From Thermodesulfobacteriota bacterium (GTDB taxonomy: Bacteria > Desulfobacterota_D > UBA1144 > Nemesobacterales > Nemesobacteraceae), in the NCBI GenBank assembly GCA_965232155.1, contig OZ246948.1, positions 1,016,434-1,080,433 of the forward strand: a stretch of DNA of 64,000 nucleotides, written 5' to 3'. Within the stretch, counting starts at the first letter, position 1; each line of letters starts with the position of its first letter. A program made the translations under genes and the position numbers. The notes beneath the pieces were generated by a model that saw only the letters and a list, made by a program, of their open reading frames with translations, ran no database searches and was not told the DNA's origin. Below are positions 1 to 64,000 of this stretch, one piece after another.

Positions 1-754
1 TCTTCAGTTCCTGCGGTCCTCCGCCCTTTATGTCTTTTTGTATCCTTTCCACGGAATTAAAGAGGGTAAGCGGTTTTCTGCTGTCGACGGCCATCAGGCA
101 GTCTACGTATTCGGTTCTTTTGCGAAGGTAATCCTCATCGGTGCCAAGCGCCCTTGAGATGCTGCCTCCCGATATTCTCGAGACAAGTCCCGGGTCATTC
201 CGTCCAGACTCCTCCTTTTCCAGAAACTCTCTTACCTGTCCTGCCTCAAGGGGCTGGAAGACCACCGACTGGCATCTTGACCTTATAGTCGGCATGAGCA
301 AATCCGCAAGCGTCGTTATGAGAATTATGACGGAGTTCGGCGGCGGCTCTTCAAGGGTTTTAAGAAATGCATTCTGGGCGTTGAAGTTCATTCTCTGCGC
401 GCCGTCAATTATGAAGACCTTGTAAGGGTTCTCATAGGGCGCCAAGTGAATCAGGCGCTCTATATCCTGTCTTACATGATCCACTTTTATCGTCTTCTCA
501 CCCGGGTATCCGAACACTAAAACGTCGGGGTTAAGCCCTTTTTCGGTTTTCGCGCACGAGGTGCATTCGCAGTCAAGGTTCTCCGTTCCGCTTTCGGCGC
601 AGTTTATGAGTTTTGCGAAGCCGGTTGCGACCAGTTTTTTCCCCACGCCCTCGGGTCCCGAGAAAAGATATGCGTGCGAGATCCGGTTTTTGCGCACCGA
701 ATTTCGAAGAAATTCCTTCTGGGGTTCGTGTCCTATGATCTGTGGAAATCCCAT
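1..754 (-). CDS. holB: DNA polymerase III delta-prime subunit (HolB); N-terminal part only, gene runs off the window start
   Basis: Reverse-strand translation starting at the ATG at 754 reads MGFPQIIGHEPQKEFLRNSVRKNRISHAYLFSGPEGVGKK...CECTSC...IIDGAQRMNFNAQNAFLKTLEEPP. This is the Walker-A-like delta-prime N-domain, Zn module and sensor motifs. It is absent from the ORF track because the window edge truncates it. Confidence 0.8.
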   Translation of the reverse strand, partial: MGFPQIIGHEPQKEFLRNSVRKNRISHAYLFSGPEGVGKKLVATGFAKLINCAESGTENLDCECTSCAKTEKGLNPDVLVFGYPGEKTIKVDHVRQDIERLIHLAPYENPYKVFIIDGAQRMNFNAQNAFLKTLEEPPPNSVIILITTLADLLMPTIRSRCQSVVFQPLEAGQVREFLEKEESGRNDPGLVSRISGGSISRALGTDEDYLRKRTEYVDCLMAVDSRKPLTLFNSVERIQKDIKGGGPQELK

Positions 755-804
755 GATCTTTATCTTACCGGCAGGCAAGGATGTCTTCTATGACCGGGAG
801 ATGG

Positions 805-3654
805 TTATTTCGCATCTTTAGCCGATATGCATTCTTCGAGAAGCAGGGCTACGTGGACCGGAACTGCCCCGGTGAAATGGGAGACCTGCTCGAGACATGA
901 TACGCCAGTTACGCAGACCCTTTCCGATTCTCCCAAGTCCCTTATTTTCGGGAAAAGACCGCATTCTCCCATGGCTTTTGATATCTCGTAGTGCTCTTTT
1001 TCGTAACCGAAGCTCCCTGCCATGCCGCAGCACCCGGCGTCACTGGACCTCGCGTCGTATCCAAGCCCGTTAAGAAGGGACAGGGTCTTTTCAAAATCGC
1101 CAACGGATCTTTCGTGGCAGTGTCCATGAACGAGCATCCCTCCGCGTCCTTGCTTCCCGGGACCCAGGAAATTATCACCTTGCGCGCAGACAAATTCGCA
1201 GACCGAGTGTGTGTTCGGAAGGAGAGCGTCCAGTGATTCGTTCTCCGGAAGAAGATCGGCGTATTCATCCCGAAACGCGGAGAGGCAGCTGGGTTCTGAA
1301 AAGACCACCGGGATATTCTTTCTGGCGTAGCCTGAGAGAACGTTTACGTTATGAACTGCGTTCTCCCTGGCTTTCTCCACCATGCCGGTACTCAGCATCG
1401 GCCGCCCGCAGCATTTTCTTTTTCTCTCCAGAAGCACCTCGAAACCAAGGCTCTCAAGCACCCCGATAGCGGCTTTTCCTATCTCGGGGTAGAAAAACTC
1501 AGACCACGTGTCGTGGAAATAAACCACCTGTTTTGCCTTCCGGGAATTTTTGTTTCTTTTGCGGAACCACCCGCTGAGAGTGTCTTCGGCAATCGGGGGA
1601 AGTGATCTTCTTCGGGAAATTCCCGCAAGCGAAAGCAGCCCCCGGGGAAGAGAACTCTCAAGTGCCCGGTTTAAAAAGCGGGGAAGAGTGCTACGCACAG
1701 AACTTATCTCGTGCACTCGGGCGAACAGGCTGTCCCTTGCCGTAAACCCGGTCTTATTCTTGTAGAGCGCCAGGAACTCGGTTTTCATCTTGCCGACGTC
1801 AACCCCGGAAGGACATTCGCTGCGGCACGCCTTGCATCCCACGCAAAGATCGAAAACGTCGTAGAATCCTTTCTCATAGATCATATCTGCGTCCATGTGA
1901 CCCAGCAGAAGTTCCCGGAGCAGGTTGGCGCGAGCCCTTGTGGTATCGCCTTCGTCAAGAGTCGCCCTGTAGGAGGGGCACATTATTCCCTCGGCCGTCT
2001 TTCTGCAGACTCCCTGGCCGTTGCACATCGCGGCCGCCGCGGCGAGACCTCCCTCACGGGACCAGTCAAGAAAAGTGGTGATATCCCCTGCGGATTTCCC
2101 CATCCTAAGACTCGAGGAAGAATCGGCCCCGCGGACGACTTTTCCCGGATTGAGCACTCCCCGAGGGTCAAATATCTCCTTTAGTTTTTTCATCACTGAG
2201 TAAAGAGCCTCTCCGAAGAGTCTTTCGTTAAGATAGCTTCTCTGAATACCGTCTCCGTGCTCTCCGCTCATTACCCCCGAGTAGCGAAGGACGAGTTCGA
2301 GGGTGCGCTCTGAAAGGGCTGCCATGTCGGATACTCCCTTCTGCTCCCGAAGGTCGAGAAGGGGCCTTATGTGCAGGCATCCGGCGCTTGCGTGGCCGTA
2401 GAAAGCGGCTTTGAGACCGAATTCGTCAAGAAGCGAGATCACATCCCTGGTGTAGCGGGCTAGATTCTCCGCTGGAACCGAGACGTCTTCTATGCAGGGC
2501 ACGGGTTTCTGGTTGCCCCTGTCGCTCATCAGGATTCCGAGTCCCGCCTTTCTTAAGTCCCAGATTTTTTTCTGTTCCTCCCGCCCTAGCAAGGCAACTG
2601 CTGAATCCACGGATTTTGCGAGGTTTTTCGCCTTCTCGCCGGTATGGTTTTCGTCGTCTCCCTGGAATTCAACCACCAGAATAGACCCCGGGGTTCCGTC
2701 AATAAGGGAGAGGGAGTGCGAAAACCCTTTTTTTCTTCTCGCAAGACCTATCAGGGTTCCGTCAATAAGTTCTATCGCCGAGGGATCGTGGGAGAGAATT
2801 TCCAGGACCGAGTCCATTGCCTCCGGAATTTCGCGAAACGGGATGACGCAAAGCGCGCTTGAGAGAGGTTTTCTGACGAGATTAAGCTCAAAATCGGTTG
2901 AGACCGCGAGGGTGCCTTCCGAGGAGGCAAGAAGTTTCGCGGGATTGAATTCCCCGTCAAGAAGGTAGTTAAGTGAATACCCCGAAGCTCTTCTCCAGTG
3001 TTTTGGAAAGTCGGTTTTTACAGATTCCTCGCTTTCCTTTATAAGCGCGGCGAGTTTTTCGAAAAGACTCTCCGCGATGCCGGGTCCTACGCCGCGTCTT
3101 TTGTAATTTTCTCCGGAAAGTTCGAGAGAAGATCCGTCCGCCAGCACGACATTTGAGGAAATCACGTGATCGCCCGCCATTCCGTAAAGTATGGAGTGAG
3201 CTCCCGTGGCGTTATTCGCGACGGCTCCCCCTACGGTGGCAACGCTTGCGCTTGAAGGGTCCGGTCCGAACATGAGTCCCAGGGGCGAGAGGTTTCTGTT
3301 AAGGCTGTCGATCGAGATTCCGGGCTCAACCCTGACTTTTCTCCCTTCGGCGTCCACGTCGATCACCCTGTTCATGTACTTTGACAGGTCGAGGATCACT
3401 CCTTCTCCAACGGCCTGTCCCGCAAGGCTTGTCCCGGCCCCGCGTACCGTGACCGGTATGTCTCGGGCGGAGGCTTCGGAGACGGTGATCTCTATGTCCT
3501 GAGGGGTTTTCGGGATTACGACCGCTTCGGGGAGAATTCTGTAGTTGCTTGCGTCCGTGCTGTAGATGGTCCGGTCAACGAGGCTTTTTCTTATCTCGCC
3601 CCGGATCTGTGTGGCGAGCGTCCTGCTCAGATCTTCGATTTTTGATTTCTCCAT
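805..3654 (-). CDS. FAD-linked oxidase fused to a Fe-S (CCG/4Fe-4S) domain; glycolate oxidase GlcD/GlcF-type or YdiJ-like 2-hydroxyacid dehydrogenase
   Basis: 949 aa. N-terminal FAD-binding PCMH domain (GAGTSLAGQAV), central FAD-oxidase C-domain, C-terminal CxxCxxCxxxCP plus cysteine-rich CCG-like repeats (CGRPMLSTG, CCGMAGSFG). Confidence 0.8.
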   Translation of the reverse strand: MEKSKIEDLSRTLATQIRGEIRKSLVDRTIYSTDASNYRILPEAVVIPKTPQDIEITVSEASARDIPVTVRGAGTSLAGQAVGEGVILDLSKYMNRVIDVDAEGRKVRVEPGISIDSLNRNLSPLGLMFGPDPSSASVATVGGAVANNATGAHSILYGMAGDHVISSNVVLADGSSLELSGENYKRRGVGPGIAESLFEKLAALIKESEESVKTDFPKHWRRASGYSLNYLLDGEFNPAKLLASSEGTLAVSTDFELNLVRKPLSSALCVIPFREIPEAMDSVLEILSHDPSAIELIDGTLIGLARRKKGFSHSLSLIDGTPGSILVVEFQGDDENHTGEKAKNLAKSVDSAVALLGREEQKKIWDLRKAGLGILMSDRGNQKPVPCIEDVSVPAENLARYTRDVISLLDEFGLKAAFYGHASAGCLHIRPLLDLREQKGVSDMAALSERTLELVLRYSGVMSGEHGDGIQRSYLNERLFGEALYSVMKKLKEIFDPRGVLNPGKVVRGADSSSSLRMGKSAGDITTFLDWSREGGLAAAAAMCNGQGVCRKTAEGIMCPSYRATLDEGDTTRARANLLRELLLGHMDADMIYEKGFYDVFDLCVGCKACRSECPSGVDVGKMKTEFLALYKNKTGFTARDSLFARVHEISSVRSTLPRFLNRALESSLPRGLLSLAGISRRRSLPPIAEDTLSGWFRKRNKNSRKAKQVVYFHDTWSEFFYPEIGKAAIGVLESLGFEVLLERKRKCCGRPMLSTGMVEKARENAVHNVNVLSGYARKNIPVVFSEPSCLSAFRDEYADLLPENESLDALLPNTHSVCEFVCAQGDNFLGPGKQGRGGMLVHGHCHERSVGDFEKTLSLLNGLGYDARSSDAGCCGMAGSFGYEKEHYEISKAMGECGLFPKIRDLGESERVCVTGVSCLEQVSHFTGAVPVHVALLLEECISAKDAK

Positions 3655-3714
3655 GGAAACCGGTGCCGGCCGGAACGTTTCGGGACAGAAGACTGCGGAC
3701 GGGAGAGAAAGTCT

Positions 3715-4914
3715 TCAGGCCCCGCCGTTTTCAAACGTTTTCAGTATCCCGTAGGTCGTGTCGCGTTCGGCCGGGATTCTGCCTATTTCTCTGGTGAGTT
3801 TTCTGAACTCCTCGGGCGGGAAGTACTGTCCGTAACTTGCACCGGCGAAACGGGATATCTGCTCTTCCATCAGCGTTCCCCCGAAATCGTTTGCCCCGGC
3901 GGTGAGAGAGAACTGGGCGAACTCGGGTCCCTGCTTTACCCAGGAGACCTGTATGTTGTTTATCCATCCCCGAAGCATCATTCGGGAGACCGCGTACATT
4001 TTCAGCTGGTCAAGATCGGTCGGGCCCTTTCTCACCTTCCCCTTGGAGTGAATAAAGAGCCTCGTGTTCCAGGGAATGAACCGAAGCGGAACGAACTCAG
4101 TGAACCCTCCAGTCTCTTTCTGTATGTCCCTCAGGATTCCAAGGTGTATGGCCCAGTGATGGCGCTTGTCCAGGTGACCGTACATTATGGTCGAAGTGGT
4201 TCTCATTCCCTCCCTGTGGGCTTTTTTAACCACCCTTATCCATACCTCGGTCGGTATCTTCCTGGGAGCGATTACCTTTCTTACTTCTTCAACCAGAACC
4301 TCGGCCGCGGTGCCTGGGAAGGTGTTGTGACCGACATCCTTGAGTCTTCTTATGAATTCCTCTTCCTCTATGCCGAGAGTCTTGGCGCCGTAGTAGATCT
4401 CGTAGGGGGAGAAAGCGTGGGTATGCATCTCGGGCACGGCTTTTTTAACCGTCTTTATAAGTTCGATGTAGAAATTGCCGTCTATCTCGGGATGCATGCC
4501 TCCCTGCATGCATACTTCCGTCGCGCCTATCTCCCAGGCTTCAACGGTTCTCTCCGCGACTTCGTCCATCGAGAGGAAATACGCTCTCTCGTCGCCCTCG
4601 TCCGCCATAAAATTGCAGAAGCCGCAGTAGACATCGCATATGTTGGTGAAGTTTATGTTTCTGTTAACGACGTAGGTAACCACATCCCCGACATCTTCCT
4701 TTCTTATCTGATCGGCCGCGAGAGCCAGGGCGGATATCTCGTCTGTATCCTCTATGCTGAAAAGATGGATTCCGTCCTCAACCGAGATCTCTTTTCCCGA
4801 AAGCGCGTCCTCGATTATGCGGCCCGTTGTGCCGTTTATACGCGACATCACCCCGTCGACACCGAGGGGCCTTCTCTGCTCTATGGACTCTATTATTTTG
4901 TTTATGTCTTCCAT
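3715..4914 (-). CDS. cofH: Radical SAM enzyme, CofH-like (FO synthase subunit 2); MqnC/MqnE not excluded
   Basis: NINFTNICDVYCGFCNF radical-SAM motif and C-terminal TAGANDFGGT. It lies 3 nt downstream of a CofG-like gene, the same domain order as FbiC. Confidence 0.55.
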   Translation of the reverse strand: MEDINKIIESIEQRRPLGVDGVMSRINGTTGRIIEDALSGKEISVEDGIHLFSIEDTDEISALALAADQIRKEDVGDVVTYVVNRNINFTNICDVYCGFCNFMADEGDERAYFLSMDEVAERTVEAWEIGATEVCMQGGMHPEIDGNFYIELIKTVKKAVPEMHTHAFSPYEIYYGAKTLGIEEEEFIRRLKDVGHNTFPGTAAEVLVEEVRKVIAPRKIPTEVWIRVVKKAHREGMRTTSTIMYGHLDKRHHWAIHLGILRDIQKETGGFTEFVPLRFIPWNTRLFIHSKGKVRKGPTDLDQLKMYAVSRMMLRGWINNIQVSWVKQGPEFAQFSLTAGANDFGGTLMEEQISRFAGASYGQYFPPEEFRKLTREIGRIPAERDTTYGILKTFENGGA

Positions 4915-4916
4915 TT

Positions 4917-6176
4917 TCAGTTTACGGGAACGTATCCTCTCTCATCAACGCGTTCTCTTACCTTGCCGAGAACATAGGGGTCTATCCACCGCTCGTCTAT
5001 GTACTCGGGATATACGGGAAGCCTTTCCCGAAGCTCATAACCCAGTGCGCTTACCTCCCTTTCCATTCTCTCAACCTGAGGCCAAGGGGCCTCGGGGTTC
5101 ACATAGTCTATCGTGAGAGGCGACACGCCGCCCAGGTCGTTTACGCCGGCCGTCAGGTAAAAAGTGAAATTCCTGTTGTTAAGGTTAGGGGGTATCTGTA
5201 TGTTCATTTCCCCTCCGAATATTAGCCTCGAGATGGCTACGATCTTCAGCATCTCGAGAAAATCGGCGGGAGGGTACTCCTCCATCTTTATTCCTTCCTT
5301 GGGGTTGAAGTTCTGGATTATTATTTCCTGCAGGTGACCGTACCCGCGGGAGAGTTCAAGCAGGGCGTAAAGCGAGTCCACTCTCTCCTCGAACGTTTCC
5401 CCGATTCCCACCAGTATGCCGCTTGTCCAGGGGATACTGAGATCTCCTGCGTGCTCCATTGTCTCCATCCTGAGCTTCGGGACCTTGTCGGCGCAGCCGT
5501 GATGGGCGTTTCCCCGCTTAAGCAGCCTCTCGCTTATATTCTCTAGCATGAGACCCATGCTGGGGTTGCTTTTTCTGAACCCGGAGAGTTCTTCCGGTGT
5601 TGAGAGCCCGAGGTTCGTGTGGGGGAAGATTCCGTGCTCAAGCCCTGTTTTTCCCATGTCAATCAGGTACTCCGCCGTCGTTTCGTAACCGATTTCCCCG
5701 AGCGCGTCCCTGTATACCTGGTAGGCGAGTTCCGGCTTGTCGCCCGTGACGAAAAGAAGTTCCGTACATCCCGCTTCCGCTCCTTTTTTCGCCATGTCGA
5801 CGACCTCTTCCGGAGTCATGAACAGCTCTCCCTCTCCCGGCTCTATCTTGAACGTGCAGTACCCGCAGCGGTCCCTGCAGAGCTGGGTCAGGGGTACGAA
5901 AACGTTTTTGGAATAAGTTACGGTCTTTCCCTTCGAGCGGTTCCTGATGGCCGATGCGGCTAGAAGAAGAAAAGGGATTTCCCTTGGAAAAAGCTCCGCG
6001 AGGTAAAGTGCGTCTTCACGCGTAATGCTTTCTCCCTCTATCGCTTTTGATATTATTTTTTCAAGCTTTGGGGAGGGACTAAGCTCCGAGAAGTCTCCTG
6101 CGCCGAACGTTTCAAGCAGCATGGCGCTTTCGCTTATGCCGAATGTTTTTTCCCAAGTCTCAGATAAAAGGCCCAT
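4917..6176 (-). CDS. cofG: Radical SAM enzyme, CofG-like (FO synthase subunit 1)
   Basis: TYSKNVFVPLTQLCRDRCGYCTF carries the CxxxCxYC motif typical of CofG and the FbiC N-terminal half; TAGVNDLGG near the C-terminus. Confidence 0.6.
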   Translation of the reverse strand: MGLLSETWEKTFGISESAMLLETFGAGDFSELSPSPKLEKIISKAIEGESITREDALYLAELFPREIPFLLLAASAIRNRSKGKTVTYSKNVFVPLTQLCRDRCGYCTFKIEPGEGELFMTPEEVVDMAKKGAEAGCTELLFVTGDKPELAYQVYRDALGEIGYETTAEYLIDMGKTGLEHGIFPHTNLGLSTPEELSGFRKSNPSMGLMLENISERLLKRGNAHHGCADKVPKLRMETMEHAGDLSIPWTSGILVGIGETFEERVDSLYALLELSRGYGHLQEIIIQNFNPKEGIKMEEYPPADFLEMLKIVAISRLIFGGEMNIQIPPNLNNRNFTFYLTAGVNDLGGVSPLTIDYVNPEAPWPQVERMEREVSALGYELRERLPVYPEYIDERWIDPYVLGKVRERVDERGYVPVN

Positions 6177-6354
6177 ATCCAGAAACCACCCATTACGCTT
6201 CCCGCGACAGAAACAATTTCAACTCTGCCAACCCCGCCTCTAAGTATCTTATATGGAGGTTGTTTTTGTCAAGGAATGCGGCGAGGATTTATGAGGGAGC
6301 GGCGGAGCACTTAGTTCGAAAGCATGCTAGGTTCAGGGTACTGTTTTACCTGAA

Positions 6355-7356
6355 ATGGTTTCTCTTAATTCAGGCGGACTGTCGGGTACGCCGATTCCGC
6401 CGCGTCGGAAAAATATCCGCACGCGGGAGCGCACACGTCTGCGGCACTTCTCCCCAATTTTTTGCGGTCCCTGGCGCATCGCAACGGGCTTTTTCCTTCT
6501 TGCCGCCATCATACTCGGCGCGCAGCTGGGACCGGCCCGCGCACAGACCGACTCGGAATCGGCCACCTACACAGTAACATTTGAAGGTAACTGGAACACC
6601 GACAGCACGCCCGGCGGGGTTGTGGGCGGTGCCCATTTCACGACGCTGATCGGCGCCGTACACAACAGCGATGCGACCTTCTGGGCAGCGGGCGAGATGG
6701 CCACCGCTGGCGTGGAAAGGGTGGCGGAACTTGGCATCACGGGCGCGTTCGAGACAGAAATCAGCAATGCCGAAGAAGGAACTGTAAAATCCCTCGTCAA
6801 GCAAAGCGGCACCTCCTCCACGGGTACGAGGACATTTGAAGTCGAATTCAGCCGTACTCATCCCCTGCTTACGCTTCTGTCGATGATCGGTCCCAGCCCG
6901 GACTGGTTCGTAGGCGTCTCCGGTCTGTCTCTACTGGACAGATCGGATGCCTGGCTGCTCTCTCACACAGTAGAACTGTTTTCCTACGACGCCGGAACCG
7001 AGAACGGGGAAGAATTTTCGCTGAGCAATCCACCCACAAGTCCCCAGGAAACCATCATCAGTCTCAAGGGACAGGGCAAGTTCTCCGACACACCCATGGC
7101 AAGGTTGAGCTTCACTCTCAACGCAGAGCCTTTAACGGGGGAGATTGACGGACTGTCGGCGGAAGCCGGGGAGGTGGACGACGGCGGTGGAGGCTGCACT
7201 CTTGGAGGAAGTGATAGCGGCAGTGCGTTCGGGCTGTTTCTTGCAACGTTGGCGCTGCTTCTTGCGGTTTTGCTTAACAGAAATAGGCAGAAGACAAAAC
7301 GCATTGAGATGAGGCGAAGGCATTTTTCTGAGAACGGCTTAAGAGAAACGGAGTAA
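6355..7356 (+). CDS. Secreted Spondin_N-domain protein with a C-terminal Gly-rich/Cys, TM helix, basic-tail sorting signal (GlyGly-CTERM-like or MYXO-CTERM-like)
   Basis: Signal-peptide-like GFFLLAAIILGAQLGPARA. TYTVTFEGNW and PSPDWFVG are the spondin-N hallmarks. C-terminus is GGGGCTLGGSDSGSAFGLFLATLALLLAVLLNRNRQKTKR. The true start is uncertain because no ATG lies immediately before the signal peptide. Confidence 0.5.
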   Translation: MVSLNSGGLSGTPIPPRRKNIRTRERTRLRHFSPIFCGPWRIATGFFLLAAIILGAQLGPARAQTDSESATYTVTFEGNWNTDSTPGGVVGGAHFTTLIGAVHNSDATFWAAGEMATAGVERVAELGITGAFETEISNAEEGTVKSLVKQSGTSSTGTRTFEVEFSRTHPLLTLLSMIGPSPDWFVGVSGLSLLDRSDAWLLSHTVELFSYDAGTENGEEFSLSNPPTSPQETIISLKGQGKFSDTPMARLSFTLNAEPLTGEIDGLSAEAGEVDDGGGGCTLGGSDSGSAFGLFLATLALLLAVLLNRNRQKTKRIEMRRRHFSENGLRETE

Positions 7357-7503
7357 GTAATCTGGTTTTTATGGTGAACCTTCATCACGTGATGTATAAT
7401 TACACCCGATCAGTCTTTAAAATTCCCTTAGGGTTTTTCGTCCGACGGGATTTGAAAATTCGAAAAGATTCGTCAATCAGGTTTTAGAGAAACCGGTAAA
7501 TTC

Positions 7504-9453
<1,950 letters not shown>

Positions 9454-9554
9454 ACCGCGTGAATGGTCCGACCTGCCGGTTTTCAGACTCCTTAGCGAGT
9501 AGAAGAAAATAAAACTTTACAAATCCGGAATTGTATTCCGTAATTGTAAAGAAT

Positions 9555-9695
9555 ATGATAAGGCGAACCATAGAGAACAAGCTTCTTAGTCTGGCCCGTC
9601 GGTATCCCGTCATTACGATTACGGGGCCCCGTCAGTCCGGTAGAACAACGGTCTCGACAAAATGTTTTCCGGAGTACCTTAAGAGATCGGTTCTG
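9555..9695 (+). pseudogene. Remnant of an AAA ATPase (AAA_14/DUF4143 family) N-terminus
   Basis: MIRRTIENKLLSLARRYPVITITGPRQSGRTT matches the start and P-loop of DUF4143 ATPases (normally about 400 aa). The ORF degenerates and stops after about 70 aa. Confidence 0.3.
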
Positions 9696-9765
9696 ATCTA
9701 TACGGGTCGTGAAAAAACAAACCGGTACGGGCACAAATGCCTACCTTTCTGGAGAGTTTGATCAA

Positions 9766-10521
9766 ATGAGGCTTAACAGGTTTCTTTCCGAGTGCGGAAT
9801 AACATCAAGAAGAAAAGCGGATAACCTTATAAAGGCGGGACGGATAACTGTAAACGGGGAGGTCGTTCGTACTCTCGGTTCCGTGGTGGACGAGCTTGCT
9901 GACACCGTGGCGCTTGACGGAAAACCCGTGCGCAAGGAAAGAAAAAGATACGTGATGCTTAATAAGCCTCCTTTTTACCTCACTTCTCTCAAGTCCATGG
10001 AAGATGGAAAGAAAACGATAACGTCCTTTCTTGGAGACATAGAGCAGAGGGTTTATCCTGTCGGCAGGCTTGACTACGACTCTGAGGGACTTCTGATTCT
10101 CACAAACGACGGAGAACTTGCAAACAGAATACATCACCCCAGGTACAAGGTGGTAAAGACTTACCTGGCCGAGGTTTCGGGAGAGGTGCCAGATGAGCTA
10201 GAAACGGTACTTGGTGAAGGAACGGAAATTGAGAAACGTTTTACGAAGCCGGATTCAGTGAGTGTCCTTCAAGTGTCTCCAGGGCGCGCGCGGGCGAGCA
10301 TCTCATTTCACGAGGGAAGAAAGCATCTCGTGAAAAAGTACTTTGAGGCCTTCGGTTTTCGCGTTAGAAGGCTTAAGAGAATTTCGTGCGGCAACGTGCG
10401 TCTCGGCGAGCTTGAGAAGGGAGCGTGGCGCGACCTCAGCTCGGGGGAACTGAGGAACCTTCGAAAGATGACGGGACTTCTGCCCCGAGGTGAGGAGAAA
10501 ATGCCGGGAGGTGCTGTGTGA
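9766..10521 (+). CDS. RNA pseudouridine synthase, RsuA/RluB family (S4 domain plus catalytic domain)
   Basis: MRLNRFLSECGITSRRKADNLIKAGRITVNG (S4 domain) and VGRLDYDSEGLLILTNDG (catalytic Asp motif). GGAGAG ribosome-binding site 10 nt upstream of the ATG at 9766; the track ORF begins earlier, at 9709. Confidence 0.8.
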   Translation: MRLNRFLSECGITSRRKADNLIKAGRITVNGEVVRTLGSVVDELADTVALDGKPVRKERKRYVMLNKPPFYLTSLKSMEDGKKTITSFLGDIEQRVYPVGRLDYDSEGLLILTNDGELANRIHHPRYKVVKTYLAEVSGEVPDELETVLGEGTEIEKRFTKPDSVSVLQVSPGRARASISFHEGRKHLVKKYFEAFGFRVRRLKRISCGNVRLGELEKGAWRDLSSGELRNLRKMTGLLPRGEEKMPGGAV

Positions 10522-11126
10522 GCAGATTTATCACGTTCGAGGGAATAGACGGAAGCGGCAAATCAACCCAGGCGAGACTTCTGGCCGATTACCTTTCCAG
10601 TAAGGGAATCAAGGTGTTTCTCACAAAGGAACCGGGCGAGGGTAAACTCGGCGAGGCGATAAGAACCGAGATTCTCGACCGGAGGGATATCGATATTGAG
10701 CCCTACGCCGAACTCTGTCTTTTCTGCGCGGACAGGGCCCAGCACGTAAGGGAGCTCATACTGCCCAAGCTAAAAGACGGTTACACGGTTATCTGCGACA
10801 GGTACTACGATTCGACCCTTGCTTACCAGGGTTCGGGAAGGGAGCTTGATCCTGACCTGGTTTTCCGCATGGCCATGGCTTCGAGCCTTGGCGTTGAGCC
10901 CGACGTCACTTTTTTTCTTTCGATACCGGTTGAGCAGGCGCTTTTGAGGCTCAAGGACCGCGACAAAGAAAGAAACAAGATGGACGAGGAACCGTTTGAG
11001 TTCCACAGCAGGGTGGATGAGGGCTACAGACAACTGATTGAAAAAGGGATCCCAAGGATCAAGGTAATAGAAGCTTCCGGTTCACTCGAGGAAACCCAAA
11101 TGGAGATACGACGCTTTTTTGAGTGA
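10518..11126 (+). CDS. tmk: Thymidylate kinase
   Basis: MSRFITFEGIDGSGKSTQ P-loop and DRY motif. GTG start overlaps the upstream stop (GTGA). Confidence 0.9.
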   Translation: MSRFITFEGIDGSGKSTQARLLADYLSSKGIKVFLTKEPGEGKLGEAIRTEILDRRDIDIEPYAELCLFCADRAQHVRELILPKLKDGYTVICDRYYDSTLAYQGSGRELDPDLVFRMAMASSLGVEPDVTFFLSIPVEQALLRLKDRDKERNKMDEEPFEFHSRVDEGYRQLIEKGIPRIKVIEASGSLEETQMEIRRFFE

Positions 11127-11621
11127 TCACGCGTCCTGGACCGAATCTTTTGTCCTCTCGACTAACTGCTCCACTCTGGGATACATGTAGATATGCAGGA
11201 TGATTCCTATTACCGAGAAAGGAATCATATCTTGGGGATTTTTGCTCAGAAACGCGAGCACAAATCCAAGCAGCACAACGGTCTCGTTTATTCCCCAGGG
11301 AACCACGTGCGGGAGCAGTAGACGGTTTGAGAGTTCCTCAATCCTTTTTTCCGGTTCCTGACCCTGCGTTGAGAGAAATTTCTTGCGAAGAGATTTCTCA
11401 GAAAGGGTAAACCTGTATATAAGAAGGGAAATTACTCCAAGTGCCGCCCCTCCCAGAAGAAATACCGCCTTTACGTTTTCTGCGACATCCGGCGCCTCGG
11501 GCGATTTGAAAATAAAAACCACCGCGGCGTAGGCGAGCATGGCAAGCAGCAGGGCGAACCAGACTATTTTCAGAGCGCTCTGGTTCTTTGCGACTGATGA
11601 GACGCGGTTTTTGCTTTCCAT
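11127..11621 (-). CDS. Hypothetical integral membrane protein (4 predicted TM helices)
   Basis: 164-aa ORF with hydrophobic segments; no recognisable family. Confidence 0.4.
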   Translation of the reverse strand: MESKNRVSSVAKNQSALKIVWFALLLAMLAYAAVVFIFKSPEAPDVAENVKAVFLLGGAALGVISLLIYRFTLSEKSLRKKFLSTQGQEPEKRIEELSNRLLLPHVVPWGINETVVLLGFVLAFLSKNPQDMIPFSVIGIILHIYMYPRVEQLVERTKDSVQDA

Positions 11622-11650
11622 GACTCTGGGTGGGGGGCGAGATTGTGCGC

Positions 11651-11860
11651 TCAGGATGTGATCTTGGCGAAAACCACGCTCAGGATTATAAGAGCGACCA
11701 GGATTCCCATCATGTAAAAAGGCACGCTTGGGTTATATCCCTTTTCTATGTTCGGAACCCTTTTCTGGGACCAGATTATTGGGGCCGCTTCGTTTTCATC
11801 CGGCGCCTCGGTTTCCTGCTCCGCCATTTCTTCTGTTTTCTGCTCTTCGGTCTCCGCCAT
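11651..11860 (-). CDS. Small acidic protein with a C-terminal TM helix (hypothetical)
   Basis: MAETEEQKTEEMAEQETEAPDE...MMGILVALIILSVVFAKITS. The antisense plus-strand ORF 11630..11875 was judged less likely. Confidence 0.3.
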   Translation of the reverse strand: MAETEEQKTEEMAEQETEAPDENEAAPIIWSQKRVPNIEKGYNPSVPFYMMGILVALIILSVVFAKITS

Positions 11861-12002
11861 TTTAAGGTTTCCTAGGACTGAGCGTACGAAGAAATTATCA
11901 CGCAACCCTCCCCGAAAATCAAGTTTCCCATAGGGCCGGCGACCCTTGGGTTTCCTTGAAAACCCGGTCCCGTGTATTTATACTTACCCCAACATTGTAA
12001 AA

Positions 12003-12022
12003 GGCCGCGAAGTTCCGCGGCC
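12003..12022 (+). promoter_or_regulatory. Perfect 7-bp stem hairpin (GGCCGCG-aagttc-CGCGGCC) immediately upstream of the rhodanese ribosome-binding site
   Basis: Read directly from the sequence; no T-tract follows, so it is not a terminator. Sits in the divergent promoter region. Confidence 0.3.
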
Positions 12023-12039
12023 GGACGGAGGTTTTAGAG

Positions 12040-12882
12040 ATGGCGGATTACGCAAATCCCGATGTTTTGGTGAGCACGGACTGGGTAGAGGAGCATATAG
12101 ACGACCCTGATATCGTTATAGTGGAATCGGATGAGGATATATTGCTTTACGAAATAGGACACATAAGAAATTCGGTGAAATTCGACTGGCAGACCGAACT
12201 TCAGGATCAACTTGTAAGGGACTACGTGAGCAGGGAGAACTTCGAGGCGCTGCTTTCGGAAAAGGGAATTTCAAACGACCACGCGGTGGTCTTCTACGGG
12301 GACAGAAGCAACTGGTGGGCCTGCTACGCGTTCTGGACCTTCAAGGTTCTGGGGCATGAGAAATGCCTCATAATGGACGGCGGAAGGCAGAAATGGGTCG
12401 ACGAGGGAAGAGATATGGTAAAAGATGTTCCCGAGAGGGCCAAAACGAACTACAAAGTGTCGGCGGTCGATGAGTCAATAAGGGCCTTTCGCGACGACGT
12501 GCTGGAGCACATGGGCTCGGGCAGACCACTTGTGGACGTCCGTTCCCCGAAAGAGTATTCTGGAGAACTTCTTCACATGGAGGCTTATCCCCAGGAAGGC
12601 GCGCTTCGCGGAGGACATATTCCGGGTGCGGTAAACGTTCCCTGGGCTACGGCGGCGAACGAGGACGGAACTTTCCGCTCGGCCGATGAACTTGTCGAGA
12701 TATACGAAAAGGGACAGGGGCTTAGCAAGGATCAGGACGTGATCGCCTACTGCAGGATAGGGGAGCGCTCTTCTCACACATGGTTTGTCCTTACCTATCT
12801 TCTCGGGTTTGAGAATGTCAGAAATTACGACGGTTCGTGGACCGAGTGGGGGAACCTTGTAAGGGCTCCGATAGAAAAATAA
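12040..12882 (+). CDS. sseA: Tandem-rhodanese sulfurtransferase (thiosulfate/3-mercaptopyruvate sulfurtransferase family)
   Basis: Two rhodanese domains with active-site loop CRIGERSS in the second; typical [17 protein letters not shown]-terminus. Confidence 0.8.
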
Positions 12883-12912
12883 AAGGAGAAACGTTTTTGC
12901 GTGAATGAGAAA

Positions 12913-12951
12913 GGATGTGGTCTTAAGGGTCCGCATCCTTTTTTTTTTGAA
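12913..12951 (+). terminator. Rho-independent terminator after the rhodanese gene
   Basis: GGATGTGGTC-ttaagg-GTCCGCATCC stem followed by T10. Confidence 0.55.
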
Positions 12952-12962
12952 ATCGCGGGAAA

Positions 12963-13388
12963 ATGGCCAGCATAGAGGAAATAGTAGAGGAATTCCAGGT
13001 GGCGGACCGTCAGGGGATGATTGACCTGCTCAAGGACTACTCCGAGGAGCTGCCGGAGGTTCCCGAAAGGGTTCTCAGCCTGATGGACAGGGACGCCAAC
13101 CGTGTGCACGAGTGCGAAACCCCCGTTTTCATCTGGGTTGAGAGGGAAAACGGTGCCGTAATGATATTCGCCGACGTGCCGGGACCGTATCCGACCGTCA
13201 GGGGGCTTGTTTCGATTCTCGTAACCGCGTTTTCCGGCCTGAGCCCCGAGGAGATAGAGTCAGCTCCCCCTGATTTCATTTCCCAACTCGGACTTGCGCA
13301 GTTGCTCGGAACCAGGAGGATGTGGGGGATTTCCGCCGTCTACTCGAGAATAAAGAGCGAGGTGGGGAAAACGAAGGAGGCGCCATGA
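12963..13388 (+). CDS. sufE: SufE-family sulfur acceptor protein
   Basis: VHECETPVFIWVE aligns with SufE active-site region QGCQSQVWIV. The downstream blocks (RGLVSILVTAF...SPEEI; LGLAQLLGTRRMWGISAVYSRI) follow the SufE pattern. Confidence 0.7.
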   Translation: MASIEEIVEEFQVADRQGMIDLLKDYSEELPEVPERVLSLMDRDANRVHECETPVFIWVERENGAVMIFADVPGPYPTVRGLVSILVTAFSGLSPEEIESAPPDFISQLGLAQLLGTRRMWGISAVYSRIKSEVGKTKEAP

Positions 13389-13774
13389 TAGAAGAGCAGA
13401 GAATGAAGATGATCATGGATCACTACGAAAATCCGAGAAACTTCGGTCCGCTTGAGAACCCGACGGTGACGCTTAGAGGTGGCAACCCGAATTGCGGAGA
13501 CACGCTGAATATCTATATTCGCACAGCCGATGGGGGAGTCATAGAAGATATAAGTTTTGACGGGGAAGGCTGCACGATAAGCCAGGCCGCGGCTTCCCTT
13601 CTTACGGAGTTTATAAAGGGAAAGACTGTGGAGCGGCTCAGAGAGCTCGACTCTGACTACCTCAAGGAACTTCTTGGCAAGGACATCATGGTAACTCGCC
13701 CGAAATGCAGCCGCCTCGCCCTTGAAACCCTCAAATCATGGGCAAGGGATTTCGAGAGGGGAAAAACCGCCTGA
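13385..13774 (+). CDS. sufU: SufU/IscU-type Fe-S cluster scaffold / sulfur-transfer protein (NifU N-terminal domain)
   Basis: NPNCGD, GEGCTISQAAAS and PKCSRLALE three-Cys pattern. AGGAGG ribosome-binding site; 4-bp overlap with sufE. Confidence 0.75.
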   Translation: MIEEQRMKMIMDHYENPRNFGPLENPTVTLRGGNPNCGDTLNIYIRTADGGVIEDISFDGEGCTISQAAASLLTEFIKGKTVERLRELDSDYLKELLGKDIMVTRPKCSRLALETLKSWARDFERGKTA

Positions 13775-13826
13775 TTTTTGGTATACTTCTCTTTATTACT
13801 CAACCAGATTCAAGGAGATTCAAACG

Positions 13827-15161
13827 ATGAAAAACGGCAAACTCGATAAAACGGTTCTAAGCGAAAGGATTGAAGAAGCGCTTAAATACCCGCTTTTTGA
13901 TTCCATATTCAACAGGCGCTCAAGAAGATTCGGTCTTGGAATGGAGCTTAAGGACAGCACCCTTGAGTTCAAGTCGAACTACGATCCCGTGCCTCTCACA
14001 GAGATGGAGGAAGCGCTTCTGGTGTGGGCCGGAACGGGGCTCACCGGGCTTTGCCTCGCTGACCTGCCGCCAGAGAACGGGATAGACCTTCTATGCCAGT
14101 GGACGGGAAGAACCTGGCCTTCTGCGTGCAATAACCACGGGACTGAGCTTTTTTTCACAAATGATAACGGTCTTTACCACGTGGACGTAAAGAACATGCT
14201 TCCCAAGGAACATGAGATCGATCTGTTTTTCAAGCTCTCCCGCGAGGAGAAAATCGCGAGGGTTCTGGAACTCTACAGGGAAAGCATTAACAAGCTTGAG
14301 GACGGAAGGGCCGACATGCCCGACAAGATGCCGGGACTTTTTGAGTTTAACCAGTGGAATACAAACAAGCCCGGCACCACGCTTTTTGTTCCGGTGACGG
14401 ACGTCACCGAGGAGTACCTGAATCTTCTTACCCTTTACTGCAGCCACAGCTACGGATTCACGATCATAGACGATCTTACCGGAAAGCCCGCGGGCGTTGA
14501 GAAATGGGTGGAGACAGGCAGGCTCAAGGGCGATATAAAGCTTTCTCTATTCGATCTCGAGGTAAGAATTCTTACGGGACTTAACGTTGAGCAGGCGTTT
14601 ATCACGCAGAACATGGCCCTTGCTCTCCAGCCCCTGGGGCTTGCGGGATGGGCGTTTACGGGCTTCATACCGAGGTTCGCCATGGGAGCCGCTCCGAATC
14701 TGTTCAAGGGTCTCGGATTCCGTTTCGTTCAGCCGAAAAAAGGTACGATCGATCCTCCCACCACCGTTCCCGTAGGAAAGGACGGGGTTTTTGAAGCTTA
14801 CTGTCCACCCTACTATGAGAACATGGATGATGCGATTGATCACTTCTTGGCCCATAAATGGAGAGCGTGGGAATCCGACAAGCCTTTCCCGTACACGGAA
14901 CCCGACAGGCATCTCATGAAGGCCCCGAGGCCCACGGATACCACCATAGAGATTGTAAGGGCTGTCGCTAACTATATTTATGACACTTACGGCAGATTCC
15001 CAGCGTTTGTGGATCCCATGTACATGAGGCTAGTTTTTCAGGCGATGCACATAGACGTGGATTTCTATGACCAGTATTACCCGAAGGGTTCCTATTCGGA
15101 CAGGCATCTGCAAGCTTTTCTCGAGAACAATCCGGACCAGAGAGAGCGGTTTAAAGAGTAG
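13827..15161 (+). CDS. Enlarged nitroreductase-superfamily protein (444 aa), function unknown
   Basis: N-terminal FNRRSRRFG (RRSxRxF nitroreductase signature) and C-terminal ITQNMALALQPLGLAGWAFTGF (QNxxLAxxxLGLG), with about 250 extra residues between. Ribosome-binding site AAGGAG 8 nt upstream of the ATG at 13827. Confidence 0.5.
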   Translation: MKNGKLDKTVLSERIEEALKYPLFDSIFNRRSRRFGLGMELKDSTLEFKSNYDPVPLTEMEEALLVWAGTGLTGLCLADLPPENGIDLLCQWTGRTWPSACNNHGTELFFTNDNGLYHVDVKNMLPKEHEIDLFFKLSREEKIARVLELYRESINKLEDGRADMPDKMPGLFEFNQWNTNKPGTTLFVPVTDVTEEYLNLLTLYCSHSYGFTIIDDLTGKPAGVEKWVETGRLKGDIKLSLFDLEVRILTGLNVEQAFITQNMALALQPLGLAGWAFTGFIPRFAMGAAPNLFKGLGFRFVQPKKGTIDPPTTVPVGKDGVFEAYCPPYYENMDDAIDHFLAHKWRAWESDKPFPYTEPDRHLMKAPRPTDTTIEIVRAVANYIYDTYGRFPAFVDPMYMRLVFQAMHIDVDFYDQYYPKGSYSDRHLQAFLENNPDQRERFKE

Positions 15162-15217
15162 CGCCTGCCCTGTGAGTAGAGTTTGACCCGGTTTGCGGTA
15201 GGGGGAGAGAATCAGGC

Positions 15218-16550
15218 ATGCGCGTAGCTATCATCGGAAATGGGGTAACGGGGGTTGCGGCCGCCCTGAGTATACGCAGGCTCCAGCCCGACTGGGAGAT
15301 CATCATGATCTCGGGGGAGTCCTCTTTTCACTATTCCCGCCCGGCGCTCATGTACATATTCATGGGCCACATGAGCTACAAGGACACCAAGCCTTACGAG
15401 GACAGTTTCTGGAGGAAAAACCGCATTGATTTGGTAAGGGGATGGGTTACAGAAATTGATGCCGCCGGGAAAAAGCTCATTATGCACGAAAAAGATCCCG
15501 TTTCGTTCGATAAGCTGCTTGTCGCCACGGGATCCAAGTCAAACAAGTTCGGTTGGCCCGGCCAGGGTCTTGGAGGAGTACAGGGCTTCTACAGCCTTAT
15601 GGATCTCAGGCTTCTTTACGAGAACGTAAAAGGAGCCCGAAGTCGTCGGAGGTGGCCTGATCGGGATCGAGCTTGCTGAATGCTCCATTAAAAGGAGCCC
15701 GAAGCGCCGTTATCGTCGGAGGTGGCCTGATCGGGATCGAGCTTGCTGAGATGCTCCATTCGCGCAATATCCACGTCACACTGGTGAGAGAAGAGTCCTA
15801 CTGGATAACGTCCTTCCGATTGAGGAATCACGGATGATAAACCGCGTGATTCTGGAGCAGGGGATTGATCTCAGGCTCTTAACGGAGCTAAAGGAGATAG
15901 TAGGGGACGATTCGGGGAGAGTGCGGGGAGTCGTAACCAGCAAGGAGGAATTCATAGAATGCCAGATCGTCGGTCTTACCGCGGGAGTAAGTCCCAACAT
16001 AGCTCTTGCCAAGGCAAGCGGGATAAAGACAGGGAGGGGGATTCTGGTTGACCGCAGCTTCAGGACCGATACCCCGGATGTGTTTGCCGCCGGGGACTGC
16101 GCCGAGATAATCACTGAGGGGGATGGAAGGAACCTTATTCAGCAGGTCTGGTACACCGGCAAGAACCAGGGAAAAGTGGCTGGAGAGGCGATAGCCGGCC
16201 GACACAGCGTGTATGACCCCGGAATCTGGTATAACTCGGCTAAATTCTTCGATCTTGAGTACCAGACTTACGGTAACGTGAGAAACGTTCCTGCCCAGGG
16301 GGAGGACAGTTTTTACTGGGAGCATCCCGATCACAGCCGTTCAGTAAGAATCGTTACGAAAGACGGAGCCGTCTGCGGCATAAACGTCATGGGTCTTCGC
16401 TACAGCCACAGGGTTTGCGAGAGCTGGGTGGCGGAGAAAAGGCCCCTTGACTATGTGCTCGATCATCTGGGGGATGCCAATTTCGATCCGGAATTCTATG
16501 AAGAATGTGAAGCGGAAATAATAAGGGAGATAAGGAAACAGGCCGCCTGA
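15218..16550 (+). pseudogene. NAD(P)H-dependent FAD oxidoreductase of the pyridine-nucleotide-disulfide family (ferredoxin/rubredoxin-reductase or NirB-N-like), disrupted
   Basis: N-terminus MRVAIIGNGVTGVAAA...YSRPALMY (no redox-active Cys), second Rossmann RSAVIVGGGLIGIELAEML, C-terminal GDCAEI. The reading frame is broken by an imperfect 62/71-nt tandem duplication (15628-15760) and a 1-nt deletion near 15804 (GG vs GGG). Confidence 0.6.
15628..15760 (+). repeat. Imperfect tandem duplication (62 nt plus 71 nt) inside the flavoprotein gene
   Basis: Copy 1 is aaaaggagcccgaagTcgtcgg...gctgaAtgctccatt. Copy 2 carries an extra CGCCGTTAT and an extra G. Deleting copy 1 restores ...ENVKGARSAVIVGGGLIGIELAEMLHSRNIHVTLVREESYW. 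Confidence 0.8.
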
Positions 16551-17944
16551 TGGAACAAAATATTACAGGCTACGATTTTGACGAAGAAGCCCTTGGTTTT
16601 GAGGAACCGGAGAAGGCCCCGGACAAGCCGCTTGGAACCGGAGAAAGACTTTCTCTTGCCGTTTTGGGCTTCGGAATACTAATGTTTGCCCTTCAGTCCA
16701 TGGGTATGCCTCCGGGCGGCACGTGGGCCGGATTTCTTCTGGTATTTCTTCCTGTTTGCTTCGGTACGGCGTTTTACTTCTACCTTAATTTTAAGAGCAC
16801 CGTTCCGGGAATAAAACATGACAACATCTACTTCAGGGGAATAACCAACAAGGGGATTCTCGGCTGGCTTGTCGGCATTGTGTTCACCGGTTTCTACATA
16901 GCTCTCTACTGGTTTCCCGAATATCTGGCGGGGGGAATAAAGATCGTAAACCCCCTTTCTCAGGCCCTTTCAGGTTCTCCGGCCAACAACTGGTTTTTCT
17001 ACGGTTTTCTCTACACAGTGGCCGTTTTCGTTTTCGGCGCGAGAATGTTCATGAAATACAGGCATAACCGCTACCAGCAGATAAGAACGGCCTCCGTGAT
17101 GTTTTTCCAGCTCGGGTTCGCGTTTCTCATTCCCAACATCCTCAGGCTCTTTAACCAGCCCGAGTTCTACCTGAGCTATTTCTGGCCGCTCAAGCCCGAG
17201 TACCTGTTCCCCGGCACGTTCAGCTATTTAGTGAACCACCCCGGCGGTCTCGGAATGTTCCTTGTTTTCTGGGGAGCCGTGATGACCTTCATCGCCACTC
17301 CGCTTCTTACCTACTATTTCGGCAAGAGATGGTACTGCTCCTGGGTGTGCGGCTGCGGAGGGCTTGCTGAAACCATGGGAGACCCTTGGAGGCAGCTTTC
17401 CGACAAATCGAAAAAGGCATGGAGGATAGAGCGCTGGATCGTGCATTCCGTGCTGGTGTTTATCGTCGTTACGACGGTTCTTCTCTGGGTTAACTCCACA
17501 ACCTCGGGGGCGGTGTTCGGAGAAGCCTCGATGTCTCTTAAAAAATGGTATGGATTCTACATAGGGGCCATTTTTTCTGGAGTCATAGGAGTTGGTTTCT
17601 ATCCCATAATGGGAAGCAGGGTGTGGTGTCGGTTCGGTTGCCCTATGGCGGCTATTCTAGGGATTTTCCAGAGGTATCTTTCGAGATTCAGGATTACAAC
17701 AAACGGCGACCAGTGCATGTCATGCGGCAACTGTTCCACTTACTGCGAGATGGGCATAGATGTCAGGGCTTACGCTCAGAAGGGCGAGAACATAGTGAGA
17801 GCGTCGTGCGTTGGATGCGGGGTGTGCTCGGCCGTGTGTCCCAGGGGGGTGCTTAAGCTTGAAAACGGGGGAACTTTCAAGGACAGGTTCTCGGGGGCGG
17901 ACAAGCCGCTTGGGGCACTTATCGATTCACTTAGACATGTCTAG
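16550..17944 (+). CDS. Membrane polyferredoxin of the NapH/MauN/CcoG(FixG)-like family
   Basis: Multiple TM helices carrying WYCSWVCGCGG and RVWCRFGCPMAAILG (CxxxC-P motifs as in NapH/CcoG). C-terminal 2x[4Fe-4S] domain CMSCGNCSTYCEMG...CVGCGVCSAVCPRG. Confidence 0.65.
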   Translation: MEQNITGYDFDEEALGFEEPEKAPDKPLGTGERLSLAVLGFGILMFALQSMGMPPGGTWAGFLLVFLPVCFGTAFYFYLNFKSTVPGIKHDNIYFRGITNKGILGWLVGIVFTGFYIALYWFPEYLAGGIKIVNPLSQALSGSPANNWFFYGFLYTVAVFVFGARMFMKYRHNRYQQIRTASVMFFQLGFAFLIPNILRLFNQPEFYLSYFWPLKPEYLFPGTFSYLVNHPGGLGMFLVFWGAVMTFIATPLLTYYFGKRWYCSWVCGCGGLAETMGDPWRQLSDKSKKAWRIERWIVHSVLVFIVVTTVLLWVNSTTSGAVFGEASMSLKKWYGFYIGAIFSGVIGVGFYPIMGSRVWCRFGCPMAAILGIFQRYLSRFRITTNGDQCMSCGNCSTYCEMGIDVRAYAQKGENIVRASCVGCGVCSAVCPRGVLKLENGGTFKDRFSGADKPLGALIDSLRHV

Positions 17945-18005
17945 CTTCGGCGCCCGAAGTCTTTATTTTCCGATCCTTAAAATGCCCGACACAACAGCTA
18001 AGCGC

Positions 18006-18458
18006 TCAGATATTGAGAAACTTGACGGATTCCAGACTTTCCTTTTTCCCGCGGTCGGCTCTTTCGATTATCTCGCCGCTTTCTATGTCAAATATGAAGC
18101 AGGATATACCGGAAAGTATTTCCATGTTAAACTCCAGAAAGTTGTTGACGTATAGCTTGGAGTCTTCAACAATTTCCTTTTTGTCGGCTTTCTCCGGTTT
18201 TCTTACTAAAATAAAATACGCGCACAGAAAATCCGGAAGATCCGGGTTGTGGGCAAATACCGCTTTTGAATCGTATTTCAGGATTACATTATTGTTGAAA
18301 TAGCGCTGGTATCCAGCAATTAGCGGCTGATTCAGATGAGACAGCGCGTAAACTATTGCGCAGGCGATTTTGCTCTGGTTCTCAATCATGAAATCAAGCG
18401 CTTCCTTGTTGAACCGCTCGAGTGTTTTTTCCGCTTCCTCTTTTCTTCGTGGTGACAT
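18006..18458 (-). CDS. Hypothetical protein (150 aa) in a locally AT-rich segment
   Basis: ORF only; no recognisable motif. Confidence 0.35.
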   Translation of the reverse strand: MSPRRKEEAEKTLERFNKEALDFMIENQSKIACAIVYALSHLNQPLIAGYQRYFNNNVILKYDSKAVFAHNPDLPDFLCAYFILVRKPEKADKKEIVEDSKLYVNNFLEFNMEILSGISCFIFDIESGEIIERADRGKKESLESVKFLNI

Positions 18459-18560
18459 TTTATCCTCCTTGAGAAGTTCCCTTCGCCGGTTTTCCCCTTT
18501 AAGTGGTGGTGCTAATATACCATAAACCTTAAAGCGGGGGTGGAAGTGCCGTTGCGTTCT

Positions 18561-20117
18561 CTATGAAGCATACGCCGTTGCCCTGCTTTCCCTTATGACC
18601 ATGATTTTTATCTGGCCCGGATAAACGACCTCTTTTTCTATCTTCTTGGCTATCTCATGCGAAAGGATAGCTCCCTCCTCGTCGCTTACTTGGTCGCTTT
18701 CCACTATCACCCTTACCTCTCTTCCCGCCTGGATCGCATAACATCTCTCAACGCCGGGAAAAGAGCTGGCGACGCCTTCTATGCTCTCGATTCTTTTCAC
18801 GTAGTTCTCATACGTTTCCCTCCGGGCGCCTGGGCGGGCGGCGGAAATGGCGTCGGCCGCCTGTACGAGAAGCGGCAGGATTCCTTGGGGCTGAGGGTCA
18901 TGGGTTTTTTCAAGCGCGTCAATGATTTCGGGGGGTTCGCCGTATTTTTTGACGATGTTTGTCCCTATATCCACATGCGAGCCTTCAACCTCGTGGTCGA
19001 CCGCTTTTCCTATGTCGTGGAGTAGTCCGGCTCTTTTGGCGAGTTTCTCGTTGTAACCGATTTCGGAAGCAAGCATTCCGCAGATGAACCCCACCTCAAT
19101 TGAGTGATTGAGTATGTTCTGCGAATAGCTAGTTCTGTACTTAAGCATCCCAAGATTGTTTATCAGTTCCGGATGCATACCGCTTATGCCGAGATCAAAA
19201 AGCGCCTGTTCCCCTTCTTTCTGTATTTCCCTTTCTATTTCCTTTTCAACCTCGGTTACCACTTCTTCGATTCTTGCCGGATGAATTCTCCCGTCCGCTA
19301 TCAGACGCTCAAGCGAGATTTTCGCCACTTCCCGCCTGATGGGATTAAAGCACGAGATCACAACCGTCTCGGGCGTGTCGTCGATAATTATGTCCACCCC
19401 GGTACGAAGCTCTATGGAGCGGATGTTGCGTCCTTCTCGCCCGATAATTCTTCCCTTCACGTCGTCGCTCGGAAGATTGACGACCGACACCGTTTTCTCG
19501 CTCGTGTAGCTTCCGGAATATCTCTGGATGGCAAGGGATATTATGTCCTTCGCCTTCCGCTCGGCCGATGAATTGCACTCTTCCTCTATATGCTTGAGTC
19601 TTTTCGCCGCCTCGTGTCTTGCCTCGTTCTCAACCAGGCTTACGAGTTCGGCCTTCGCCGCCTCGCGGGTAAAACCTGATACCTCTTCTATTTTCCCCTT
19701 TATCTCTTCGATGTTCTCATCAAGAGCTCTCTGCTTTTCCTCGAGAGTCAGGTTCTTGCTCTCCAGTTCCGCCTGCGCTTTCTCAAGTTCCGTATTCTTC
19801 CTGTCAATCTCCTCGTGTTCTTTGCCAAGTTTCTCTTCCCTTGCCTTTAGCTTTTTTTCAGTAGCGGAGAATTCCTTGCGCTTTTCGCTTGACATTCTCT
19901 GCATCTGAGAGTTTTTATCCTTAACGAGTTTTTTCGCCCTGTTATCCGCTCTGTTTTTTATCTCTTCCGCCTGTTTCTCCGCTTTTCGGATTATGCCCTG
20001 TGCCTGCTCTTGGCTTTTGGTGATTCTGTTTTTCTCCATGATCATTCTGTAGATGAAATGGGCGGCGAATCCAAGTCCGAAGAGCAGCAAAAGCAGTAAT
20101 ATTGATTGTGCTTGCAT
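18561..20117 (-). CDS. rny: Ribonuclease Y
   Basis: N-terminal TM helix, long coiled coil, KH domain (GRIIGREGRNIRSIE) and HD domain (LLHDIGKAVDHE). Confidence 0.9.
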   Translation of the reverse strand: MQAQSILLLLLLFGLGFAAHFIYRMIMEKNRITKSQEQAQGIIRKAEKQAEEIKNRADNRAKKLVKDKNSQMQRMSSEKRKEFSATEKKLKAREEKLGKEHEEIDRKNTELEKAQAELESKNLTLEEKQRALDENIEEIKGKIEEVSGFTREAAKAELVSLVENEARHEAAKRLKHIEEECNSSAERKAKDIISLAIQRYSGSYTSEKTVSVVNLPSDDVKGRIIGREGRNIRSIELRTGVDIIIDDTPETVVISCFNPIRREVAKISLERLIADGRIHPARIEEVVTEVEKEIEREIQKEGEQALFDLGISGMHPELINNLGMLKYRTSYSQNILNHSIEVGFICGMLASEIGYNEKLAKRAGLLHDIGKAVDHEVEGSHVDIGTNIVKKYGEPPEIIDALEKTHDPQPQGILPLLVQAADAISAARPGARRETYENYVKRIESIEGVASSFPGVERCYAIQAGREVRVIVESDQVSDEEGAILSHEIAKKIEKEVVYPGQIKIMVIRESRATAYAS

Positions 20118-20118
20118 T

Positions 20119-20760
20119 TCAGTCTCCTTGTTTTGCCAGACAGTCGATGGCTCCCTCTTCTGTGATTATGCAACCTGTCTTAACATCGGTTTCGTCCGAA
20201 GGGACGCTTTCCAGCACTTGGAACCGGTAGGCCAGTCCGAAGCGCATCTGCCTGGGTATATCTTTTAAAAATCTGTCGTAAAAACCTTTTCCATAACCGA
20301 TTCTGTTTCCAGAGGGATCAAAAGCCACTCCCGGTACCAGTACGAGGTCGAGCTCATCACTGCGGGCGCGTTCGGCGTCCGCCGGGGGTTCCGGGATGGA
20401 AAAGCCCCCGGGAGTGAGTTCCTCAATATTTCTCGTTCTCAGGAAAACAAGATCGGAGTCTAGTGTTTTTGGAAAAAAAACCTTTTTTTCAAGATCAACG
20501 CATTCTCTGAATATTTCGCGGGTATCGACTTCGCCGTTTACGGGGAAATAAAGAGCTACGTTCAATGCGTCGCAGAAAGCCTTCTCGGAGAGAAGAAACT
20601 TGAGAATCAGGGCTGATTTTTCCCGTCGAAGAGACTGGGGAAGATTCCTTCTTTTCTCGAGAAGATCTCTTCTCAGCCTGTTTTTTTCCTTAAGGACGGG
20701 ACCCTGCGGGCTGGTTTCCCGGGGACCGTTTACGTATGTGGAACCGGAGCGGGTCTCAGA
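20119..20760 (-). CDS. 5-formyltetrahydrofolate cyclo-ligase; start unresolved
   Basis: Catalytic core ...LNVALYFPVNGEVDT...VPGVAFDPSGNRIGYGKGFYDR. The ORF runs upstream to 20934 with a low-complexity extension overlapping zapA. No canonical start codon near the expected N-terminus (about 20700-20760). Confidence 0.7.
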   Translation of the reverse strand, partial: SETRSGSTYVNGPRETSPQGPVLKEKNRLRRDLLEKRRNLPQSLRREKSALILKFLLSEKAFCDALNVALYFPVNGEVDTREIFRECVDLEKKVFFPKTLDSDLVFLRTRNIEELTPGGFSIPEPPADAERARSDELDLVLVPGVAFDPSGNRIGYGKGFYDRFLKDIPRQMRFGLAYRFQVLESVPSDETDVKTGCIITEEGAIDCLAKQGD

Positions 20761-21103
20761 AGCTGCTTCCTCTTGAGCTGAAAGGGTCTTCGGGGCTTTC
20801 TTCAACAAGGGCGGGTTCTTTTTGGCTTCCGGGCGATTCGAGCAGTCCGACCAGTTCTTCTGTTTTTCTTTGCGCGGTTCTCTTGAACTCATCAAATTCC
20901 CTCTGCAGTGCGAAGAAATCATCGACGATCTCAAGAGAAGCCAGAAAAACGGGAGGGGAAACGGTTATCGGTACGCCGTCTCCGGCTGATTTGACAATTC
21001 TTTGTTCAAGATAATCTACAATTTTCATAAGGTAACTTTTTTCAGCATCCGTAAGGACTGAATATTCCGTGCCAAAGAAAACTACTTTTATCCTGTCTTT
21101 CAT
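20756..21103 (-). CDS. zapA: Cell division protein ZapA-like
   Basis: MKDRIKVVFFGTEYSVLTDAEKSYLMKIVDYLEQRI...TVSPPVFLASLEIVDD follows the ZapA pattern (MxxVxVxILGxxYxI...E.......A..L..K). Confidence 0.6.
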   Translation of the reverse strand: MKDRIKVVFFGTEYSVLTDAEKSYLMKIVDYLEQRIVKSAGDGVPITVSPPVFLASLEIVDDFFALQREFDEFKRTAQRKTEELVGLLESPGSQKEPALVEESPEDPFSSRGSSF

Positions 21104-21309
21104 ACCGATTCTTCGCCAAGGTGCTGTTCGATTATCCGTATCATGTTGTCGACGCGTGTTCCGAGGCGCTCCTTTTCGGCTTCAAGAGAAACGACATTCT
21201 CTCTGAGCACCTTAATTTCCTCAAGCAATTTGTTGTGTTCTTCAGCGGCCTTGGCGTTTTTATCTACAAACTCTCTGATTTTTCTCTCAAGAATCTCCAA
21301 TGATTCCAT
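21100..21309 (-). CDS. zapB: ZapB-like coiled-coil protein
   Basis: MESLEILERKIREFVDKNAKAAEEHNKLLEEIKVLRENVVSLEAEKERL; 69-aa heptad coiled coil upstream of zapA. Start taken at the ATG at 21309. Confidence 0.5.
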   Translation of the reverse strand: MESLEILERKIREFVDKNAKAAEEHNKLLEEIKVLRENVVSLEAEKERLGTRVDNMIRIIEQHLGEESV

Positions 21310-21312
21310 AAT

Positions 21313-21329
21313 TGATACAAATTGTATCA
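21313..21329 (+). promoter_or_regulatory. Perfect 17-bp palindrome TGATACAA-A-TTGTATCA in the zapB/prfA divergent intergenic region (candidate operator)
   Basis: Read directly from the sequence, 4 nt upstream of the zapB start; TATAAT-like boxes lie nearby. Confidence 0.4.
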
Positions 21330-21430
21330 CTATGACTACATTATTACAAGAATCATGGCTCATGCCTCTTTACTGGGGTCGCAAAGGGAATTTTTTACGT
21401 TTTGAAGACTTTTTGTCTATAATTTCTGCC

Positions 21431-22519
21431 ATGCAGACAAGTCCTGTCGAAGATAAGAAGCTGTTTGAGAAACTCGAGGAGCTTGAGCGGAGGTTTGTTG
21501 AGCTTGAGGGGGCGCTCGGTGATCCTGACATCTCCGCTCAGCAGAGAATCAAGTGCTCCAAGGAACGCGCGGAGCTTGAGAACGTGGTCTCCGTCTACGC
21601 GCGGCTAAAGGAAGTCGCCGAGGCTGCTGAGGAGAATCGCAAACTGCTTGATGACAGTGAACTTGCTCCCCTTGCCCGCGAGGAACTCGATGAGCTCTCG
21701 GAGGAGAAAAGCGAGCTTGAAAAGAGACTGAGAGAGCTTCTTCTGCCCAAAGATCCGAATCTCGGGAAAAACGTTTTTCTTGAGATAAGGGCCGGAGCCG
21801 GAGGGGATGAGGCGGCGCTTTTTGCGGCCGACCTTCTCAGGATGTACTCGAGATACTGCGAGAACCGACGCTGGAAGGTTGAAACCATAACTCTTAACGA
21901 AACCGGGATCGGCGGGATAAAGGAACTTGTGGTAAGGATCGAAGGACGGGAGGTTTACGGCAAGCTAAGGTATGAAAGCGGGGTTCACAGGGTCCAGAGA
22001 ATACCCTCGACCGAGGCCGGCGGCAGAATACACACATCAACGGCGACCGTCGCCGTGCTTCCGGAGGCTGACGAGGTTGACGTGGGGGTGGACGAGAAGG
22101 AACTCAAGGTGGATACTTTCAGGTCTTCCGGTCCCGGGGGTCAGCATGTCAACAAGACGGATTCCGCGATAAGGATAACCCATCTTCCAACGGGAATCGT
22201 CGTACAGTGCCAGGATGATCGCTCACAGCAGAAAAACAGGGTTCATGCAATGAGCATGCTTCGCGCGAAGCTTTACGAGATTGAGGAGCAAAAGCGCGCA
22301 AGCGAGATCTCCCGCACCAGAAAAACCCAGGTCGGAAGCGGAGACAGAAGCGAAAAGATAAGAACCTACAACTTCCCTCAGGGGAGAATAACCGACCACA
22401 GAATAGGTTTCACTCTCCATAAGATGGAGTCAGTGCTTGGGGGAGATCTTGATCCTCTTCTGGAGCCTCTCGCTGCCCATTTCCAGGCCGAAAGTCTTAA
22501 GAATCTGTCGGAGAACTGA
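21431..22519 (+). CDS. prfA: Peptide chain release factor 1
   Basis: MQTSPVEDKKLFEKLEELERRF..., PST tripeptide motif region (RIPSTEAGGRIHTSTATVAVLPE), GGQ motif SSGPGGQHVNKTDSAIRITHLPTGI. The track ORF begins spuriously at 21143. Confidence 0.9.
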   Translation: MQTSPVEDKKLFEKLEELERRFVELEGALGDPDISAQQRIKCSKERAELENVVSVYARLKEVAEAAEENRKLLDDSELAPLAREELDELSEEKSELEKRLRELLLPKDPNLGKNVFLEIRAGAGGDEAALFAADLLRMYSRYCENRRWKVETITLNETGIGGIKELVVRIEGREVYGKLRYESGVHRVQRIPSTEAGGRIHTSTATVAVLPEADEVDVGVDEKELKVDTFRSSGPGGQHVNKTDSAIRITHLPTGIVVQCQDDRSQQKNRVHAMSMLRAKLYEIEEQKRASEISRTRKTQVGSGDRSEKIRTYNFPQGRITDHRIGFTLHKMESVLGGDLDPLLEPLAAHFQAESLKNLSEN

Positions 22520-22570
22520 CGACTTTTCCCGATTTGTATTTGCCGGGCCAAGCAATAGAATATAGCTTCA

Positions 22571-23374
22571 ATGAATGTTATATACTTGATTTCCGCCCTT
22601 TACCTGATTTCTTCTCTTCTTTACGGCACTTACCTCTGGTCGCAGAAAAGAAAAATCTCCCGGGCGGGCGTTTATTTCGCCGTTGCGGGAGTTCTCGTTC
22701 ATACCGCCCTGCTCGTTGTTTTCCTCATGCGCGGCGACGTACTGGCCGGAAGCACGTCAAGGCCCCTTTTTATTTTCTCGTGGCTTATAGCGCTTGTCTT
22801 TTTAGTCTCGCAACTGAGGTTCAAGACCCCCGTGCTTGGTGCGTTCGTGCTCCCCGTGGCTTTCCTCGGGACTTTGCCCTACGTGATTATTCCGGATGGG
22901 ATGATTACTCAGGACCCGACGCTTGGAAACCCATGGGTGCTTGCGCACATACTGTCCATTTTCCTTGGAGAGGCATTTTTCGCGATATCGTTTCTAACTG
23001 GTGTGATCTACATATTCCAGGAAAACCAGCTGAAATCGAAAAGAGTCGGGAGCCACCTGAAAAAACTTCCTTCCCTTATAACGCTTGACAGGATAAATCA
23101 CCTGAGCCTCCTGCTCGGGTTTCCGCTTCTCACCGTGAGTCTGGTGATCGGTTTCGTACTGGCAAAAGAGATATGGAGCGATGTATGGACTTGGGGAGCT
23201 AAGGAAACGTGGTCTACCGTTACTTGGCTTCTTTACGCTTTTTTGATAAACGGACGACTCTCCCTTGGATGGAGGGGCAGAAGGGCGGCGCTTGGAGCCG
23301 TGATCGGATTCTGTATCGTGGTGGTGACATTTGTTATGGGATATATCTTCCCGGGGCAGCACAGATTTGGGTGA
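22571..23374 (+). CDS. Cytochrome c assembly protein CcsA/ResC family (HemX-like)
   Basis: Polytopic membrane protein with the tryptophan-rich WWD-like motif WSDVWTWGAKETWSTVTWLLYAFLINGRL. Confidence 0.6.
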   Translation: MNVIYLISALYLISSLLYGTYLWSQKRKISRAGVYFAVAGVLVHTALLVVFLMRGDVLAGSTSRPLFIFSWLIALVFLVSQLRFKTPVLGAFVLPVAFLGTLPYVIIPDGMITQDPTLGNPWVLAHILSIFLGEAFFAISFLTGVIYIFQENQLKSKRVGSHLKKLPSLITLDRINHLSLLLGFPLLTVSLVIGFVLAKEIWSDVWTWGAKETWSTVTWLLYAFLINGRLSLGWRGRRAALGAVIGFCIVVVTFVMGYIFPGQHRFG

Positions 23375-23383
23375 TGCAGCCGG

Positions 23384-23413
23384 TTTACAATGATTTGGAA
23401 ATAGCGTTATAAT
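23384..23413 (+). promoter_or_regulatory. Sigma-70-like promoter for the dodecin gene (TTTACA-N18-TATAAT)
   Basis: -35 TTTACA at 23384-23389 and consensus -10 TATAAT at 23408-23413. AGGAGG ribosome-binding site at 23446 and ATG at 23457. Confidence 0.5.
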
Positions 23414-23456
23414 ATATTCCCCAATTAAGACAAAAACTGTTTTAAGGAGGACTACA

Positions 23457-23660
23457 ATGGCTGTAGCTAGAGTAACAGAGGTTATAGGATCATCCGAGAA
23501 GTCATGGGATGATGCTGTGCAGGAGGCTCTTGACAGGGCCAACAAGACGATAAGGGGTCTTACCGGAATCGAGGTGACGAAAATGAACGCCCATATAGAG
23601 GACGGAAAGATCACCGAGTACCGTTCCCACGTCAGGATTACCTTCATTCTGGAGGATTAG
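23457..23660 (+). CDS. Dodecin (small flavin-binding protein)
   Basis: 67 aa, ARVTEVIGSSEKSWDDAVQEALDRANKTIRGLTGIEVTKMNAHIEDGKITEYRSHVRITFIL. It aligns along its whole length with Thermus and Halobacterium dodecins (KVxELxGxSxxSWxxAxxxAxxxAxKTxR...YR...V.F.L). Confidence 0.85.
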   Translation: MAVARVTEVIGSSEKSWDDAVQEALDRANKTIRGLTGIEVTKMNAHIEDGKITEYRSHVRITFILED

Positions 23661-23699
23661 CATCTTCTTCCGGAATATTTTCCCAAAACTGAAAACGAC

Positions 23700-24598
23700 G
23701 TGATGAATTGTTTCGTAAAATCACACGGGTTGGGAAATGACTATATCGTCCTAGACAGTGCCGAAATAGATTTTGATCTCGGCAAATCCGCCATAGAACT
23801 TATATGCCACAGGAATTACGGCATAGGTTCGGACGGCATACTGCTTCTGGTTCCCCCTGCAAGGGGGGATTTCGGGCTCAGGATTCTCAATCCTGACGGA
23901 AGCGAGGCGGAAAAAAGCGGAAACGGGCTCAGGATTTTCGCAAAGTATCTCTACGAGAGAAAACACGCCTCGGACAAGACTTTTTCCATAGATACTCCCG
24001 GCGGTCTTGTTACTGCCGAAGTTGAGGAAGAAGACGGAAAAGTCCACCACGTCACTGTGGAGATGGGCGCTGCGACTTTCAGGGCGGATGAGATACCGGT
24101 AGATATAGAAGAGGAAGAAGCGGTGGCGCAGCGTCTGGTTCTCGGCGCGGGAGAATTTGATTTTACCGCCGTTTCGGTGGGGAATCCCCACTGCGTTATT
24201 TTCTTCGAAGAGCTAAGAGAAGATCTGATAAGAGAACTCGGACCCGAAATAGAAACCCATCCCGTCTTTCCTAACAGAACTAATGTTCAGTTCGCCCAGG
24301 TGATCTCGCCCGACAGTGTTCGTATTTTGATCTGGGAGAGGGGGGCTGGCTACACTCTTGCCTCAGGAAGCAGTTCCTGCGCGGTCGCCGCCGCGTGTGT
24401 GAAGTCCGGTCTTACGGACCGGAAGCTCAGGGTGCTGATGCCTGGCGGGCATCTCGACATAAGCGTCGGGGAGGACTGGGCGATCACTATGCGCGGCGAG
24501 GTGGAAGAAGTCTTTCTCAGGAATGTTAAGCGACGATCTTCTTTACAAGCTAAGAAATCCTTCCTCTATAAACTTATAGGGCAACCGGTTCATTTTTT
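23700..24598 (+). CDS. dapF: Diaminopimelate epimerase; no stop codon before the downstream amidohydrolase start (apparent in-frame fusion)
   Basis: NCFVKSHGLGNDYIVLD, GNGLRIF, SVGNPHCVIF and ERGAGYTLASGSSSCAVAAA: both DapF half-domains with catalytic Cys residues. Frame continues ...GEVEEVFLRNVKRRSSLQAKKS...MERLLLAADVV. Confidence 0.85.
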
Positions 24599-25855
24599 GA
24601 TGGAGAGACTGCTTTTAGCGGCGGATGTGGTGATTCCGGTAAGTTCTGAACCGATTCGCAATGGAGCCATCGTGGTGGACGGGGGACGTATCATTGACAT
24701 CGGAACATCAGATAGAATCGAGGCTGACTATCCCGGCTTGCAGAAAATAAGAAAGCCGAACTCTATAATACTCCCTGGGTTCGTAAACGCCCACACCCAC
24801 CTTGAACTCAGTTGGACAAAGGGGAAGATCAGGGGTTTCGAAGATTTCACCGGATGGCTCGAGAGGCTGATCACTCTTAAAGCCGGCGGGGTTGATCAAG
24901 ATCTTGTGGAGGATTCAATGAGGGCGGGGATTCGCGACGTCATTGAGAGCGGAGTCACCACAGTCGGAGAGATATCTTCCCTGGATTTCGGCGGGAGGGA
25001 GATTCTTAGAAGCTCGGGAATGAGAATTATTGCATTTCTTGAACTTTTTGACCGCATCTCCCAAGACTTTCCTCGCTCGAATTTCAAAGAGAGGGCCTCT
25101 ATGAGGAAAGACCTTTTCCTCATGCGCCTTATTCCTGCGGGCCGGGGCTTCTGGAGGCGGTTTTTGCCTGTGCGCGCGAAAACGCGGTTGCGGCGGGAAT
25201 CCACCTGGGCGAGAGTCCCGATGAAGTCGATTTTCTGAAGAACCTGCCCAATGAATTTGAACGGAAAATCTTTCCGCTCATAAAAAAAGAAATCTTCAAA
25301 AGGCCACGGGCCGATACTCCGACACGCTACATAAACAGATTCCTCCGCGGAAAAAACATAAGACTCTCCGCAGTTCACATGGTTCAAGTGGCGGATGAAG
25401 ATATGGAGATAATCCGAGGCGCCGATATCGGCATTATTCTCTGCCCAAGAAGCAATGTTTTTCTCAGAGTGGGCAAACCTAACCTGAGCCAGATGCTTGA
25501 TCATAAAAGAGTAGGGCTCGGGACCGACGGACTTTCAAGCAACTCGGATCTTGATTTCTTTCAGGAGATCAGGTTCCTGCATGAAATTATGGTTGAGCAG
25601 GGAATACGGCAAAGCACCCGTCTGGCGGTCTACTTTGCGACTCTGGGCGGAGCAAGGGCTCTTTTTATCGAGAAGAAGACGGGGAGTCTTGAGGTCGGAA
25701 AAAGTGCTGATGTCATATGCATTGGGTGCAAAGGGGCAATTGCCCCGGACCCCTATTCCTCGATAGTGTCTTCAAAGCCGGAGGACCTCCAGTTCTCAAT
25801 TGTAGGAGGGAATTTCATCTACAAAAAGGACTCTCCGGCTCCTTGTGAGCATTAG
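24599..25855 (+). CDS. Amidohydrolase-superfamily deaminase (MtaD/SsnA/aminofutalosine-deaminase-like), frameshifted near 25115
   Basis: ADVVIPVSSEPIRNGAIVVDGGRIIDIGT...ILPGFVNAHTHLELS. A -1 frameshift then follows in a CCC run (should read ...RKDLFPHAPYSCGPGLLEAVF...HLGESPDEVDFL...). It continues as track ORF 25379..25855 (GTDGLSSNSDLDFFQE...GSLEVGKSADVI). Confidence 0.6.
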
Positions 25856-25872
25856 TTTCCTCAGTATCTGCG

Positions 25873-26949
25873 ATGGCTGAACCTAAGCCCGAAAAGCTTT
25901 TTGTCTATGGAACCCTGCGAAAGGGCGGGGTAAGAAGCGGGCACCTTGAGCGATGCAGGTTGCTCAGGATGATAAAAGTTCCCGGGATTCTTTACCGTAC
26001 GCCTTTTGATTATCCGGCGGCCGTGTTTGACGAGACTTCCCCGCTTGCCGTCCTGGGAGAGCTTTATGAACTTCCCCCGGATTCTGAAGTCTTCATCGGA
26101 AGCGTGGACCGTCTCGAAGGGGTGAATGAAAAGCTTTTTTCAAGATCCGTTATCTGCTTGGAAGAGGAGTTTTTTTACGCCTATGAACCCGGCCCTGAGC
26201 TCAGAAGGCAGATTAGCGATGCGGACATAATAAAAAGCGGCAACTGGTTCTCGGGCCCCGACATCTGCGGCGCGGATCCTTTTTCTTTTGCCGTCAGTTT
26301 TGAAAACATCCAGAAGCGGTATTACAGGATGAAATCTGACGGTCGCTCAGAAGACAATATTTTTCTTGAAGGCACGGTCCCGGTTCTGGTTACCTGTCCG
26401 CACTCAACCGCTCACACGAGAATGGGAAAACTGAAACGCCATGAGTTCTATACCGCCGCTCTGGGAGCCGTGCTGCATATGGTTCTCGGCTGCCACTTTC
26501 TTTACGCGAACAGGGAACAGGAAACAGACCCGAATTACTATGACGACTGCGGTTTTAAGTCTGCGCTCGGAAGAGTTCTCTCCGCGAAGAAAATAGATCT
26601 GGTTGTGGACATACACGGTACCGGAAACGAGAGGTCCGAGGACCTGTTTCCAGGCGTGGGGGTTGGAAGGGAGTTCCTTCTTTCGGCGCCTGATGTTCTT
26701 GACAGATTTTATCTTGTCGCCGAAGAACATGGAATTGTGACCGGAAGCGCCGATATATTCCCCGCCGCAAGGCAGATGACCGTGGCCAAGTTCGCTGCGA
26801 AGCGGTTTTCGGTTCCCGCAATCCAGGTTGAGATAAGCGACAGGCTCAGGATGCCATGGCGACGGGAAGATGAGTTCCGCCGTCTCATAGGATTTCTTCT
26901 CGGATTTGTTGAAAAAGTAATCTCGGAGAAAACTGGCCAGAGCGGATAA
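25873..26949 (+). CDS. Fusion of a gamma-glutamyl cyclotransferase (AIG2/GGCT-like) domain and an N-formylglutamate-amidohydrolase-like (FGase/zinc-hydrolase) domain
   Basis: N-terminus KLFVYGTLRKGG...YPAAVF...GELYEL (GGCT fold motifs). C-terminus VLVTCPHSTAHTR...VDIHGTGNERSED resembles FGase/succinylglutamate-desuccinylase-type metal sites. Confidence 0.5.
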   Translation: MAEPKPEKLFVYGTLRKGGVRSGHLERCRLLRMIKVPGILYRTPFDYPAAVFDETSPLAVLGELYELPPDSEVFIGSVDRLEGVNEKLFSRSVICLEEEFFYAYEPGPELRRQISDADIIKSGNWFSGPDICGADPFSFAVSFENIQKRYYRMKSDGRSEDNIFLEGTVPVLVTCPHSTAHTRMGKLKRHEFYTAALGAVLHMVLGCHFLYANREQETDPNYYDDCGFKSALGRVLSAKKIDLVVDIHGTGNERSEDLFPGVGVGREFLLSAPDVLDRFYLVAEEHGIVTGSADIFPAARQMTVAKFAAKRFSVPAIQVEISDRLRMPWRREDEFRRLIGFLLGFVEKVISEKTGQSG

Positions 26950-26959
26950 TGGAATAAAA

Positions 26960-27793
26960 TTACTCGCAGAGAATATCAAGCATTGGGTTCTCGGCTATGA
27001 TTCCCTTTGCGCGGGCTTTTTCAAAAAGATACTCAAGAGCCCCGGTTCCGCTCTCGCCAAGATCCCTGGTCCACTCGTTTACGTACATTAAAACGAACTT
27101 CTCTCCCGTATCCTCGCTCATCCCCCTTCCAAAGCGCATTGCGTAATCAAGAGCCTCCTTTTTGTTTGAAAGTGCGTACTCTATGCTTTCTTTGTGTACC
27201 CGAAGAACTTCGGCGTCAAGCCCCGGGGGTATGTCTCTTCTAAGCACGTTAAGTCCAAGCGGCATCGGAAGATCGGTCTCCTCGGCCCACATTGCCCCGA
27301 GATCGAACAGAAGCTCAAGCCCCGTCTCTTCGTAGGTAAGCTGTCCTTCATGTATAAGAAGACCCGCGTCCGCCTCTCCTTCCAGTACCTTGTCCATGAT
27401 CTTGTCAAAGGGCTCTTCCACAGGGATGAAGTCATCAGCATAGAGACTCAGAAGAAGATATGCGGTAGTAAGCTTTCCAGGCACCGCGACGGTTTTTCCC
27501 CTGAGGTCAGAAACTTTCTCCTTGGCGACCACAATGGGGCCGTACCCTTTCCCCATGCTGGCACCGCAGGAAAGAATCCGATAGCGGTCCTGCACGCTAA
27601 GGTATCCGTGGGCGGAGATTGCCGTGACTTCGAGTTCCGCCTTCATCGCTCTGTTATTAAGGGACTGTATGTCTTCAATCACGTGCTCGAAGTCGATTTC
27701 CTCCGAAGCCACCTTTCCGTTCGCTATGGCGTAGAACATGAACGCGTCGTCCGCGTCGGGGCTGTGCCCCAGCTTCATCATCCGTTTTTCCAT
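26960..27793 (-). CDS. mqnD: 1,4-dihydroxy-6-naphthoate synthase (futalosine pathway)
   Basis: MKLGHSPDADDAFMFYAI matches the MqnD signature GxSPCPNDTFxFxAL; MqnA/MqnD periplasmic-binding-protein-like fold family. Confidence 0.7.
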   Translation of the reverse strand: MEKRMMKLGHSPDADDAFMFYAIANGKVASEEIDFEHVIEDIQSLNNRAMKAELEVTAISAHGYLSVQDRYRILSCGASMGKGYGPIVVAKEKVSDLRGKTVAVPGKLTTAYLLLSLYADDFIPVEEPFDKIMDKVLEGEADAGLLIHEGQLTYEETGLELLFDLGAMWAEETDLPMPLGLNVLRRDIPPGLDAEVLRVHKESIEYALSNKKEALDYAMRFGRGMSEDTGEKFVLMYVNEWTRDLGESGTGALEYLFEKARAKGIIAENPMLDILCE

Positions 27794-27816
27794 TCTCGTC
27801 TCCTTTTGGATTTCGT

Positions 27817-28653
27817 CTACGACGGGTCTGTGTAGAAGTTGATTTCGTTTTTCTTCTCTATTTCGTTCAGCTCAAAAAGAAAGTCGCGGTATTTGATGAG
27901 CCCGTCAATTTTGGGACCGTCAAGGTCGTATTTAATTCTTTTTTGAAGGTAAGTCATACACTGTTCCCTGTTGAGTCCAAGTTTTCGAGATTCGATATCT
28001 ACTATCTCCGGGATGAGTTCCACTCCCTGTTCTCTTATCGAAACGAGGCATTTGCAGCCCTGCGCGGTAGCGTCATCTCCTTTTTTCATCGCCATTACCG
28101 CATATACAAAGGGAAGGGCGGTTTCCCTAGTCCAGAGTTCCCCTAGGTCGTACGTGAAAGCGGATTTTTCTGCGGAAAGGTAACGGGCCCTAAGACCCGC
28201 GTTGCCGATAAGCATCCCGGCGTCAACTCCCTCAAGGAAACCGTTTCCGGGCTCTCTTTTTACGTATTCGGGTTTAAGCCCCAAAAAGAGTTCGAGAACG
28301 ATTCTGAGCAGGGCCGTTGAACTCCTGGACCTGCTGTCAACCGATACGCTCCTTATTTCCGTTATTTTTTTCCGTGCCTTGAGTATGACACTGTCGACTT
28401 TTCCGAAAGAGGATATGGAAATGTGGGGCAGAATGCAGTAGTTGTCGGTTCTTAGAAATTCAACCGAGGGAATGGGTGCGATATCCACTACTCCTTCCGA
28501 CAGGTTCTCCGAAAGAAGGAAAGGGTCAAAATACATTATATTGAAATTGTGCTCCACAACGCCCTTTTCCAGAGGATAAACAAACGGTCGCATGTTAAGA
28601 AAAGGCGCTGCTCCGAGGTTTATCAAGGACCTGTCCCCACTTTCCTGACTCAT
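27817..28653 (-). CDS. mqnA: Chorismate dehydratase (futalosine pathway)
   Basis: LINLGAAPFLNMRPFVYPL matches the MqnA signature (GxIxYLNxxPL). Start taken at MSQESG, whose ATG overlaps the dgt stop by 4 bp; the track ORF extends to 28761. Confidence 0.7.
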   Translation of the reverse strand: MSQESGDRSLINLGAAPFLNMRPFVYPLEKGVVEHNFNIMYFDPFLLSENLSEGVVDIAPIPSVEFLRTDNYCILPHISISSFGKVDSVILKARKKITEIRSVSVDSRSRSSTALLRIVLELFLGLKPEYVKREPGNGFLEGVDAGMLIGNAGLRARYLSAEKSAFTYDLGELWTRETALPFVYAVMAMKKGDDATAQGCKCLVSIREQGVELIPEIVDIESRKLGLNREQCMTYLQKRIKYDLDGPKIDGLIKYRDFLFELNEIEKKNEINFYTDPS

Positions 28654-29720
28654 AAGTGCGCTTCCCCTGTCTCCTGGCCTTTTGTCCATCTGCTCGGAAG
28701 GAATATCTTCTGGTAAAGCGAAAGTGCGTAAAGGTCGGACATTCCCGCTATGAAGTCGCATACCTCTCTTTGCAGGGTTTCACCCTCCCGCACGGGCGAT
28801 TTACGGAAGGTCTCGCGGAAGATTTTCTCGTTCTCGCAGAAATACAGATAAAGTTCCTTTACGACTTTCTTGGATTTGTTGTGAAGCGAAAGCAGCCGCT
28901 CGCTTACGTAGACATTCTCGTAGAGATACCTTCTGAGCCCCAAAAGCGCTTCGAACACTTCTTCGCTCATCAGAATTCTCATTCTGTCTCTTTCGATGGT
29001 CTGCTCAATGATGTCCACTACCATCGTGTTTATTCTTTGCGAAGCCGTATCTCCGAGGACCGAGATATATTCTGCGGGAACGTCGCCGGGCGATATGATA
29101 CCCGAGCGGATTGCGTCATCAAGATCGTGATTCGTGTAAGCGACAAGATCCGAAATCTTGGTTACCTGGCCTTCAAGGGTAAGCGGCCTGTTTTCCTTGG
29201 TATCTATTCCTTCCTTGCCCCATCCCTTGGAATGTTTAGCTATTCCCTCTCTGACTTCGTGCGTCAGGTTGAGTCCCGTTCCGTCGCGTTCCAGCACATC
29301 CACGATCCTTACGCTCTGATGAACGTGCTTGAATCCGCCCGGGAACACTTCGTTCAGCCCTTCCTCGCCGGAGTGGCCGAAGGGAGTGTGACCGAGGTCG
29401 TGACCGAGTGCTATGGCTTCGGTCAGGTCTTCGTTAAGCATAAGTGCTTTCGATATCGTCCTGGCTATCTGGGAGACCTCTATTACATGAGTCAGCCTTG
29501 TGCGGTAATGATCGTTGGTCGGAGAGATGAATACCTGGGTTTTATGCTTGAGCCTTCTGAAGGCCTTGGAGTGAATTACCCTGTCCCTGTCCCTCTGAAA
29601 GCACGTTCTTATATCGCATTCGCGCTCGGGGTTTACTCTTCCTTTGGATTCACAGCTCAGCGTCGCCATCGGACAGAGCAGTTTTTTTTCGTTTTCTTCG
29701 GTCTGCTTTCGTATGAGCAA
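28650..29720 (-). CDS. dgt: dGTP triphosphohydrolase-like HD-domain protein
   Basis: FQRDRDRVIHSKAFRRLKHKTQVF...HYRTRLTHVIEVSQIAR...HDLGHTPFGH: dGTPase family motifs. Confidence 0.85.
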   Translation of the reverse strand: MLIRKQTEENEKKLLCPMATLSCESKGRVNPERECDIRTCFQRDRDRVIHSKAFRRLKHKTQVFISPTNDHYRTRLTHVIEVSQIARTISKALMLNEDLTEAIALGHDLGHTPFGHSGEEGLNEVFPGGFKHVHQSVRIVDVLERDGTGLNLTHEVREGIAKHSKGWGKEGIDTKENRPLTLEGQVTKISDLVAYTNHDLDDAIRSGIISPGDVPAEYISVLGDTASQRINTMVVDIIEQTIERDRMRILMSEEVFEALLGLRRYLYENVYVSERLLSLHNKSKKVVKELYLYFCENEKIFRETFRKSPVREGETLQREVCDFIAGMSDLYALSLYQKIFLPSRWTKGQETGEAHL

Positions 29721-29738
29721 TGTATCTTGAACCTCTTT

Positions 29739-30500
29739 TTACGGCAGTCTTACCAGCACCCCTTTTTTCGACAGGAACTCTTTCGCCTCGTTTATTGAAT
29801 ATTTGCCGTAATGGAAAATCGAGGCGCACAAAACAGCGTCTGCCCGTCCTTCTTCCACGGCTTCAACCAGATGTTCGAGCCGCCCCGCGCCTCCGGAAGC
29901 TATGACGGGAATGCCGACGGTCTCGGAGATGGTTCTTGTGAGTTCAAGATCGTACCCGTCCTCCGTGCCGTCCCTGTCCATGCTTGTGAGAAGGATTTCT
30001 CCGGCTCCGAAATCCTCCATCTTCGCGGCCCACCCGACGGCGTCTATTCCGGTCGGGTTGCGTCCTCCGTGGGTGAAGACCTCCCATCCGTCGCCGTCTC
30101 TTCTCCTTGCGTCTATGGCTACCACTATGCACTGGCTTCCGAATCTGTCAGAAGCCCGCCTTACGAAATCCGGGTCTGTTATGGCCGCTGTGTTGATCGT
30201 AACCTTGTCCGCCCCGGCCAGCAGAAGTTCTCTTACGTCTTCCACGGTTCTCAGCCCCCCTCCGACCGTCAGAGGAACGAATACCTCGCTTGCGGTCCGC
30301 CCGACCACGTCTATCATGGTTTTTCTCTTTTCGTGCGAGGCGGTGATATCGAGAAAGGTTATCTCGTCAGCGCCCTCTTCGCTGTACTTTTTCGCTACCT
30401 CGACCGGGTCTCCGGCGTCCCTGAGGTTAACGAAACGCACCCCTTTCACCACCCTCCCGTCCTTTACGTCAAGACATGGAATTATTCTTTTTGAAACCAT
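29739..30500 (-). CDS. hisF: Imidazole glycerol phosphate synthase cyclase subunit
   Basis: [16 protein letters not shown]...[12 protein letters not shown]...VGGGLRT; full-length HisF. Confidence 0.95.
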
Positions 30501-30502
30501 GT

Positions 30503-31225
30503 TTACTGAAACCTTTGTATGCTGTCTTCAAGATCTATGGAACCTGAGTAGAGCGATCTCCCTAATATTGCTCCCAGTAGATTGTCATTTCCGATGCGCT
30601 GTATCTCGCTTAGGTCAGAAAGCGACGCGATGCCGCCTGAAACGATTACCGGAAGGGGGCACAGGGAAAGAAAGCCTTTTATTGAAGCCACATCCACTCC
30701 CTCCATAGTTCCATCCCTGTCCACGTTTGTGTGAATCACGAGCGACACACCTATATCGCGGAATTCAAGCATTGTCCGGGAGATGCTCGTATCTATTGTC
30801 TCTTTCCATCCCCGCAGGGCTATTTTTCCTCCCTTCGTATCAACCCCGACGGCTATTTTCCCGGGGAATTCCCTGCAGATATCCTTGAGAAAATCTCTGT
30901 CGGTAAAGGCCGAAGTGCCTATTATCACTCTCTTGATGCCGACTTCAAGATACTTCTCAACGGTGGCGATTTTTCTTATCCCCCCACCGACCTGAACATT
31001 TGAGGAAACGGAGCGCGCTATTGCCTCTACAGCTTCGAAATTTCTTGGATTACCCCTGAATGCTCCGTCAAGGTCTACGACGTGAATCCACTCGGCTCCG
31101 CACCGCTCCCACTTTTTTGCGGTATCGGAAGGGTTGTTTGAAAATACGGTCTCCGTACCTTCTTCTCCTTTTAAAAGCCGTACGCAGTCTCCGTTTTTTA
31201 AGTCTATGGCGGGGATTATGAACAA
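30503..31225 (-). CDS. hisA: ProFAR isomerase
   Basis: [17 protein letters not shown]...HVVDLDGA...GGGIR; 2 nt after hisF. Confidence 0.9.
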
Positions 31226-31324
31226 TTCAAAACCTCATTGAACTAAAAACCACGGGAAATAATACACAAGCCAAGAGGTTATTATAAGAATATTTCGAAA
31301 AATACCGATTTAATTTGCTCAGTC

Positions 31325-31401
31325 TTAAGAATCACTCAGTACTTGCTCCCTGATTTCCCTGAGCGTGAACCTGCGTGACTTGAGTTCGTTTATTAATCTT
31401 A
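31325..31401 (-). pseudogene. C-terminal piece of a short MerR-family regulator gene, separated from its N-terminal piece by the TnpB element
   Basis: Minus-strand frame reads INELKSRRFTLREIREQVLSDS* and continues in frame with ...QEMVERIRL upstream of the element once the element and one TAAGAT repeat are removed. Confidence 0.6.
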
Positions 31402-31415
31402 TGGGAATTATATAC
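31402..31415. repeat. Terminal inverted repeat of the element (low-coordinate end), 1 nt from the tnpB stop codon
   Basis: TGGGAATTATATAC. Confidence 0.8.
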
Positions 31416-32666
31416 TTAGCTACCATATGGCAACCTCGTATCAATTTCACGGTTCGCAGGGACTGTGCTAATACCAGAACCCTCCCCGTGCAGTCGCGCC
31501 ATTCCCAGACGCCTTATGTTTATTGCCGCATTCGTGTCCGCATTGGACGCATAGCCGCAACTCACACACAGGAACCGTGCTTGGGTTTTTCGGTTCTCTT
31601 TATCTGTATGCCCGCACTCGGAGCATGTCTGACTCGTGTATGCGGGATTTACTTCTATTAGTCTCCCGCACTTGTACTCAAGATTTCTTCTAAGTTCTCC
31701 CAAGGCTGTATCAAGCATTGCCCTGTTAAGTCCCGCCTTCTGCTTTACGTTCTTTCCCGGATTCTCTATCGTACCCTTTGCGGAAGCCGTCATATTCTTC
31801 ACCTTCAGATCTTCCACAACTATTGTTCCGCACTTGTCCGCAATTTCCCTGGTGGTCTTGTGAATCCAGTCCTTGCGGATACTGGCTATCTTTCTGCTCA
31901 CCTTCGCAAGTTTCTTCTTCGTGTCCTTCCGCCTGTTAGACCCCTTTATCTGTCTTGCAATCCTTCGCTGATACCACTTTCGCCTTGCTTCTTTCTTCTT
32001 TAAGTCGGGCAGGAAGTAAAAGTTTCCATCCGAAGTGGCTACCTGACGTGCGTTCATGTCAACGCCCAGAATCTCACCGTCATCCGGTCTTTTCTCCACT
32101 TCCACTTCATAGAATACGAATGCCCGCCACCTGTGCCCGTCATGGCGAAGCACTACCTGCCTGGGTACGCCATCTTCCCAGGGGTTTCCTCCCCTGCGGG
32201 TCATCTTTACCCAACCGACCTTGGGGATAAGAAGCAGAGAGTATTTTTTATCAATATTTTTTATTCTGAAGTTCTCCTTGCTTGGAAGCGTGAAGCTGGG
32301 TACGTGCCTGTTTCTGCTTATGGGCTTCGGAAAACCTTTCTTGCCAGCCATCGCCTCTTTCAATGCATCCGCAAAATACTTGAGGGTATGCTTTACAGGA
32401 TTGGCGGGAAGTTCAAGCATCCACTCCGTCTCATGCCTTAGCCTGGTGAACTCCACACCGAGACTGAAATAACTGGTATGCGGTCTCTGCCCTTTGTCAT
32501 TCTTGAATGCCTGGTAGTCGGCAAGGTTCTTTTCCCTGAAATGGTTCCAGACATATCTACAGGCTCCCGCTATCTGGAACATCTTGGTTGCCTTAGCCTT
32601 AGCAGTAGGCAGAACGACAAACTCTACGGTACGTATTTGTTTAGTCATTGCAATATATCGTATCAT
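31416..32666 (-). CDS. tnpB: TnpB (IS200/IS605-family OrfB, RuvC-like RNA-guided endonuclease); alternative start at M7 (32648)
   Basis: N-terminus RTVEFVVLPTAKAKATKMFQIAGACRYVWNHF. RuvC-I GVDMNARQ, RuvC-II IVVEDLKVKNM, C-terminal NPAYTSQTCSECGH...FLCVSCGYASNADTNAAINI (Zn ribbon plus RuvC-III). All three catalytic acidic residues are present. No tnpA adjacent. Confidence 0.85.
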   Translation of the reverse strand: MIRYIAMTKQIRTVEFVVLPTAKAKATKMFQIAGACRYVWNHFREKNLADYQAFKNDKGQRPHTSYFSLGVEFTRLRHETEWMLELPANPVKHTLKYFADALKEAMAGKKGFPKPISRNRHVPSFTLPSKENFRIKNIDKKYSLLLIPKVGWVKMTRRGGNPWEDGVPRQVVLRHDGHRWRAFVFYEVEVEKRPDDGEILGVDMNARQVATSDGNFYFLPDLKKKEARRKWYQRRIARQIKGSNRRKDTKKKLAKVSRKIASIRKDWIHKTTREIADKCGTIVVEDLKVKNMTASAKGTIENPGKNVKQKAGLNRAMLDTALGELRRNLEYKCGRLIEVNPAYTSQTCSECGHTDKENRKTQARFLCVSCGYASNADTNAAINIRRLGMARLHGEGSGISTVPANREIDTRLPYGS

Positions 32667-32682
32667 TTGTAGTGGTAATTAT

Positions 32683-32696
32683 GTATATAATTCCCA
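32683..32696. repeat. Terminal inverted repeat of the element (high-coordinate end), 17 nt upstream of the tnpB start
   Basis: GTATATAATTCCCA. Confidence 0.8.
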
Positions 32697-32858
32697 ATCT
32701 TATCCTTTCAACCATCTCCTGCGCGTAGAGCTGATACCCGGCTTCGGTAATTTCGGCTACTTCGAGCAAACCTTCTTTGGTCTAGTGGCGTATGGTGGAA
32801 TTTCTCTGGTTGACCAATTTTGCCAGCTCGCCGATTTTAAGCAGGGGACCCCTGTCAT
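32697..32858 (-). pseudogene. N-terminal piece of the MerR-family regulator gene: HTH region, with an in-frame TAG at the conserved Tyr and a probable G-run frameshift after the start codon
   Basis: Minus strand reads ATGACAGGGG-TCCCC..., then (frame-corrected) PLLKIGELAKLVNQRNSTIRH-TAG-TKEGLLEVAEITEAGYQLYAQEMVERIRL. This is the canonical MerR pattern IGELAK...TIRYYEKEGLL...GYRLY; it is then cut by the TIR of the element. Confidence 0.6.
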
Positions 32859-33013
32859 AATCTGCATCATTTTTGCCTTCAGCCACCTTGAGATATATAT
32901 CAAGTGGACGGCCAACTGCCCGTGCGACAATTTGTGGACAATATTCTGGAGACATGCTTTTCACTCGATTGCTTGGTGTTGAATACGAATCCCCGCCCGC
33001 TATAATTCAGACC

Positions 33014-33427
33014 ATGAACTACTGGCTTGTTAAATCAGAACCGTTTAAGTATTCATGGGAAGAGTTCCTCCGCGACGGCTGGACATACTGGGACGGGGTT
33101 AGGAACTATCAGGCCAGAAATAACCTGAAGAGCATGAAAAAGGGAGATCAGGTCCTTTTCTACCACAGCAACAAGGGTCTTGAGGTGGTAGGCATATCCG
33201 AGGTCATAAGGGAATATTATCAGGATCCCACTACGGAGGATGAAAGGTGGGTAGTGGTGGATCTTAAGCCTTTGGAAACGCTTGAGAGTCCGGTATCCCT
33301 CAAGCAGATAAAGAACGACGAAAGACTCGAGGGCATCTCCCTTGTAAGGCAGAGCAGGCTTTCGGTCATGCAGGTTGAAAAGAAGCATTTTGACGTGATC
33401 GTCGAGCTTGGAAGAAAAAGCCTCTGA
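33014..33427 (+). CDS. EVE (PUA-like) domain protein
   Basis: MNYWLVKSEPFKYSWEEFLRDGWTYWDGVRNYQARNNLKSMKKGDQVLFYHSN is the typical EVE/YTH-like N-terminus. The track ORF 32873.. has a spurious N-terminal extension. Confidence 0.75.
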   Translation: MNYWLVKSEPFKYSWEEFLRDGWTYWDGVRNYQARNNLKSMKKGDQVLFYHSNKGLEVVGISEVIREYYQDPTTEDERWVVVDLKPLETLESPVSLKQIKNDERLEGISLVRQSRLSVMQVEKKHFDVIVELGRKSL

Positions 33428-33596
33428 CTTCCGTGAGAATGTGTAGAGACCGTCTGCTCCCGCATGCGGTCTGCCGGGGAGATTCGTTTCGGTGAAACGC
33501 TGAACGGAAGCTCCAACCTGCCGGCAAGCCTATTTTCTTACATCGGCCTCTTGCGGTTATACTTACCGAAATAACTGATTTATATTTCAACATCCT

Positions 33597-35090
33597 ATGA
33601 GCACCCAACTCATCATCAACTCGCTTTTTAACGAAACGAGAATAGCGGTTCTAGAGAAAAGCAGGCTGATCGAGCTTTTCATCGAAAGAAAATCCAGTTC
33701 CTCAATGGTGGGGAACATCTACAAGGGCAAAGTCGAGAAGATAGTCCCCGGAGTGCAGGCGGCGTTTGTCGGCATGGGAGACAGCAGGTCCGGGTTTCTC
33801 TCCGCCGAGGATGTGTATGAAGAATCGCTTAGCGAACTTTTTCTTGAAGAGGAAGAGACAAAAAAGGCCTCCAGAAAAAACCACCAGCCGATACAGAAGG
33901 TGCTGCGTCAGGGTCAGGAAGTGATGGTTCAGGTGACAAAGGAACCCACCGGAAACAAGGGTCCCAAGCTTACCTCTCACGTAGGCATACCGGGCAAGTA
34001 TCTTGTTCTGCTTCCCGGGTCAGATTCGGTGAACGTTTCCCGCAAAATAACCGACAGAAAAAGCAGGAAAAGATTTTCCGAGATCATGCGGAATAAGCCC
34101 GAAGACATGGGTTTTATAGTGAGAACGGCGTCTGTGGAAGCGGATGAGAAGGACATCAAGACCGAGATGAGAGCGCTTGTGAGAAAGTGGAGAAGGATAA
34201 AGAAAAAATATGAAGAATCGAAGACTCCGGGTGTGATATACGAAGAGGCCGATACCTGTATCAGGGTCGTCAGGGACCTGATGGGGAACGGCCTTAAGAA
34301 AATTGTCGTTGATTCCCCCAAAGCCCACGGCAGGATTACCAAGTACTTTTCTGACAAGATTAAGAAGGATGGCTTCAAAGTCGATATTTACGACAAGGAA
34401 GAACCCATATTCGATAGATACGGAATCGAGAGCCAGATCGAAAAAATGTACAGAAAAAAGGTCTGGATGAAGTCGGGAGGTTACCTGATCATAGACGAGG
34501 CCGAGGGACTCACCGTGATAGACGTTAACTCCGGGAAACTCGTCGGAGAGGAATTTCACAAGAAAACAATAATGAGAACGAACGAAGAAGCCGCAGTTGA
34601 AGCCGCAAGGCAGATAAGGCTTCGCAATCTGGTCGGAATCATAGTTATCGATTTCATAGACATGCAGTCTGTTAGATCCAGAAGAAAAGTGGAGTCACTT
34701 TTCGCAGATGAGATGAAAAAGGATAAGGCTAGGACCACGATCCAGGAAATATCGTCTTTCAGCGTAATACAGCTTACCAGACGCAGAATCAGGGAAAGTA
34801 TACTTTCCGACTTGACCGAACCTTGCGATACCTGCGAGGGGAGCGGACGGATAAAGTCGATATACACCACCTGTTACGAGATACTGAGGGATATTGATCA
34901 ATGGACAAGGCAGAGCGCTAAAGGACCTCTTGTAGTGCAGGCCAACAAAAAGGTCATAGCGAAGCTCAGAGAAATAGAAGGAAGATCCATAAGAAAAATC
35001 CAGCGGGAGAGGGGCGTAAAGATAAAGTTCAAATCGACTGAAGATGGATTCGAGGGGTTCACCATTTCCGGAGAAGGAAGCTCCGGTTAG
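33597..35090 (+). CDS. rng: Ribonuclease G/E family endoribonuclease
   Basis: S1 domain (GNIYKGKVEKIVPGVQAAFVGMG), DNase-I-like and Zn-link regions (GLTVIDVNSGK...IVIDFIDM, CxxCxGxG). Confidence 0.85.
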   Translation: MSTQLIINSLFNETRIAVLEKSRLIELFIERKSSSSMVGNIYKGKVEKIVPGVQAAFVGMGDSRSGFLSAEDVYEESLSELFLEEEETKKASRKNHQPIQKVLRQGQEVMVQVTKEPTGNKGPKLTSHVGIPGKYLVLLPGSDSVNVSRKITDRKSRKRFSEIMRNKPEDMGFIVRTASVEADEKDIKTEMRALVRKWRRIKKKYEESKTPGVIYEEADTCIRVVRDLMGNGLKKIVVDSPKAHGRITKYFSDKIKKDGFKVDIYDKEEPIFDRYGIESQIEKMYRKKVWMKSGGYLIIDEAEGLTVIDVNSGKLVGEEFHKKTIMRTNEEAAVEAARQIRLRNLVGIIVIDFIDMQSVRSRRKVESLFADEMKKDKARTTIQEISSFSVIQLTRRRIRESILSDLTEPCDTCEGSGRIKSIYTTCYEILRDIDQWTRQSAKGPLVVQANKKVIAKLREIEGRSIRKIQRERGVKIKFKSTEDGFEGFTISGEGSSG

Positions 35091-35109
35091 TCGAAAGAGG
35101 CGTTCTAAG

Positions 35110-35532
35110 TTGGGAAAAAACGGATTTCTTTATCATGTGGCGATCGCCGTGAAAGATATCAAGAAAGCTGAGGATATCTACTGCAACCTACTCGGACTTC
35201 GGGTTGTCCACAGAGAGGATGTGGTCAACTATGGGGTCAAAACATCGATGCTTTGCTCCGAATCGGAAGAGGGCACTGCGATTGAGCTTATCGAGCCTTT
35301 GGACGAGAATTCTCCGATTTCGCAGTTCCTGGAGAAAAGAGGGGAGGGCGTTCACCACATCTGCTTTCTTGTGGACGATATAGAATCTTCTCTCCGGGCC
35401 CTAGAAAAAGAAGGAGTCAGGCTTATCGATGAACATCCGAGGCCGGGATCTTACAACTGTAAAGTCGCCTTTATACACCCCAAGTCAATGAACGGAGTGC
35501 TGGTGGAACTTGCGGAGAAAATGGAGGACTGA
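35110..35532 (+). CDS. mce: Methylmalonyl-CoA epimerase (VOC/glyoxalase family)
   Basis: YHVAIAVKDIKKAEDIY...IELIEPLDENSPISQFLEKRGEGVHHICFLVDDIE...VAFIHPKSMNGVLVEL. TTG start at 35110 with AAGAGG ribosome-binding site; the track ORF starts earlier, overlapping rng. Confidence 0.7.
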   Translation: MGKNGFLYHVAIAVKDIKKAEDIYCNLLGLRVVHREDVVNYGVKTSMLCSESEEGTAIELIEPLDENSPISQFLEKRGEGVHHICFLVDDIESSLRALEKEGVRLIDEHPRPGSYNCKVAFIHPKSMNGVLVELAEKMED

Positions 35533-35547
35533 GGAGAGGGTTTTTGA

Positions 35548-35727
35548 TCAGGTGCCGCTTTGCCCTTCTTCCTTATTGTCTGAGTCGTCGTCTTTTAGAG
35601 ATTTCCTGAATCCGCTTATTCCCTTGCCGAGCGAAGACCCCAGATCTCCGAGCCTGCTTGGACCGAAGATTATAAGCAGGATTGCCAGTATCAGGATTAA
35701 TTCCCATATGCCGAATTGTCCGAACAT
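35548..35727 (-). CDS. tatA: Twin-arginine translocase subunit TatA/TatE (59 aa)
   Basis: Minus-strand translation MFGQFGIWELILILAILLIIFGPSRLGDLGSSLGKGISGFRKSLKDDDSDNKEEGQSGT matches the TatA TM helix plus FGPxKLPxLGxxLGKxIxxFK amphipathic motif. Below the 60-aa cutoff, so absent from the ORF track. Confidence 0.75.
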   Translation of the reverse strand: MFGQFGIWELILILAILLIIFGPSRLGDLGSSLGKGISGFRKSLKDDDSDNKEEGQSGT

Positions 35728-35887
35728 ATAACGGAAATAATACCCGAATACTTCTGCTTCTCAAATGTTTTCAGGGTGATACTCTGAATTTTCCGATATT
35801 GCGTCTGCACAGGCGGAACTCGGATTCAGGTCGGGTCGCTTGTGGATATCGCGTTGAACACGCAGTCGCCTGATGGTTAGCGGCAGG

Positions 35888-37978
35888 TCAGATTTTCGAG
35901 AAATCGGCAATCATGAAAAACAGATCTTTTATTTCATTGAGCAAAGCCAGACGGTTGTCTCTGATCTTCTCATCTTTGTCCATGACCATTACCGCGTCAA
36001 AGAAACGATCTATGGGAGCCGCAAGTGCTTTCATGGACTCAAGGGAATTTGTGTAATCGATCTGTCTGGGAGTTTTTTCGGGATTGTCCAGTCTTTTTAA
36101 AACCGCGGCCCGTGTCTTGGTAAAAACTTTATGGAGATCTTTTTCTTCCTTTTCTCTGAATAGTTTTTTATCAAGCCGCGAAGATGGCCTAGTTTTCGCT
36201 ATGTTGAAAACCCTTTTAAAGGCTGTAGCTAGAGTCTCAAAATCCTTTCGTTTTGCGAATTTCCCAAGCGCGTTTATCCTGCGGTAGGAGTCAAGGGGAT
36301 TATCGAAACCTGCCGAGATCACGGATTCGACGACATTTCTCTCGTAACCTGACTCTGTCATTAGGTTGCGGAATCTCTCGGAGAAAAACACGAGAATGTT
36401 TTCTTTAAATTTCTCTTCGGACAGTGTGCCATCGTGGGTTTTTTGCGCGTCCATGGAATTGAGCACGAGCCTTATGCTGCGTTCAAGCAGTGGAGAGAGA
36501 GAAATATCAAATTTCTTCTCTATAGCGATTCTGATTATTCCGAGGGTCTGTCTTCTCAGTGCATAGGGATCAGAAGACCCGGTAGGTGCGAGATCCGCGA
36601 TGAAGCATGAACAGATGTTGTCTGTTTTATCCACTATGCTTAGAAGCGCCCCGGTTTTCGTTCGCGGGAGTTCACCGGTTCTCGTAAGCGGCATGTATTG
36701 TTCCTCGATCGCGTTCGCGACGGCTTTTTTCTCCCCGGAAGCAAGCGAGTAATACTTGCCCATGACACCCTGGAGTTCGGCGAATTCAAAGACCATCTGG
36801 GTTGCAAGATCAGACTTTGAGAGTTTCGCGGCCCTTTCAAGATCGGGGCTGCCAAAGATGTCGGCGGCAAGCATCCTCATACGCTCGACTTTTTCTCTGT
36901 AGGTTCCTATATCAGATAGAAACACCATGCTCTCAAGATCTTCTGTGTGGTCGCTCAGACTTTTCTTCGTATCTTCGGAGAAAAAGAATTCGGCGTCGTT
37001 AAGTCTTGCCCTTATTACCCGCTCGTTTCCCCTTATAATTACCTGTTTATCCTTAACCGGGGTTCCGCAGACAAAAATGAAGCAGGAAAGGGGCTTGCCG
37101 GTCTTCTCAGAATAAACGGGGAAATATTTCTGGTGGTTTTTCATCACGCTTATCAGCACCTCTGCGGGCAACCGCAGGTATTTTTTCTCGAACTCTCCTA
37201 CCAGAACCGTCGGGTGCTCCACCAAGTTCACCACGGTTTCAAGCAGTTCGGGGTCTTCCTTTATGGTTCCTCCTATCTTTTTGGCAGACGCCTCTGTTCC
37301 CCTTCTTATGACTTTCTTCCTTTTCTCCGGGTCCGCTACTACGTTGTTTTTCTCAAGGGTTTTCAGATAATTTCCCCAGGATGACACTCGAAACGGTTTC
37401 GGGGAAGTGAACCTGTGACCGAAGCTTCGGTCAGAACTTTTGATATTTTCAACGCTGAATTTTACTGGCTTGCCATCGTAGAGCGCCGCTATCCACCTTA
37501 TGGGTCTTGCGAAGGTCAGTTTTCCGTCACCCCATCTCATTGATTTCCGGAAGGGAACCGATGAGATCACTCCCGGAAGAATCTCTTTTAGAACGGATGA
37601 AGTTTTTTTCCCTTTTACAGTTTTCCTTACGCAGAGGAATTCCCCGGTATCCCTTTTTGCGATGACGAGTTTCCCAACATCGACTTTCTGGGATCTGGCG
37701 AAACCCACAGCGGCCTTGGATGGCTCCCCGTCTTCGTCAAACGCTATACGTTTGGGCGGTCCGAAGTTCTCGATCGTGCGGTCTTTTTGCTTTCTCTCAA
37801 GCCCGCTTACCCTTGCCGAGAGCCTTCTCGGGGTATAGAAGATTTCCATTTCCTCAAATTCAATACCCTTGTCGCGGAGTTCTCCGCTTAGGATATCGCC
37901 CAGATCCTCCCGGGCCTTTTCAAGGAAGAGAGCCGGTATTTCCTCCGTTCCGATTTCGAGTATCAGTTCTTTTTCCAT
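35888..37978 (-). CDS. glyS: Glycine--tRNA ligase beta subunit
   Basis: [26 protein letters not shown]... full-length GlyS; start taken at the ATG at 37978. Confidence 0.95.
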
Positions 37979-38850
37979 GGGTTGTTTCTCAGAAGAGGGA
38001 ATCCCAGGTTTTCTCTGGTCTGCAGATACGAAGTCGCGCACAGGTTCGCAAGCGCTCTTACCCTCGCTATGTACGAGGCCCGCTCGGCCACCCCTATCGC
38101 TCCTCTGGCGTCAAGAAGGTTGAAGGTGTGCGAACTTTTGAGACAGTATTCGTAAGCGGGAAGGGGGAGCTGCTTTTCGATTAGGGACATGCATTCCTGC
38201 TCGTACATGTTAAATAGGTCGCTTAGCATCGCGGGATCGGATTCCTCGAAGTTGTATTTTGAGAACTGGACTTCGCTTTGATGATGAATCTCTCCGTACG
38301 TTATTCCCTTTGTCCATTCAAGATCGTAAACGCTTTCCACTTCCTGCAGGTACATCGCTATTCTCTCGGTTCCGTATGTTATCTCGGCCGATATCGGATC
38401 GAGATCTATTCCGCCGGCCTGCTGAAAATATGTGAACTGCGTTATCTCCATACCGTCGAGCCAGACTTCCCACCCAAGTCCCCACGCTCCGAGCGTCGGG
38501 GATTCCCAGTCGTCCTCAACGAACCGTATGTCGTGCTCAAGCGGGTTTATTCCGAATGACTTTAGGCTGTCGAGGAAAAGTTCCTGAATATCGTCGGGGG
38601 AAGGCTTTATTATCACCTGGAACTGATAGTAGTGCTGAAGCCTGTTGGGATTATCTCCGTATCTTCCGTCGGTCGGTCTCCTCGAAGGTTCTACGTAGGC
38701 CACGTGCCAGGGTTCGGGACCAAGGCACCGCAGGAAAGTAGCCGGATGAAAAGTTCCTGCGCCTTTTTCTATGTCGTAGGGCTGGACTACCAAGCATCCC
38801 TTGGATGACCAGTAATCCTGAAGCGCCAGAATAAGTTCCTGGTAAGTCAT
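37963..38850 (-). CDS. glyQ: Glycine--tRNA ligase alpha subunit
   Basis: [26 protein letters not shown]...[23 protein letters not shown]; overlaps the glyS start by 16 bp. Confidence 0.95.
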
Positions 38851-38971
38851 GACCGGTGAAATACTACCATTAAAATAGAAGAATCAAATATGCCGACACG
38901 TTTGTAAGGACTGTACCCGCAGGTAATTTTGATGGTCTGCAGACATGATTGCTATAAAGTTGTTTATGGTT

Positions 38972-40297
38972 TCAGCAAGAAACGGACACACGGCAAGAAG
39001 AGTTGTACGCATCTATGCTCTCCATGGCTCTCTGAGCGATGATTTCCCGCTTTTTTCGTTTCCCCATTTTCCCCTCAATCTTGGGGAAAAGCCCGAAGTT
39101 TATGTTCATCGGCTGAAATCCGGTTTTTCCCGGGGTTGAGATGTACTCAAGCAGTGAACCTGTGGATGTCTCCCTCGGTAAGGGGACAGGCGGGAGTCCG
39201 AGGGCTTTTCTCGAGGCGTTTATTCCGCAGACGATTCCGGTTGCCGCGGACTCGACGTATCCTTCAACTCCCGTGATCTGTCCGGCGAAAAAGACGCTTG
39301 GGCGGGAACTCAGGGAAAGGTCTTTTTCAAGGAGCCTCGGGGAATCTATATACGTGTTTCTGTGCACGCTTCCGTATCTTAGAAACTCAGCCTCCTCAAG
39401 CCCCGGGATCTTTCTGAAAACGGCCCTCTGCTGCGGGTATCTTAGCTTTGTCTGAAATCCCACCATGTTATACATCGTTTCTTCGCTGTTCTCCGTTCTT
39501 AGCTGCAGGACGGCAAAGGGAGTCTTGCCGGTCTTCGGGTCAATCAGGCCGACGGGTTTTAGGGGCCCGAATCGAAGAGTATCTCTTCCCCTCTCGCACA
39601 TGACCTCAACCGGCATACAACTTTGGAAATAAATTGCCTTCTCGAACTCTCTGGTTTCCACTTTTTCTCCACGAATCAGGTCGTCCACAAGCTCGTAGTA
39701 CTGATCCTCGGAGAGCGGACAGTTGAGATAATCTCCCCCTTCAGAGTCTCCGTGGTCATATCTCGACCCTCTGAAGATTTTCGAACGGTCGATTGTATCT
39801 GCGTCGATTATCGGCGAGATAGCGTCATAGAAGTAAAGATATTCCGATTCCGTGAGCGAGGAAACCTCCGCGCAAAGTGCGTCCGAAGTGAGTGGACCGG
39901 TGGCAACGATCACGATTCCCTCTTCGGGCATTTTCGCTACCTCCTCCCTTTTTAGGTCTATAAGTCTGTTATCCTGGATTTTTCGCGTTATGTAATCCGA
40001 GAATATCTCTCTGTCTACCGCGAGAGCTTTTCCGGCAGGAACCCTTGATGCCTCGGCCGCCTCGATCACAAGCGAACCGAGAAGCCTCATTTCCTCTTTA
40101 AGTATTCCGGAGGCGTTCTCCATGGATGCCGATTTAAGAGAATTGCTGCACACAAGCTCCGCGAGATCCGAGGTTCTGTGTGCGGCTGTTTTCCTGCGGG
40201 GTCTCATTTCATAGAGAGTAGCCCTTATTCCGAACTTCGTTATCTGGTTTGCGGCTTCAATTCCGGCTAGTCCTGCGCCGATTACGGTTATTGACAA
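38972..40297 (-). CDS. trmFO: Methylenetetrahydrofolate--tRNA-(uracil54-C5)-methyltransferase
   Basis: SITVIGAGLAGIEAA...LYEMRP...AELVCSNSL; TTG start. Confidence 0.9.
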   Translation of the reverse strand: MSITVIGAGLAGIEAANQITKFGIRATLYEMRPRRKTAAHRTSDLAELVCSNSLKSASMENASGILKEEMRLLGSLVIEAAEASRVPAGKALAVDREIFSDYITRKIQDNRLIDLKREEVAKMPEEGIVIVATGPLTSDALCAEVSSLTESEYLYFYDAISPIIDADTIDRSKIFRGSRYDHGDSEGGDYLNCPLSEDQYYELVDDLIRGEKVETREFEKAIYFQSCMPVEVMCERGRDTLRFGPLKPVGLIDPKTGKTPFAVLQLRTENSEETMYNMVGFQTKLRYPQQRAVFRKIPGLEEAEFLRYGSVHRNTYIDSPRLLEKDLSLSSRPSVFFAGQITGVEGYVESAATGIVCGINASRKALGLPPVPLPRETSTGSLLEYISTPGKTGFQPMNINFGLFPKIEGKMGKRKKREIIAQRAMESIDAYNSSCRVSVSC

Positions 40298-40618
40298 CTG
40301 TTTATACCACGGTCCTTAAGCTTGATTAGCACCTTCGGTTTTCCCATCACCGGAAGCAGGGAGAGAAGCAAGGCGATGAAACATAGAGCGGTAATCTGTG
40401 TACTTCATATTTGATTTCTCGTGTAATTTTCAATCTAGTATTTTAACAGATTGCGGGTCATCATATCTGTCGCGATCCTTTTTGAACGAAGGACGGACAT
40501 AAGATAGAATAACGGTCTGTGGTGTTCAGCAGTATGCGGCGGGCTTGGCGTTTTTGATTGACAGCTTCAACATAGTCGGTTCGAAAATTTTAGAGATACC
40601 ACAATTCAGTGCGGAACT

Positions 40619-41278
40619 ATGAGTTACGGAGCAGTTGTATTTGATCTTGACGGAACCCTGATTGACTCTCTTGAGGATCTTGCCGATGCGGTGAATCAGG
40701 CGCTTGCAATAAGCGGGTTTCCGCCTCGTGCGACAGAGTGTTTCAAGTATTTCATAGGAAAAGGTCCCAAGGTCATGGTGTCCAGGGCCCTTCCCGAAGA
40801 CGGAAGAAACGATGACTCAGTCGTTGAAAAATGCCTTGAGGACTTCAACAGCATCTACAGCCGGGCCTTCAATGTGAAAACCGCGCTTTATGACGGCATC
40901 CCCGATCTTCTGGACGAGATTTCGGACAGGGGCCTTAAAAAGGCGATTCTTACCAACAAGCCGCACGTGTTTACCGAAAAATACGTGGAGGACCTGCTTG
41001 CGGACTGGAATTTCGAGGTGGTCATAGGTCAAAGGGATGAAATTCCCAGAAAACCCGACCCTTCCGGAGCGCTTCGGATATCAAGGGAGCTTGGAATTGA
41101 GTCGTCACGGATGGTTTACCTTGGAGACTCCGGGGTGGACATGCGTACCGCCGTCGGGGCGGGTATGCTTCCGGTGGGGGTTCTCTGGGGGTTTCGAACC
41201 GGAGACGAGCTTCGCGAAAACGGGGCCGAGCACCTTATAGAAACTCCGATGGAACTGCTCTCGATTATTGACTTGTAG
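40619..41278 (+). CDS. HAD-IA family hydrolase (phosphoglycolate-phosphatase-like)
   Basis: AVVFDLDGTLIDS motif I, ...LTNKP..., YLGDSGVDMRTAVGAG motifs III/IV. Confidence 0.75.
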   Translation: MSYGAVVFDLDGTLIDSLEDLADAVNQALAISGFPPRATECFKYFIGKGPKVMVSRALPEDGRNDDSVVEKCLEDFNSIYSRAFNVKTALYDGIPDLLDEISDRGLKKAILTNKPHVFTEKYVEDLLADWNFEVVIGQRDEIPRKPDPSGALRISRELGIESSRMVYLGDSGVDMRTAVGAGMLPVGVLWGFRTGDELRENGAEHLIETPMELLSIIDL

Positions 41279-41288
41279 TTTCCGGCAC

Positions 41289-42443
41289 ATGGCGACAATG
41301 GATTTTGAACAGGTAAAACTGGGGATTCTCGGAGGCGGACAGTTGGGGAAAATGCTTTGCCTCGCGGCAAGCAACTGGAATCTCCGCACCTACGTACTCG
41401 ACCCTTCCCCCGATTGTCCGGCGGCGTCGGTGTGCACCGGATTTACCCACGGAAATTTCAGAAATTACGAGGATGCTTACGAATTTGGCAAGAATGTCGA
41501 CATCCTGACAATAGAGATTGAGCACGTGAACCTGAAGGCGCTTTTCCGACTCCAGGAGCAGGGAGTTGTCATAAGGCCCGAACCCCACGCGCTGGAACTC
41601 ATACAGGACAAGGCGAAGCAGAAGGAGTTTTATGTCTCAAATGGGCTTCCCACAGCAGATTTTTCGGTTTTTCCGGGGAAAGAGGCTATAGTCGCGGCCG
41701 TCGGGTCCGGGGAAATAGAAATTCCTTTCGTCCAGAAACTTTCAAGGACGGGTTATGACGGAAGAGGAGTTTATGTCGTTAGAGAAAAGGAACAGCTCGA
41801 CGATCTTTTAGAAGGAGAATCCGTCATTGAAGACCTGGTCGATGTGGAAAAGGAGATTTCCGTTATAGTTTCGCGTAACGCCGCCGGAGAAACGAAATGT
41901 TTTCCTCCGGTGGAAATGCTGTTTAACAGCCGTGCAAACATAGTTGAATTTCTGATAAGTCCCTGCGAGCTTGATGACGCGCTGTCCGCCCGGGCATGTG
42001 AACTTGCCGAGCGCACGATAAAATCTTTTGACATGTGCGGGATACTCGCGGTTGAGATGTTTGTTTCCAAAAAAGGCGATATTCTAATAAACGAATCCGC
42101 TCCGAGACCGCATAACAGCGGGCATCACACGATTGAGGCCGCCCGCACTTCGCAGTATGAGCAGTGCCTGAGATCGATCCTTGATCTTCCCCCGGGCGAT
42201 ACTGAAATACAAACTCCTTCTGTTATGATTAATATTCTCGGGCAGCCGGGTTTTGAGGGTGAGGCAAGGTACGAGGGACTTCGTGGATGCATGGGCGTTG
42301 AGGGAGCCAGGTTCCACATATACGGCAAGACCACGACCAAGCCCTACAGGAAGATGGGACATGTGACTGTGCTTGACGACGATATTTCAGGCGCACTTGA
42401 GAAGGCGAGATTCATAATGAACAACCTTAGGGCAATAGCATGA
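41289..42443 (+). CDS. purK: N5-carboxyaminoimidazole ribonucleotide synthase
   Basis: [17 protein letters not shown]..., ATP-grasp motifs. Overlaps purE by ATGA. Confidence 0.9.
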
Positions 42444-42979
42444 AACCTTTAGTAAGCGTTATTATGGGCTCTGACTCGGATCTTCCGGTTATGTCAGAAG
42501 CGGTTGAGGTCTTGGAACAATTCGGCGTAGCACATGAAGTTACCATAGTCTCGGCGCACAGAACTCCGGAACGTCTTGTCGATTTTTCAAAGAAAGCCCA
42601 TAAAAGGGGAATTAAGGTGATAATAGCTGGAGCTGGGGGTGCTGCGCACCTTCCGGGAATGGTGGCCTCTGTTTCTCCCCTTCCGATTATAGGGATTCCG
42701 ATAAAATCCTCAAATTCGATTGATGGATGGGACTCCGTGCTTTCTATCCTGCAGATGCCCTCGGGCGTTCCGGTCGCCACGGTTGCTCTCGGCGGGGCGA
42801 AAAACGCCGGCATCCTTGCCGTTGAGATTCTTTCGGTTGCCGACCCTGAACTTGGGCGCGCGGTGGCTGAGTACAAAAAAAAGCTTTCTTCCGAGGTAAG
42901 GAAAAAGGCCGCGCAGCTTGAAAAACTGGGTGCCTCGGTCTACCTTGAGCGAATGAACTCGAAGACAGAGACCTCCTGA
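42440..42979 (+). CDS. purE: N5-CAIR mutase
   Basis: [14 protein letters not shown]...AHRTPERL...[16 protein letters not shown]. Confidence 0.95.
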
Positions 42980-42986
42980 AGTTTTC

Positions 42987-43409
42987 CTACTGTATGGTTT
43001 TTTTATCCGGTTCGTAGCCTCGAACGGGGATCGGCGAGGCATGGTGAAATATCATAAGCCACCTGCCGTTTTGCTTCTCGAATATGTTTGTTGACTGAGA
43101 GAGATTAAACATGACCGGGTCCCTTTTTATGTATACCATCTCCTGCAGGCAGGTAACCCAGGCGATGTTCTCGCTTATATCCACGGTCACGTTTGAAATG
43201 CTGATGTCAACCTGATCTTCGGGGTCAAAAACGCTTTCCCAGCTCTGCCTTATTGCTTCCCAGTTGCGAAGAGCTGTCCATCCCGGGTGGACGCAGCCGG
43301 ACCTAGAGTCCTTTATCCAGACCTCTCCCATCAGCTCTAGATTTCTGGTTCCCAAGGCCTCGTAAAAAAGGTTGTTGATCTCGAGTATTTTTTCGCTGTC
43401 CTTTTCCAT
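42987..43409 (-). CDS. NTF2-like (SnoaL/DUF4440-type) domain protein
   Basis: 140 aa; ILEINNLFYEALGTRNLELMGEVW...CVHPGW...FHHAS pattern typical of ketosteroid-isomerase-like folds. Confidence 0.45.
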   Translation of the reverse strand: MEKDSEKILEINNLFYEALGTRNLELMGEVWIKDSRSGCVHPGWTALRNWEAIRQSWESVFDPEDQVDISISNVTVDISENIAWVTCLQEMVYIKRDPVMFNLSQSTNIFEKQNGRWLMIFHHASPIPVRGYEPDKKTIQ

Positions 43410-43436
43410 GGTTATCGGCTTGCTCCTAAATTAATT

Positions 43437-45023
43437 TTACCGGAAAAGGTCTAAAATTCTGCCGAACTGCGAGAATATGTCTTCGCGCATCCTGAAAATG
43501 TCGTTGTACAGGGCTGCCGCCATGATAAAAATGAGAAAGGTAAATCCGATTCGCTGGGTTATCTCGAGGGTTTTTATGCTAAGCGGCTTTCTCTTTATTT
43601 TCTCGATGGCCAGATAAAGCAGGTGCCCTCCGTCGAGCATCGGTATGGGGAGAAGGTTTATCAGCGCGAGGTTTATGCTTATCAGCGAGGTGAACTGTAG
43701 GAGATTTGATATGCCGCTTTGAGCGACGTCCCCCGATACCTTGGCGATGAGAAGCGGTCCCGCGACCGTCTTTCCGGCTGTTGCGAGCGCTATTTTCCCG
43801 GTTACGAGCTTGAACAGAAACCCGAAGAAAAGAACTGTTATCTCAACCGTCATGCGTGCCGCTTCTGCTATTCCCCTTTGAAGCGATTCAAAAAAACCGT
43901 ATTTTTTAAGCACTCTGTCTGTGCTTGGAGTGACGCCGATTATGTAGCGTTCCATGCCTTCTTGCATTTCCGCCGCCAAGCGGAAATTCATCTTTTCTTC
44001 CCCGCGCTCAATCGTGAAATCAAGTTCCTTGCCGCTGCTTTCGGCTATTATGTCCGACATATGGTTCCAGTCCGTAACCTCTACGCCATCTATCGCCTTG
44101 ATCCTGTCTCCCGGACGTATTCCCGCTCTCCATGCGGGGAAGTCCCTAGTTGCCTCCGCTATGGTTGCGTCTATGGGCCTTGCGAATCCGGTCTCTACTC
44201 TGCCATCGGGACCGGCTTCGGCGAAAAGGGTGAGAGTTCTGGTTTCGTTTCCGGTTCTTACTTCGAATTCAAGCAGTGAATCGGGATTTGAGTGAACGGC
44301 AATGTTCACGTCCTTCCAGTTTTTGACTTCTTTTCCGTTTATGCTGAGTATCCTGTCGCCCGCTGCGAATCCTGAGATATGGGCGTGAGAGTCTTTCTTT
44401 ACGTAGGTTATGTCAGGAGGATCTTCCAGATAACCTGAGACGCTTATGCCGAACATGAACACAAGGGGCATGAAAAAGAAGGGAATTATGAAATTCATAG
44501 CGGGACCCGCTATGACCACCAGGAATCTGTCTGTTATAGACTTGCCGGCAAACCCCCTGTGGTAGTCCTTTTCGTAATAAGCCTCTATATCGTGAAGGGC
44601 TGGGTCGCTGACGGTTAGAGTGTGGACTCTCCCATCTCTTTCAACTTCGAATTCTTTTTCCTGGCGGGGGTCTGATTTTAGCGCGTAGAGAAGATTTTCC
44701 CAGCTTGCATACTGCTCAAGACTGAATCCTTTTATCCCGGTAATTCTGTCCCCTGAGGCAAGTGGCGACTCGGTATTCGAAACGCTTTCGACAATTACGT
44801 TATCCTCCTTGCCCTCACCGTACATCTTCACGTATCCGCCGAGGGGAAGGGCCGAAATCAGGTATTCCGTTTCGCCTCTTACAAAAGAAACTAGTTTCGG
44901 GCCGAAACCCAGAGAAAACTTCTCGACTCTGATATTGCTTCTTTTCGCGAGCAGAAAATGCCCCAATTCGTGAAAAAAGACCAGAATTCCTATTACGAAA
45001 ATAAAAGCCAGGATAGTAATCAT
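43437..45023 (-). CDS. rseP: RIP zinc metalloprotease RseP (site-2 protease, M50) with tandem PDZ domains
   Basis: FFHELGHFLLAKRSNIRVEKFSLGFGPKL (HExxH) and LDGG motif near the C-terminus. Start taken at MITILAF (45023), which avoids overlap with dxr; the track start at 45074 is also possible. Confidence 0.85.
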   Translation of the reverse strand: MITILAFIFVIGILVFFHELGHFLLAKRSNIRVEKFSLGFGPKLVSFVRGETEYLISALPLGGYVKMYGEGKEDNVIVESVSNTESPLASGDRITGIKGFSLEQYASWENLLYALKSDPRQEKEFEVERDGRVHTLTVSDPALHDIEAYYEKDYHRGFAGKSITDRFLVVIAGPAMNFIIPFFFMPLVFMFGISVSGYLEDPPDITYVKKDSHAHISGFAAGDRILSINGKEVKNWKDVNIAVHSNPDSLLEFEVRTGNETRTLTLFAEAGPDGRVETGFARPIDATIAEATRDFPAWRAGIRPGDRIKAIDGVEVTDWNHMSDIIAESSGKELDFTIERGEEKMNFRLAAEMQEGMERYIIGVTPSTDRVLKKYGFFESLQRGIAEAARMTVEITVLFFGFLFKLVTGKIALATAGKTVAGPLLIAKVSGDVAQSGISNLLQFTSLISINLALINLLPIPMLDGGHLLYLAIEKIKRKPLSIKTLEITQRIGFTFLIFIMAAALYNDIFRMREDIFSQFGRILDLFR

Positions 45024-45025
45024 CA

Positions 45026-46183
45026 CTAAGAAATAAAGCTCTCCATTATAGAACCGGCGGCGTTCCTCGACCACCTGTCCGCCTCTAATATATTGTCAAG
45101 AGATCCCGAGTCAAGTTTGTCGTGACGTTCGAGAGTCTCCCTGACTATCGGGATTATATCGGTAAATTTTATCCTCTCATCAAGAAACGCGGTTACTGCA
45201 ACTTCGTTCGCGGCGTTTAGCACAGTTGGATAAGTGCCGCCCATCCTGAGACATTCAATTGCCATCGCGGGAGCCTCGAATTTATCTGTGTCGAGCTTTT
45301 CGAACGTGATGTCCGAGAGATCGTCCGGCGAGGTGTCAGGGCGCCCGAGATCGAGTCTTTCGGGATAGGAGAGTGCTTGGGCTATAGGTATTTTCATGTC
45401 AGCGGCGGAAAGATGGGTTATGAACGAGCCATCAACATATTCAAGGATTGAATGCACGATGCTCTGGGGATGTACCCAGATTGATATTTTCTCGGCGGGC
45501 ATGTCAAAAAACCACCTTGCCTCTATGATTTCAAACCCCTTGTTCATCAGCGTCGCCGAATCTATGGTTATTTTTTCTCCCATTTTCCATGTGGGGTGGC
45601 AGAGCGCGTCGGCGACCGTGACTTTCTCCAAGTCTTTTTTGGGGGTTTTGCGAAACGGCCCGCCCGATGCCGTTATGATGATCCGTTTGAGGAATTCGCG
45701 GTCCTTTTCAAGAAGCGTCTGGAAAATGGCGCTGTGCTCGCTGTCCACGGGGAGGAGGGTAACGCCCTGGTTTCTTGCCTCGGAAATAAGGAGTCCTCCG
45801 GCGACCACAAGAGATTCTTTGTTTGCTATGGCAACGTTTTTTCCGGCCTGTATCGCGGACAGTGTGGGCAGAAGCCCCGGGAAACCCACCATGGAGGATA
45901 TAACCAGATCGCAATCGTCTTGCGCGGCAACTGCGATATTACCCTCGTCTCCGTAATGTATCCGTGTTTTCGGACCGGCGACTTCCCGGAGTCGTTCCGA
46001 GTCCTCCTTCCGGGTAACCGATACGATCTTCGGAGCGAATTCCGCTATCTGTTCTGCAAGAAGATCAATGTTTTTCCCCGCACACAGACCCGTTACCTCG
46101 AACCTCTCGGGAAATCTTCGTACTATCTCAAGCGTCTGCGACCCGATTGAGCCGGTTGATCCGAGTATGGAGATCTTCTTCAA
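45026..46183 (-). CDS. dxr: 1-deoxy-D-xylulose-5-phosphate reductoisomerase
   Basis: KKISILGSTGSIGSQTLEIV...LLPVDSEHSAIFQ. Confidence 0.95.
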   Translation of the reverse strand: MKKISILGSTGSIGSQTLEIVRRFPERFEVTGLCAGKNIDLLAEQIAEFAPKIVSVTRKEDSERLREVAGPKTRIHYGDEGNIAVAAQDDCDLVISSMVGFPGLLPTLSAIQAGKNVAIANKESLVVAGGLLISEARNQGVTLLPVDSEHSAIFQTLLEKDREFLKRIIITASGGPFRKTPKKDLEKVTVADALCHPTWKMGEKITIDSATLMNKGFEIIEARWFFDMPAEKISIWVHPQSIVHSILEYVDGSFITHLSAADMKIPIAQALSYPERLDLGRPDTSPDDLSDITFEKLDTDKFEAPAMAIECLRMGGTYPTVLNAANEVAVTAFLDERIKFTDIIPIVRETLERHDKLDSGSLDNILEADRWSRNAAGSIMESFIS

Positions 46184-46184
46184 T

Positions 46185-46925
46185 CTAGCGCCCTTTCTCC
46201 CGTATCTGCTCTCCTGTAAGTCCGAATCTTCTTTCCCTGTTGCGGTAATTGGCGATGGCCTTTAGCAGATGCCTTTTTCTGAAATTCGGCCAGAGGGTCT
46301 TGGTGACGTATATTTCCGCATAGGCCAGTTGCCACAACAGAAAATTCGAAAGTCTCATTTCTCCCCCGGTTCTTATGAGCAGATCCGGTTCCGGCAAGCC
46401 GGAGGTATAGAGGTATTCCTGAAAATCCTTTTCGGAAACCGGTTTTTTCTTTCCCTCCGCGATTATGCTGTTCACGGCGTTGATTATCTCCTCTCTTCCC
46501 CCGTAGCTAAGAGCCAGGGTTACCGTCAGGGAGTCGCATTTTTCGGTCATTTTCATCACGCGCCCGAGAAGTTCACGTATGTCCTGCGGAAGGTTAGAGA
46601 GATTCCCGATCGCGTTCAGCCTGGTGTTCTGCGCAAGCAGCTTCTCGCCTTCATTTGAGAGGTAGTGCCTTAAAATATCCATAAGCGCGAGAACCTCTTC
46701 TCCCGGTCTGTTCCAGTTCTGGGCGGAAAACGCGTAAAGAGTTACATATTTTATCCCGATCTCCCGCGCGGCGCGGACCACCGACCTTGCCGATTTTATT
46801 CCTTCTCTGTGACCGATAAGCCTGTCAAGATTCTTTCGCCGCGCCCATCTTCCGTTGCCGTCCATTATTATGACAACGTGCCTGGGGATAGGACCCAGCG
46901 TGGAAATGTTATGGCTCTTCTGCAT
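46185..46925 (-). CDS. uppS: Undecaprenyl-diphosphate synthase
   Basis: HVVIIMDGNGRWA...TLYAFSAQNWNRP...RTGGEMRLSNFLLWQ. Confidence 0.95.
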   Translation of the reverse strand: MQKSHNISTLGPIPRHVVIIMDGNGRWARRKNLDRLIGHREGIKSARSVVRAAREIGIKYVTLYAFSAQNWNRPGEEVLALMDILRHYLSNEGEKLLAQNTRLNAIGNLSNLPQDIRELLGRVMKMTEKCDSLTVTLALSYGGREEIINAVNSIIAEGKKKPVSEKDFQEYLYTSGLPEPDLLIRTGGEMRLSNFLLWQLAYAEIYVTKTLWPNFRKRHLLKAIANYRNRERRFGLTGEQIREKGR

Positions 46926-46965
46926 TACGAGACCCTGTTTGAGATTTTCGCTGACGCCCGCCGTT

Positions 46966-47202
46966 TCAGATTGCTGCCTGATAGATGTAAGAAACGGGAT
47001 ATGCGATCAGAACGACCGTAGCAATTACCACCAAGGCCACGATCAGGGCGACCGGGCATATGAGAAGTGCCCCCAGGTAGAAAAGGGCTCTTTTCAGCGG
47101 AACCCACTCCCGGGATGCTTCGGGAAGGTCGGAAACGCAGCTTTTGACAAATCCTGATATTATTCCAGTAAAAAGTGTGGACATATAAGTGAACCGATCC
47201 AC
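46966..47202 (-). CDS. Small hypothetical membrane protein
   Basis: 78-aa ORF with one clear TM segment (LGALLICPVALIVALVVIATVVLIAY); it occupies the position where cdsA is usually found. Confidence 0.3.
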   Translation of the reverse strand: MDRFTYMSTLFTGIISGFVKSCVSDLPEASREWVPLKRALFYLGALLICPVALIVALVVIATVVLIAYPVSYIYQAAI

Positions 47203-47310
47203 CGTAAACCTATCTTATTTCCCCTTTTTCATCAAGGGCGAAAACTCTGGTTTACTCGCTTAATCCAAAAAAAATTCCTTTCAGGTAAACTACAGGAAAC
47301 GTAGGTCGCA

Positions 47311-48450
47311 ATGACAAAGCTCCGCTTTTTTTTCATAGTATACGCGTTAATTCCGGCTTCTCTTTTTTCAACCCCAATCCTCGCAAAAGAGGATACGTAC
47401 AGAGGCCTTTCCGACTTCGCAAAGGCCCTGAACCTGATAGAGAAAAACTATGTGGAAGAGGTTTCCTCCGAGCAGCTGACCCAAAGCGCCATAAAGGGCA
47501 TGTTCGATTCCCTTGATCCCTACTCGGTTTACCTTTCATCTGAGAGCCTGAGAAACCTTGAGATAGGAACCAGGGGGGAATTTGAGGGCATAGGAGTCGA
47601 GATTACGGTGCGCGACGGGGTTTTGACCGTTATATCTCCGATTGAAGGGAGTCCCGCGCAGAAAGCCGGCGTGAAATCGGGAGACGTGATCGTCTCCATA
47701 GATGGGGAAAATGCCGAAAAGACCAACATAGTTGACGCTCTTGACCGCATAAGGGGTAGAGAAGGAACTGAAGTTGATATAGTTGTCAAAAGAGACGCAA
47801 CCGAGGAAACCCATAAGTTCACCATCACAAGACGGGTAGTGAAACTTAGAAGCGTCGAGTCCAGGCTGATCGAAAAAAATATAGGTTATATAAAGCTCTC
47901 GCAGTTCCACAGGGATTCTGCGGATGAGTTTCTCAGTTCTTACAGGGTGCTTGAGGAAGAAAACGGCGCGAAGCTCGGAGCGCTTGTGCTTGACCTCAGA
48001 AATAACCCCGGGGGATTGCTTGAACAGGCGCTTGCGCTTAGTGATATGTTCATGGATAAAGGGCTTATTCTGAATGTGAAGGGAAGGTCCGAACTGACTT
48101 CGAAGGAATATTTCGCCAGGGAGGGAATGGAGATACCGACCAGTCACGTTGCCGTAATCGTAAACCGGGGAAGTGCAAGCGCTTCCGAAGTTCTTGCCGG
48201 AGCGCTTAAAGACAGCGGCAGGGCGAAGATAGTTGGCACAAGGACATTCGGCAAGGGTTCAGTTCAGTCCGTAATAGAACTTTCAGGGGAAACGGGAGTA
48301 AAAATAACCACTGCGAGACTTCTTACCCCCAAGGGCATTCTGATAGATGACAAGGGGATAGAGCCTGATATTTTTGTTGAAGGTAGCGATAAGGACGCCC
48401 CCTCGGATCCGCAGCTTGCAAGGGCATTGGAAACCGTAAAGCACATGTGA
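47311..48450 (+). CDS. ctpA: Carboxyl-terminal processing protease (S41)
   Basis: Signal peptide, PDZ domain, NPGGLL...GSASASEVLAGAL catalytic region. Confidence 0.85.
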   Translation: MTKLRFFFIVYALIPASLFSTPILAKEDTYRGLSDFAKALNLIEKNYVEEVSSEQLTQSAIKGMFDSLDPYSVYLSSESLRNLEIGTRGEFEGIGVEITVRDGVLTVISPIEGSPAQKAGVKSGDVIVSIDGENAEKTNIVDALDRIRGREGTEVDIVVKRDATEETHKFTITRRVVKLRSVESRLIEKNIGYIKLSQFHRDSADEFLSSYRVLEEENGAKLGALVLDLRNNPGGLLEQALALSDMFMDKGLILNVKGRSELTSKEYFAREGMEIPTSHVAVIVNRGSASASEVLAGALKDSGRAKIVGTRTFGKGSVQSVIELSGETGVKITTARLLTPKGILIDDKGIEPDIFVEGSDKDAPSDPQLARALETVKHM

Positions 48451-48463
48451 GGAGATAAGGCGC

Positions 48464-49354
48464 TTGAGTCAGAAGAAGCGAACGAGAAAAAAACAGCCTA
48501 CGGCAAAAACCGGCGGAAAAAAAAGCACGTTAAGGCTCACCCACGCAGTTTTAGTCCTGATTTTCTTTTTCGCCTTTTCAATTTTCGGCCTCAAGTATAT
48601 CGAAAGATTTTTTGACGAACGGTCACCCCGGGAGGCTACTCCTACTGTGGTGGATAAGATTGAGGAGAAAAAGCCCCAGCGTCCGGGAGTTATTCTCATA
48701 ATAGATGATTTGGGTCATAACAAGGAGTCGATTGACAGAATACTCAGGATTAAACAGCCGCTTAATTTAGCCGTGCTTCCGCATCTTCCCCATTCCCTGT
48801 ACGCTGCGCACGCTGCTTACCGCGGGGGAAGGGACGTGATTCTCCACCTACCCATGGAACCCAAGTATTCTTCCGGTTATACGGCCGATGACGCTGGAGA
48901 AGGAGTTCTGCTGCTCGGCTTCTCGATAGACCAGGTGAGGCAGGAGCTCAGAAGAAACATCATGGCCGTCCCAAACATAGCGGGAGTCAACAATCATATG
49001 GGCTCCAAGTTCATGGAGAATGAAGAGCTGGTAAAGACGGTAATGCAGGAACTTAAGACCAGAGGACTTTATTTTGTCGACAGCTTTACGACCCCCAACT
49101 CCCGCGGATACAGCGTAGCGAGGCAGTTTGGAGTAAAGACGCTTAAAAGGGATGTCTTTATTGACCAGAGCGAGCGGGGCAAGGAATATACTATGGAGCA
49201 GCTTGACCGGTTGGTGAGGATCGCTGAGAAAAACGGCATAGCGGTAGGTATAGGCCATCCTTACCCGCAGACGATAGACGCTCTCGAGGAATATATTCCC
49301 AAGATTGAGGAAAAGGTTGAATTTATGAAAATATCGGCGACCGCTTTGAACTGA
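48464..49354 (+). CDS. Divergent polysaccharide deacetylase family protein (YibQ-like)
   Basis: N-terminal TM anchor, IDDLGHN...LPHLPHS...NHMGS... family pattern; its position after ctpA parallels the envC-yibQ arrangement. Confidence 0.75.
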   Translation: MSQKKRTRKKQPTAKTGGKKSTLRLTHAVLVLIFFFAFSIFGLKYIERFFDERSPREATPTVVDKIEEKKPQRPGVILIIDDLGHNKESIDRILRIKQPLNLAVLPHLPHSLYAAHAAYRGGRDVILHLPMEPKYSSGYTADDAGEGVLLLGFSIDQVRQELRRNIMAVPNIAGVNNHMGSKFMENEELVKTVMQELKTRGLYFVDSFTTPNSRGYSVARQFGVKTLKRDVFIDQSERGKEYTMEQLDRLVRIAEKNGIAVGIGHPYPQTIDALEEYIPKIEEKVEFMKISATALN

Positions 49355-49390
49355 AACGGTTGCGGCGAAATCACCTGAAAGAGGATTGTC

Positions 49391-49579
49391 ATGGGACTTG
49401 TAGATGAAATCAGAGACAGACGGGATTCCTGGAACCGGAGACTTGAAGAGCAGAGGGTCTCCCAGGAGCCCTACGATCATGAATTTGAGAAACGGAACGC
49501 CCGCAGCATCGAAGAAGAAATAAGAAAGAACCGGGAGATGGTTGGAAAATTCCCGATTCTGGAAAAACAATCGAAATAG
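49391..49579 (+). CDS. Hypothetical small charged protein (62 aa)
   Basis: ORF with AAGAGGA ribosome-binding site; no homology recognised. Confidence 0.25.
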
Positions 49580-49671
49580 TCGGCGAAAAAGGGCCGCTGG
49601 CGGGTGATTTGACAATCTTTTTTTTATCCTTTAGGGTTTTTCACCCCCGTTGGGATGGAGGTTTTGATTTT

Positions 49672-49860
49672 TTGCCAGGAATAACAGTAGGTAGCAGCGA
49701 AAGTATTGACAGTGCCTTAAAAAGGTTTAAGAAACAGGTTGAAAAGGGTGGGGTTCTTTCTGAAGTAAGGAAGAGAGAATACTACGAAAAACCGAGCGAG
49801 AAGAAAAAAAAGAAGCTGTTTGCCGCCAAAAAGCGCAGTTCAAGCAGAAGAAGAAGGTAA
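49672..49860 (+). CDS. rpsU: 30S ribosomal protein S21
   Basis: TTG start giving [48 protein letters not shown]... (S21 pattern ALRRFKR..EK.G.L.E.RRRE.YEKP). GGAGG ribosome-binding site 11 nt upstream. Confidence 0.85.
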
Positions 49861-49928
49861 ACTGTCTTAGTTTGCGCGGTTTTCACCGGAAGTTATTTCT
49901 GAAGGTCCCCCCGATTAAGTCGCTTTGA

Positions 49929-51723
49929 ATGAAGAACTATTCTTCCACATCAGCGATAGCGGATATAAAAGCAAGGCTCAGCATAGTAGATGTTATACAG
50001 GGCTTTGTTTCCCTTAAAAAATCTGGAAAGAACCATATCGGGCTCTGCCCGTTCCACGACGACAACAACCCTTCCATGCAGGTAAATGATGAGAAGGGTT
50101 TTTTTCATTGCTTCAGCTGCGGAGCCGGAGGAGATGTATTCGGCTTCCTGATGAGATACAGCAATATAGGCTTCCCCGAAGCCTTAAAAGAACTTGCCAA
50201 GAAAGCCGGAGTCAGACTCCCGGCTCCGCGTCGGCGCACCGAAAGTGAGAAGAAAAAAGAGGCCACTTCGGCGAGGTTTTTCAAGATAAATTCTCTTGTC
50301 TGTTCGTTTTACAGCGATAATCTCCACAAGGTCGGGAAAAAACTCCGCGCGGGCTAGAAAGTACCTGGAATCCAGAGGAATCGGTCCAGAGATAATCGAG
50401 GAGTTCAAGCTTGGCTTTGCCCCAGACAGCTGGGATGCCGTTGTGAAATTCGCTTCAGCGAAAAATATAGGTATCAAGGAACTCGAAAAACTTGGTCTTG
50501 TCGCTGCGAAGAAGAGCGGAAGCGGCCATTACGATCGGTTCCGAAACAGGATTGTTTTTCCCATAGATGAGATAACGGGACAAATTTGCGGTTTCGGCGG
50601 CAGAACTCTGAGCGAAGATGAACCCAAACAGCCGAAATACATGAATTCCCCTGAATCCCCGGTTTTCGACAAAAGGAGCATTCTTTACGGAATTTACCGC
50701 TCGAAAAATGAAATCGGAAGAGAACGGAAAGCCGTTTTGGTTGAAGGCTACATGGATTTCATAAAGCTCTACGCAAATGGAATACGCAACGTGGTCGCCA
50801 CCTTGGGGACGGCTTTTACGAATGACCACGCCAGGCTTCTGCGACGTTTCTGCGAGGAGGTGGTGATTGTCTACGACGGCGATACCGCCGGGATACGTTC
50901 CGCTGTCCGGGCCGGAGAGATTCTTCTTGAGCAGGGGATTTCTTCAAGCATTTGCCGTATTCCCGATGGCCTCGACCCCGATGATTATCTGGAGGAGCAC
51001 GGATCTGAGAGTCTCGCCGGGCTGATCGAAGCCGCCGTTGATGTCTCGGATTTTATTATTGACGACACTTTTGCAAGGTACAGGGAAAAGAAAATGTCTT
51101 CCGGAGAGTCGATAAAATTTCTTGTGGATTTAGTTTCAAAAATAAAAGACCCGGTCAGAAGGGCTGAAGCTGTTTCCAAGGTAACAGGGCTTTTCGGGAT
51201 AAGGGAGTCTGAGTTCCTCTCTATGGTGAAGACTTCGGATCCGGGGAGAAACCGCGGGTCGCTTGCGCCGGCGACCCTGATTCCGGAAAAGAACATTCAT
51301 GAGAGAGAAATTGTTAGGATACTGCTTAAATTTCCCCACCTGATGAACGCCGAGAAGATTGAAAATATCGGTAGGCATTTTGAAAATGGTGATTTAAAGG
51401 TTATTCTCAAACGTGTGGGTGAAGGGGAGTTTACCGAAGTTTCCTCCCTGATGAGTTCTTTTGAGAAAATCGAGATGCAGCAACTGCTGAGCGAATTGAT
51501 TTTTTCTTCGGATAATTTGGTAGATGAGACGATTTCGGAGAAAATATTAAAGGACTGCGTGAAGGAGCTTGAACTGAAAAATATAGCTTTTAAGCGTAAT
51601 GAAGTAATAGAGAGAATCCGCAAGCAGCGTGACTCTTCGGATAAGAACCTCGAAAGAAAACTTGTTGAACAATACAGGGATCTGGTGAGTATGGAAAAGA
51701 CCATAAAAGAGGCTGCAAGTTGA
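49929..51723 (+). CDS. dnaG: DNA primase, with an apparent +1 frameshift in an A6 run near 50325
   Basis: Zn-finger [30 protein letters not shown], then ...[12 protein letters not shown]| after which the frame shifts to [14 protein letters not shown]... (removing one A restores the frame). TOPRIM EGYMDF...VYDGDTAGI. Confidence 0.85.
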
Positions 51724-53213
51724 ACCCAAACGACGAGACCAACGGACTGGGAAACGAAGTCGGCATGCAGGATGAAGGGGAGTTCCCTGAGTCCGGACAG
51801 GGTTTTCAAAGTCCCCCGTCTGATTCTCAAGCGGAAGACAAGCTCAAACACGTAAAGAGTCCTGATTCCGACCAAGATCCTATAAGGTCTTACATTCTCG
51901 CTATTGCGCAGCACTCCCTCCTTTCCAAGGAGGAAGAAGTTGAGATAGCAAGACAGATTGAAAAAGGTAAGAAAATAATCGCGAGAATGATAATAGAGAA
52001 CCCCTTCATGATGAAAAAGGTTCTCAAACTCGAAGAAGAGATAAAAGAAGGCACGCTCGGTGCGGGCGACAGTTCCTACCAGGGCGAGTACATAGAATCC
52101 TCCGCTGACGGCGAAACATATAGAAATTCCGCAAAGAACTTTCTTCCAATCAAGGAACTTTTTGCTGAGACCGAAGAGCTGAGAAAAAAACTCGATACTA
52201 CGACGCTTTCAGATAGCGAACGAGCGAAGATCTCTAAGCAAATCAGAAAGAACAACGAGCGGACCGTAGAACTTCTTGACGAAATCGATTTTTCCTCTGC
52301 GCAGGCCAGCAGGATATACAACCTGGCCGTCGAGTATGTGGACAGGATTGAGGGCGGGGATTGTGACTGCATTATGGATGGTTCAGACGATGGGATCGGC
52401 AATGGTTCGAGATCTGAATATTCCGAGGAGGAAATCGCTTCTCTTAAAAAGGTGCTTAGTAGGTTTGAAAAAGCAAAGAAGGCTACTAAGAAAGCCAGAA
52501 AAACACTTATCGAGTGCAACCTCAGACTTGTAGTCAGTATAGCGAGAAAATACGTTAACAGAGGCCTGCCGTTCCTCGATCTGGTTCAAGAAGGCAATAT
52601 GGGGTTGATGAAAGCGGTTGAAAAGTTCGAACATGGAATGGGATACAAATTTTCAACCTGTGCCACGTGGTGGATAAAGCAGGCAATTACGCGCGCAATA
52701 GCTGATCAGGGAAGTCTTATAAGAATTCCTGTTCACATGACCGAAAATATAAACAGGCTGAACAAAATCTCGAGATCCCTGATGCAGAAACTGGGGAGAG
52801 AACCCAAGCCGGAAGAGATAGCCGAGGCAATGGACATACCTCTTGATAAGGTCTTGAAGATCATGAAGGTGTCACGTGACCCGATTTCCCTGGAGTCCCC
52901 GATTGGCGAGGACGAGTGCAGGCTGATGGATATTATCTCGGACCCGGCTTCCGCTTCTCCTCTTGACATGCTCGAGACCAAAGAATTGAACCGTATCATG
53001 CGCAACGCGCTCTGCACCAGTCTCAGTAACGGAGAGGAAGGAGTCGTTAAAATGCGTTTTGGTATAGATGAAGACAAGGAATACACCCTTGAAGAAATAG
53101 GGAAGAAGTTGAACGTTACCCGCGAGAGGATAAGACAGATCGAGGTAAAGGCCATTAAGAAGCTTAAAAGGTTCGGAAGAGCTCTTCCCATACGGGGTCT
53201 TAACACTGACTGA
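51720..53213 (+). CDS. rpoD: RNA polymerase sigma-70 factor RpoD (alternative ATG start at 51765)
   Basis: Region 1.2 [21 protein letters not shown], region 2 [41 protein letters not shown], region 4 [29 protein letters not shown]. Confidence 0.9.
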
Positions 53214-53221
53214 TATTCCAG

Positions 53222-53250
53222 CTTGACATTACTTTTTTCAATGGTAGTTT
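53222..53250 (+). promoter_or_regulatory. Possible promoter for the 5S rRNA (consensus -35 TTGACA; weak -10)
   Basis: TTGACA at 53222-53227, about 30 nt before the mature 5S 5-prime end. Confidence 0.3.
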
Positions 53251-53258
53251 TCTGATTC

Positions 53259-53372
53259 TAGGGTGGCTATGCTGAAGGGGAAGCACCCGGTCCCATCCCG
53301 AACCCGGAAGTTAAGTCCTTATAGGCCGATGATACTGCTCCTTTCAGGAGTGGGAAAGTAGGTGGCTGCCCT
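53259..53372 (+). rRNA. rrf: 5S ribosomal RNA, not linked to 16S/23S within this window
   Basis: GGGTGGCTATGCTGAAGGGGAAGCACCCGGTCCCATCCCGAACCCGGAAGTTAAGTCC...GCCGATGATACTG...GGGAAAGTAGGTGGCTGCCC carries the universal 5S loop motifs (CCCATCCCGAAC, GAAGTTAAG, GGGAAAGTAGGT) and 5-prime/3-prime helix I complementarity. Followed by T6. Confidence 0.85.
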
Positions 53373-53402
53373 TTTTTCTTTCCTTGCTTTCTCAACTTTC
53401 CG

Positions 53403-54014
53403 GTGCCTGCGATGTCAAAGACCAACGTTGCCGTGTTTGTTTCCGGAAGCGGAACAAATCTTCAGGCAGTGATAGATTCCGGCATAGAATCTGCAAACAT
53501 AGCCGTGGTTGTCTGTGATACTCCAGGAGTCATGGCAATTGAGAGGGCCAGGAAACACGGTATTCCCTTAGAACTCGTAAACAGCAGGGATTTTGAATCA
53601 AAGGAAGAGTTCGAAAGGCAGATAGTAGCGAAAATCGACAGATATGACATAGGTCTTGTCGTACTTGCCGGGTTCATGAGGATATTTACTCCTTATTTCA
53701 TAGGCCGTTTCGCGAACCGCATCATCAATATTCATCCTTCCTTGCTTCCTTCTTTTCCGGGAACAAATTCGGTAAGACAGGCACTTGACTACGGAGTGAA
53801 ACAGACGGGTTGTACCGTCCACTTCGTGGAAGAGAAAGTTGACGCTGGTCCGATTATTTTTCAGGCAGTTGTTCCGGTTACGGAGGAAGATACGGAAAAG
53901 ACTCTGCTTGAAAAAGTCCATACCGAGGAACACAGGATACTGCCTGAAGCCATAAGGCTTTTCTGCGAGGGAAAACTGACCCTCAGTGGAAGAAAAGTCC
54001 TGATTTCCTCCTAA
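53403..54014 (+). CDS. purN: Phosphoribosylglycinamide formyltransferase
   Basis: VAVFVSGSGTNLQAV...LAGFMRI...NIHPSLLPSFPG. Confidence 0.9.
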   Translation: MPAMSKTNVAVFVSGSGTNLQAVIDSGIESANIAVVVCDTPGVMAIERARKHGIPLELVNSRDFESKEEFERQIVAKIDRYDIGLVVLAGFMRIFTPYFIGRFANRIINIHPSLLPSFPGTNSVRQALDYGVKQTGCTVHFVEEKVDAGPIIFQAVVPVTEEDTEKTLLEKVHTEEHRILPEAIRLFCEGKLTLSGRKVLISS

Positions 54015-54028
54015 TATCCGAGAAATCT

Positions 54029-55048
54029 CTAAACGGTTCTTCCAATGGCTTCGGCAACGGGGGCAGCTTTTTCCATCAGATTTTTGAATGTTTTCGGTTT
54101 AAGCGACTGAGCTCCGTCACTAACGGCTATCTCAGGATTATCATGAACCTCGACTATTACTCCGTCCGCTCCGGCGGCTATTGAAGCTAGAGTTACCGGG
54201 ATTACGTACTGCCAGTAGCCGGTTCCATGGCTGGGGTCGGCGAAAACAGGCAGATGGGTCTTTTCCTTAAGTACCGGGATAGCGTTCAGATCGAAAGTGT
54301 TTCTGGTTGCAGTCTCAAAGGTCCTTATTCCCCGTTCGCAGAGCATTACGTTACTGTTGCCCTCCGACAGTATATATTCTGCACACATGAGAAACTCGTT
54401 TATAGTTGTCGACATACCCCGTTTTAGCAAGATGGCCTTTTTTGTCTTGCCGACATGCCTTAAAAGCGAATAGTTCTGGGAATTTCTCGCTCCGATCTGA
54501 AGCACATCCGCGTATTCCTCGACCAGTTCAAGATCGTCCGGGCTCATTACTTCGGTCACTATGGGCAGTCCGGTCACTTCTTTTGCCTTGACGAGAAGTT
54601 CCAGTCCCTCTTTCCCAAGACCTTGGAAAGAATATGGGGAAGTTCTGGGTTTAAACGCCCCGCCTCTGAGCATTGACGCCCCTGAATCTTTTATGGAAGC
54701 TGCGATTGTCATTATCTGTTCTTCGCTTTCAACCGAGCAGGGTCCCGCAATTATGGGGATATTCCTGTCCCCTACTGCAACGCCTCCCACATTGAAAACG
54801 GAGGTTTCATCGTTCACTTCCCTGCTTGTTAGCTTGTAGGGCTGAAGCACAGGAACGACCTTTTCGACTCCCTGCAGCTGTTTGAGGATGTCGAGGTCAT
54901 GCGGCTTTCCTCTATCGTCTCCGACCACTCCGATGACAGTCCTGAGAATTCCTTCGATCGGATGCGGCGAATAGCCAAGTTCCTCTATAACGGATTTGAC
55001 CTTGTCTATATCTTCCTTGGTCGCCTTCTGCTTCATTACTACTATCAT
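54029..55048 (-). CDS. aroF: 3-deoxy-7-phosphoheptulonate synthase, class I-beta with N-terminal regulatory domain
   Basis: N-terminal ferredoxin-like domain [25 protein letters not shown], then [10 protein letters not shown]...[19 protein letters not shown] catalytic barrel. Confidence 0.9.
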
Positions 55049-55152
55049 TTAAAGAACCTCCATATTTTGTGCGGAACGGACAAACTTAATACATAGAACA
55101 TTCTTAATGTCAATTGCAATGGCTTTATATATCGACGTATTGAGCTTATTTG

Positions 55153-55761
55153 CTAGGGAAGATTTAGAAAAACGGCACTGAATATCTTTTGCGAGGCTTC
55201 CCTGAAATGCTTTTCGAATTTTGTTTCTGCTTCTTCTCTTGGAGCCTCAACGAAACCGGGTGGAGGGTGCGCGGGGCGGAACGAGCGACTTCTTTTGAAT
55301 TCGGACACTATCTGCTCAATGTAGCTCAACTGATCGGTCTTTATTACGATCCTCCCGCTTTTCGTAAGCACTCTTGCCAGGCAGCTTATAAATTCCCGGT
55401 TGAACATTCTGTGCTTTGAGTGTCTTTTCTTCGGCCAAGGATCGGGAAAGTTCACTAGAACAAGATCAAACATTCTTTCCCTGAAGACCTGTCTGAGGGC
55501 GATTTCAGCTTCAATGTGGAGGAACTTTAAGTTTTCCAGGGAGAGCTCTCCCGCAACACGCACCGCTTTTCGGAACCTTCCTCTCTTGATCTCGATACCA
55601 AGGTAGTTTCTGCTTGCATCGCGCTGCGCTGCGTTTAAGAGAAATTCTCCTTCTCCAAAGCCGATTTCAAGTACCAGAGGTTTTTCGTCGCAGAAAATGT
55701 CTTTTTTGCCGATGGGAAGCGAAAATAAGGAGATATCCACCGCGGGCTCGGTTGAGTTCAT
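55153..55761 (-). CDS. trmB: tRNA (guanine46-N7)-methyltransferase
   Basis: LVLEIGFGEGEFL...LGIEI...VNFPDPWPKKRHSKHR. Confidence 0.85.
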   Translation of the reverse strand: MNSTEPAVDISLFSLPIGKKDIFCDEKPLVLEIGFGEGEFLLNAAQRDASRNYLGIEIKRGRFRKAVRVAGELSLENLKFLHIEAEIALRQVFRERMFDLVLVNFPDPWPKKRHSKHRMFNREFISCLARVLTKSGRIVIKTDQLSYIEQIVSEFKRSRSFRPAHPPPGFVEAPREEAETKFEKHFREASQKIFSAVFLNLP

Positions 55762-55769
55762 TTTCCGTG

Positions 55770-56870
55770 TCAGGATCTAAAAGCGGAAATTATGGTCTGC
55801 TCCCCGATCTTTATTCCGTGATCTTCCCCATGTTTTTTCATCTTGCCTATGCACTCGGGAAGCGACATTTCTATATTGCCTTTTCTGGCTTTCTTGTCGA
55901 TCTTCATAACGTCGATTATTTTCCCGACGTTTACCCCGCTTGGAGGCTCGGTAGGAAGTCCCGCCCTTTCCAGAAGAAGGGTGAGCCTCTCCTGCTCTTT
56001 TTCGCTCCACCCTGTTTCACCAAGGGCGATTTTCCCCTCAATTACCATCCCCGCGGAAATCGCTTCTCCGTGGGAGATTGTATAGTCAGATAGCTGCTCA
56101 ATTGCGTGGCCGACCGTGTGTCCGAAATTAAGGATTTTCCGCAGATTCTGCTCCTTTTCGTCTTTCTCGACCACTTCTGCCTTGATCCTGCAGCCTGTCT
56201 CTATTACTTTGAACAGCGCTTCGTCGTCAAATTCGTAGATTTTCTCGATATTTGCTTCTAGATAATGGAAGAAATCCTCACTTCTTATTACGCCGTATTT
56301 GATTATCTCGGCAAGCCCCTCCGCGAGCTGTTTCGGTTCGAGGGTCTTAAGCGTGTCTGTGTCCACATACACTCGCCATGGCTGATAGAAGGCACCGATG
56401 AGGTTTTTTCCGTGAGGGGTATCTACAGCGGTTTTTCCTCCCACCGAACTGTCAACGCAGGCAACCAGGCTTGTGGGCACCTGAACACAGGGGACTCCCC
56501 TCATGTAAGTGGCGGCCACGAATCCTGCTATGTCTCCCACGACCCCGCCGCCGAGTGCTATGACCGAAGAGTCCCTGCCGAATCCCGATTCAAGCATTCT
56601 GTCTTCTATGAAGGACTTGATTTCTCTGGTTTTGCTTTGTTCTCCCGCCGGGAAGACAATCATACTGACTTCCGGGAGTGCTTCCTCAAGATCGCTCAGA
56701 AGTTTCGCTCCGTAGAGATCCGCCACGTTTGAATCGGTTACTAGGGCGTAGGAGTGAGCTATGGAGGCCTCGCTCAGATCGCCCGCAATCTGCCTCACAA
56801 GACCTTGCCCGATCAGTATTTCATAGGAATTATCTTCGTTTGAACTGACTTTGACTGCTATCTTTTTCAA
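55770..56870 (-). CDS. aroB: 3-dehydroquinate synthase
   Basis: ALGGGVVGDIAGFVAATYMRGVPCVQVPTSL...DSSVGGKTAV...NFGHTVGHAIE. Confidence 0.9.
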   Translation of the reverse strand: MKKIAVKVSSNEDNSYEILIGQGLVRQIAGDLSEASIAHSYALVTDSNVADLYGAKLLSDLEEALPEVSMIVFPAGEQSKTREIKSFIEDRMLESGFGRDSSVIALGGGVVGDIAGFVAATYMRGVPCVQVPTSLVACVDSSVGGKTAVDTPHGKNLIGAFYQPWRVYVDTDTLKTLEPKQLAEGLAEIIKYGVIRSEDFFHYLEANIEKIYEFDDEALFKVIETGCRIKAEVVEKDEKEQNLRKILNFGHTVGHAIEQLSDYTISHGEAISAGMVIEGKIALGETGWSEKEQERLTLLLERAGLPTEPPSGVNVGKIIDVMKIDKKARKGNIEMSLPECIGKMKKHGEDHGIKIGEQTIISAFRS

Positions 56871-56873
56871 TCT

Positions 56874-57431
56874 TTACCCCGGCATTTTAAGTAGGGACCA
56901 GACAGGGTGGGGGGAAAGGACCTCGGCACCCTTGAGCCCAGCAAGCTCTACGAGGAAAAGGTATCCTACGACGCTTCCTCCCAGTTCTTCCACCAACCGT
57001 CCGGTGCTGTGTGCCGTTCCTCCCGTGGCCAGAAGATCATCGACAATTACCGCGCTGCTTTTGTCGTTTATCGCGTCTTTGTGAATTTCCAGAACGTCTT
57101 TTCCGTACTCAAGATCATATGAAACGCTTGCGGTGTCGCTTGGCAGCTTGCCAGATTTCCTCACTAGGATTAACTCTTTTTCAAGCTTATAGGATAAGGC
57201 GGCGGCGAATATGAAGCCTCGGCTCTCGGGCGCGACAAGTGAGGTTATCTCCTTGTCGGCGAGTATCTCGGCCATCATGTCAACGGATTTTCGGAAAGCC
57301 CCAGCGTTTTTAACAAGCGTGGTTATATCGTAGAAGAGTATTCCTTTGCTCGGGAAATCGGGAACGCGTCTTATCTGGTTTTCGATTTCTTCCAGTGCTC
57401 TTTCTTTCTGCTTGTTCGGGGAGGTTTTCAT
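56874..57431 (-). CDS. apt: Adenine phosphoribosyltransferase
   Basis: FPSKGILFYDITTL...APESRGFIFAAALSYKL...VIVDDLLATGGT PRPP-binding motif. Confidence 0.9.
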   Translation of the reverse strand: MKTSPNKQKERALEEIENQIRRVPDFPSKGILFYDITTLVKNAGAFRKSVDMMAEILADKEITSLVAPESRGFIFAAALSYKLEKELILVRKSGKLPSDTASVSYDLEYGKDVLEIHKDAINDKSSAVIVDDLLATGGTAHSTGRLVEELGGSVVGYLFLVELAGLKGAEVLSPHPVWSLLKMPG

Positions 57432-57898
57432 CAGGCCTTTTCCCTGAGGGAGGATAGCTCAAAGGCTGTTCTCACTGCTTGTTCCGGGGTTTCGCATTTG
57501 ATAATTTCCTCAGAGACATCCCAGGTGTCAAGCCCGATAACAGGAATTCCGGACTTAAGTGCGAACGATATCTCCGACAGGGTGCCGAGCCTGCCTCCAA
57601 TGGCGATTATGGAATGGCTTGACTTTGCTACTATCACGTTTCTTGCTTCACCCATCCCCGTAACTATCGGTATGTCGATGAATCTGTTGGCCGACGAGGC
57701 TTCGGGGCCGGGGAGAATTCCGATTGTCTTGCCCCCGGCTGATTTCGCTCCCCGGCACGCGGCTTCCATAACTCCTCCCATTCCGCCACAGAGCAGAAAA
57801 CAATCTCTTTTGGCAATTAGAACTCCGACCTCCTCAGAAGTTCTTTTTTCCTCCTCACTTGCGTTTGCCGCTCCGATTACTCCTATGATCGTTTCCAT
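57431..57898 (-). CDS. LOG/TIGR00725-family Rossmann-fold protein
   Basis: IGVIGAANASEEE...LLCGGMGGVMEAACRGAKSAGGKTIGILP...IVTGMGEARN...IAIGGRLGTLSEI: typical lysine-decarboxylase-like/LOG motifs (GGxGxME, PGGxGTxxE). Confidence 0.6.
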   Translation of the reverse strand: METIIGVIGAANASEEEKRTSEEVGVLIAKRDCFLLCGGMGGVMEAACRGAKSAGGKTIGILPGPEASSANRFIDIPIVTGMGEARNVIVAKSSHSIIAIGGRLGTLSEISFALKSGIPVIGLDTWDVSEEIIKCETPEQAVRTAFELSSLREKA

Positions 57899-58004
57899 TA
57901 AAGTTTCACCGCGTTGTGGTTAACAAGCTTGTATAAAACGGTTAAAATCACAGGTCCCAAAGTATACCACGGGTTTAAGCGATTTATATCACGGGAAAAC
58001 CTTA

Positions 58005-58625
58005 ATGTATTGCGCAAGAACTTGGCTTACGCTTATTTTTTCAGTTTGCTTCCTCTTCCCCTTTCCTCTTGAGGGAAGCCAGGTGAATCTCAGGATTCCC
58101 CACGGTTTTGAATTCGGGATTTCTAGAAAAGACGCACTTAGTCTGATCGAATTTTCCAAACTCGAGATTATTTCTGATCGCAAATACTCGAACGATCTAC
58201 GAAAAGTCGTTCTGGGCGGTTCCTTGTCCGGAGTTGCTCTTGAACCGCCGCCCGAACATGAAACCCGGCTTGAATTTTATAAAGACAATCTTATGTCAAG
58301 CTCCATACTGTTCAGTTTTGAGAATGAGACCCGTTTTGCGTCCGCGAAAACCGAACTTGTCGGTGATCTGGCTAGTGTTCTCGGCGATGTTTTCGAGCGG
58401 GAGAAAATGTTTTCTTACGAAGTTCTGTCGTGGAATCTTTCGGACACAGTAGTACTTGCAAGCGTGAACTCTAAAAAAAGAACAATAGAAATTGAATATA
58501 TTCATAAAGCTGTTCTGGAAAAAAAGACGGCGAAGGACCTGCGCCGCAAACGCAGGGGGGATCCAGGAGACCCCGCAAGGCAGATGTTTATTGATAGCAA
58601 CTTCTCAGCGCAGAAAAATCGCTAA
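58005..58625 (+). CDS. Hypothetical secreted protein
   Basis: N-terminal signal-peptide-like segment; no recognisable domain. Confidence 0.4.
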   Translation: MYCARTWLTLIFSVCFLFPFPLEGSQVNLRIPHGFEFGISRKDALSLIEFSKLEIISDRKYSNDLRKVVLGGSLSGVALEPPPEHETRLEFYKDNLMSSSILFSFENETRFASAKTELVGDLASVLGDVFEREKMFSYEVLSWNLSDTVVLASVNSKKRTIEIEYIHKAVLEKKTAKDLRRKRRGDPGDPARQMFIDSNFSAQKNR

Positions 58626-58763
58626 CCCCCAAAAACAATTGTTCTTCTCCTGAATCTTGCGACCTGCCGCGAACTCTTAAAACCGGATCGGGTGAGTTTG
58701 AGAACTCTTCTAGACTGACAGAGCGTGAGAAAGCTAAGCGGTTCCTAATTTCCTCTTTGCGCT

Positions 58764-59084
58764 TTACGAAGGTCTTCCGTAAAGATTTAGAAGTGTTCCT
58801 ATGTGGAAAGCCAGGGCTACGTATATACCGCAGAGAAAGAGCTTCTGATAGCCGGCAAGATACTTGTTTACCAGGAATATAAGCGAGAGAAGCAAAAGAA
58901 ACCATCCTATGGTTTCTAAAATTAGATGCACGAGCCTCTGTACCGGCACTTCAGCGCTCCCGCTGGCTCTTGATCTGAAGACCTCCGGCAACTGCATGAA
59001 AACGAGAGAGAAGAAAGTCCCCAGTATATATGTACCTGCGAGAAATCCGAGTAGAACAAACAGAATGAGCAGCAAAAGCTCCAT
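58764..59084 (-). CDS. Hypothetical membrane protein (3-4 TM helices)
   Basis: 106-aa hydrophobic ORF. Confidence 0.35.
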   Translation of the reverse strand: MELLLLILFVLLGFLAGTYILGTFFSLVFMQLPEVFRSRASGSAEVPVQRLVHLILETIGWFLLLLSLIFLVNKYLAGYQKLFLCGIYVALAFHIGTLLNLYGRPS

Positions 59085-59235
59085 GGTTAAGCGACCTCGG
59101 TAAAAATAATATCATATTGCCGTGTTATTATGTATACGCGCTCTTGTTTTTGCCTCTATGCATGTGAATTGTTGCTTCTTAGGCGGTAGGGTGTAAATCT
59201 GGTATCTTTGTCCTAGGATAAGTTGCGTTTCAAAC

Positions 59236-61155
59236 TTGAATCCACGAATAGAAATGGATAGCCCTATATCTTCTTCTGACCGCAACGATAGCAGCAACTT
59301 CCCGCGCGAATTCTTCTGCATACCTCAATGCACCGCTTTTTTACTTTCGGGACTTTTTTCTCTTTTTGTGCTTTTTCCCTTGGCCTCGGACATTAGCGCC
59401 GAGGAGTTGGAGAAGGACGAAACGGTTTTTATCTCCGGGATCAAAATAAAGGGGTTAAAAGATATAGAACTCGACAGGATAAAGGACTCCATGATAACCC
59501 CTTTTCCCTCCTGGAGACCTTGGAGAAAACGTCCGGAGTTCAACGAGCAGTTTCTTGAGGACGATATAAAAAGAATAGAACAGGTTCTCAGGGAACATGG
59601 CTATTACGGTTCCACAGTAACCCATACCTTAGATTTCCGGGATGAAGACCGAAAAGTGGATATAGAAATAAGGGTGGACCAGGGAGATCCCGTAATAGTG
59701 GAGACTCTGAACATAGCAGTTCTTGGGAACCATCCGGACGATTACGTCTCCGATGTCGCCGAGGTGATTCTCTTGGAAGAGGGGAAACCTTTTTCCCAGA
59801 TAAGCTACCAGAAGTCAAAAGTTCTTATCACGGAGCTGTTTTCCGATAGGGGTTATCCTCTGGCGGATATAAAATCCGAGGCGGTTGTGAGTTTGAGGAG
59901 CAGGGAGGTCAATGTTGAATTCACCATTGATCCGGGTCAGGAGTATTATTTCGGCGACGTAATATTCAAGGGAAATTCCAATATTGCCACTAGACTTCTC
60001 GAGCGGGAGATAGAGTACGAGAAAGGGGACCTGTTCTCTCTCAAAGAGACTCAGAAATCACGGGCGAATATTTTTGAAACCGGCCTTTTTAATTCCGTTA
60101 TAGTGGACACTGATTACGACGAGCGGAAGTTCGAGGTTCAGACTATATACAGTGTTACCGAGAGAAAACTCGGAACGATAAGGCTTGGAGCTGGATACGC
60201 CACGGAGGACAATCTAAGGGTACGGCTATCTTGGAGCCAGAGGAACTTTTTTGACGGCGGAAGGACTCTGCAGATTACCTCCAGTTATTCATCCCTGACA
60301 CGGGGATTACTGGCCAGACTTGATCAGCCCCACTTAGCCGGCAGGAATTCCAGCCTTGCTTTTTTGCTTGACGTGAGAAGGGATGACTTCCCGGGCTATC
60401 AGGGTTTGAGTTTCGATTTTAACAGTACTTTGTCCAAGGAGTTTTTTGATTCTCTCACACTTTTCAGTTCCCTGGCCGTCTTATACGCGGATATAGACTC
60501 TCAAGTGGTAAGAACGCCGATTGAAAGTGCCCGCGACAGCGTCTTCCTTACGGTCGTTGATCTGGGAGTTGAGTATGACCTGACCGACAGCCTTATAAAT
60601 CCTACCAGCGGAATGCGGCTGTTTTTACTCATGGAGAAGCCGATTCAGAGTACTAGCTCCTCCCGCACCGATTACCTGAAATTTCTGGCCGAGTTAAGAT
60701 ACTACAAGGATGTTTCCGGGATCGTTCTGGGAAAAAGGGCGACGTTCGGAAATATCACCACACTTGGGGACACTGACTCGCTTGACGTACCGATTTTCAA
60801 GCGGTTCTTCGCCGGAGGCAGTGCAAGCATGAGGGGCTATTCATTTCAGCATCTGAGTCCGCTTAATTCGGATCGGGACCCCCTTGGGGGTAACTCCATG
60901 TTCGTTGGCAACGCTGAAGCCCGTTTCGGGCTTTTTAGTAAGCTTGGAGCGGTAATTTTCTTCGATTACGGAAATGTTTATTCAAAGAGTTTCGGTTTCA
61001 GTGCTTCCGATCTGAAGTACGCGGCCGGTGCCGGATTGAGATACCATACGATTATCGGGCCGATCAGGGCGGATTTCGGTTACCTTCTAAATCCCGAGGA
61101 CGAGGAGAGAGACGACAGGTTCAAGATCTTTATAAGCATAGGACAGGCTTTTTAG
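59236..61155 (+). CDS. Omp85-family outer membrane protein assembly factor (BamA/TamA-like) with POTRA domains
   Basis: Signal/TM segment, POTRA-like repeats, C-terminal beta-barrel ending ...[18 protein letters not shown]...[11 protein letters not shown] (Omp85 C-terminal signature). Confidence 0.8.
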
Positions 61156-62348
61156 GAGCCGTGGTTGTTCTGAAGTAGCTTCCTGACTCCTCTTGCCGCT
61201 TGAGTTATTCTGTTCTCGTTCTCAACAAGCGCAAGTCTTACGAATCCTTCTCCGTAGTTTCCGAATCCCACTCCGGGGGATACGGCGACTTTTGATTTCT
61301 CTATAAGAAGTTTCGAGAATTCAAGCGACCCCATTTGCGCAAACTCTTCAGGTATCTGTGCCCATACGAACATCGTGGCTTTCGGTTTCGGGATTTCCCA
61401 TCCGGCCCTTGCGAATGATTCGATCAGCTTGTCTCTTCTGGACCTGTAGATTTCCCTTATATCTTCTATAGGTTCCGGAGGTCCGTTGAGAGCGGTAATT
61501 GCAGCTATCTGGATCGGCTGAAATATTCCGTAGTCAAGGTAACTTTTTATCCTTTTCAGTGCGGAAACGATTTCCGGGTTTCCCACCATGAAGCCTACCC
61601 TCCAGCCGGGCATGTTGTAGGTTTTGGAAAGCGAATAGAATTCCACCGCGACATCTTTGGCTCTCTTTACCTGCATTATGCTCGGAGCCTTGTATCCATC
61701 ATAGCACAGTTCTGCGTAAACCAGATCGTGCACTACTATAAGACCCGTTTCATGTGCCAGATCACAGATTTTTTCGAAGAAATCAATGTCCACGACTTGT
61801 GTGGTCGGATTGTTTGGGAAGGAAAGGATAAGCACTTTGGGTTTTGGCCACACTTCCTTTATCGCTTTTTCTATTGACTCTATCAAGTCTTCTTTTTCAC
61901 CCATGGGACAGCTGTGAGTGTCTCCTCTTGCTATGATTACGGAGTAGCTGTGTATTGGGTAGCTAGGGCCGGGAACTATCGCTATATCTCCTGGGGAGAG
62001 TATGGAGAGCATTAGATGCGATATGCCTTCTTTTGACCCTATAGTGACGACGGCTTCGGAGTCCGGATCAAGGTCAACATCGTATTTTCTTCTGTACCAG
62101 TCGGTTATGGCCAGACGAAGTTTGGGCAATCCGGCGGAAGCGGAGTATCTGTGGTTTCTGGGTTCTCTTACTGCCTCGCGCAGTTTTTCCACTATATGAT
62201 CCGGAGTTGCCTGATCAGGATTCCCCATCCCGAGGTCTATTATATCCTCTCCTCTGGCGCGCGCCTGATGCTTAAGTTCATTGACTACGCCGAGTACATA
62301 AGGGGGAATTCGGTTTATCAGGGAAAAATTATAATCCGGCCGGTTCAT
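61152..62348 (-). CDS. alaC: Class I/II aminotransferase, AlaC(YfdZ)-like glutamate-pyruvate transaminase
   Basis: Aligns colinearly with E. coli AlaC: [16 protein letters not shown]...[21 protein letters not shown]..., [32 protein letters not shown] (PLP lysine). Confidence 0.85.
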
Positions 62349-62479
62349 CGTATCTGCCTGTTTTCTGGTGGCACTATTTTATAATAACCGCTTATAATCT
62401 CAAGATTTCGGGCGGTAGAACTGGTATTTCCGGCATGCCGGTGTCTGCTGGGGAGTCCGTTATGGTAAAATAAGGGCTT

Positions 62480-63145
62480 ATGATCTGGGTCAGATTTGCT
62501 GTTTTGATTGCGTTTTTTGCGGTCGGTTGCTCTTTTCCTTCAGGTTCTCCGAGGTGGGAAAGCCGGGATTTTCAGCGGCCCAAGTCGACCGATACCGTAC
62601 AGTACGGCAAGGCTTCCTGGTATGGGGACAAGGAGCATGGCAAGAAGTCTGCAAGTGGCGAGGTGTTTAACAGAAATGCCTATACTGCGGCGCACAAGGA
62701 ACTTCCTTTTGGCACTATCGTACGTGTTACCAATCGGGAGAATGGCAAGCAGGTAAAGGTCAGGATAAATGACAGGGGTCCTTATATAAGGGGCAGGGTG
62801 ATAGATCTCTCCTATGCGGCTGCGAAATCCATCGGACTTGTCAGAAGTGGTGTTGCGAAAGTGAAAATAGAGGTGCTGTCGACGCCCTCTAAAAGGTCAG
62901 AAAGCCTTTTCATCTCCCTCTACACAGTCCAGGCCGGCTCTTTTCGAAGCAAGAGGTCGGCCAACGAACTCAAAAGAAAGCTTTTGCGTGTCACGGACGA
63001 TGAGGTGAGGGTGGAATCTTTTGCCTTTGAGGGGGATACTTATTACCGGGTGAGAGTGGGCAGGTTCAAGAAAAGGAAAGACGCCGAGAGGCTTCGCGTA
63101 GTTTTGAGAAGACGTGGATACTCAGCCAGAATATACGTTGAGTGA
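62480..63145 (+). CDS. rlpA: Septal ring lytic transglycosylase RlpA family (DPBB domain) with C-terminal SPOR domain
   Basis: GKASWYGDKEHGKKSASGEVFN...LPFGTIVRVTNRENGKQVKVRINDRGPY (DPBB), then SPOR-like YTVQAGSFRSKRSANELKRKL...YRVRVGRFKKRKDAERL. Confidence 0.85.
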   Translation: MIWVRFAVLIAFFAVGCSFPSGSPRWESRDFQRPKSTDTVQYGKASWYGDKEHGKKSASGEVFNRNAYTAAHKELPFGTIVRVTNRENGKQVKVRINDRGPYIRGRVIDLSYAAAKSIGLVRSGVAKVKIEVLSTPSKRSESLFISLYTVQAGSFRSKRSANELKRKLLRVTDDEVRVESFAFEGDTYYRVRVGRFKKRKDAERLRVVLRRRGYSARIYVE

Positions 63146-63177
63146 TCCCCCGCAGCATCCAAAAGAAATAGAGTCGA

Positions 63178-63981
63178 ATGATGAAGAAGCTGAGAACAAC
63201 TGATTTTCGCAAGATGAAGGAGCGGAGCGAGAAAATCGCCATGATAACGGCGTACGATGCTACCATTGCCGCGATAGTGGACGCGGCGGGAGTAGACGTG
63301 GTTCTGGTCGGGGATTCTCTTGGTAATGTGGTTCAGGGCCTTGAAGATACGCTTTCCGTTACGCTGGATGAAATGATTTATCACACGAAGATTGTTTCAA
63401 GAGGCGTGAACCGGGCTCATTTGTGCTCGGATATGCCCTTTCTTTCCTATCAGAAGTCTCCCGAGGATGCTATAGAGAGCGCCGGAAGACTTTTAAAGGA
63501 GGGAAGAGCCGAGTCGGTTAAGCTAGAGGTGAATGACGCGTACATAGATACCGTGTACCGCATCCAGAAAGCCGGAATTCCAGTCGTTGCTCATATAGGG
63601 CTTTGTCCGCAGTCTGTTCACGTAATGGGTGGTTACAAGATACAGGGAAGTCTGCCGGGCGAGCGCGAAACGCTTTTGGACCTCGCCAAGTCCTGTGAGC
63701 AGGCGGGTGCTTTCATGGTTCTTATTGAAAGCGTTTTATCTGAGGTGGCCAGAGATGTTACCGAGAGTCTAGGAGTACCGACAGTCGGGATAGGGTCCGG
63801 GGTGGATTGCGACGGACAGGTGCTCGTTGTAAATGACATGATCGGCCTGACGCCGGAGCCTGTCCCCAAGTTCGTCAAGAAATACGCGAAGGTCTCAGAG
63901 ACAATCTCCGATTCGACAAAAAAATATGTGGAAGAGGTAAAAAAAGGGACTTTCCCTTCACAGGAGCAGTCTTATGGATAG
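63178..63981 (+). CDS. panB: 3-methyl-2-oxobutanoate hydroxymethyltransferase
   Basis: KIAMITAYDA...VDVVLVGDSLGNVVQG...VKLEG full-length PanB; a further ORF begins at 63975, overlapping the stop. Confidence 0.9.
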   Translation: MMKKLRTTDFRKMKERSEKIAMITAYDATIAAIVDAAGVDVVLVGDSLGNVVQGLEDTLSVTLDEMIYHTKIVSRGVNRAHLCSDMPFLSYQKSPEDAIESAGRLLKEGRAESVKLEVNDAYIDTVYRIQKAGIPVVAHIGLCPQSVHVMGGYKIQGSLPGERETLLDLAKSCEQAGAFMVLIESVLSEVARDVTESLGVPTVGIGSGVDCDGQVLVVNDMIGLTPEPVPKFVKKYAKVSETISDSTKKYVEEVKKGTFPSQEQSYG

Positions 63982-64000
63982 CGTGGAAGCGCTTTCCGTG

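What the first reader, a model, noticed from the sequence alone, without database searches (positions are those of the whole stretch)
53214..53380. Orphan 5S rRNA gene immediately downstream of rpoD
A full-length 5S rRNA with all universal motifs sits 45 nt after the rpoD stop and 30 nt before purN, with a TTGACA -35 box upstream and a T6 tract after helix I. No 23S or 16S sequence occurs within 10 kb on either side. Unlinked 5S genes occur in a few lineages, but a 5S appended to the macromolecular-synthesis operon (rpsU-dnaG-rpoD) is unusual. It could couple 5S supply to sigma-70 transcription or act as a terminator/processing element.
Basis: seen in the sequence. Interest (0 to 1): 0.55.

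Follow-up and report, generated by a model that had tools for sequence, protein, structure and literature searches.

The report
Stand-alone 5S rRNA gene in Dadabacteria
A genuine 5S ribosomal RNA gene sits by itself, with its own promoter, between the sigma-factor gene rpoD and the purine gene purN; it holds this position in every sampled relative in the uncultured Dadabacteria lineage, so this is a real but modest example of a rare rRNA gene layout that is already known in a few other microbes.

Summary
Rfam calls a full-length 5S rRNA at window 53259-53374 (+), at 86.7 bits against a threshold of 38. It lies 45 nt after the rpoD stop and 37 nt before the purN ATG. The 64 kb window holds no 16S, 23S or tRNA.

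The window comes from a Candidatus Dadabacteria genome. The same 5S sits directly upstream of purN in all 42 loci examined, including closed chromosomes and relatives whose RpoD is only 46-57% identical. It is therefore not a misassembly. Twelve base pairs (11 inside the 5S, one in a flanking helix I extension) keep pairing through changes on both sides, so the gene is functional.

A near-consensus sigma-70 promoter (TTGACA, 16 nt, TG-n-TAnnnT) is conserved. It ends 6-9 nt before the base of helix I. A T-run starts at the last pair of helix I, or the next base, in 39 of 42 loci. I read this as a minimal autonomous 5S transcription unit. Helix I plus the U-tract would act as a leaky terminator that also supplies purN, which has no promoter of its own; this part is inferred.

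The invariant partner is purN, not rpoD. An RTX-repeat gene (L030; L031 has a similar-sized insertion) or an integrase gene separates rpoD from the 5S in five lineages.

Unlinked 5S genes are already known in Leptospira and Crenarchaeota. I could not test whether the 23S gene elsewhere carries a second 5S.

The parts
49609..49860 (+). rpsU (ribosomal protein S21), the first gene of the rpsU-dnaG-rpoD cluster. The listed ORF begins at a TTG that is itself part of a promoter-like TTGACA-N17-TAGGGT at 49609-49637, so the true start lies further downstream.
   Evidence: Pfam PF01165 Ribosomal_S21, E = 6.8e-19, on residues 25-76 of the ORF. Promoter pattern match.
49929..51723 (+). dnaG (DNA primase). 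In this window it is split into two overlapping ORFs (49929-50357 and 50296-51723) by one extra base near 50328.
   Evidence: TIGR01391 matches both halves. Relatives carry one continuous frame. Alignment shows a 1-nt insertion relative to L002 and L010.
51720..53213 (+). rpoD (primary sigma factor). The stop codon TGA is at 53211-53213, only 9 nt before the -35 box of the 5S promoter.
   Evidence: NF004208 RpoD, E = 1.2e-132. Sequence.
53223..53228 (+). -35 hexamer TTGACA of the 5S promoter.
   Evidence: Invariant in the 32 sequences of the conservation alignment (majority fraction 1.00, against 0.81-0.83 for third codon positions). TTGAC[AT] is present in all 42 loci.
53242..53250 (+). Extended -10 element TGgTAGTTT: TG at 53242-53243 and the hexamer TAGTTT at 53245-53250. 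The spacer to the -35 box is 16 nt.
   Evidence: The spacer is 16 nt in 41 of 42 loci, and the hexamer is TAnnnT throughout. Its T, A and final T are invariant in the 32-sequence alignment of loci with rpoD directly upstream, while the spacer (0.79) and the discriminator (0.58) drift.
53259..53374 (+). 5S rRNA gene. The helix I strands are 53260-53267 and 53365-53372.
   Evidence: Rfam 86.7 bits. With the flanking helix I extension included, 92.3% of cells are paired against 28-55% in the slid controls, and 12 pairs change on both sides with 0 of 500 shuffles reaching that. 5S identity is 97-99% among five checked relatives whose RpoD is 66-75% identical.
53372..53377 (+). Run of six T that starts at the last pair of helix I. 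This is the proposed U-tract of an unconventional intrinsic terminator whose stem is helix I.
   Evidence: A T-run of at least 4 starts at offset -1 or 0 from the last helix I pair in 39 of 42 loci. In four of the five lineages where one search scored a 4-5 bp helix I extension, it begins 0-3 nt after that extension. Helix I forms next to the U-run in both the MFE and centroid folds.
53378..53411 (+). C/U-rich leader of purN (CTTTCCTTGCTTTCTCAACTTTCCGGTGCCTGCG). It has no promoter-like site and is too short to hold one.
   Evidence: Majority fraction 0.90 over 53375-53412, above the third-codon baseline of 0.81-0.83. No + strand promoter was found in 52500-54000 apart from a weak one inside rpoD. 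The only TTGACA-N-TANNNT match upstream of purN is the 5S promoter.
53412..54014 (+). purN (phosphoribosylglycinamide formyltransferase), the gene that follows the 5S in every locus.
   Evidence: TIGR00639 PurN, E = 6.4e-69. purN or a Formyl_trans_N gene follows the 5S in all 42 loci.

Best explanation
This is a functional, stand-alone 5S rRNA gene that has held the same position, directly upstream of purN and downstream of rpsU-dnaG-rpoD, throughout the Dadabacteria lineage. Shown: it is a bona fide 5S under structural selection, it has no 16S or 23S nearby, and it carries a conserved near-consensus sigma-70 promoter and a conserved T-run. Inferred: RNA polymerase starts within about 0-3 nt of the base of helix I, and the completed helix I followed immediately by the U-tract acts as an intrinsic terminator. 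The primary transcript would then be almost the mature 5S and would need only end trimming. In the marine clade rpoD has no terminator of its own, so rpoD transcripts would also end at this signal. purN has no promoter of its own there, so it would be expressed from the fraction of transcripts that read through.
For: Identity: Rfam gives 86.7 bits in the window and 78-97 bits in the 16 relatives scanned. Covariation is strong, with 12 pairs changed on both sides and 92% of cells paired. Conservation: the 5S lies upstream of purN in 42 of 42 loci. These include closed long-read chromosomes, two metagenome contigs and six lineages with RpoD only 46-57% identical. A 43rd locus, L018, has a 126-N mask at exactly that spot. 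Promoter: the -35 box is invariant, and T, A and the final T of the -10 box are invariant, while the spacer and discriminator drift at or below the third-codon rate. The spacer is 16 nt in 41 of 42 loci, and the -10 box ends 6-9 nt before the helix I base in 41 of 42. The same pattern marks the rpsU and DAHP-synthase upstream regions in the window, so the organism uses this promoter type. The independent scanner picks the same sites in L050 and L055 at 10 of 12 matches. Terminator: the T-run starts at the last helix I pair or the next base in 39 of 42 loci, and begins 0-3 nt after the 4-5 bp extension in four of the five lineages where one search scored one. No other stem abuts the T-run, and no terminator lies between rpoD and the 5S. 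Control: the E. coli rrfB 5S has no adjacent promoter and no abutting T-run, and is followed by a separate hairpin terminator. rrnB P1 and P2 share the 16-nt spacer.
Against: No transcript data exist, so the start site and the termination point are predictions. The proposed terminator is not canonical. Its stem closes a multi-branched structure of about 97 nt rather than a 3-8 nt loop, so the terminator scanner does not call it and its efficiency is unknown. The T-run is missing in L035 and weak in L053. The distance from the -10 box to the helix base (6-9 nt) is only slightly tighter than the distance to the mature-5S core, so the argument that the start site tracks the helix is weak. In lineages with longer gaps (L050-L052, L054) purN could have its own promoter, and a candidate exists in L050. 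I could not see whole genomes, so a second, 23S-linked 5S copy cannot be excluded.
Confidence: 0.65

Rival explanations
1. The 5S is made mainly as the 3' end of the rpsU-dnaG-rpoD transcript and is cut out by RNases. Its supply would then be coupled to sigma-70 expression, and the upstream TTGACA would be secondary.
For: Only 9 nt separate the rpoD stop from the -35 box, and no terminator lies between rpoD and the 5S in the window, L050 or L055. Read-through from rpoD into the 5S is therefore likely to occur to some extent.
Against: The promoter boxes are conserved more strongly than neutral sites and have fixed geometry in 41 of 42 loci. An RTX-repeat gene (L030; L031 has a similar-sized insertion) or a convergently oriented integrase gene (L052-L054) separates rpoD from the 5S, yet the promoter and the purN linkage persist.
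Confidence: 0.12
2. This is a supernumerary 5S copy. The genomes also carry a canonical 16S-23S-5S or 23S-5S unit elsewhere that supplies most of the 5S.
For: Uneven rRNA copy numbers occur in 22% of genomes in one survey (10.1101/2025.06.23.661116).
Against: The gene is retained in all 42 loci down to 46% RpoD identity, with near-perfect sequence conservation and a strong promoter. A lineage-specific 5S 40-mer found only two metagenome contigs, both with the rpoD-5S-purN context and neither with a 23S nearby, though with only two hits this has little power.
Confidence: 0.2
3. The T-run is not a terminator. The 5S and purN are fully co-transcribed and RNases release the 5S from the message. 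The pyrimidine tract would then serve purN translation or RNase recognition.
For: purN has no promoter of its own in the marine clade. The leader is conserved above the neutral baseline at 0.90. HR37 (L053) has only 29 nt between the 5S and purN and no good T-run. The helix I stem is not a canonical terminator hairpin.
Against: The T-run sits at the helix base or within 3 nt of it in 40 of 42 loci, including lineages whose downstream sequence is otherwise unrelated and whose purN lies 74-253 nt away. Full co-transcription from an rRNA-strength promoter would greatly over-produce purN mRNA (inference).
Confidence: 0.2
4. Assembly artefact: a 23S-5S unit was misjoined to the rpoD region.
For: None was found.
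Against: The junctions are the same in 42 independent assemblies, including many closed long-read chromosomes. No 16S or 23S occurs in the window or in any of the 56 fetched loci.
Confidence: 0.01

Closest known systems
Unlinked rrf (5S) genes of Leptospira
   Same: A bacterial 5S gene that is not linked to the 23S or 16S and so must be transcribed as its own unit. [quoted passage not shown]
   Different: Here the 5S has a fixed position (rpoD ... 5S-purN) across a much deeper clade. Whether the 16S and 23S are also unlinked is unknown. The tight promoter, helix I and T-run packaging and the dependent downstream purN are not something I know to be described for Leptospira.
Stand-alone 5S genes of Crenarchaeota/TACK archaea and Thermoplasma
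   Same: The 5S genes are physically separate from the 16S-23S and are transcribed independently (PMC8339473). By inference, the transcript is little more than the mature RNA.
   Different: These belong to a different domain and use a different polymerase and promoter type. In Dadabacteria the promoter is a textbook bacterial sigma-70 promoter.
Canonical bacterial rrn operon (E. coli rrnB)
   Same: The same RNA family. The promoter shares the 16-nt spacer of rrnB P1 and P2.
   Different: In rrnB the 5S lies 92 nt after the 23S, has no promoter of its own, and is followed by a separate hairpin terminator rather than a T-run abutting helix I. The Dadabacteria discriminator is C/T-rich rather than G+C-rich. 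From my own knowledge of stringent control, that argues against rrnB-P1-type regulation.
Stable-RNA plus mRNA operons such as E. coli thrU-tyrU-glyT-thrT-tufB (from my own knowledge, not tested here)
   Same: A stable RNA gene sits at the head of a transcript that continues into a protein-coding gene. This is the arrangement proposed here for 5S-purN.
   Different: Those operons involve tRNAs processed by RNase P, not a 5S, and there is no proposed self-terminating structure.

Membership tests
5S rRNA (Rfam RF00001) | Covariance-model score at or above the curated gathering score, over the full model | tested here: met
   86.7 bits against 38, model positions 1-120 of 120. The 16 relatives scanned score 78-97 bits.
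5S rRNA (Rfam RF00001) | Three-way-junction secondary structure maintained by compensatory change | tested here: met
   92.3% of cells are paired against 28-55% in the slid controls. Twelve pairs change on both sides, and 0 of 500 shuffles reach that.
5S rRNA (Rfam RF00001) | Expressed and incorporated into the 50S subunit | not testable with these tools
   This needs RNA-seq or ribosome preparations from an uncultured lineage.
Unlinked (stand-alone) 5S gene, as in Leptospira or Crenarchaeota | No 23S or 16S gene within operon distance | tested here: met
   None within 53 kb upstream or 10.6 kb downstream in the window. None within 6-10 kb on either side, where the contig allows, in any related locus.
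Unlinked (stand-alone) 5S gene, as in Leptospira or Crenarchaeota | Its own promoter directly upstream | tested here: met
   This is met at the sequence level only. TTGACA-16-TGnTAnnnT is conserved above the neutral baseline with fixed geometry. Promoter activity was not measured.
Unlinked (stand-alone) 5S gene, as in Leptospira or Crenarchaeota | No second, 23S-linked 5S copy in the genome | not testable with these tools
The only indirect evidence is two metagenome hits, both in this context.
Macromolecular-synthesis operon rpsU-dnaG-rpoD | Gene order rpsU, dnaG, rpoD on one strand | tested here: met
   and the gene tables.
Macromolecular-synthesis operon rpsU-dnaG-rpoD | The 5S is a conserved member of that operon, always adjacent to rpoD | tested here: not met
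   An RTX-repeat gene lies between rpoD and the 5S in L030 (L031 has a similar-sized insertion), and an integrase gene does so in L052-L054. The 5S also has its own promoter.
Rho-independent (intrinsic) terminator | G+C-rich stem immediately followed by a U-tract | tested here: met
   The base of helix I (A-U then three G-C pairs) is followed directly by T4-T9 in 39 of 42 loci.
Rho-independent (intrinsic) terminator | Simple hairpin with a short loop (3-8 nt) | tested here: not met
   The stem closes the whole 5S, about 97 nt with two further arms. The scanner finds no canonical terminator here, whereas it does find rrnB T1 in E. coli.

The most novel reading that the evidence does not exclude
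This is the only 5S gene of these genomes, and it is a self-contained unit. Transcription would start at the base of helix I, and the folded 5S itself (helix I plus the U-tract) would serve as the intrinsic terminator. That one signal would end the 5S transcript, end the rpoD operon in the marine clade, and act as a leaky gate that sets purN expression. A purine-biosynthesis gene would then be tied to rRNA promoter activity in a whole bacterial candidate phylum.
Probability: 0.25. Interest if true: 0.6.

Novelty: new member of a known kind. Interest (0 to 1): 0.4.

Why it matters
Bacterial rRNA genes are usually co-transcribed so that the three RNAs are made in equal amounts. Lineages that break this rule show how stoichiometry can be kept by other means.

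The main survey of unlinked rRNA genes looked only at 16S-23S and never mentions the 5S (10.1101/705046). A candidate phylum with a fixed, separately promoted 5S therefore adds a clean and deeply conserved bacterial case to the few already known (Leptospira; Crenarchaeota among archaea).

Practically, the rpoD...5S-purN block is a synteny marker for Dadabacteria and allied lineages. It may also help the 5S of these MAGs to assemble even when the 16S and 23S do not, since it lies among what look like single-copy genes.

If the helix I plus U-tract terminator and the purN read-through are real, the locus is a compact natural system. It could be used to study termination by a complex RNA fold and the coupling of a metabolic gene to rRNA transcription.

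Tried and rejected
1. Locating the 16S and 23S, or a second 5S, failed. The single metagenome scan with a lineage-specific 5S 40-mer gave only two contigs, both in the same context. The viral collection gave none.

2. Looking up the window's own genome by exact RpoD and PurN sequences found nothing on record.

3. Literature searches for Dadabacteria with 5S, with rRNA operon, or with the Brewer et al. unlinked-rRNA survey, and for a 5S downstream of rpoD, found nothing relevant. Brewer et al. 2020 is not held as a PMC paper, and its preprint does not treat the 5S.

4. I considered an A/T-rich UP element. The upstream region is A/T-richer than the locus average in most lineages with non-coding DNA there. 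Intergenic DNA is generally A/T-rich, so I give this no weight.

5. I considered the idea that the promoter position tracks the helix I extension. The distances (6-9 nt to the helix base) are not clearly tighter than the distances to the 5S core, so this is only weak support.

6. My first purN query was one base out of frame, which produced false absences in L027, L028 and L031. One search corrected this.

7. A riboswitch or other Rfam element in the purN leader: none at gathering threshold.

Full report
**1. Checking the observation**

Rfam's 5S model (RF00001) matches window 53259-53374 on the + strand over the whole model. The score is 86.7 bits against a gathering score of 38, with E = 4e-17. 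It is the only Rfam family that reaches threshold anywhere in the 64 kb, so there is no 16S or 23S within 53 kb upstream or 10.6 kb downstream. ARAGORN finds no tRNA gene either.

- Upstream, on the same strand, lie rpsU (Pfam S21), dnaG and rpoD. rpoD ends at 53213.
- Downstream lies purN (TIGR00639). Its conserved ATG is at 53412.
- DAHP synthase, trmB and aroB follow on the other strand.

TTGACA is at 53223-53228.

**2. Organism and distribution**

A protein-guided scan of one genome per species found RpoD relatives at 66-94% identity. All are labelled Candidatus Dadabacteria or, in NCBI's newer filing, Thermodesulfobacteriota. Many are closed long-read chromosomes.

nhmmer and Rfam place a 5S directly after rpoD in every one of these loci. 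The one apparent exception, L018, has a 126-N mask at exactly that spot.

Two more distant MAGs labelled Deltaproteobacteria (L032 and L035, RpoD 50-52% identical) have the same arrangement. One at 47% (L034) and eleven loci from other phyla do not.

I then searched with the L035 RpoD and looked up six further relatives on long contigs. These include bacterium HR37 and a 2.46 Mb ENA contig. All six share the wider synteny: ctp, polysaccharide deacetylase, rpsU, dnaG, rpoD, purN and then DAHP synthase (with uppS at the upstream end in five of the six). All six have a 5S at 84-97 bits just upstream of purN.

Two metagenome contigs found with a lineage-specific 5S 40-mer show the same context.

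In total 42 loci carry the gene. Across them RpoD identity to the window falls to 46%. 5S identity is 97-99% for five checked relatives with RpoD at 66-75%, and 80-91% for the most distant ones. None of the fetched loci contains a 16S or 23S. A misassembly is excluded.

**3. Which neighbour is conserved**

In L030 a 530-aa RTX-repeat protein gene lies between rpoD and the 5S, and L031 has an insertion of similar size that I did not annotate. In L052-L054 a XerC/D-type integrase gene on the opposite strand does so.

In all five the 5S keeps its promoter and remains directly upstream of purN. A purN or Formyl_trans_N gene follows the 5S in all 42 loci. The invariant unit is therefore promoter, 5S, T-run, purN. 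Adjacency to rpoD is common but not obligatory.

**4. The gene is functional**

I aligned eleven divergent copies. With a few flanking bases included, 92.3% of cells form standard pairs, against 28-55% when the 3' partners are slid. Twelve pairs change on both sides, and none of 500 shuffles reaches the observed values. Eleven of these pairs lie within the 5S itself, in helices I, II, III and the terminal hairpin (helix 5); the twelfth lies in the flanking extension of helix I.

**5. Promoter**

Across the 32 sequences with rpoD directly upstream, the -35 hexamer is invariant. T, A and the final T of the -10 hexamer are also invariant. The 13-nt spacer segment scores 0.79 and the 8-nt discriminator 0.58. 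Both are at or below the near-neutral baseline set by third codon positions of rpoD (0.81) and purN (0.83). This pattern indicates selection on the promoter boxes themselves.

Over all 42 loci:

| Feature | Result |
|---|---|
| -35/-10 spacer | 16 nt in 41 of 42 |
| -10 hexamer | TAnnnT in all |
| TG extension | present in most |
| -10 end to first paired base of maximal helix I | 6-9 nt in 41 of 42 |

The same pattern (TTGACA, N15-19, TANNNT) occurs five times in the window against 1.5 expected. It marks the regions just upstream of rpsU and of the DAHP synthase gene, so the organism evidently uses this promoter type. The independent scanner calls the same 5S promoters in L050 and L055.

A start site 7-9 nt after the -10 hexamer would fall 0-3 nt from the base of helix I. 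This is a prediction, not a measurement.

As a control, E. coli rrnB P1 and P2 also have 16-nt spacers, whereas E. coli rrfB has no promoter of its own.

**6. The 3' end**

A T-run of 4-9 begins at the last helix I pair or the next base in 39 of 42 loci. In L050 and L052-L055 scores helix I as 4-5 bp longer, through complementary flanks (GAAUC...GAUUC). My own reading of the alignment suggests a similar extension with one bulged base in L035. In four of those five scored lineages the T-run begins 0-3 nt after the extension, although the surrounding sequence is otherwise unrelated. L053 has only a weak run and L035 has none.

No other stem abuts the T-run. Helix I forms next to it in both the MFE and centroid folds. 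No terminator lies between rpoD and the 5S in the window, L050 or L055.

By contrast, E. coli rrfB is followed by a separate, canonical hairpin terminator and has no T-run against helix I.

I therefore propose that helix I plus the U-tract is the terminator of the 5S unit. Where rpoD is adjacent, it would terminate the rpoD operon as well. It is not a canonical terminator, because the stem closes about 97 nt of branched RNA. Its activity has to be tested.

**7. purN**

In the marine clade only 36-50 nt separate the 5S from the purN ATG. This C/U-rich leader is conserved (0.90) and contains no promoter-like site. By inference, purN must be transcribed by read-through from the 5S promoter, the rpoD operon, or both. 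The T-run would then act as a leaky gate.

Lineages with longer gaps (74-253 nt) could have their own purN promoter. L050 has a candidate.

**8. Comparison with what is known**

Unlinked 5S genes are known. In Leptospira, rrf, rrl and rrs are all unlinked (PMC2229662). In Crenarchaeota and other TACK archaea the 5S is separate and independently transcribed, and in Thermoplasma all three genes are unlinked (PMC8339473).

The main survey of unlinked rRNA genes dealt only with 16S-23S and does not mention the 5S (10.1101/705046). I found no paper describing this arrangement in Dadabacteria.

I file it as a new member of a known kind. The tight promoter, helix I and T-run packaging and the dependent purN are possible new twists that remain inferences.

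**9. What is unresolved**

I could not search whole genomes. Whether the 23S gene elsewhere carries a second 5S, and whether the 16S and 23S are linked, remain open. The indirect evidence favours a sole or principal gene: universal retention, near-perfect conservation, a strong promoter, and the only two metagenome contexts being this one. It does not prove it.

**10. Verdict**

This is a real, deeply conserved, stand-alone bacterial 5S gene. Interest is moderate at 0.4.

Noticed in passing
window 49929-51723, frameshift near 50328: dnaG is split into two overlapping ORFs in different frames by one extra base (CTCCACAAGG against CTCCAC-GGG in L002 and L010). All relatives have one continuous frame. 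This is either an assembly or sequencing error or a real frameshift in an essential gene.
   Followed up: partly
window 53350-53384: The start of the purN leader (CUUUCCU, 53378-53384) is complementary to GGGAAAG inside the 5S (53352-53358). In a fold of the read-through RNA these two pair instead of forming the normal 5S helices. This could matter for processing or for the fate of read-through transcripts, or it could be a by-product of a pyrimidine tract.
   Followed up: no
L030 11549-13141 (L031 has a similar-sized gap between rpoD, ending 11518, and the 5S at 13839): In L030 a 530-aa protein made almost entirely of RTX calcium-binding repeats (12 HemolysinCabind stretches) is inserted between rpoD and the 5S. 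L031 has an insertion of similar size that I did not annotate.
   Followed up: partly
L052 7593-8453, L053 7605-8483, L054 7662-8519 (minus strand): A XerC/D-type tyrosine recombinase gene sits between rpoD and the 5S in three divergent non-marine lineages. It is convergent with rpoD and divergent from the 5S promoter. It looks like a conserved housekeeping gene rather than a mobile element, and the marine clade lacks it at this site.
   Followed up: no
L035 12041-12640 and 12732-13358: Two formyltransferase (Formyl_trans_N) genes lie in tandem after the 5S in this lineage. The second lacks the first ~27 positions of the Pfam domain (match covers positions 28-181 of 181).
   Followed up: no
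window 49609-49637 and 55113-55083 (minus strand): Consensus-type promoters (TTGACA, N17-19, TAnnnT) lie directly upstream of rpsU and of the DAHP synthase gene. The TTG that starts the listed rpsU ORF is part of the -35 box, so the true rpsU start is further downstream.
   Followed up: partly
L050-L055, about 90-130 nt upstream of rpsU (e.g. L050 3695-3877): A conserved small ORF of 58-60 aa with no Pfam match is called between the polysaccharide deacetylase gene and rpsU in all six distant relatives. I did not check whether the window has it in the 49355-49608 gap.
   Followed up: no
L018 about 1600-1725: In this genome record the 5S position is replaced by a run of 126 N, while the promoter and the purN leader on either side are intact. 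The stretch was evidently masked in the collection.
   Followed up: no
window 1-64000: There is not a single tRNA gene in 64 kb. In L052 and L054 a tRNA lies just beyond the DAHP synthase gene.
   Followed up: no
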